Assembly (NCBI GenBank): GCA_002269645.1
Contig: NIVC01003109.1
Coordinates: 1 to 64,000 of the forward strand
Direction: 5' to 3'
DNA: 64,000 bases
DNA from: Macrostomum lignano
Taxonomy: Eukaryota
Shown: in pieces, positions 1-64,000 of the stretch
Layout of the letters: every line of letters starts with the position of its first letter
Numbering within the stretch: position 1 is the first letter of the stretch
The notes under the pieces: generated by a model
Told to the model about the DNA's origin: nothing
The model's input: the letters and a program-made list of their open reading frames with translations, nothing else
Database searches by the model: none
Translations under genes and position numbers: made by a program

Positions 1-11094: not shown

Positions 11095-11880
11095 CTAAAC
11101 CTGTTTTATACGTAAAATTATTGTTATTGACTGCCCACCAAAACTTATTAATCTATCGCTTTCATCTACAATCCTAATATAAATTGATTGAACACTATAT
11201 TGATTTAAAGGATAATATATTGGGGTTTGAGGCGATACAATCATTTTCTCTCCAATTGGAACAGCAAGAAATGGGATTGAATAAATAATTCCACGTTGAA
11301 CCAAAACTCCGTTATCGTCTGTTATATAACCACCGTTTGAAATGTCGGTTGTTATATTAATTGTATTTACTCCACCCTCTATATTTCCAACTGTATCACC
11401 GGTGCTTGATGTGGTAACTATTCGGGAATTAAATCCAAGTATGGTTCTGAGTGAATTTGCAATTGTGAAATCAACCTGATATCCGGATCCTAGTGATAGT
11501 GTGAATCTGCCAGACGGTAAATCAACACCTATAACAATTGCTCCTGCTACCCAATCACCATTAGTTGTTAATTCTCCTTCTATATAAGCATTCAAATCAG
11601 TATAGCTATACGCTCCTGGGTTAACGCTAAATGTTGTCCAATTGGCTCCGGAATCTTTAGAATATCTAAATTGATTATTTGTTGCATTAATTAATTGAGG
11701 CATGTTGAAAACCGAAAATAGTATTAAACCTATTTGATAACTTAGGCTTTGATCAAGTTGTAATGGATCGCGCAATTGAATCCGTTGCTCGCTGGTTGTC
11801 ATTATAAACTGTAATGTTGTACTAAATTTTGAATTAGTTCGATCTACCAATTGTTTTATAGTATTTAAATTTGTAGTCAT
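11095..11880 (-). CDS. mCP: Minor capsid (penton, single jelly-roll) protein
   Basis: Size, position and motifs (NNQFRY, GAYSY.DLN, PIYYPL...IRIVDE..RLISFGG.SITIILRIK) typical of Polinton pentons. Confidence 0.85.
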   Translation of the reverse strand: MTTNLNTIKQLVDRTNSKFSTTLQFIMTTSEQRIQLRDPLQLDQSLSYQIGLILFSVFNMPQLINATNNQFRYSKDSGANWTTFSVNPGAYSYTDLNAYIEGELTTNGDWVAGAIVIGVDLPSGRFTLSLGSGYQVDFTIANSLRTILGFNSRIVTTSSTGDTVGNIEGGVNTINITTDISNGGYITDDNGVLVQRGIIYSIPFLAVPIGEKMIVSPQTPIYYPLNQYSVQSIYIRIVDESDRLISFGGQSITIILRIKQV

Positions 11881-11904
11881 TTTTATAGTGGGAAATTAAT
11901 CGTG

Positions 11905-12699
11905 CTATGTCTCTTCTTCCTCATTATCTTCTTTTATCAAATTTGTTAAAATTCTATGTTTCCTTTCTAACCTCGGATTGATATAAATATGTTTGTATTG
12001 GCTATCATCCCAAATTTTTTTACACATACTTTTAAATGGTTTTGCGTCCAATCCGGGATTAAATCTAGCGTGTATATTTTGTAAATCATAATTATCTAAA
12101 TCAAACATTACACAACAACTTGCATTCTTTTTTATAATCGATTCTAATTCTCTAAAGGATTGAGTAAGATAAAAAGCTCCAATTCCATCTCCTCTACCAC
12201 TAACAAAAATTTCCTTTTGCAATTCTTGATCACCGTCATTAATACAATCATCAAAAATAATTAGTGTTTTATCATGTTTTGGAATTTGATCATAGGCTAA
12301 TCGGGTTGATACTCTAACAGTTGGGGCTCGATCGGACGAAGTCCGCGACCCTTCGGGGCGATCGGTGATGTTTTCTGGCTGTTGTGCCATTGTTTTACAT
12401 AAATCCTCAATGTCTGCTAGATTAAATCGCGGTTCGTCATCATCCTCATATTGCTCATATGCTCTTAACATTCTAAACAAGACATCTTTTTTTAATTTGT
12501 TTTTTAATCCATGTTTAAGAAATTCATAATATTTTATTCTAGGTTTATTAGTATAAATTATTAAATTATTATAGTCTAACATTCCATCTGTTGTTAATAA
12601 ATCGTAAACAAAGTGTGTTTTTCCTTTACCCGACCCTCCGATTACTAAACAAAGAAAAGGATCATTTGGAAATATTTTATTGTGTTTTGCCTTTACCAT
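11905..12699 (-). CDS. ATP: A32/FtsK-like DNA packaging ATPase
   Basis: Walker A GGSGKGKT, Walker B LIIFDD, SGRG...YLTQ motif. Confidence 0.93.
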   Translation of the reverse strand: MVKAKHNKIFPNDPFLCLVIGGSGKGKTHFVYDLLTTDGMLDYNNLIIYTNKPRIKYYEFLKHGLKNKLKKDVLFRMLRAYEQYEDDDEPRFNLADIEDLCKTMAQQPENITDRPEGSRTSSDRAPTVRVSTRLAYDQIPKHDKTLIIFDDCINDGDQELQKEIFVSGRGDGIGAFYLTQSFRELESIIKKNASCCVMFDLDNYDLQNIHARFNPGLDAKPFKSMCKKIWDDSQYKHIYINPRLERKHRILTNLIKEDNEEEET

Positions 12700-12782
12700 T
12701 TTTAAAGAAATAATTTAAATAGGCGCGACGGTCGGAGACCTGCGCCGCTTACAGCGGGGGCGACGTGCTTTGCACTGCGACA

Positions 12783-14255
12783 CTAAAGTGGCGCGTCCCG
12801 AACAATCGTGCCATCAGCTTTAGCAATTGACATATATTCCTCTAGAAACAATACGTGGGCGTCAAGTGCCTGATTACCGGTTTTATTAATCTCTAACATA
12901 TAATTAAGTCCAATATTGGCTACGTTTTCTTTCTGTGCCGTTAGATCATAAACAACCACTGGATGAATGTTTAGAAACTCTGTGGGTGTATACTGAGGGA
13001 CGGCATACGCTTCATTTTTGGCATAATCTTGATAATATTTTATAAAATCATTAACATTATTATTTGCTATATTTAAATTTAGGGGGTCTTTAACCGGATA
13101 ATATTGATCATCAACCTGCAGGCGGATATTCTGAACATTAAACTCGTTAATAGCTGCAGCCGCATTGTCTGTTGCGGTGGCTGCTTGTTCTGCTATGGCA
13201 CCGGATTGAAGCCAATATAAATCCCCATTTGCTCTTTTACTCCTTCTATTTGTTATCTTAAACCAAACAAAAATATATCTCACCCGACGTTTTGATGTCA
13301 GTATTTGCCACTGGAATGAATCCTGGTTATTATTAATGGTTCGCATAAAATGTCGACGATTCAAATAAAATATTTCCTGATCATGCGTTAACTGATTATC
13401 GATGTGTTTTAAAAGTGGGGCTGTTACCTCAATAGTTGGTACGACTAATTGAATTGAATCTATACGAACTGCTATATCGGTTGAAATTGAGGTTCCATAA
13501 AGTATCCTAGGCTGATATCCACCAGATATTTGCAACTGTATCCCAAATTTTAATCCTTTCCATACCCGATTTGGTGAGAAAAACCCAAATAGTGGAAAGA
13601 TTGAAAAGTCCTGCTCATATGCTGTTGCTGTGGTTAAAACCGCGACTGGGAATTTATTCTGACGATCTATAAAACCAGTATTAATATCTTTTGTATTAGT
13701 CATAGTGGTTACAACTGGAACTATGTTTGTATTAAGGTAAACAATTAGCGCTGCAGTATCTGCACCGGCTGCGTTTTGTACATTAGGGAAAACTACTGCT
13801 TGACCGTTACCTTTATCCGGCATCCACCCAACATTATCACCAACTTGTTTTGATAAATAAGTATAATTTAAATGTTTCAAAACTCCATTAATCTCTGCGG
13901 GGTTTGATGATGTCTCAACCTCAGCACCATTAACAGTTAGTTGAGCTTGGGAAAAACATTTATAAAACCAATCATTTTCTATTATTATTCCGGATCGATC
14001 TGCGATATCTCCGGCTGCAAGAGCAGTTCCATCATTTCTAGTATACAACCATCTAACGCGGAAAAACCCATTTTTCATATCCAATATAGTGTTGGTTGCG
14101 CCGATGTCAAAAGTTACCGTTCCAGTAGTAAAGTTATTTGAATTATCACTTGTTGGTAGGGTATAATTTAAATCTCTTGCTCTGACCTCATTAATATACT
14201 GTCGGTGCTTTTTGAAATGAAATTTATCACTCCACATAGTTTTTGTTTCAGCCAT
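12783..14255 (-). CDS. MCP: Major capsid protein (double jelly-roll), 490 aa
   Basis: Intact beta-rich ORF beside ATPase/penton; FSQAQLTVNG.EVE, RYIFVWF, VVYDLT motifs of Polinton MCPs. Confidence 0.85.
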   Translation of the reverse strand: MAETKTMWSDKFHFKKHRQYINEVRARDLNYTLPTSDNSNNFTTGTVTFDIGATNTILDMKNGFFRVRWLYTRNDGTALAAGDIADRSGIIIENDWFYKCFSQAQLTVNGAEVETSSNPAEINGVLKHLNYTYLSKQVGDNVGWMPDKGNGQAVVFPNVQNAAGADTAALIVYLNTNIVPVVTTMTNTKDINTGFIDRQNKFPVAVLTTATAYEQDFSIFPLFGFFSPNRVWKGLKFGIQLQISGGYQPRILYGTSISTDIAVRIDSIQLVVPTIEVTAPLLKHIDNQLTHDQEIFYLNRRHFMRTINNNQDSFQWQILTSKRRVRYIFVWFKITNRRSKRANGDLYWLQSGAIAEQAATATDNAAAAINEFNVQNIRLQVDDQYYPVKDPLNLNIANNNVNDFIKYYQDYAKNEAYAVPQYTPTEFLNIHPVVVYDLTAQKENVANIGLNYMLEINKTGNQALDAHVLFLEEYMSIAKADGTIVRDAPL

Positions 14256-14289
14256 TTTTTTAAGTTAAAAAAGTTTTTTATGTTAAAAA

Positions 14290-14955
14290 ATGAGTCAATT
14301 TATGGACGTTGATGGAGAGTTAGCGATTTATAAAGAGAAGCAAAGATATTCTGATTTTGTTAGAAATTTACAAAAAAGAAAGTTAGGAATACAATTAGCT
14401 GGTGAAAGATTTGCTGCTCCTTTTGTTAATCCTATTACTGGGAAAATTAGTGAACTAGAAAAAACAGATAAAGATCTTCTGGAAAAAATTGCTAAAAATA
14501 CGGAGCCAAAAGATGAGGAGGATGAGCCGCCTGCTTATGATGTTGATCAAGCGCTATTGAGAGTTGCAGAGATTAGACGTGCAGAACGGGGTGAAGTTGA
14601 TGAATATTCGAGAGCTGCACCAACTAGTATTGCTGTGACAGATTTAGGTAATGATAATTATCGAATTGGTGGGGTTGATAAAAATCGAAATGAACTATAT
14701 AGAGAACTGGGTGGAGCATTTAATATTATTATGAACCCTAGGGTAAAATTTAACCCTGAATTATATACTAGGGATGAATTAGTAAGTGCAAAAATTTTTT
14801 ATGATGAGTTGGGAGTAAGAGCTGCTAAAAATACCAGCTTGTATAAAAGGATTGTTAATTCTATAAATAACAAACCAGCTGTTGGAGAAGGATTTAAAAC
14901 ACCACGAAAACTTGTTTTAGCTGCTGCGAAAGCTGCTGGACATACTGGAGTTTAA
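14290..14955 (+). CDS. Polinton conserved-type hypothetical (possibly PZ-like core) protein, 221 aa
   Basis: Intact ORF; N-terminal helical/basic segment and C-terminal GEGF motif; family assignment uncertain. Confidence 0.55.
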   Translation: MSQFMDVDGELAIYKEKQRYSDFVRNLQKRKLGIQLAGERFAAPFVNPITGKISELEKTDKDLLEKIAKNTEPKDEEDEPPAYDVDQALLRVAEIRRAERGEVDEYSRAAPTSIAVTDLGNDNYRIGGVDKNRNELYRELGGAFNIIMNPRVKFNPELYTRDELVSAKIFYDELGVRAAKNTSLYKRIVNSINNKPAVGEGFKTPRKLVLAAAKAAGHTGV

Positions 14956-14982
14956 TTAATTGTTAAATTTATTTTTTATAAA

Positions 14983-15552
14983 ATGGATGAAACAAAAATT
15001 TGTACTACGTGTAAAATTGAGAAACCGATGACTAAAGAATTTTTTTGTTGGAGAAATGACACAAAAAAATTTAAAAATCTTTGTCGATCTTGTGAGAAAG
15101 TTAAATGTACTATGTGGAGAATAAACAATAAAGATAAATGTAATAAATATGCAAAAAATAAATATCGCACTGATGAAAATTTCAAAAATATTAGTCTAAT
15201 TAGAGCTAAAATAACTTGGGCATTGAGAACTTTTCATGACAAACATTATATCTCCTATCTTGGTTGCACAAAAGAATTCTTTTTTGATTGGTTAAATTTC
15301 ACAAGAAATTATTATGTTCCAAAAAATTATACTGGAAAGTTAGATATTGATCATTTCATTCCCGCTTCTTCATTTAATTACAAAGACGATGATCAGATTA
15401 AAAAGTCTGAAAATTGGAGAAATAAAAGATACTTAACTAGCGTAGATAATAACTATAAAAAAGTTAAACAACCAACAATTGAAGAATTTGCGAAACAATT
15501 GGTGCTATCATGTATTTTTAAGGCTATTAAAAATGAACCAAATAGTGTTTGA
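14983..15552 (+). CDS. Free-standing HNH-type endonuclease with N-terminal Cys4 motif, 189 aa
   Basis: CTTC...CRSC, YLGCT, IDHFIP...N...N pattern resembling NCLDV/phage HNH nucleases. Confidence 0.75.
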   Translation: MDETKICTTCKIEKPMTKEFFCWRNDTKKFKNLCRSCEKVKCTMWRINNKDKCNKYAKNKYRTDENFKNISLIRAKITWALRTFHDKHYISYLGCTKEFFFDWLNFTRNYYVPKNYTGKLDIDHFIPASSFNYKDDDQIKKSENWRNKRYLTSVDNNYKKVKQPTIEEFAKQLVLSCIFKAIKNEPNSV

Positions 15553-17110
15553 AGGAGGATTTTTAGACTTACAAAAAGGATTAACGAGCTTACCACCAAT
15601 CTTTACTACTGGTAAATATACAGGGGAACTACACCTACCATCAATGAACTTCACAGGTTAACCCGTGGCCTGAGTGAGGAAGGCAATGTCCTTGCTAGTC
15701 ACTATTTGTGGCGACATCTCCAAATTGCGTGAAACCCGTCATACAGCTTCAAGTACCACTTCAAGTGAGAAATCTTTTGAAGGAACAGAGGTAACTCCTC
15801 TTCCCAAAGGTAAAAAGCTTGAAGACACGGTGGCAATGCGCAGCCAAGCTCCTAAGTATTTTAAATATAAGGAGAAGGTTCAGAGAGCAGACGGAGATGG
15901 GCGGTAATTATCGCCGCTTAAGGTGTGCTCCAGCCTCTTTCGAAAGATTGAGGGTAAACTACCCGGCACTCGCTTAGATTTAAGATTAAATCCTGACAAT
16001 ACTCCAAAATCTGATTCAATTCCAATAAATGGGATTGATTGGTTAGCATACTATCACGACTTAGCATATAGAGATGCTGACAAGAACCCGCCCGAGGAAG
16101 CATTAAGATTAAAACATGAAGCCGATCAAAAAATGATTCAAGGATTAGATAACTTGCAGGGATTATCGGTAGGTCAAAAATTAACTAGGTGGATGGTTAA
16201 AAAGATCTTGCAGTCTAAAGTTAAATTTGGTTTAGGAATTAATTACAACCAACATGGTAATAATTGTGTCGAATGTTTGTTATTAAGTGGTAGTGGGCTA
16301 AGTTATGATAAGGCTAAGGTTCTTCATAAAGAATATCGAAAACCTAAATTTTATAGAAAAATCATGAACTTCAAAAAGAATGAAATTTGGTATGCTGATT
16401 TAATGTCGATGCCGAACGAAAGAGGATATAAATATATCTTAACCATATTAGATGGTTTTACTCGATACGCGTGGGCTGTTCCTTTAAAATCCAAAAAGGG
16501 AGAGGAGGTTGCTGCTGCTTTTAGAAGTCTTGGAGAAAAAAGCGAACGTTTGTGTGTTGACGAAGGAAAAGAATTTTACAATCCTCATATGTATAAATTA
16601 TATCATTTTGAAAAAGGACAAGAAAGGAAAAAAGACGCGAATGGGGAGTATATTAATAAAATTTATTCTATTTATGGAGAGAGTAAAAACGCATTAATAG
16701 AAAGATTTAATAGAACTTTAGGTAAGAAATTATGGTTTCAGTTTAGTCTTAATGCTAACCAAAAATGGGTAAAAATATTACCAGACGTAGTGAAAGATTA
16801 TAACAATTCATATCATTCAGCTATAAAGATGACTCCTCAACAAGCTTATAACAATCCTGAAAATGTTAGGGTTACTTTTGGAAAATTTGAAAAAAAGAAA
16901 ACTAAAGATTTTAAAGTTGGTGATTCTGTTTATATCTATAAATGGAAAGATAAGTTTGAAAAGGGAAGAAAAGGATATTGGAAGATAAGTGAGAAATTTA
17001 CCATCAGTAAAGTTTTAAATACCAATCCTACAACCTATATAATTGCTGATAAGGACGGTGAAGAAATATTGGGTTCTTTTTATGAAAATCAGATATTATC
17101 TGCAAACTAA
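15533..17110 (+). CDS. INT: PLA2-like domain-retroviral-type DDE integrase fusion, 424 aa; exon 1 15533-15658, exon 2 15962-17110
   Basis: Joining the exons in frame restores ELHLPSMNFTG|PGTRL...PIN..D..AYYHDLAY (parvovirus VP1u-type PLA2); integrase D(WYADL), D(VDEGKEF), E(IERFNRTL). Confidence 0.9.
15659..15961 (+). ncRNA. Group I self-splicing intron, subgroup IC1, 303 nt
   Basis: P1 with U.G at 5' splice site; P2.1; P3 CATCTCC/GGAGATG; P AAATTGCGTGAA; Q AATGCGCAGC; P5abc; P6; R GGTTCAGAGAGCA and S AAGGTGTGCTCC (P7 GAGCA/TGCTC); P8; P9 with GAAA loop; removal restores frame and GPGT motif. Confidence 0.92.
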
Positions 17111-17120
17111 GTTCGATCAG

Positions 17121-17345
17121 TTACTTAAGACAACATGGTAGTAAATTTTTTATAACAAACAAAAACAATATTATTACAATAATTGTTACTAATATTATTA
17201 TTGACATTTGTTCAACTGTTATCAAACTTAAATTTTCATTAAGTTCATTAATCGGCACATTTCCGATATAGGAATAGTTTACCTTCATTTTTTTATATAT
17301 ATTTTTCATAATAAAAGTCGTTTCTGTTATAGAATAATAATTCAT
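17121..17345 (-). CDS. Small single-pass membrane protein, 74 aa
   Basis: C-terminal hydrophobic helix IIILVTIIVIILFLFVI followed by PCCLK; A-rich start context. Confidence 0.5.
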   Translation of the reverse strand: MNYYSITETTFIMKNIYKKMKVNYSYIGNVPINELNENLSLITVEQMSIIILVTIIVIILFLFVIKNLLPCCLK

Positions 17346-17361
17346 TTTTTAAATATTTTTT

Positions 17362-17676
17362 TCACATAAAAATTTCACTTTCATTCTCTGAATCGCTGGT
17401 TTCATATGAACTATTTGTTGATTCGGAATCTGTTGATCTAACCTCCCAATCATCCGAATTTAAATAATCTCCAAGTTGAAATATTAACTCACCCTCTTGT
17501 TCTAAATCATACATCTCATCTAGCTCTAATGGATAAAGTTTTAGGTCGTGCTTGTCATCATATTTTAAATAAACTTCATCAATTATTCCATTCAAAATAT
17601 GTTGTTTTATTATCTCTGCATTTTTAGCAACAGTCTCAAAAGTATCACTAACAGAAAAGGTGTAAACTCGGTTCAT
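17362..17676 (-). CDS. Acidic hypothetical protein, 104 aa
   Basis: ATG in TATAAAAAATG context next to right TIR; D/E/S-rich tail. Confidence 0.55.
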   Translation of the reverse strand: MNRVYTFSVSDTFETVAKNAEIIKQHILNGIIDEVYLKYDDKHDLKLYPLELDEMYDLEQEGELIFQLGDYLNSDDWEVRSTDSESTNSSYETSDSENESEIFM

Positions 17677-17693
17677 TTTTTATAACAGAAAAA

Positions 17694-18014
17694 GACCCTT
17701 CGCGCCTGCGGCGCGTGCGACGGGTTCTAGAAAGTTTGTGTGTGTTGGAGAGAGTTAGAAGCGTTGACGATACAAAATACCCAGCAAACCAAAGCGAGCG
17801 ACGAGGGCGTGTTCTCACCATTCAAAAAGAATTAATCGTTGTAAGTGTGAAATGGCCTGTTTGACCGAAATGAAGCGAGGATGAGCGAAGCGAGTTGAGC
17901 GAAGTGAAGACGAGCGAAAATGAAGGGAAACAGGCCATTTCACACTGATAAAGGGTTAAATTGTTTGCAATGGTGAGAATGGTTTGCTGGGTATTTTGTA
18001 TGGTATATACTACT
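17694..18014 (-). repeat. Right terminal inverted repeat (321 bp)
   Basis: Reverse complement of 519-835 with four extra single bases. Confidence 0.95.
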
Positions 18015-18139
18015 TTTGCCAATGTAACGGAGCTTTTGTCTATGGTAGCAAGGCTGGCACAGCGGCATTTAATTTGGTCCAACAAGCATTAACTTGGTCC
18101 ATAGATTCATTTGCAACTGCTGTGGTGGAGCAAGATTAG

Positions 18140-18443
18140 CCTAAGAATTGTGGACCATATGCTGGGCTTGTGATCGAAGCACTGGACAGAGGTGAACACC
18201 CAAAGGACATTGCAAGGCTCCTGAATGTAAAAGAAAATATGGTTTACAACACCCGTCAGCGCGTTGAAACCACTGGCGGCAAAGATCGCCTGCCAAAGGG
18301 GTGAAAATCACCAAGACAAGTTGCGAGAGCCTCTGGTCCAACTGCTACTCGATGCAGTTGAGACGAACCCTTTGTTGACGTTGCAGAAAATGCAACAGAA
18401 GTTGAAGGATCTCCGTTGCATTGTTAAACCTTTCTTGGATTAA
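18140..18443 (+). pseudogene. Degenerate Tc1/mariner-like transposase N-terminal HTH remnant
   Basis: Manual translation: IEALDRGEHPKDIARLLNVKENMVYNTRQRVETTGGKDRLPKG* then, in another frame, LLDAVETNPLLTLQKMQQKL; no start, broken frame. Confidence 0.45.
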
Positions 18444-19503
18444 ATTCAATGCGGAAAAAGCTACGTATATTTAGCAAAAGATTTCCGACAGCTGACCAAA
18501 ATTCTGACAAGTCGGCAGAAACCAGGGCATGCTTAGCATTTAATCTGTCCAGATATTGTTGCAGGGTGAAAGTGACTTTATCTAAGCCATCAATGACGTC
18601 AAATCAACTGATATTCACTTGTGTGCAGTCGATTTATTCATGAGATAAATCTGGCACAGTCACGACTTAATATCACAGGTGTGACCAGTTGCTCATTAGC
18701 AGTTACCTTCTGTTCTTACTTTTGCACTCCTATACAACACTTATTATCTAGATAGTTCTCAAATTAATAACCAACACTGCTGAGTTCACGGCTGATAAAA
18801 CATAAGCGGCCATCTGCTATCTCATCTTCATCTTTGCGTCGCTGACCAAGCGCACTTCACCTGTCTAATTACAATCATTTCTGCAGGAGGGAGAACAGTG
18901 AAGAATTGGCGCAGAGTGTGAGCGACAGGTGCAACAATCTAGGCACCGAAGCGCTAATTCACCCAATAATATGAGGTATGCTGCAAAAAAAAATTCCACG
19001 CGTTTTTTCTAACGCGTCGGGAATTAAGAATTTGACGCACATACTAGCCGAATCTGGCCGAATAACACTATGCATGTTATAACACTATGCTACACAATTC
19101 ACAAAGCTACAATCAATACCATCTATGAGAAAAAATCTATAGTAGATTGGTGTATTCACGGGCAGCACGGATGCAACCGTTTTTATCTCCATAGTATCAT
19201 GCTAGAGTAGAGAGTTGGGATGTTTTAGAGTAGTAACGCAATCGTCTTTTCATAACATTCACTGGTTGGGCATCTGCTGATACAGAGGGGGGGGGGGCTT
19301 AATACGGCTTGTCGTTAGCCCAGTCCTCGTAGAAAATATCAATATCGCTGCAGGGGATTTTAGGCATATAAATACTACGCATATATTGACGGGTTCAATA
19401 CTTCTGCATTGACAGTTGGGAGTAGAGTGGCGGGATATAAGCCACAGCGAGCTCAGTAAAACTGAACTGCTGGCGGGCAAGTGCAAGGATTCCGTCAAGC
19501 TTT

Positions 19504-21226
<1,723 letters not shown>

Positions 21227-50000: not shown

Positions 50001-50582
50001 AAGATGCTGGAGCTCAATAGGAGTCATCTAAATGAGCTCAAGCGGATCGCCAAGCAGCCGGTGTACATGTCAAAGGCTGCGATGCAGGACGAATCAATGG
50101 TGAATTTGGGAAAATTTAAATTTGCTGGCGGTTGGAGCACCTCTGTGTGGGGGGGGGGGGTGAACAATTTTACTCGAAGTTAATTTGCTTTTATTATTTA
50201 ATCTTTCTCTCCACAGAGTAGATTGGTTTCAAACACGTCTGAGCAGTGTCCCGATGATGAAGACCATCTTCAAAATCAGCAACAATCGAAGCAAAAGCAA
50301 CAGCAGCAGATGCCACAGCAGCAGCACCAGCTGCATGCTATTTGGGAGAGCTATTTTCAGCGCTGCATTGGACCTCGCGAAGGTGACGCAACAGAGGGTG
50401 TTAAGGCGGCTACCCCACAGAAGCTGGAACAACAACAGGCTCACAACAGCGGGCAGAGTGTCAGCTCTGAGAACATCAAGCTCAAGCAGGTCCTCATCGG
50501 ATCGTCATCACCAGATCCTCATCGGATCGGCACGCCGTCAAGAAAGCATCGAAAGCAGGGAAAGCAAATACCTGACAGGTAG
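47023..50582 (+). CDS. Unknown protein (~568 aa), possibly beta-propeller plus coiled coil plus Q-rich tail; exons 47023-47250, 48054-48587, 49521-50099, 50217-50582
   Basis: Three phase-0 GT-AG introns join the + strand ORFs in frame; 5' and 3' ends uncertain. Confidence 0.7.
47340..47600 (-). mobile_element. tRNA-derived SINE
   Basis: Minus strand A-box-like GGTTAGAGCG, B-box GGTTCGATTC, GTGTCCTTGAGCAAGACAC body; related core fragment at ~38170-38270 (+). Confidence 0.7.
48644..49467. mobile_element. hAT-like MITE carrying an internal 21-bp minisatellite (48790-49330)
   Basis: TIRs CAGGGGCGTCGCC / GGCAACGCCCCCTG; 8-bp TSD TCTCTTAT / CCTCTTAT (7/8); similar right end at ~46590-46646. Confidence 0.65.
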
Positions 50583-51207
50583 CCTCTGCTGCACTTACAA
50601 ATTAAGTGTTCGTTTGGAGAACCGCGAAAGCCAGCCAGAAGGAAGCAAAATGAAAATGTTTAGCTGGATAAATCTAGTCTAAATAAGTTGTTTACAAGGA
50701 CTTAACTTATTTAGAGTACGAATTCGGTTTCAAAAAAATGCAGATCTTTGCGCAACGTTCTCGAGTTTTTTTTTCTTTAAAATGCCTTCTAAAAAATCCG
50801 CAGATGAAGCATTTAAATACAGAGCAGTCTCTCCATTGTGCAAACTTAAAATGAAGCGCGATTAAAACTCGCTTGTCTCAGCTGACTGGGCAACAAATTC
50901 ATCTTTGCGGTAAGCTAAATCATCAGAGCAACCGCACAAAAATGTAATTTTGTAAGTAATTTGTCCAGGAATTAACATACAGAGGGAGCAGCATATGAAA
51001 TCCGATAAACCTCGGTCACTTTTTTAGTAACTTCTAAATTTTTCCAGTCGTAGACGTAGACCTTTCTTCTGCTTCAACTAATACTCGTATGAAGATATAT
51101 AGTAGTTTTCAAGTCTCCCGAACGAATGTGGTTACAGGATCGTTTAGTTTACATCTCAACCACTAAAAAGCATATTTTTATGTTAAGTACTTCGATTAAA
51201 GTAAAAG

Positions 51208-51423
51208 TGTTGTGTTTTGTGCTTTGACTCTGTGCTGAGCCGAAAGCTGTTATAACGCGAGCGTAGCTTAAGTTGAATGTATATTTTATTTAACGATATA
51301 AGTAACGGCAAGCCTTTATAGAGTCAGAGTCAGTCGGTAGCTGTTTGGGACACAGACAAATAAATTAACGCTGGGGCAACGACTGAAAATAAAAGTACAT
51401 TGGATTCGGATCGGTATACAACA
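51208..51423 (-). repeat. LTR 1 (216 bp, TGTTG...CAACA); 3'-most LTR
   Basis: Terminal inverted pentamers; PPT GAAGGGGGAC adjacent on minus strand; 2 SNPs versus LTRs 2-4. Confidence 0.92.
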
Positions 51424-51587
51424 TGTCCCCCTTCGAGGGAATGAGAACTGCAACGGAAAAGCGTTGGTGGTTATTGATTAGTGGGTTTGAGTATGAACGG
51501 GTGAGCTTAGGGAGCTTGGTGCTTAACAAAGTAACGGCGAATTCGTTGAAAGTTTGGAATTTAATCAGCGTCTATACTGTTCAGCAA

Positions 51588-54500
51588 TTACGGCACGAAT
51601 CGATCAGGGGCCCGACGATTTCGCGAGCTTCGGCGCATCGGGTTGTCATTCGGTTGCTCTGGGGCATCCTGCTCATGGGTCGTTGGTGCCTGCTCTTCTC
51701 CGGCCGCCATTTGCATCGGGGGCTGTTGCACAGGCAGATTGTCATTCGCTTCCTCTTCGTCCGCTGTAAGGGCGTCCTGCTGTGGCATTGATGGGGCCAA
51801 CTGATTGGTGCTGGCCAGCTTCAGGCTCTCATCTTCTAAAATCCATGCCGTATTGTGTCCAGCAGTCATTAGAAATGTAGCCTGGCTTCCCTGAGTTGAT
51901 TTCTGCGGCTGGTAGATGACGTTGTCTCCTTGCTCGAACTGTGAGACGACCGGTACACGAAGGCGTCTACCAAGCACCAACTCGGCTGGGCACTGGCCGC
52001 GGCTTCTTGAGGAGTTGCGATGGTGCATGATCACTTTTTGCAGGTAGAATAGGAAATCCATGTGAGTTATTCTCTCCGACCATGCACGCAGCGCTGATTT
52101 AACGGTCTGCACTGCCCTTTCTGCGAGGCCGTTTGCCTGAGCATAGTAGGCGGGTGACTCCATTTTCTTCACTCCATGTGCGCGCAGCCATGCGTTGAGG
52201 CTATCGGCCACAAATTCGGGTGGATTGTCTGACACAACCAGTTCCGGCATACCAAAGCGTGCAAAGACGGCGCAGAGGCACCGCTGGACAGTGCTGGCCA
52301 CTCTGTTTTGGCAGGGAAACGCTTCTATCCAGCCAGAATGAGCGTCAACGATAATCAGTATGTCGCCAGCTCCTCTTACATGCGCCCAGTCCATGTGAAT
52401 GCGTTGGAATGGATAGTCCGGGGCGGGCCATCGATCCCTGTCGTGGCCGACACGCGGTCGTAGGCGGCTGCAGACCGGGCAGCGTTGGACAAATCGTGAC
52501 ACATCCTGTTGCATCCCAGGCCACCAGCAAGACGCTGAAAGCAGGTTGTATGAGGCCTGAATTCCAGAGTGGGTGTCATGGATCGCGTCAAAGGCAGCCC
52601 GGCGCAACCGTGGGGGGATGTAAACCCTCCTCTGCATGTAAAGAAGTCCGTTTTCCAGCGTTAGCTTTTCGGAAACGGCTTTGAAGCTTGACTCTGCCTG
52701 CGAGCAACCTTGCCAATTTCCATTGCGTACTCTTATTAAAATCTTCTGGGTGAACGGGTCTGCGTCCATTTCTGCCAAAATTCTTCCGGCCTCGATCACC
52801 GGCGATTCAAATACCACGACGTTGATAGCATCAAACGTTTCCTTGTCGTCTGCTGAAGGGTGATCAAAGCGGAGCCGAGATAAAGCGTCAGCGTGTGGGA
52901 TGTCGCGGCCTCGCACGTACTCGATGTTGAAGTCAAATTGCATGAGATGCGTAGCTTAGCGCCCGATTCTCGCCGATGTGTTCAGAGGGATGCACCGCGG
53001 AAAAGGCGAGTCAGTGGCTGATGATCTGTCTTGATTGTGAAGTGACGGCCATGAAGGAAGTGCTTCAGTCGAGCGACGGCCCAGAAGATGGCGAGGGCCT
53101 CGCGCTCAATATTTGAATAATTTTATTCGGCGGATGACAGCGTCCTTGATACAAATATTACGGGATGCCCTTCCTGAGTCACTACAGCAGCTATTGAGCT
53201 CTTTGAGGCATCCGTTGTTAGAGTCAGCTCCTTTGATAGGCTATAGGGCTGCACTATTGGCGCAGAGGCGATTTCGGCTTTGAGGTTATTAAAAGCTCGA
53301 GAGCACTCGTCGGTCCAGTCAAAGTTGACGTTGGATTTTCGCAGATGGTTAAGAGGAGCGGTCTTTCGAGCGAAGTTCGGAATCAGTCTCCCAAAGAAGT
53401 TGACTAGTCCCAGAAAGCTCGCGAGCTCAGATTTGTTAGTCGGTGCAGAAACTTGTCTGACTTTTTCAACAAGCCGATCGTCTGGCTGGATTCCGGCGGC
53501 AGAGATCTTGAATCCAAGAAAAGAGATGGAATCGGTGTAGTTGATGCACTTGGACTCGTTGATGGTGACGCGCTTTTCTTGTAGTCGGGTGCGCACCGCG
53601 GCAAGGCGCTTTTCTAGAGTAGCCGCATCTGGTGCGTGCACCAGGATGTCGTCTTGATAAATCAGCAGTCCTTTGATGTCTGACAAAATCGATTCCATAG
53701 TTCTCTGGAAGATGAACGAGGCGTTTTTCATCCCCATTTGCAGTCTGTTTACTCGGTACAGTCCACGCGACGTGTTGATGATAGAGATATCTCTGGCCGC
53801 TTCATCCAGTTCAATTTGCCAGTAGGCCGAGCGGAGGTCGACGGTGGCGAAGACTTTTGCGTTTTTCAAGCGTGAGAAAAGGATTTCTACATTGGGGATC
53901 GGATGCGAGTCGGACTTGATTTTCTCATTCACGTGCAGTGCGCTGTAATCGGCACACGTGCGCAAGGTGCCATCTTTCTTTTTCACCCACACCACGGGCG
54001 ACGCCTTGCTCACGGGTCCCTCGATGGGTTCAATTATTCCTAGCTGTTGCAAGCGGTCGAGTTCGGCGTTAATCTGCCCCTCAATTGCAATAGGCACGGA
54101 TCGAGCACGGCAGAATCTGGGTCTGGCACCGTCAACAACCTCCATGCGAGCTTTCACGCCTTTTATGGTAGGCAGTGGCTCAACTACGCGGGTGTTGTTC
54201 TGGGGCACACTTGTGGTGTTAAAGAGGTCCTCCGCGTCCAACAGATCGCGACCAAGTAAGCCATATGGTTTGCTCGAGTTGACCACAATGAGCTCTGCAG
54301 GGTGCAGATGACCTCGTAGTTCAACCGTGGTTGCCAGCTTTCCGAGTGATTTCATCACGTGACCATCAAAGGCTTCTAGCCGCCGAAAACACTTCTGCAG
54401 CGAGGGTCGACCCAGTCGTTCCCATTGCGAACTGGAGAGCACGGAGACGGAGGCGCCTGTATCGATCTGCATGTCGACGGTCTTGCCATCGATAATAAGT

Positions 54501-55408
54501 GGCTCGGTGGCCACGTTGACAGCGTGGACGGTGCCCACGTCGCTGAGATGCATCAGAGAAGTCTTTTTATGTGGCTCATTGTCTATTTCATGAGCTGATG
54601 GGTCAGTGACTTGGTGCACAGGCCGTGCAGATGATGAGCGACATACACTGGCGAAGTGATTTTTCTTACCACATTTTGAACAGAGCTTGCCAAAAGCCGG
54701 GCATTTTCCTTCCGAATGTGCTTTGCCGCAGTAACGACAGTCCTTGACACTCCGATGTCCATTTTGTCGCTGCGAGTAATGCACAGAGGCTTCGTGTGTT
54801 TGGATTGAAGGAGCTGGCTGAGTCAAATTCGCTTGAAAGTCGCTTGATTTTATGGACACAAAAGCTGTCACCTGCTCTAGGTCGCGAATAAAGTCGACAA
54901 TTTCGAGAACCGACTTGAATGATTTGATTTGAGTGGCTTCCAGAACGCGTTGTTGTTGGTTTACATTGCTGAGCCCAGAAATTAGCGCCATTTGGAGCAA
55001 TTCCTCGAGAGGACTGGTGGATGTCTTCAAATCATCAAACTTACAGTCCTTAGCGGCACGACGAAGTCGGCTAACGAAGTCAGAAATTGATTCATTTGGT
55101 GCTTGTCGCATGGCGAAGAAACGAACGCGTTCAGCGATGACCAGCTTTTCCTTTGGCTTTAGGTACGCCTGCACGGCAGTGTTGATTTCATCAAAAGTCA
55201 GGTCGGTCACGGATTTGGGGGCGATTATGCTTTGTATCTTCTCCGAGGCTGTGAGCCCGCAGTGCGCCAAAAAGTTGTCTGCGATGGTCTTCTTTCCATC
55301 ACTATCAGTCCAGTCCTTTGCTCGGGCCAGCGCTTGGAAGGCAGTCATCCAGGTTTGAGCTCGATCGGGCTTCTCCAGCGGCAGTTCGCCAAGTGACTGC
55401 GACGCCAT
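51588..55408 (-). pseudogene. gag-pol copy 1, broken in RNase H (TAA 53123-53125, frameshift ~53000, TAA 52956-52958)
   Basis: CCHC knuckles, protease IDTGAS, RT YQDD, RH TDAS...EREAL, IN HHCC and D,D35E. Confidence 0.92.
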
Positions 55409-55624
55409 TGTTGTGTTTTGTGCTTTGATTCTGTGCTGAGCCGAAAGCTGTTATAACGAGAGCGTAGCTTAAGTTGAATGTATATTTTATTTAACGATAT
55501 AAGTAACGGCAAGCCTTTATAGAGTCAGAGTCAGTCGGTAGCTGTTTGGGACACAGACAAATAAATTAACGCTGGGGCAACGACTGAAAATAAAAGTACA
55601 TTGGATTCGGATCGGTATACAACA
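55409..55624 (-). repeat. LTR 2 (shared)
   Basis: Copy of LTR 1 at +4201; PBS-like TGGCG follows on minus strand. Confidence 0.92.
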
Positions 55625-55788
55625 TGTCCCCCTTCGAGGGAATGAGAACTGCAACGGAAAAGCGTTGGTGGTTATTGATTAGTGGGTTTGAGTATGAACG
55701 GGTGAGCTTAGGGAGCTTGGTGCTTAACAAAGTAACGGCGAATTCGTTGAAAGTTTGGAATTTAATCAGCGTCTATACTGTTCAGCAA

Positions 55789-58700
55789 TTACGGCACGAA
55801 TCGATCAGGGGCCCGACGATTTCGCGAGCTTCGGCGCATCGGGTTGTCATTCGGTTGCTCTGGGGCATCCTGCTCATGGGTCGTTGGTGCCTGCTCTTCT
55901 CCGGCCGCCATTTGCATCGGGGGCTGTTGCACAGGCAGATTGTCATTCGCTTCCTCTTCGTCCGCTGTAAGGGCGTCCTGCTGTGGCATTGATGGGGCCA
56001 ACTGATTGGTGCTGGCCAGCTTCAGGCTCTCATCTTCTAAAATCCATGCCGTATTGTGTCCAGCAGTCATTAGAAATGTAGCCTGGCTTCCCTGAGTTGA
56101 TTTCTGCGGCTGGTAGATGACGTTGTCTCCTTGCTCGAACTGTGAGACGACCGGTACACGAAGGCGTCTACCAAGCACCAACTCGGCTGGGCACTGGCCG
56201 CGGCTTCTTGAGGAGTTGCGATGGTGCATGATCACTTTTTGCAGGTAGAATAGGAAATCCATGTGAGTTATTCTCTCCGACCATGCACGCAGCGCTGATT
56301 TAACGGTCTGCACTGCCCTTTCTGCGAGGCCGTTTGCCTGAGCATAGTAGGCGGGTGACTCCATTTTCTTCACTCCATGTGCGCGCAGCCATGCGTTGAG
56401 GCTATCGGCCACAAATTCGGGTGGATTGTCTGACACAACCAGTTCCGGCATACCAAAGCGTGCAAAGACGGCGCAGAGGCACCGCTGGACAGTGCTGGCC
56501 ACTCTGTTTTGGCAGGGAAACGCTTCTATCCAGCCAGAATGAGCGTCAACGATAATCAGTATGTCGCCAGCTCCTCTTACATGCGCCCAGTCCATGTGAA
56601 TGCGTTGGAATGGATAGTCCGGGGCGGGCCATCGATCCCTGTCGTGGCCGACACGCGGTCGTAGGCGGCTGCAGACCGGGCAGCGTTGGACAAATCGTGA
56701 CACATCCTGTTGCATCCCAGGCCACCAGCAAGACGCTGAAAGCAGGTTGTATGAGGCCTGAATTCCAGAGTGGGTGTCATGGATCGCGTCAAAGGCAGCC
56801 CGGCGCAACCGTGGGGGGATGTAAACCCTCCTCTGCATGTAAAGAAGTCCGTTTTCCAGCGTTAGCTTTTCGGAAACGGCTTTGAAGCTTGACTCTGCCT
56901 GCGAGCAACCTTGCCAATTTCCATTGCGTACTCTTATTAAAATCTTCTGGGTGAACGGGTCTGCGTCCATTTCTGCCAAAATTCTTCCGGCCTCGATCAC
57001 CGGCGATTCAAATACCACGACGTTGATAGCATCAAACGTTTCCTTGTCGTCTGCTGAAGGGTGATCAAAGCGGAGCCGAGATAAAGCGTCAGCGTGTGGG
57101 ATGTCGCGGCCTCGCACGTACTCGATGTTGAAGTCAAATTGCATGAGATGCGTAGCTTAGCGCCCGATTCTCGCCGATGTGTTCAGAGGGATGCACCGCG
57201 GAAAAGGCGAGTCAGTGGCTGATGATCTGTCTTGATTGTGAAGTGACGGCCATGAAGGAAGTGCTTCAGTCGAGCGACGGCCCAGAAGATGGCGAGGGCC
57301 TCGCGCTCAATATTTGAATAATTTTATTCGGCGGATGACAGCGTCCTTGATACAAATATTACGGGATGCCCTTCCTGAGTCACTACAGCAGCTATTGAGC
57401 TCTTTGAGGCATCCGTTGTTAGAGTCAGCTCCTTTGATAGGCTATAGGGCTGCACTATTGGCGCAGAGGCGATTTCGGCTTTGAGGTTATTAAAAGCTCG
57501 AGAGCACTCGTCGGTCCAGTCAAAGTTGACGTTGGATTTTCGCAGATGGTTAAGAGGAGCGGTCTTTCGAGCGAAGTTCGGAATCAGTCTCCCAAAGAAG
57601 TTGACTAGTCCCAGAAAGCTCGCGAGCTCAGATTTGTTAGTCGGTGCAGAAACTTGTCTGACTTTTTCAACAAGCCGATCGTCTGGCTGGATTCCGGCGG
57701 CAGAGATCTTGAATCCAAGAAAAGAGATGGAATCGGTGTAGTTGATGCACTTGGACTCGTTGATGGTGACGCGCTTTTCTTGTAGTCGGGTGCGCACCGC
57801 GGCAAGGCGCTTTTCTAGAGTAGCCGCATCTGGTGCGTGCACCAGGATGTCGTCTTGATAAATCAGCAGTCCTTTGATGTCTGACAAAATCGATTCCATA
57901 GTTCTCTGGAAGATGAACGAGGCGTTTTTCATCCCCATTTGCAGTCTGTTTACTCGGTACAGTCCACGCGACGTGTTGATGATAGAGATATCTCTGGCCG
58001 CTTCATCCAGTTCAATTTGCCAGTAGGCCGAGCGGAGGTCGACGGTGGCGAAGACTTTTGCGTTTTTCAAGCGTGAGAAAAGGATTTCTACATTGGGGAT
58101 CGGATGCGAGTCGGACTTGATTTTCTCATTCACGTGCAGTGCGCTGTAATCGGCACACGTGCGCAAGGTGCCATCTTTCTTTTTCACCCACACCACGGGC
58201 GACGCCTTGCTCACGGGTCCCTCGATGGGTTCAATTATTCCTAGCTGTTGCAAGCGGTCGAGTTCGGCGTTAATCTGCCCCTCAATTGCAATAGGCACGG
58301 ATCGAGCACGGCAGAATCTGGGTCTGGCACCGTCAACAACCTCCATGCGAGCTTTCACGCCTTTTATGGTAGGCAGTGGCTCAACTACGCGGGTGTTGTT
58401 CTGGGGCACACTTGTGGTGTTAAAGAGGTCCTCCGCGTCCAACAGATCGCGACCAAGTAAGCCATATGGTTTGCTCGAGTTGACCACAATGAGCTCTGCA
58501 GGGTGCAGATGACCTCGTAGTTCAACCGTGGTTGCCAGCTTTCCGAGTGATTTCATCACGTGACCATCAAAGGCTTCTAGCCGCCGAAAACACTTCTGCA
58601 GCGAGGGTCGACCCAGTCGTTCCCATTGCGAACTGGAGAGCACGGAGACGGAGGCGCCTGTATCGATCTGCATGTCGACGGTCTTGCCATCGATAATAAG

Positions 58701-59609
58701 TGGCTCGGTGGCCACGTTGACAGCGTGGACGGTGCCCACGTCGCTGAGATGCATCAGAGAAGTCTTTTTATGTGGCTCATTGTCTATTTCATGAGCTGAT
58801 GGGTCAGTGACTTGGTGCACAGGCCGTGCAGATGATGAGCGACATACACTGGCGAAGTGATTTTTCTTACCACATTTTGAACAGAGCTTGCCAAAAGCCG
58901 GGCATTTTCCTTCCGAATGTGCTTTGCCGCAGTAACGACAGTCCTTGACACTCCGATGTCCATTTTGTCGCTGCGAGTAATGCACAGAGGCTTCGTGTGT
59001 TTGGATTGAAGGAGCTGGCTGAGTCAAATTCGCTTGAAAGTCGCTTGATTTTATGGACACAAAAGCTGTCACCTGCTCTAGGTCGCGAATAAAGTCGACA
59101 ATTTCGAGAACCGACTTGAATGATTTGATTTGAGTGGCTTCCAGAACGCGTTGTTGTTGGTTTACATTGCTGAGCCCAGAAATTAGCGCCATTTGGAGCA
59201 ATTCCTCGAGAGGACTGGTGGATGTCTTCAAATCATCAAACTTACAGTCCTTAGCGGCACGACGAAGTCGGCTAACGAAGTCAGAAATTGATTCATTTGG
59301 TGCTTGTCGCATGGCGAAGAAACGAACGCGTTCAGCGATGACCAGCTTTTCCTTTGGCTTTAGGTACGCCTGCACGGCAGTGTTGATTTCATCAAAAGTC
59401 AGGTCGGTCACGGATTTGGGGGCGATTATGCTTTGTATCTTCTCCGAGGCTGTGAGCCCGCAGTGCGCCAAAAAGTTGTCTGCGATGGTCTTCTTTCCAT
59501 CACTATCAGTCCAGTCCTTTGCTCGGGCCAGCGCTTGGAAGGCAGTCATCCAGGTTTGAGCTCGATCGGGCTTCTCCAGCGGCAGTTCGCCAAGTGACTG
59601 CGACGCCAT
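55789..59609 (-). pseudogene. gag-pol copy 2, same lesions
   Basis: Translated ORFs identical to copy 1. Confidence 0.92.
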
Positions 59610-59825
59610 TGTTGTGTTTTGTGCTTTGATTCTGTGCTGAGCCGAAAGCTGTTATAACGAGAGCGTAGCTTAAGTTGAATGTATATTTTATTTAACGATA
59701 TAAGTAACGGCAAGCCTTTATAGAGTCAGAGTCAGTCGGTAGCTGTTTGGGACACAGACAAATAAATTAACGCTGGGGCAACGACTGAAAATAAAAGTAC
59801 ATTGGATTCGGATCGGTATACAACA
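59610..59825 (-). repeat. LTR 3 (shared)
   Basis: Identical to LTR 2. Confidence 0.92.
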
Positions 59826-59989
59826 TGTCCCCCTTCGAGGGAATGAGAACTGCAACGGAAAAGCGTTGGTGGTTATTGATTAGTGGGTTTGAGTATGAAC
59901 GGGTGAGCTTAGGGAGCTTGGTGCTTAACAAAGTAACGGCGAATTCGTTGAAAGTTTGGAATTTAATCAGCGTCTATACTGTTCAGCAA

Positions 59990-62900
59990 TTACGGCACGA
60001 ATCGATCAGGGGCCCGACGATTTCGCGAGCTTCGGCGCATCGGGTTGTCATTCGGTTGCTCTGGGGCATCCTGCTCATGGGTCGTTGGTGCCTGCTCTTC
60101 TCCGGCCGCCATTTGCATCGGGGGCTGTTGCACAGGCAGATTGTCATTCGCTTCCTCTTCGTCCGCTGTAAGGGCGTCCTGCTGTGGCATTGATGGGGCC
60201 AACTGATTGGTGCTGGCCAGCTTCAGGCTCTCATCTTCTAAAATCCATGCCGTATTGTGTCCAGCAGTCATTAGAAATGTAGCCTGGCTTCCCTGAGTTG
60301 ATTTCTGCGGCTGGTAGATGACGTTGTCTCCTTGCTCGAACTGTGAGACGACCGGTACACGAAGGCGTCTACCAAGCACCAACTCGGCTGGGCACTGGCC
60401 GCGGCTTCTTGAGGAGTTGCGATGGTGCATGATCACTTTTTGCAGGTAGAATAGGAAATCCATGTGAGTTATTCTCTCCGACCATGCACGCAGCGCTGAT
60501 TTAACGGTCTGCACTGCCCTTTCTGCGAGGCCGTTTGCCTGAGCATAGTAGGCGGGTGACTCCATTTTCTTCACTCCATGTGCGCGCAGCCATGCGTTGA
60601 GGCTATCGGCCACAAATTCGGGTGGATTGTCTGACACAACCAGTTCCGGCATACCAAAGCGTGCAAAGACGGCGCAGAGGCACCGCTGGACAGTGCTGGC
60701 CACTCTGTTTTGGCAGGGAAACGCTTCTATCCAGCCAGAATGAGCGTCAACGATAATCAGTATGTCGCCAGCTCCTCTTACATGCGCCCAGTCCATGTGA
60801 ATGCGTTGGAATGGATAGTCCGGGGCGGGCCATCGATCCCTGTCGTGGCCGACACGCGGTCGTAGGCGGCTGCAGACCGGGCAGCGTTGGACAAATCGTG
60901 ACACATCCTGTTGCATCCCAGGCCACCAGCAAGACGCTGAAAGCAGGTTGTATGAGGCCTGAATTCCAGAGTGGGTGTCATGGATCGCGTCAAAGGCAGC
61001 CCGGCGCAACCGTGGGGGGATGTAAACCCTCCTCTGCATGTAAAGAAGTCCGTTTTCCAGCGTTAGCTTTTCGGAAACGGCTTTGAAGCTTGACTCTGCC
61101 TGCGAGCAACCTTGCCAATTTCCATTGCGTACTCTTATTAAAATCTTCTGGGTGAACGGGTCTGCGTCCATTTCTGCCAAAATTCTTCCGGCCTCGATCA
61201 CCGGCGATTCAAATACCACGACGTTGATAGCATCAAACGTTTCCTTGTCGTCTGCTGAAGGGTGATCAAAGCGGAGCCGAGATAAAGCGTCAGCGTGTGG
61301 GATGTCGCGGCCTCGCACGTACTCGATGTTGAAGTCAAATTGCATGAGATGCGTAGCTTAGCGCCCGATTCTCGCCGATGTGTTCAGAGGGATGCACCGC
61401 GGAAAAGGCGAGTCAGTGGCTGATGATCTGTCTTGATTGTGAAGTGACGGCCATGAAGGAAGTGCTTCAGTCGAGCGACGGCCCAGAAGATGGCGAGGGC
61501 CTCGCGCTCAATATTTGAATAATTTTATTCGGCGGATGACAGCGTCCTTGATACAAATATTACGGGATGCCCTTCCTGAGTCACTACAGCAGCTATTGAG
61601 CTCTTTGAGGCATCCGTTGTTAGAGTCAGCTCCTTTGATAGGCTATAGGGCTGCACTATTGGCGCAGAGGCGATTTCGGCTTTGAGGTTATTAAAAGCTC
61701 GAGAGCACTCGTCGGTCCAGTCAAAGTTGACGTTGGATTTTCGCAGATGGTTAAGAGGAGCGGTCTTTCGAGCGAAGTTCGGAATCAGTCTCCCAAAGAA
61801 GTTGACTAGTCCCAGAAAGCTCGCGAGCTCAGATTTGTTAGTCGGTGCAGAAACTTGTCTGACTTTTTCAACAAGCCGATCGTCTGGCTGGATTCCGGCG
61901 GCAGAGATCTTGAATCCAAGAAAAGAGATGGAATCGGTGTAGTTGATGCACTTGGACTCGTTGATGGTGACGCGCTTTTCTTGTAGTCGGGTGCGCACCG
62001 CGGCAAGGCGCTTTTCTAGAGTAGCCGCATCTGGTGCGTGCACCAGGATGTCGTCTTGATAAATCAGCAGTCCTTTGATGTCTGACAAAATCGATTCCAT
62101 AGTTCTCTGGAAGATGAACGAGGCGTTTTTCATCCCCATTTGCAGTCTGTTTACTCGGTACAGTCCACGCGACGTGTTGATGATAGAGATATCTCTGGCC
62201 GCTTCATCCAGTTCAATTTGCCAGTAGGCCGAGCGGAGGTCGACGGTGGCGAAGACTTTTGCGTTTTTCAAGCGTGAGAAAAGGATTTCTACATTGGGGA
62301 TCGGATGCGAGTCGGACTTGATTTTCTCATTCACGTGCAGTGCGCTGTAATCGGCACACGTGCGCAAGGTGCCATCTTTCTTTTTCACCCACACCACGGG
62401 CGACGCCTTGCTCACGGGTCCCTCGATGGGTTCAATTATTCCTAGCTGTTGCAAGCGGTCGAGTTCGGCGTTAATCTGCCCCTCAATTGCAATAGGCACG
62501 GATCGAGCACGGCAGAATCTGGGTCTGGCACCGTCAACAACCTCCATGCGAGCTTTCACGCCTTTTATGGTAGGCAGTGGCTCAACTACGCGGGTGTTGT
62601 TCTGGGGCACACTTGTGGTGTTAAAGAGGTCCTCCGCGTCCAACAGATCGCGACCAAGTAAGCCATATGGTTTGCTCGAGTTGACCACAATGAGCTCTGC
62701 AGGGTGCAGATGACCTCGTAGTTCAACCGTGGTTGCCAGCTTTCCGAGTGATTTCATCACGTGACCATCAAAGGCTTCTAGCCGCCGAAAACACTTCTGC
62801 AGCGAGGGTCGACCCAGTCGTTCCCATTGCGAACTGGAGAGCACGGAGACGGAGGCGCCTGTATCGATCTGCATGTCGACGGTCTTGCCATCGATAATAA

Positions 62901-63810
62901 GTGGCTCGGTGGCCACGTTGACAGCGTGGACGGTGCCCACGTCGCTGAGATGCATCAGAGAAGTCTTTTTATGTGGCTCATTGTCTATTTCATGAGCTGA
63001 TGGGTCAGTGACTTGGTGCACAGGCCGTGCAGATGATGAGCGACATACACTGGCGAAGTGATTTTTCTTACCACATTTTGAACAGAGCTTGCCAAAAGCC
63101 GGGCATTTTCCTTCCGAATGTGCTTTGCCGCAGTAACGACAGTCCTTGACACTCCGATGTCCATTTTGTCGCTGCGAGTAATGCACAGAGGCTTCGTGTG
63201 TTTGGATTGAAGGAGCTGGCTGAGTCAAATTCGCTTGAAAGTCGCTTGATTTTATGGACACAAAAGCTGTCACCTGCTCTAGGTCGCGAATAAAGTCGAC
63301 AATTTCGAGAACCGACTTGAATGATTTGATTTGAGTGGCTTCCAGAACGCGTTGTTGTTGGTTTACATTGCTGAGCCCAGAAATTAGCGCCATTTGGAGC
63401 AATTCCTCGAGAGGACTGGTGGATGTCTTCAAATCATCAAACTTACAGTCCTTAGCGGCACGACGAAGTCGGCTAACGAAGTCAGAAATTGATTCATTTG
63501 GTGCTTGTCGCATGGCGAAGAAACGAACGCGTTCAGCGATGACCAGCTTTTCCTTTGGCTTTAGGTACGCCTGCACGGCAGTGTTGATTTCATCAAAAGT
63601 CAGGTCGGTCACGGATTTGGGGGCGATTATGCTTTGTATCTTCTCCGAGGCTGTGAGCCCGCAGTGCGCCAAAAAGTTGTCTGCGATGGTCTTCTTTCCA
63701 TCACTATCAGTCCAGTCCTTTGCTCGGGCCAGCGCTTGGAAGGCAGTCATCCAGGTTTGAGCTCGATCGGGCTTCTCCAGCGGCAGTTCGCCAAGTGACT
63801 GCGACGCCAT
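59990..63810 (-). pseudogene. gag-pol copy 3, same lesions
   Basis: Translated ORFs identical to copy 1. Confidence 0.92.
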
Positions 63811-64000
63811 TGTTGTGTTTTGTGCTTTGATTCTGTGCTGAGCCGAAAGCTGTTATAACGAGAGCGTAGCTTAAGTTGAATGTATATTTTATTTAACGAT
63901 ATAAGTAACGGCAAGCCTTTATAGAGTCAGAGTCAGTCGGTAGCTGTTTGGGACACAGACAAATAAATTAACGCTGGGGCAACGACTGAAAATAAAAGTA
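63811..64000 (-). repeat. LTR 4 (truncated at window end)
   Basis: Identical to LTR 2 over the visible part. Confidence 0.9.

Follow-up and report, generated by a model that had tools for sequence, protein, structure and literature searches.

A candidate selfish nuclease-plus-intron module in Polintons of Macrostomum lignano

Collaborative and intronless homing are known in phages (PMC2988022) and have been raised, speculatively, for the helicases of Polinton-like viruses (PLVs; PMC11296320). In the available text of these and related reports, which include the Endo VII-like F-CphI of 2009, a free-standing nuclease gene lies by a conserved gene that carries an ORF-less intron, and this combination has been proposed as the precursor of mobile introns (PMC2988022, PMC11296320, PMC6083498). 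The locus that we describe here has the same layout and differs from the phage systems in several respects: its host is an integrated eukaryotic virus-like element, its nuclease slot swaps three nuclease superfamilies, free-standing and intron-encoded states of one nuclease occur in one genome, and the nuclease tree leans, not firmly, towards the reverse of the proposed order, with the free-standing state derived.

Adintoviruses, or animal Polintons with PLA2X, share with our element a PLA2-like gene, a protein-primed family B DNA polymerase (pPolB), an integrase and an ATPase; elements bearing PLA2 are described there as animal-tropic, and the available text of that report makes no mention of endonucleases, restriction or group I introns (PMC8502044), whereas in our element PLA2 and integrase are fused and an intron interrupts the PLA2 part. 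HNH domains fused to Polinton polymerases are known from the accessible part of another account (10.1101/2023.08.22.554363). Nuclear group I introns are described, in the available text of PMC3679873, as occurring in microbial eukaryotes and there in rRNA genes alone. Protist PLVs are a recent departure from this rule: the accessible text on these notes ORF-less introns of 309-376 nt, and HNH and GIY-YIG genes, locates the introns in a short gene that lacks annotation, in elements of cryptophytes, rhizarians and chlorophytes, and ties no nuclease to them (PMC12220804), whereas the intron here lies in the PLA2 gene of an adintovirus-type element. A literature search of openly accessible main texts returned no group I intron in a Polinton PLA2 gene, no Eco47II-like intron nuclease and no Polinton site loss of the kind reported below; tables S11-S12 of PMC12220804 could bear on this novelty.

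The intron studied here sits in a protein gene of an integrated virus, with at least 165 intron-core matches in one 764-Mb genome that is probably animal nuclear. The system resembles mobile group I introns with homing endonucleases, including those of giant viruses and the one with the PD-(D/E)xK nuclease I-Ssp6803I, in that one of its families (family 2) carries an ORF in a peripheral loop of the intron and has intron-less alleles alongside. Known homing endonucleases use long sites; the nuclease here groups instead with type II restriction enzymes that have 5-7-bp sites, and the element seems to have rid itself of that short site. The likeness to the type II enzymes Eco47II, AvaII and EcoO109I extends to Pfam family, fold and an E..D..ExK-type motif, and their GGNCC-core site matches the junction at which the intron is inserted, whereas the protein here has 167 aa, has no methylase neighbour and is encoded in or beside a Polinton intron. 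On balance we lean towards a selfish nuclease-plus-intron module in the Polinton, in which the Eco47II-like nuclease would be the original and best-supported partner and an HNH nuclease a second homing nuclease.

The Polinton and its interrupted PLA2-integrase gene

The window, by which we mean the whole 64,000-nt stretch analysed (positions 1 to 64,000 of contig NIVC01003109.1), contains a 17.5-kb Polinton of what we call family 1 with all the hallmarks of the group: pPolB, rve integrase, A32 ATPase, terminal inverted repeats and 6-bp target duplication (Table 1). One of its genes we take, from its size and the gene order, to encode the major capsid protein. The initial annotation described an intact HNH-like ORF that overlaps the start of the intron-bearing gene and ends about 106 bp short of the intron; the frame is open, shares 20 nt with that gene (ATG at 15533), and lies 106 nt from the insert, exactly as described. 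Once the intron is removed, PLA2 and integrase form one reading frame (15533-17110). In intron-less copies of family 2, whose PLA2-integrase is about 60% identical to that of family 1, the gene is a single 452-aa ORF, and in a third family the PLA2 and integrase genes are separate and divergent. Elsewhere in the window, a perfect 30-bp hairpin lies just inside the left terminal repeat (881-975), a Gypsy-like pol region occurs three times in tandem on the minus strand (51588-63852; 775-aa and 455-aa frames), and a ribosomal protein S2/uS5-type frame without introns, probably a retrocopy, lies among satellites (32019-33059).

Table 1. Features of the Polinton and its nuclease slot, in window coordinates.
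Feature	Position	Strand	Remarks
Polinton/adintovirus-type element, family 1	519..18014	.	AGTAGT ends, 6-bp target-site duplication, terminal inverted repeats
Protein-primed family B DNA polymerase	3796..6126	+	PF03175, E 5.8e-19
A32-type packaging ATPase	11905..12699	-	PF04665, E 9.8e-7
Probable major capsid protein	12783..14255	-	From size and gene order, without Pfam confirmation
221-aa gene, function unassigned	14290..14955	+	Left edge of nuclease slot
11-nt leader motif ahead of slot ORF	14960..14970	+	Occurs once in window
HNH/endonuclease-VII-like free-standing ORF, 189 aa	14983..15552	+	Allele H1 of six
PLA2-integrase gene, exon 1, 42 codons	15533..15658	+	Diversity among copies peaks in last 60 nt
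ORF-less group I intron, type A, terminal A	15659..15961	+	RF00028
Exon 2: remaining PLA2 domain, in frame with rve integrase	15962..17110	+	

Natural intron-less alleles fix the boundaries of the intron, which separates the Gly codon from the Pro codon in the PLA2 loop, and its 303 nt hold no nuclease ORF, as had been annotated. The insert scores 62.2 bits against Rfam RF00028 (cut-off 50, E 7.6e-14; scanned as L001 2250-2553) in small-region scans, while a scan of the whole 17.7 kb missed it and a four-locus scan missed the introns of L253 and L067, both of which small scans found. The catalytic core (P3-P7 with the G-binding site) is present, with RF00028 over its cut-off. P1 pairs 15653-15658 with 15668-15672 and has the U.G pair at the 5' splice site, the exon-end U lying opposite the guide G; P7 pairs 15885-15889 with 15926-15930, and its strands are identical in 61 of 71 type-A copies in a pattern reading that offset the rest. 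A short hairpin at 15698-15712 marks the place where family 2 carries its nuclease ORF. The terminal omega-G is missing from the window intron, which ends in A, and this is a natural polymorphism: with the same P7 guanosine site, the last nucleotide is A in 50 and G in 21 of the 71 type-A introns. A terminal A with correct ligation is reported, in the available text, for the coral ND5-717 intron (PMC6545197). The exon joint across the intron was absent from contigs of four sequencing runs, none recorded as RNA, which give no evidence either way.

Several intron variants accompany type A. A second intron, type B (L061-L084, e.g. L067 1667-1990), reaches 30.5 bits against RF00028, under the cut-off, and uses the same 5' site, with both sides of the P1 pairing at that site changed; in all 24 copies exon 2 appears to start with an altered loop, one codon longer. 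The '3-93' exon-2 matches, considered for a time as intron-less alleles, were rejected since this second intron is present in them. Type-A introns of 333 nt (e.g. L022) carry a 30-nt peripheral-loop insertion that resembles the same loop of the family-2 intron, a hint of possible exchange between families 1 and 2, and one ORF-less family-2 intron (L208 722-1445, G000:C1464) contains an internal tandem array of units of about 30 nt and has lost its 3' core.

Occupants of the slot and the HNH gene

The HNH assignment rests on family membership and not on a solved fold. The window allele matches PHROG 1035 endonuclease VII at E 1e-3, and sibling alleles do so down to 2e-11; the window allele itself has no Pfam match, and PF01844 matches weakly in 6 of 29 relatives. 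Across these 29 sequences C7/C10/C34/C37, which form an N-terminal CxxC..CxxC module, and D123-H124 are invariant and N147 and N156 are conserved at 90% or more, so that the DH..N..N catalytic residues of an HNH (His-Me finger) endonuclease are present in the viral family to which the window ORF belongs. The named clusters nearest to the ORF in the atlas are HNH, at 0.87-0.89. The AlphaFold model is unreliable in the nuclease half (pLDDT <50 at 115-134 and 141-189); a fold search returned nothing significant, and neither did a profile search against PDB. One relative sits within a group I intron in the Rpb2 gene of a giant virus, and the HNH family therefore has intron-encoded members. That gene (L175, IMGVR_UViG_3300042470_000579) contains a segment that resembles an intein, and two or more group I introns interrupt it. 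The HNH relative lies in one of these; another is followed by a NUMOD4/HNH-like ORF.

The six HNH alleles are 57-100% identical. Their dN/dS ranges from 0.16 to 0.54 for the nuclease half and from 0.15 to 1.17 for the N-terminal half, where divergence is far faster than in core genes, and the ORF is intact in 56 of 74 copies, much as the exon-2/integrase frame is at the same loci (57 of 73); together these values argue for a maintained, diversifying nuclease.

The genome holds well over 100 family-1 copies. We classified 114 of them, 98 from a first batch, from which 13 duplicates, 7 loci of family 2 and 2 that lacked exon 1 had been removed, and 16 from a second batch of 20, the other 4 having no readable junction. 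The slot is occupied by HNH in 87, by an Eco47II-like nuclease in 25 and by another ORF in 2, counts that are not independent, as sibling copies are related, and that favour HNH through the first 30 loci, which were chosen by likeness to the window. Intron A accompanies 68 of the HNH copies and 18 of the Eco47II-like copies, intron B 16 and 7, and no intron 3 and 0, respectively. HNH is associated neither with the presence of the intron (Fisher p 1.0, n=96) nor with its type (p 0.40, n=93): 27 of 111 intron-bearing copies lack an HNH gene, and a genome-wide search by exact pattern, which diverged alleles could escape, found three intron-less family-1 alleles, all with HNH, intact in two. No HNH copy was seen inside this intron, or at a family-2 locus, among the loci read.

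These distributions bear on the proposal of the initial annotation that the HNH gene and the intron form a two-part selfish module. In its strict form, HNH cuts the intron-less junction, the intron gives immunity and the fixed pair spreads together. The geometry is that of phage collaborative homing in the available text (PMC2988022), the intron is found in 84 of 87 HNH copies, the family has an intron-encoded member in a giant virus, and a GIY-YIG gene elsewhere provides an analogue (see below). A fixed HNH-intron pair is nonetheless not seen in the copies, since there is no association and intron-less alleles carry HNH, and we think the strict form unlikely. Self-immunity specific to each allele is conceivable, since both HNH alleles and flanks are divergent in the intron-less carriers with an intact HNH. 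One result favours it: in 9 of 9 copies the H4 allele is tied to a single block of exon 1, intron B and 30 nt of exon 2 (0-0.7% diversity), outside which the 50 nt upstream and the sequence beyond differ by 5-6%. This block would suggest co-movement of HNH and intron; the room for crossing over is small, and four Eco47II-like copies and two H2 copies have the same block. H2 and H3 occur on many exon haplotypes, from which the HNH target is unreadable.

The general idea of a nuclease-plus-intron module holds up, with another nuclease as its best-supported partner. In addition to the giant-virus intron and the H4 block, it draws support from an equivalent arrangement that involves two further nuclease superfamilies. 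In an independent Polinton-like virus (IMGVR_UViG_3300027939_000003), the one PLA2 relative found in IMG/VR and hence the one contig on which this recurrence is based, an ORF-less group I intron (52 bits) lies at the same PLA2 codon boundary, and a free-standing GIY-YIG gene (PF01541, E 5.8e-8) ends 23 nt before the PLA2 start. When IMG/VR was scanned with exon 2, the Eco47II-like alignment or an intron-core pattern, no relatives emerged, and the 36 pattern matches were all due to chance. That three nuclease superfamilies occur beside one intron site argues that the position is not chance.

The Eco47II-like nuclease and loss of its candidate site

The other main occupant of the slot is a 167-aa PD-(D/E)xK ORF. 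The free-standing form falls below the Pfam Eco47II cut-off (E 4e-5, 23.8 against 25.9), which relatives and the intron-encoded copy (PF09553, E 7e-6) pass, and its predicted structure (pLDDT 90) has as top folds EcoO109I (Z 9.7, 166 aligned, rmsd 3.8) and AvaII (Z 6.5). EcoO109I cuts RGGNCCY and AvaII GGWCC (PMC7337904), and the site of Eco47II is GGNCC (PMC10305163), each according to the available text; sharing a fold with the first two does not fix the specificity of the Eco47II-like protein.

In family 2 the Eco47II-like ORF is encoded in the intron, at the same site, at 19 of 20 loci; there it fills the loop of a hairpin whose counterpart in the window's intron is short. It lies likewise inside an intron at this site in the metagenome contig Ga0224502_10072777, and several database relatives read on into the intron core. 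On the intron-less alleles read it is absent (0 of 3 in family 1, 0 of 21 in family 2). Its dN/dS is 0.11-0.35 and it is as often intact as the integrase frame; both it and the HNH nuclease are under purifying selection. In the nuclease tree the free-standing form nests, with moderate support (92/84 and 93/75), among intron-encoded ones, and the 11-nt leader motif of the window also precedes the intron-encoded ORF of family 2. Together the nesting and the common leader suggest that the free-standing state may be derived from the intron-encoded one, a direction to which the data lean without being firm. No methylase was found among the 17 ORFs of the window element. At a further locus (L141, G000:C1063) a truncated free-standing Eco47II-like gene is followed by two RING-like zinc-finger ORFs in place of PLA2.

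The window element (542-17990, 17,449 bp) contains no GGNCC against 16.1 expected; none of 2000 codon shuffles reached zero (mean 12.6), and its proteins contain no Gly-Pro dipeptide against 8.6 expected. The word arises in this element only at the intron-less junction. It is likewise missing from three further intron-bearing family-1 copies, and two intron-less copies have the junction and one more. GGWCC is the most depleted 5-mer in four of five family-1 and family-2 sets and is lacking from both family-2 sets (0 against 10.9 and 0 against 10.8 expected), whereas the controls show a milder depletion (host flank, 19 against 34.8; distant third family, 3 against 5.1). GGSCC is also low in family 1, at 0 against 3.8, and in the Polinton-like virus with the GIY-YIG gene, where no Eco47II-like nuclease was seen, GGWCC is at 0 against 3.8 in 9.8 kb.

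The Gly codon at the junction is GGC in 21 of 21 intron-less family-2 alleles read and GGG in the third family. GGC or GGG is used by five of six intron-less lineages, a handful of lineages and not independent copies; in the window element these codons make up 19% of Gly codons. We had considered that a Gly-Pro pair makes the site unavoidable; this is true for GGNCC only, and the intron-less survivors mostly use GGC or GGG. This choice of codons appears to fit GGWCC with synonymous escape better than GGNCC, and the disappearance of a 5-mer from the whole element suggests that the Eco47II-like nuclease recognises a short site. Only a divergent subfamily, H6, keeps GGTCC intact at its intron-less junction and has GGWCC at 2 against 10.2. 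For HNH, no 5- or 6-mer is missing from family 1 alone; CCWGG (3 against 12.7 in family 1) was dropped as its target because it is also low in host DNA (26 against 55.5).

A proposed course of events and its rivals

The direct support for targeting of the junction appears to fall to the Eco47II-like nuclease, which is absent from the window's copy. The sequences establish the anatomy of the locus, the distribution of alleles, the missing site and the selection on both nucleases; cleavage, target sequences, homing and the order of events we infer from these patterns, as follows. The position before the PLA2-integrase gene would be a homing-endonuclease slot. Where sibling elements meet in one cell, the Eco47II-like nuclease would cut any genome with GGWCC or GGNCC, and selection may have purged these words along the Polintons until the Gly-Pro codons of the PLA2 loop were nearly the only target. 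The intron would split this remaining site and protect its carrier, and repair from an intron-bearing sibling would copy the intron, together with the nuclease if adjacent or internal. With the intron nearly fixed in family 1, HNH alleles would then have taken most slots. HNH most likely cuts exon sequence near the insertion site and would be held off by local changes and by the intron, and its conversion of a sibling would drag the intron along. We place its target in the exon flanks because diversity among copies peaks there: it reaches 17% over the last 60 nt of exon 1 and the first 30 nt of exon 2, compared with about 5% for the integrase. Such a peak, which includes amino-acid changes in the PLA2 loop, fits escape from, or co-conversion by, nucleases that cut at this place.

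We hold it an even question whether, more specifically, a type II restriction enzyme that recognises 5 bp turned into the homing endonuclease of a Polinton group I intron without a methylase. Its gene would have existed in intron-encoded and in free-standing form, and HNH nucleases, or GIY-YIG ones elsewhere, would now compete for its slot. No methylase would be needed, and the short word could serve as a near-unique target, because the viral population purged the site. A 5-bp cutter without a methylase should cut host DNA too, which counts against this model; expression of the nuclease late in the lytic cycle only would be one guess at how the host tolerates it. Since homing needs two element genomes per cell, the pattern would be indirect evidence for virus-like replication and recombination of these Polintons. 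A single genome contains the intron-less, ORF-less, intron-encoded and free-standing states, which makes both the origin of mobile introns and a link between restriction enzymes and homing endonucleases directly testable.

The nucleases of the slot might instead be viral weapons against competing elements, a helper virus or late host DNA, with site loss and intron as self-protection and the intron spreading by selection only, a reading to which we give rather little credence. The short-site restriction fold would suit such a role, as would a relative (P0116) that is a 542-aa fusion of a C5 DNA methylase and the Eco47II-like nuclease family, the element-wide loss of sites, and purifying selection after near-fixation of the intron. 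Against it, family 2 and an unrelated sample have the nuclease within the intron, as a mobile intron would; nucleases of three unrelated folds lie beside one site; and mosaic blocks end near the splice site. Weapon and homing roles are compatible and need not be exclusive.

It is very improbable that HNH is a passenger, or a replication or packaging gene, that came to lie by the intron through chance, in a gap that has few genes and recombines. In favour of this, a PLV is reported in the available text to have HNH genes next to its packaging genes (PMC12220804), and copies here recombine every few hundred bases. Yet HNH is dispensable, as 27 family-1 copies and every family-2 locus read do without it, is swapped with other nucleases at one position, and has a fast-diverging N-terminal half.

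Two family-1 loci (L083, L107) contain a third slot ORF of 155 aa, without a family, that is similar to a portion of the 221-aa gene upstream; the remnant of an HNH gene comes after it.

Follow-up and report, generated by a model that had tools for sequence, protein, structure and literature searches.

The window analyzed here, a 64,000-nt stretch of Macrostomum lignano DNA, contains a confirmed group I intron at positions 15659 to 15961 of the forward strand. The intron is 303 nt long, has no open reading frame (ORF), is IC1-like and ends in A; a match to the Rfam model RF00028, intron-less alleles and covariation among copies all support the assignment. It interrupts the PLA2-integrase gene of an integrated Polinton. 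We consider it likely that, upon expression of the element, the intron splices itself out by the two-step guanosine pathway, and that it homes via an Eco47II-like nuclease acting in cis or in trans.

An intron within a Polinton gene

When 501 bases were scanned, RF00028 matched positions 15649 to 15952 over the whole model with 62.2 bits (E 1.8e-15; the Rfam gathering score is 50 bits), which bore out the first-pass annotation, where the block had been called a group I intron and a covariance-model search had been proposed. The match was absent when the whole window or positions 500 to 18100 were scanned, an effect that depended on the filter. All 28 genome candidates scored with RF00028 lay above the cut-off (72.7 to 91 bits). 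A joint Rfam scan of 12 loci matched 4 of them to the model, with no match for the IC1-like copies L031 and L098 or for three copies of a second intron lineage. Since Rfam scans of larger stretches missed the intron, routine annotation would overlook it, and because standard scans miss these copies, other animals may hold such introns unnoticed. The G+C content of the block is 46%, and that of its 300-nt flanks 31% and 36%.

Both intron ends are fixed by intron-less alleles of the same genome, which join a Gly codon straight to a Pro codon (L067 to L069 in the close family of Polintons, L081 to L083 and L085 to L087 in a distant family). These natural alleles also confirmed the earlier claim that the 303-nt block lies within the reading frame of a PLA2 loop, and the proposed search for intron-less and intron-bearing copies of the Polinton found both kinds in the genome. 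The motifs named in the first-pass annotation were all present where it had placed them.

Exon 1 of the interrupted gene (15533 to 15658, + strand, 42 codons) was identified by translation and has the same start in the intron-less alleles L067 and L068; this start overlaps the end of an HNH-like ORF. Exon 2 (15962 to 17110, + strand) encodes the remainder of the PLA2-like domain and an rve integrase domain. The intron splits the PLA2 loop, with the Gly codon on its 5' side and the Pro codon on its 3' side. All three intron-less alleles scanned matched the PLA2-like family PF08398. Because exon 2 continues in frame into rve, the gene is a PLA2-integrase fusion of the element and not a host gene. 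The window copy also contains one in-frame GT..AG pair (cryptic GT at 15657, AG at 15976-77) delimiting 321 nt, which the spliceosome might remove, leaving the ribozyme fold as a relic. We regard this as very improbable, since the required AG is present in only 41 of 64 copies, the codons to be removed are conserved (exon 2 starts with PGT in 61 of 64 copies and with PGTRLDL in 57), and the catalytic core is invariant or covarying.

The Polinton is 17.5 kb in length (519 to 18014, no strand assigned) and is bounded by terminal inverted repeats of ∼300 bp; a 6-bp target duplication flanks it at positions 513-518 and 18015-18020. Pfam families PF03175 (pPolB) and PF04665 (ATPase) were found above cut-off, and rve (PF00665) in exon 2 with E 1.6e-7 and 31.9 bits (cut-off, 32.6). 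The ORFs at 12783-14255 and 10366-10863 gave no informative Pfam match; judging by position and motifs, they may code for the major capsid protein and the maturation protease, respectively, and the former had three homologs. The pPolB region of the window copy is broken across several frames. Terminal repeats match at 100% in segments, which suggests that the insertions are young. Together with PF08398 on the intron-less alleles, these features supported a Polinton PLA2 gene as the intron site.

On the same contig, a gene for ribosomal protein S2 (uS5; 32019 to 32984, - strand) shares 96% identity with a protein of Macrostomum lignano across the full query length, the next named match being at 77%. 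This flanking gene and the target duplication upheld the proposed integration into an animal nuclear genome; the further suggestion of an animal protein-coding gene as the target needs amending, in that the affected gene belongs to the Polinton and not to the host. According to the part of a review available to us (PMC3679873), group I introns are otherwise known from microbes and their viruses, which might raise the suspicion of a chimeric contig or a microbial contaminant. We give this hardly any credence: the 6-bp duplication surrounds intact terminal repeats, the ribosomal gene is that of the flatworm, intron-bearing copies are spread over well over 100 contigs of up to 1.5 Mb, and the stretch is present in 18 runs from 6 studies with one organism label.

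Copies, fold and terminal base

A protein search with exon 2 yielded 150 matches among 502 candidates, and 70 of the 150 were examined. Combined with 30 of 40 matches from another search, and after removal of 15 duplicates, they gave 85 loci: 64 with complete introns of the window type, 10 with introns of a second lineage, 9 without intron and 2 truncated. An 18-base core motif occurred 141 times in the genome (control, 0). The second lineage, of which 24 copies were found, occupies the same 5' site and has a different core with related P2, P2.1 and P5abc; scanned alone, it scored 32.7 bits with RF00028, below the cut-off. The genome thus contains at least 141 copies plus 24 of the second lineage (at least 165). 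A search with a junction pattern found 3 intron-less alleles in the close family, where the intron is near fixation (141 + 24 cores versus 3), and the genome search for an intron-less allele with the window copy's own junction letters gave 0 matches. Among the top 30 copies, the intron was the least diverse of six parts (1.05%, versus 3.4 to 11.4% for the others), a value that is favored by the intron-centered query. Copies are mosaic, with P2 shared between lineages.

The fold was evaluated on 45 distinct sequences from the 64 copies, which are related and hence non-independent. P1 (15654 to 15672) pairs the exon end 15654-58 with the guide 15668-72 in agreement with the predicted fold, and U15658·G15668 at the 5' splice site is present in 45 of 45 distinct copies. 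A putative P10 joins guide 15662-67 to 15962-67 with 4 of 6 pairs. The next elements are P2 (15673-96) and P2.1 (15698-712), together spanning 15673 to 15712: P2 bears four consecutive two-sided changes in 14 of the 45 distinct copies, and P2.1 is conserved among them; its loop is the site of the nuclease ORF in sister introns (L084, L464-L488). P3 (15715-21/15893-99), drawn from the Rfam alignment, pair table and fold, spans 15715 to 15899 and encloses the P4-P6 domain with P4, P5, P5abc, P6 and P6a/b, the last with a receptor-like motif; P5abc has an A-rich bulge (15812-16) and a GAAA loop (15769-72). According to the pair table, the segment from 15883 to 15931 holds P7, with bulged A15884 and the guanosine-site pair G15885-C15930 (unchanged in 45/45 distinct copies), and P8 (15900-15918). 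The 3' part (15932 to 15961) comprises P9.0 (15932-33/15959-60), a P9 hairpin with GAAA loop (15934-53) and terminal A15961, which adjoins the P9.0 pairs A15932-U15960 and G15933-C15959. All elements lie on the + strand.

Across the 45 distinct copies, 14 of 92 pairs showed two-sided changes, in comparison to 1 to 4 in six controls with pairing partners slid by 1 to 3 places. Such changes were present in P3, P4 and P7, and L084 shows them at three P7 pairs. Harder evidence for the structure than the overall share of paired cells (94.8%), which is favored by drawing the structure on the window copy, comes from the compensations in P2 (four in a row) and P7 (three). The folding energy of the whole intron was modestly unusual (z -2.16; P4-P6 part, z -2.58). 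Most stem registers read by eye in the first-pass annotation held. P5, given there as CCGT/ACGG, is instead formed by 15736-15742/15827-15833 according to the Rfam alignment and copy variants, and P4 is present in a register corrected to 15726-31/15837-42. The tetraloop receptor is a one-base variant in the window copy and has its usual form in L077, L084, L091 and L097.

IC1 introns are characterized by P5abc with an A-rich bulge in P5a, by P2 and P2.1 between P1 and P3, and by a GAAA loop in P5b with an 11-nt receptor in P6a/b; the IC1 intron of Tetrahymena also has a P9.1/P9.2 extension and P13. The window copy has the bulged P5abc, P2 and P2.1 in the expected places and the P5b GAAA loop, with the P6a/b receptor one base off its usual form. 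The P9.1/P9.2 extension is absent, only 8 nt separating P9 from the 3' end, and we therefore call the intron IC1-like and not IC1: of the earlier IC1 claim, the peripheral parts stood, and strict membership is tentative.

A terminal guanosine is near-universal in group I introns. In the window copy, the last base (15961) is A. Among 64 copies, A was found in 45 and G in 19, and the A-ending majority form occurs in diverged sub-lineages. Since terminal A adjoins five synonymous exon-2 starts, it is not one accident of a single copy. The window copy is a variant member of the group I family, lacking the terminal G that part of its family possesses. Both P9.0 positions pair in all 30 distinct A-ending sequences and in 8 of 15 G-ending ones; the remaining 7 of 15 have a single P9.0 pair. 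Upstream Gs at 15952-54 were rejected as the 3' splice site, as they lie within P9 and the end is fixed by intron-less alleles. P10 and P9.0 contribute to defining the 3' splice site (PMC6155759, excerpt), and coral ND5-717 ligates its exons in vivo without a terminal G, at reduced splicing efficiency (PMC6545197, excerpt).

In copies with the intron, purifying selection acts on both exons, whichever the terminal base. With copies excluded that had frameshifts, stops or partial cover, pN/pS was 0.09 (terminal A) and 0.08 (terminal G) in the 57 codons before the first internal Met, and 0.20 (terminal A) and 0.32 (terminal G) in exon 1. We infer from this selection that the intron is spliced; since copies are mosaic, it may also derive from G-ending or intron-less relatives. 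Of 45 A-ending copies, 9 had a frameshift within the initial 171 nt of exon 2, as did none of 18 G-ending ones (Fisher p 0.05); for the HNH-like gene, the corresponding counts were 12 of 33 and 0 of 13 (p 0.011). This comparison is biased by the choice of many G-ending copies through a protein search that favors open frames. The frameshifts are mostly single-base homopolymer losses clustered in few contigs, and look like assembly errors.

None of the runs listed with the stretch is marked as RNA, and 14 are classed so by guess alone. Contigs of four such runs, from four studies and at 90% likeness, carry no strand and may be DNA; among the pieces listed from them, unspliced sequence bridged the 3' intron-exon boundary in three runs, and a joint across the intron was found in none. 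No listed piece had 31 letters on each side of the 5' boundary. The unspliced form is thus present in those libraries; as contigs drop rare forms and are strandless, this result weighs neither way on splicing.

A-ending introns could nevertheless be dead or nearly dead passengers, with full protein made only from G-ending or intron-less copies, the A-ending ones being moved in trans and their exons appearing selected through homing and recombination. The missing terminal G, the excess of frameshifts, the unspliced 3' boundary in those contigs, the pPolB region of the window copy split over several frames and the mosaic sharing of P2 would all fit. We nonetheless judge it unlikely, because the core is invariant and P9.0 is paired more completely in A-ending than in G-ending copies, pN/pS is equal with either base, the A-ending form prevails in diverged sub-lineages, and the frameshifts resemble assembly errors in a biased sample.

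Nucleases and relatives of the intron

Directly upstream of exon 1, the window copy has a free-standing HNH-like nuclease ORF of 189 aa (14983 to 15552, + strand), which matched PHROGs endonuclease VII / HNH with E 0.001 to 0.003. It had no Pfam match, and tblastn aligned it to ORFs inside the giant-virus introns L360 and L365 (E about 6e-12). In other copies, its slot is taken by an Eco47II-like nuclease. Since the HNH-like gene is present beside all three intron-less alleles of the close family, its product is the weaker candidate for cutting the insertion site.

In the distant Polinton family, whose exon 2 is ∼57% identical, the same intron measures ∼880 nt and has an ORF in the P2.1 loop that matched Pfam RE_Eco47II (PF09553) above cut-off. 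Of seven loci retrieved from this family, six are intron-less, and the intron-bearing one carries the nuclease. The Eco47II-like nuclease had 108 matches in the genome. The top 25 loci were without exception directly 3' of the 5' splice site, and all 24 nuclease-bearing introns with a 3' end terminate in G; the next 5 loci are free-standing upstream of exon 1, at ∼65% identity. Among 41 copies checked, 31 were open, and the D-E-K residues were intact in all of these (17/17 intronic, 14/14 free), with pN/pS of 0.42 for intronic and 0.28 for free nucleases. All 37 free-standing copies listed leave room for the intron, a count of little power given that intron-less alleles are rare. These data point to the Eco47II-like family as a homing nuclease.

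Half of the outside homologs of the Eco47II-like nuclease (6 of 12) end in translated P3-P4-P5abc of the same intron, five with E 2e-7 or better and one with 0.002, and since they run into the ribozyme, the nuclease-bearing intron exists in other assemblies too; the most plausible view of the window copy is that of a derivative lacking the nuclease. In a tree of 26 nucleases, the intronic, free and outside sequences formed clades with no order among them. A free nuclease jumping into the intron within this genome was considered and dropped in view of the directionless tree and the read-through outside homologs. No relatives of the Polinton PLA2 or of the nuclease were found in viral contigs, and exact protein look-ups matched in 0 of 8 cases. 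Atlas searches returned viral clusters and restriction-enzyme-like neighbors, which serve as leads only.

The P6/P7 pattern of the intron was found in at least 121 viral and at least 123 metagenome stretches. Of 243 outside loci among the matches listed, 3 had rRNA motifs. Among 158 long loci, 102 had motifs typical of genes that encode capsid, RNA polymerase or VLTF3 in giant viruses, and the other 56 were unclassed; none of the outside introns fetched among the matches listed lay beside a PLA2 or Polinton gene. Giant-virus introns have the same P6/P7 core and P5abc layout as the flatworm introns. The core pattern is also present in three introns from eukaryotic small-subunit rDNA, and the rDNA introns L363 and L367 have the same P5abc layout. 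A P5abc pattern gave 0 matches in viral contigs, phage genomes gave only four weak 48-nt matches, and a loose P2.1 pattern was discarded because its matches were mostly chance.

In a tree of 44 introns (5 own, the 36 best outside matches and 3 from rDNA), the flatworm introns formed one clade (100/100) within a clade (97/97) of RPB1, VLTF3 and unclassed introns, and a clade of flatworm introns with the three rDNA introns was rejected (AU p 0.023, with a small rDNA sample). Among the matches listed, the nearest relatives thus appear to be introns of giant-virus protein genes. The first-pass annotation had proposed acquisition of the ribozyme from a microbial eukaryote; the phylogeny it had suggested as a check did not support capture of an rDNA-type intron from such a source. 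A giant-virus origin is likely, and we put it no higher because viruses abound, and rDNA is sparse, in the collections that we searched.

With relatives of this kind, the ribozyme might work solely during a virus phase, such as one in a giant-virus factory or in some other host cell, and the flatworm nucleus might merely store copies without splicing them. The nearest introns and the HNH-like relatives do come from giant viruses, the same nuclease-bearing intron family occurs in outside assemblies, and Polinton-like viruses have been proposed as giant-virus parasites (PMC11296320, excerpt). However, no giant virus of this host was seen in our analysis, the insertions are young and numerous, and three relatives of the Polinton capsid-like protein exist, so that activity confined to such a phase seems to us rather improbable. 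It overlaps with the preferred reading, as the ribozyme mechanism would be the same and only the location would differ.

Probable splicing and homing, and known systems

Under the preferred reading of self-splicing and homing, a mobile family of giant-virus-related group I introns would have colonized a single site within the PLA2-integrase gene that Macrostomum Polintons carry, surviving by self-removal from the pre-mRNA upon expression of the element. In a first step, free guanosine at G15885-C15930 would cut after U15658 in P1; in a second, P10 and P9.0 would align the 3' site, and the exons would be joined. In the A-ending form, the fully paired P9.0 and P10 may stand in for the terminal G, the second step probably being slower. 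Homing would spread the intron among Polinton copies, its most likely driver being the Eco47II-like PD-(D/E)xK nuclease, which would act from inside P2.1 in the sister family and from a free-standing upstream position in many copies of the window family, the window copy itself being nuclease-less. Use of the terminal A in splicing and cleavage by the nuclease are steps that we likewise infer.

More tentatively, flatworm cells may splice group I ribozymes from nuclear protein-coding transcripts, with the A-ending form as a selected slow splicer that limits integrase, and with two ribozyme lineages and two unrelated nucleases competing for one site by homing between integrated copies; we regard this as possible but doubtful. 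If true, it would amount to a phage-like intron homing cycle within an animal genome and would provide a route for giant-virus ribozymes into animal germ lines. The relationships of the intron also suggest that genes have passed between giant viruses and the Polintons of animals.

Group I introns of giant viruses and of protist Polinton-like viruses are already known. The literature searched, in which subscription journals were mostly uncovered, contained no group I intron in animal nuclear DNA or in an animal Polinton. RF00028 introns have been described in Polinton-like viruses of the protists Rhodomonas lacustris, Paulinella micropora and Desmodesmus armatus (PMC12220804, excerpt). Like the flatworm intron, they measure ∼300 to 380 nt and interrupt a gene of a Polinton-type element that is endogenous to the nuclear genome of a eukaryote. 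In the available part of that paper, whose supplement may list further hosts, they are confined to few protist groups and to a short, unannotated gene that precedes the one for the capsid, and no nuclease is assigned to them; the flatworm introns, in contrast, reside in an animal and in the PLA2-integrase gene, belong to two lineages at one site, mostly end in A and have a nuclease inside or beside them. Such introns are also mentioned in passing in bioRxiv 2023.08.22.554363 and PMC11296320 (both in excerpt).

Giant-virus group I introns are exemplified by polr2a/polr2b of Bodo saltans virus (PMC5871332, excerpt). As in the flatworm, nuclease-bearing and nuclease-less forms coexist and essential viral protein genes are targeted; the giant-virus introns, as far as the excerpt goes, are found in RNA polymerase or capsid genes of cytoplasmic viruses and encode HNH or GIY-YIG nucleases, whereas the flatworm nuclease is Eco47II-like. 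Nuclear rDNA introns of subgroup IC1 (Tetrahymena type) share P2, P2.1, P5abc, the A-rich bulge, the GAAA loop and the receptor-like motif with the flatworm intron (PMC3679873, excerpt). They are located in rRNA genes of microbes, whereas the flatworm intron is in a protein gene, has no P9.1/P9.2 and stands apart from the three rDNA introns sampled. In phage collaborative homing, as described in the available part of PMC11296320, a nuclease-less intron likewise adjoins a free-standing nuclease gene; the putative flatworm system differs in being a eukaryotic transposon-virus whose slot is taken by either of two unrelated nucleases, of which one is also intronic.

Why animal nuclei and nuclear mRNAs are without group I introns is a standing question. 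To our knowledge, animal group I introns are mitochondrial. Hexacoral mitochondrial ND5-717 resembles the flatworm intron in being in an animal, in a protein gene and without terminal G, and its exons are still ligated, less efficiently (PMC6545197, excerpt); it is mitochondrial, fixed and obligatory, whereas the flatworm intron is nuclear and mobile, with A- and G-ending forms in one genome. The review noted above, in its available part, restricts nuclear group I introns to microbial rRNA genes (PMC3679873), with which the at least 165 copies in a protein gene in the nuclear genome of a laboratory flatworm contrast. One genome here offers natural controls, namely, empty alleles, introns ending in A or in G, ribozyme cores of two kinds and a nuclease that is either intronic or adjacent. 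Splicing from mRNA in an animal nucleus, the choice of the 3' site without a terminal G and moves of the nuclease between intron and free position thereby become testable. The first-pass annotation had remarked neither on the A at the intron's end, the second lineage of introns, the sister introns with a nuclease and the adjoining nuclease gene nor on the published group I introns of protist Polinton-like viruses (PMC12220804).

A second group I intron lineage at the shared site

The genome contains 24 copies of a second group I intron lineage, which occupies the same 5′ splice site as the window-type intron (303 nt, 15659 to 15961). Loci carrying it include L061 to L066, L070, L071, L092, and L099 (for example, positions 965 to 1295 of L062). 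Its core (P3, P4, P6, and P7) differs from that of the window type; P2, P2.1, and P5abc are related. The second-lineage intron scored 32.7 bits against the Rfam group I model RF00028 (gathering score, 50), and the best pairing of its guide (7 of 9 positions) was with a 3′ exon that would lose the Pro-Gly of the PLA2 loop. One P2 variant was common to both lineages (L038, L044, L072, L089, and others, compared with window positions 15673 to 15696), which suggests that modules have been swapped between the ribozymes.

Several copies varied in length or completeness. At L099 (∼430 to 1210), ∼830 nt of unrelated DNA was inserted in the P8 region of the second-lineage intron. Introns at L031, L033, L059, L093, and L098 were ∼30 nt longer than the window copy, and a PLA2 copy without an intron at L086 was preceded by a truncated intron fragment from the 5′ end (reverse strand, ∼555 to 600). 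At the start of exon 1 (window 15536/15537), some copies had an additional 33 nt that included two small hairpins.

Relatives outside the flatworm genome

Among the matches listed (viral and metagenome loci L221 to L463), the window-type ribozyme core occurred very frequently in genes labeled by their motifs as giant-virus capsid, RPB1, RPB2, and VLTF3, and these introns were often accompanied by GIY-YIG or HNH open reading frames; the unusual P7 letters of the window intron recurred in one outside intron. Judging from protein sequences, the nuclease-bearing intron family of the flatworm genome also occurs outside that genome, because the tails of six ENA/JGI homologues of the Eco47II-like nuclease (P0123 to P0126, P0130, and P0132) correspond to translated ribozyme. 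One cluster of such ENA/JGI proteins comprised 30 members, on contigs of up to 65 kb.

Remainder of the window

Within the Polinton, the pPolB region (2510 to 6126) was split over several frames, and a repeat-rich fibre-like gene (8737 to 10355) was broken up in the same way, reflecting real breaks or assembly errors in the window copy. A perfect 30-bp inverted repeat (876 to 981) lay directly inside the left terminal repeat; its matches to microRNA families were weak, far below the cut-off. Beyond the Polinton, positions 25001 to 31000 formed a low-complexity array with strong G skew, and positions 51423 to 63810 held an LTR-retrotransposon gag-pol and integrase region repeated as three tandem 4.2-kb units.

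What the first reader, a model, noticed from the sequence alone, without database searches (positions are those of the whole stretch)
15926..15966. The intron appears to end in omega-A rather than the near-universal omega-G
Seen: A15932-G15933 right after P7 can pair with C15959-T15960 (P9.0). That places A15961 at the omega position, and only this 3' splice site restores GPGT. The P7 G-C binding pair is canonical. A competing hairpin GGGTA-AAC-TACCC (15952-15964) spans the junction. Using G15965 with a 5' site one base later would give an in-frame but motif-breaking G-C-T. Established: omega-G is needed for efficient second-step splicing; as I recall, omega-A is reported in some coral mitochondrial ND5 introns. 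Inference: a rare functional variant, a G-to-A inactivating mutation in this copy, or a base-call error.
Basis: partly seen in the sequence, partly recalled or inferred. Interest (0 to 1): 0.7.

Follow-up and report, generated by a model that had tools for sequence, protein, structure and literature searches.

The report
Group I intron ending in A
A self-splicing (group I) intron inside the integrase gene of a virus-like element integrated in a eukaryotic genome really does end in A where its six closest relatives, and almost all such introns, end in G. This is most likely a private mutation that cripples splicing in this copy, or a sequencing error, rather than a new kind of ribozyme.

Summary
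Window 15659-15961 is a genuine group I intron (Rfam RF00028, 62 bits). It interrupts the calcium-loop motif (NFTG|PGT) of a phospholipase-A2-like/rve-integrase gene. The gene lies in a 17.5-kb Polinton-like element (519-18014) with a 6-bp target duplication and ~310-nt terminal repeats. Only the junction T15658|C15962 restores the conserved protein. P1, P9.0 and P10 all point to that junction, so A15961 sits at the omega position. The G-binding pair in P7 (G15885-C15930) is the normal G-C.

New evidence: six independent introns at exactly the same site in related genes from metagenomes all end in G. Their P9.0 pairs covary (AG/CU, AC/GU). The A is therefore derived and private to this copy. 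Nothing in P7 compensates for it.

My reading, from established ribozyme biochemistry, is that 5' cleavage still works but exon ligation is badly impaired. This copy would then make little correct mRNA (about 0.45). The rivals are a tolerated omega-A as in hexacoral ND5-717 (about 0.25) and a base-call error (about 0.2). Reads or RNA would decide. Interest is moderate to low.

The parts
519..18014 (.). Integrated Polinton-like virus / Maverick-type element that carries the intron-bearing gene. It has a 6-bp target-site duplication TTTGCC (513-518 and 18015-20) and ~310-nt terminal inverted repeats.
   Evidence: the TIR arms show 0 substitutions and four 1-nt C indels, and the TSD is identical on both sides; protein-primed PolB (3781-6126) and an A32-like ATPase (11905-12699, - strand). 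The 490-aa ORF at 12783-14255 (-) is my inferred capsid gene, with no significant Pfam match.
15533..15658 (+). Exon 1 of the PLA2-like/rve integrase gene (42 codons, ending ...AAC TTC ACA GGT). U15658 is the -1 nucleotide of the 5' splice site.
   Evidence: Intron-bearing alleles all end in GGT (window, L001, L009, L013). The intronless nearest homologue L042 has GGC|CCA.
15654..15672 (+). P1: C15654-G15672, A15655-U15671, G15656-C15670, G15657-C15669 and the U15658.G15668 wobble at the 5' splice site. In the precursor it extends with U15659.G15667 and A15660-U15666. The loop 15661-15665 carries the P10 guide.
   Evidence: helix 1 is 90% paired, and the U.G wobble is present in all 4 of 4 sequences that cover it.
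15659..15961 (+). Group I intron, 303 nt, with no internal ORF. It starts UAA, which gives an in-frame stop if the intron is not spliced out.
   Evidence: Rfam RF00028 at 62.2 bits. Structure counts on alignment A2: 94.4% of cells paired against at most 48.8% in the slid controls, and 27 pairs with changes on both sides.
15883..15888 (+). P7 5' strand with bulged A15884. G15885 is the guanosine-binding-site G and pairs with C15930.
   Evidence: helix 13: the G-C pair is invariant in 6 of 6, and the flanking pairs covary (3 pairs with double changes).
15927..15931 (+). P7 3' strand (GCUCC).
15932..15933 (+). P9.0 5' strand (A, G). It pairs with U15960 and C15959.
   Evidence: helix 15: the second pair is G-C in 3 sequences, C-G in 2 and U-A in 2. 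The first pair is A-U in 5 of 7.
15934..15953 (+). P9 hairpin closed by a GAAA tetraloop (15942-15945).
   Evidence: helix 16: 91.7% paired, with 3 pairs changed on both sides.
15959..15960 (+). P9.0 3' strand (C, U).
15961..15961 (+). Omega position. It is A here and G in all six introns at the same site (L001, L002, L007, L008, L009, L013).
   Evidence: alignment column 338.
15962..15966 (+). First bases of exon 2 (CCCGG), forming P10 with 15663-15667. The pairs are C15962-G15667, C15964-G15665, G15965-C15664 and G15966-C15663, with one C/U mismatch.
   Evidence: Read directly. The third pair is C-G in the window and A-U in L001 (3' exon CCAGGU with ACCUUG), which is a compensatory change.
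15962..17110 (+). Exon 2: PGTRLD..., the HDLAY catalytic motif of the PLA2-like domain, and the rve integrase core with all invariant residues intact.
   Evidence: PF08398, PF00665; the invariant columns include H74, D75, Y78, D188, D242 and E289.
15952..15964 (+). Window-specific hairpin GGGUA-AAC-UACCC across the 3' splice site. It competes with the last two pairs of P9, with P9.0 and with P10.
   Evidence: It is created by three private differences from L001/L007 (GGGAGAACUG changed to GGGUAAACUA).
14983..15552 (+). Candidate free-standing HNH/EndoVII-like nuclease ORF directly upstream, overlapping the start of exon 1. It is a possible homing partner of the ORF-less intron.
   Evidence: phrog_1035 E 1e-3 and phrog_2255 E 2.7e-3. 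These are weak matches, and Pfam gave none.

Best explanation
The feature is a genuine, structurally intact group I intron. It sits in the Ca-loop codons (G|P of NFTGPGT) of the PLA2-like/integrase gene of a recently integrated Polinton-like element. A15961 occupies the true omega position. Compared with six introns at the same site, it is a derived G-to-A transition found only in this copy.

The guanosine pocket in P7 keeps its G-C pair, so it should not hold an adenine well. The predicted consequence is as follows. The first step (attack by free guanosine after U15658) proceeds. The second step (exon ligation at 15961|15962) is strongly slowed or lost. This copy would then yield little or no correctly spliced integrase mRNA, and unspliced RNA stops at the UAA that opens the intron. 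On this reading the A is a lesion in one copy, not a new ribozyme design.

Shown here: the intron's identity, the junction, the omega position, the G-C pocket, and the derived state of the A. Inferred from published ribozyme work: the effect on the second step.
For: - The intron is real and its fold is conserved, with many compensatory changes.
- Homologues fix the junction at 15658|15962, and the empty site in L042 agrees.
- P9.0 and P10 covary and place omega at 15961 (plus direct reading).
- All six introns at the same site end in G. So does a relative in a giant-virus RNA polymerase gene (L067).
- The P7 pair is G-C in the window as in all relatives, so there is no switch to A-U.
- The nearest G residues give frameshifted, stopped or motif-breaking products.
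- From memory of the primary literature (Price & Cech 1988; Michel et al. 1989; Been & Perrotta 1991): changing omega G to A in Tetrahymena blocks exon ligation unless the P7 G-C pair is also changed to A-U.
Against: - The insertion is very young. The TSD is intact and there are no substitutions in about 2 x 310 nt of TIR. Decay since integration is therefore expected to have touched well under 1% of sites.
- All reading frames and all invariant residues of the host gene are intact.
- The ribozyme shows compensated rather than random divergence.
- A lethal change at one specific base in such a fresh copy is a priori unlikely, unless defective genomes are carried along by helper copies.
- Omega-A introns that do splice exist in hexacoral mitochondria (PMC8146996, PMC4040992).
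Confidence: 0.45

Rival explanations
1. Omega-A is tolerated or functional. The intron still ligates the exons at 15961|15962, either slowly on its own or with help from a host or viral protein. P9.0 and P10 do the positioning, as proposed for the hexacoral ND5-717 intron. The variant was already present in the replicating virus before integration.
For: - The insertion is young and otherwise intact. The A is therefore more likely to predate integration than to result from decay.
- P9.0 (2 bp) and P10 (4 of 5 bp) are both intact and could hold the 3' splice site.
- ND5-717 shows that omega-A, and even omega-C, introns are spliced in vivo.
Against: - The A is not conserved in any relative (0 of 6).
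- This intron family is optional and mobile, not obligatory and host-captured. The nearest homologue L042 has no intron. There is an ORF inside the L001 intron and nuclease ORFs lie next to the others.
- There is no compensating change in the G pocket.
- The private hairpin 15952-15964 would hide the 3' splice site rather than present it.
Confidence: 0.25
2. Base-call or consensus error. The real base at 15961 is G and the intron is ordinary.
For: - All relatives have G.
- The two TIR arms differ only by four single-C indels, three of them in C runs. That pattern looks like residual long-read consensus error, so the assembly may not be error-free.
Against: - The apparent errors in the TIRs are indels, not substitutions.
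- Long ORFs across the element are uninterrupted, which argues for a low overall error rate.
- Two further private substitutions lie 5-6 nt upstream (15955 and 15956). The tail has therefore really diverged.
Confidence: 0.2
3. The intron uses a nearby G as a substitute omega (G15952/15953, G15954 or G15965/15966) and makes an altered protein.
For: [quoted passage not shown]
- G15952 with U15658, or G15953 with U15659, gives in-frame products.
Against: - Those products carry three extra residues (GKL or CKL) or lose one residue in the conserved YxGxG loop, and they score about 10 bits lower.
- The other nearby G residues give stops or frameshifts.
- None of these sites has P9.0 or P10 support.
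- G15952 and G15953 are buried in P9.
Confidence: 0.05

Closest known systems
Group I self-splicing introns (Rfam RF00028), in particular those reported in Polinton-like viruses and giant viruses
   Same: The P1-P10 architecture, the P3/P7 pseudoknot, the U.G wobble at the 5' splice site, the G-C guanosine pocket with a bulged A, and a GAAA L9 loop are all present. The intron sits in a highly conserved coding motif with nuclease ORFs nearby. Rfam hits in PLVs of Rhodomonas lacustris, Paulinella micropora and Desmodesmus were reported in PMC12220804. Relatives with the same P7/J8-7 sequence interrupt giant-virus RNA polymerase genes (L004, L006, L067).
   Different: The last nucleotide is A. 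The host gene and insertion site (PLA2-like Ca loop of the integrase) were not identified in PMC12220804, which describes the host as a short protein of about 50 aa. That description fits an exon 1 called on its own.
Hexacoral mitochondrial ND5-717 group I intron (omega-A, and omega-C in robust corals)
   Same: It is a natural group I intron whose last base is A and that interrupts a protein-coding gene.
   Different: In ND5-717 the omega-A is fixed across a whole animal clade. That intron is obligatory, vertically inherited, thought to depend on host factors, and carries genes in P8. Here the A occurs in one copy only, the relatives have G, the intron is optional or mobile, and the setting is a virus-like nuclear insertion.
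Engineered Tetrahymena omega mutants and the P7 specificity switch (G414A; G264A:C311U), recalled from the literature
   Same: The situation matches the single mutant: omega is A and the pocket is still G-C.
   Different: The compensating A-U pair that restores the second step in the double mutant is absent. No activity data exist for this intron.
Free-standing homing endonuclease plus ORF-less intron ('collaborative homing', described for phage introns; Bonocora & Shub 2009 is cited in PMC11296320)
   Same: The ORF-less intron has an HNH-like ORF immediately upstream in the window, a GIY-YIG ORF upstream in L009 (the matching L013 ORF was read from the sequence only, not scanned), and an ORF inside the intron in L001.
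   Different: The nuclease assignments are weak (E about 1e-3). No cleavage-site evidence exists.

Membership tests
Group I intron (RF00028) | Conserved catalytic core P3-P8 with the P3/P7 pseudoknot, scoring above the curated threshold | tested here: met
   62.2 bits against a gathering score of 50. 74 modelled pairs, 94.4% of cells paired against at most 48.8% in the slid controls, and 27 pairs with compensatory changes.
Group I intron (RF00028) | P1 with a U.G wobble at the 5' splice site | tested here: met
   U15658.G15668. The U.G wobble is present in 4 of 4 introns that include the 5' end. Intron-bearing alleles use GGT, while the intronless L042 uses GGC.
Group I intron (RF00028) | G-C guanosine-binding pair in P7 next to a bulged nucleotide | tested here: met
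   G15885-C15930 with bulged A15884. The pair is G-C in 6 of 6.
Group I intron (RF00028) | Terminal guanosine (omega-G) at the 3' splice site | tested here: not met
   A15961 in the window; G in L001, L002, L007, L008, L009 and L013. This one feature fails. Since omega-A and omega-C members are accepted in the family (ND5-717), I still file the intron as a group I intron.
Group I intron (RF00028) | P9.0 and P10 pairings that define the 3' splice site | tested here: met
   P9.0 covaries: G-C in 3, C-G in 2 and U-A in 2. P10 pairs 4 of 5 positions, with a C-G to A-U exchange between the window and L001.
Group I intron (RF00028) | Self-splicing activity | not testable with these tools
   This needs RNA data or an in vitro assay.
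Host-captured omega-A introns (ND5-717 type) | Omega-A conserved across related introns or hosts | tested here: not met
   0 of 6 introns at the same site carry A.
Host-captured omega-A introns (ND5-717 type) | Obligatory, vertically inherited intron without signs of mobility | tested here: not met
   The closest homologue (71% identical; L042) lacks the intron. Nuclease ORFs lie in or beside the introns.
Adenosine-specific pocket (P7 A-U switch) | A-U in place of the G-C binding pair | tested here: not met
   G15885-C15930.
Polinton / Maverick-like integrated element | TIRs, 6-bp TSD, protein-primed PolB, rve integrase, packaging ATPase, capsid gene | tested here: met
   TIRs, TSD TTTGCC; PF03175, PF00665, PF04665. 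The capsid assignment of 12783-14255 is inferred from its size and position only.

The most novel reading that the evidence does not exclude
A mobile, virus-borne group I intron that completes exon ligation with adenosine at omega while keeping a G-C guanosine pocket. This could happen through strong P9.0/P10 positioning, through a protein helper, or, if the host is an animal, through A-to-I editing of omega within the private hairpin (inosine mimics G). It would be the first functional non-G omega outside hexacoral mitochondria, and it would sit in a nuclear, integrated Maverick-like element.
Probability: 0.2. Interest if true: 0.65.

Novelty: new member of a known kind. Interest (0 to 1): 0.33.

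Why it matters
If the A is real and the exons are still joined, this would be a second, independent natural case of a group I intron working without its terminal guanosine. It would occur in a small, tractable 303-nt ribozyme that has G-omega sister sequences available as built-in controls. That would be useful for asking how much of 3' splice-site choice P9.0 and P10 can carry.

If the A is a lesion or an error, as I think more likely, the finding itself is ordinary. The work still defines something useful: a family of group I introns that target the Ca-loop codons of the PLA2-like/integrase gene of Polinton-like viruses. These introns share their core with introns in giant-virus RNA polymerase genes. 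A published survey appears to have recorded exon 1 as a separate gene for a short protein.

Tried and rejected
- Whole-window Rfam scan at gathering threshold found nothing. The intron appeared only with the laxer filters. No second group I intron is in the window, so there is no sister copy to compare within it.
- The single metagenome scan, with a 20-nt P7'-P9 pattern, gave two chance matches only (L011, L012). The same pattern found nothing in viral contigs.
- The 14-nt J8/7-P7' pattern gave 85 loci, of which only 5 passed my filter for intron core motifs; L062 passed on one chance motif only, and L067 was the only new intron.
- The protein-guided scan of viral contigs gave 29 loci, only one of which (L013) had the intron.
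- L010 (P0025) looked like an intron-bearing allele. It is in fact a deletion with a frameshift across the insertion site.
- Spliceosomal removal was considered and rejected on reading the sequence. No GT...AG pair restores GPGT.
- The 5' splice site after U15659, which has a second adjacent U.G wobble, was rejected. L009 and L013 have only one U there, and the protein requires GGT|CCC.
- The window's own proteins are not in the protein collection, so no identical contigs could be fetched to check the base independently.
- The upstream ORFs of L042 and of the window are unrelated.

Full report
**What is there**

Window 15649-15952 (+) matches the Rfam group I intron model RF00028 at 62.2 bits (gathering score 50, E 3.6e-15). 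The default fast filters missed it in the whole-window scan.

The intron splits an ORF. Its upstream part runs from ATG 15533 to ...AAC TTC ACA GGT at 15658. Its downstream part (CCC GGC ACT... from 15962 to 17110) joins to it to give a 424-residue protein. This protein has a parvovirus-type phospholipase-A2-like domain (PF08398) and an rve integrase core (PF00665).

A database search found 359 homologues. In the 36 aligned homologues that span the junction, the motif H-N-F/Y-T-G-P-G-T-R-L-D is conserved across it. All invariant residues are present in the window protein, including HD..Y of the PLA2 site and the D, D, E of the integrase.

**The splice junction**

I enumerated every in-frame, stop-free combination of a 5' end (15652-15663) and a 3' start (15940-15981). 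Each was scored against an HMM built from the intronless homologues only.
- The best peptide (NFTGPGTRLD, 147.6 bits) comes from 15658|15962, with U at -1 and A at omega.
- The only tie is 15657|15961, which is non-canonical at both ends.

The closest homologue (P0001, 71% identical, locus L042) has no intron and reads TTT ACT GGC|CCA GGA ACT at the site. All intron-bearing alleles have GGT there, which supplies the U for the U.G wobble.

**RNA structure**

I aligned the window intron with six other introns found at exactly this site (alignment A2) and wrote out P1-P9.0.
- Of 341 pair cells, 94.4% are standard pairs, against 36.5-48.8% when partners are slid by 1-3 columns.
- 27 of 74 pairs show changes on both sides.
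- P1 is C15654-G15672 through the U15658.G15668 wobble.
- P7 is G15883-C15931, bulged A15884, G15885-C15930 (the guanosine-binding pair, G-C in 6 of 6), A15886-U15929, G15887-C15928 and C15888-G15927.
- Directly after P7, A15932-G15933 pair with U15960 and C15959 (P9.0). The inner pair is G-C in three introns, C-G in two and U-A in two. The outer pair is A-U in five of seven.
- P9 (15934-15953) ends in a GAAA tetraloop.
- The first exon-2 bases CCCGG (15962-15966) pair with 15663-15667 in the P1 loop (P10). The third P10 pair is C-G here and A-U in L001.

Protein homology, P1, P9.0 and P10 thus agree on the junction. A15961 is the omega nucleotide.

**Sister introns**

The same-site introns and their 3' ends are:
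- L001 (ENA ERZ28573525): ...GAGAACTG|CCAGGT
- L007 (Logan SRR23617216): ...GAGAACTG|CCAGGT
- L002 (ERZ5540419): ...CCACTAAGTG|CCAGGA
- L008 (ERZ27248453): ...GGTGTGTG|CCTAAC
- L009 (ERZ3602260): ...GTGAAAAG|CCGTTC
- L013 (IMG/VR 3300027939_000003): ...GTGAAAAG|CCTTTC

. All six end in G. A relative with the same P7'-P9.0 sequence in a giant-virus RNA polymerase gene also ends ...CTG|TTTGACGGAGACGAG (L067).

The window intron is about 80% identical to L001 and L007. It differs from its relatives at 22 of 122 otherwise invariant columns. Most of these lie in peripheral hairpins or are compensated, for example in P3, P4 and P5c, and P8 is shortened. The lineage has therefore evolved as a working ribozyme. 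The omega change is one of its private differences, and nothing in P7 compensates for it.

**Context**

The gene lies in a 17.5-kb element (519-18014). It is flanked by identical TTTGCC target-site duplications and bounded by terminal inverted repeats of about 310 nt. The repeats show no substitutions and four single-C indels, three of them in C runs. The element encodes a protein-primed PolB and an A32-like ATPase, together with a 490-residue ORF that I take to be the capsid gene. It is therefore a young, apparently intact Polinton-like or Maverick-type insertion.

To its right lie skewed repeats and three tandem Ty3/gypsy-like units. The best named relative of their pol is from the flatworm Macrostomum lignano, at 68% identity. 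The host may therefore be an animal, but this is not established. For that reason I did not print or assemble the element.

**Mechanism and alternatives**

According to the published ribozyme work as I recall it, the terminal G occupies the P7 pocket in the second step. Changing it to A in Tetrahymena blocks exon ligation unless the G-C pocket pair is also changed to A-U. Here the pocket is G-C.

The best-supported prediction is therefore that 5' cleavage occurs but ligation at 15961|15962 is strongly impaired. Unspliced RNA stops at the UAA that opens the intron. Nearby G residues give stops, frameshifts or a disrupted Ca loop.

The private hairpin 15952-15964 (-5.6 kcal/mol; z -2.0; absent in L001 at -1.5) would compete with P9, P9.0 and P10. 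Statistically it is unremarkable.

Several facts argue against simple decay. The insertion is very young and otherwise intact, so a post-integration hit on this one base is a priori improbable. The A could instead have been carried by the virus, either tolerated or complemented by helper copies. Hexacoral ND5-717 shows that omega-A, and even omega-C, introns can be spliced in vivo (PMC8146996, PMC4040992). That intron, however, is obligatory and its A is clade-wide, unlike here.

The homopolymer-type indels in the TIRs hint at residual consensus errors, so a miscall cannot be excluded.

My weights are:
- lesion or hypomorph: 0.45
- tolerated omega-A: 0.25
- base-call error: 0.20
- cryptic 3' site: 0.05

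**Comparison with what is known**

Group I introns in Polinton-like viruses have been listed from Rfam scans of Rhodomonas lacustris, Paulinella micropora and Desmodesmus. They were described as lying in a gene for a protein of about 50 aa upstream of the capsid gene (PMC12220804). That description fits exon 1 here. The actual host gene and insertion site do not seem to have been recognised.

The intron passes every membership test for group I except the terminal G. It fails the tests for the ND5-717 type (conserved A, obligatory) and for an adenosine-specific pocket.

**Verdict**

The A is derived and private to this copy. It is most likely a crippling change or an error. Reads, sister copies in the same genome, or RNA would settle the question quickly.

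Noticed in passing
window 513-18020: Complete Polinton-like/Maverick-type insertion (519-18014) with a 6-bp TSD TTTGCC and ~310-nt TIRs. The two arms differ by no substitutions but by four single-C indels, three in C runs. These may be consensus errors or real differences.
   Followed up: partly
window 14983-15552 (+); L009 2208-2549; L013 ~1725-2066; L001 776-1477: Nuclease-like ORFs accompany the same-site introns. The window has an HNH/EndoVII-like ORF that overlaps the start of exon 1 (PHROG E about 1e-3). L009 has a GIY-YIG ORF upstream (Pfam hit), and L013 has a matching ORF read from the sequence but not scanned. L001 has a 233-aa ORF inside the intron (weak Eco47II-like hit). This suggests homing, partly by free-standing enzymes.
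   Followed up: partly
L004 (1-240, - strand), L006 (700-1000), L067 (~540-760), L003 (four RF00028 hits 130-4472): Introns with the same J6/7-P7 and J8/7-P7' sequences interrupt the GDEMN catalytic motif region of giant-virus RNA polymerase largest-subunit genes. One 49-kb viral contig carries four group I introns. This suggests intron exchange between giant viruses and the small viruses that accompany them.
   Followed up: partly
window 15649-15952: The Rfam scan of the whole window at gathering threshold reported nothing, although the intron scores 12 bits above the threshold. It appears only with the more permissive filters. Group I introns in AT-rich viral DNA may be under-called by default scans.
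   Followed up: yes
literature: PMC12220804: The published survey describes PLV group I introns as lying in a gene for a ~50-aa protein upstream of the capsid gene. Here the 42-codon exon 1 would look exactly like that if exon 2 (PLA2-like/integrase) is not joined to it.
   Followed up: no
window 51588-63810: Three tandem ~4.2-kb units, each with a 761-aa protease/RT/RNase H ORF and a 451-aa integrase ORF (Ty3/gypsy-like). The best named relative is from the flatworm Macrostomum lignano (68%), which hints at an animal host.
   Followed up: partly
window 22000-32000: Region with extreme strand composition bias: GC skew rises to 0.99 at 28-30 kb, and AT skew reaches 0.56 at 20-22 kb. It is probably satellite or simple repeats.
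   Followed up: no
window 41066-41209 and 41978-42103: Sub-threshold matches on both strands to several unrelated microRNA precursor models. This is typical of long perfect inverted repeats or hairpins rather than real miRNA genes.
   Followed up: no
L010 1290-1320: A related PLA2-like/integrase gene (P0025) carries a deletion with a frameshift that removes the stretch from ...GFIW to just before GTRLD. That stretch contains the intron insertion site.
   Followed up: no
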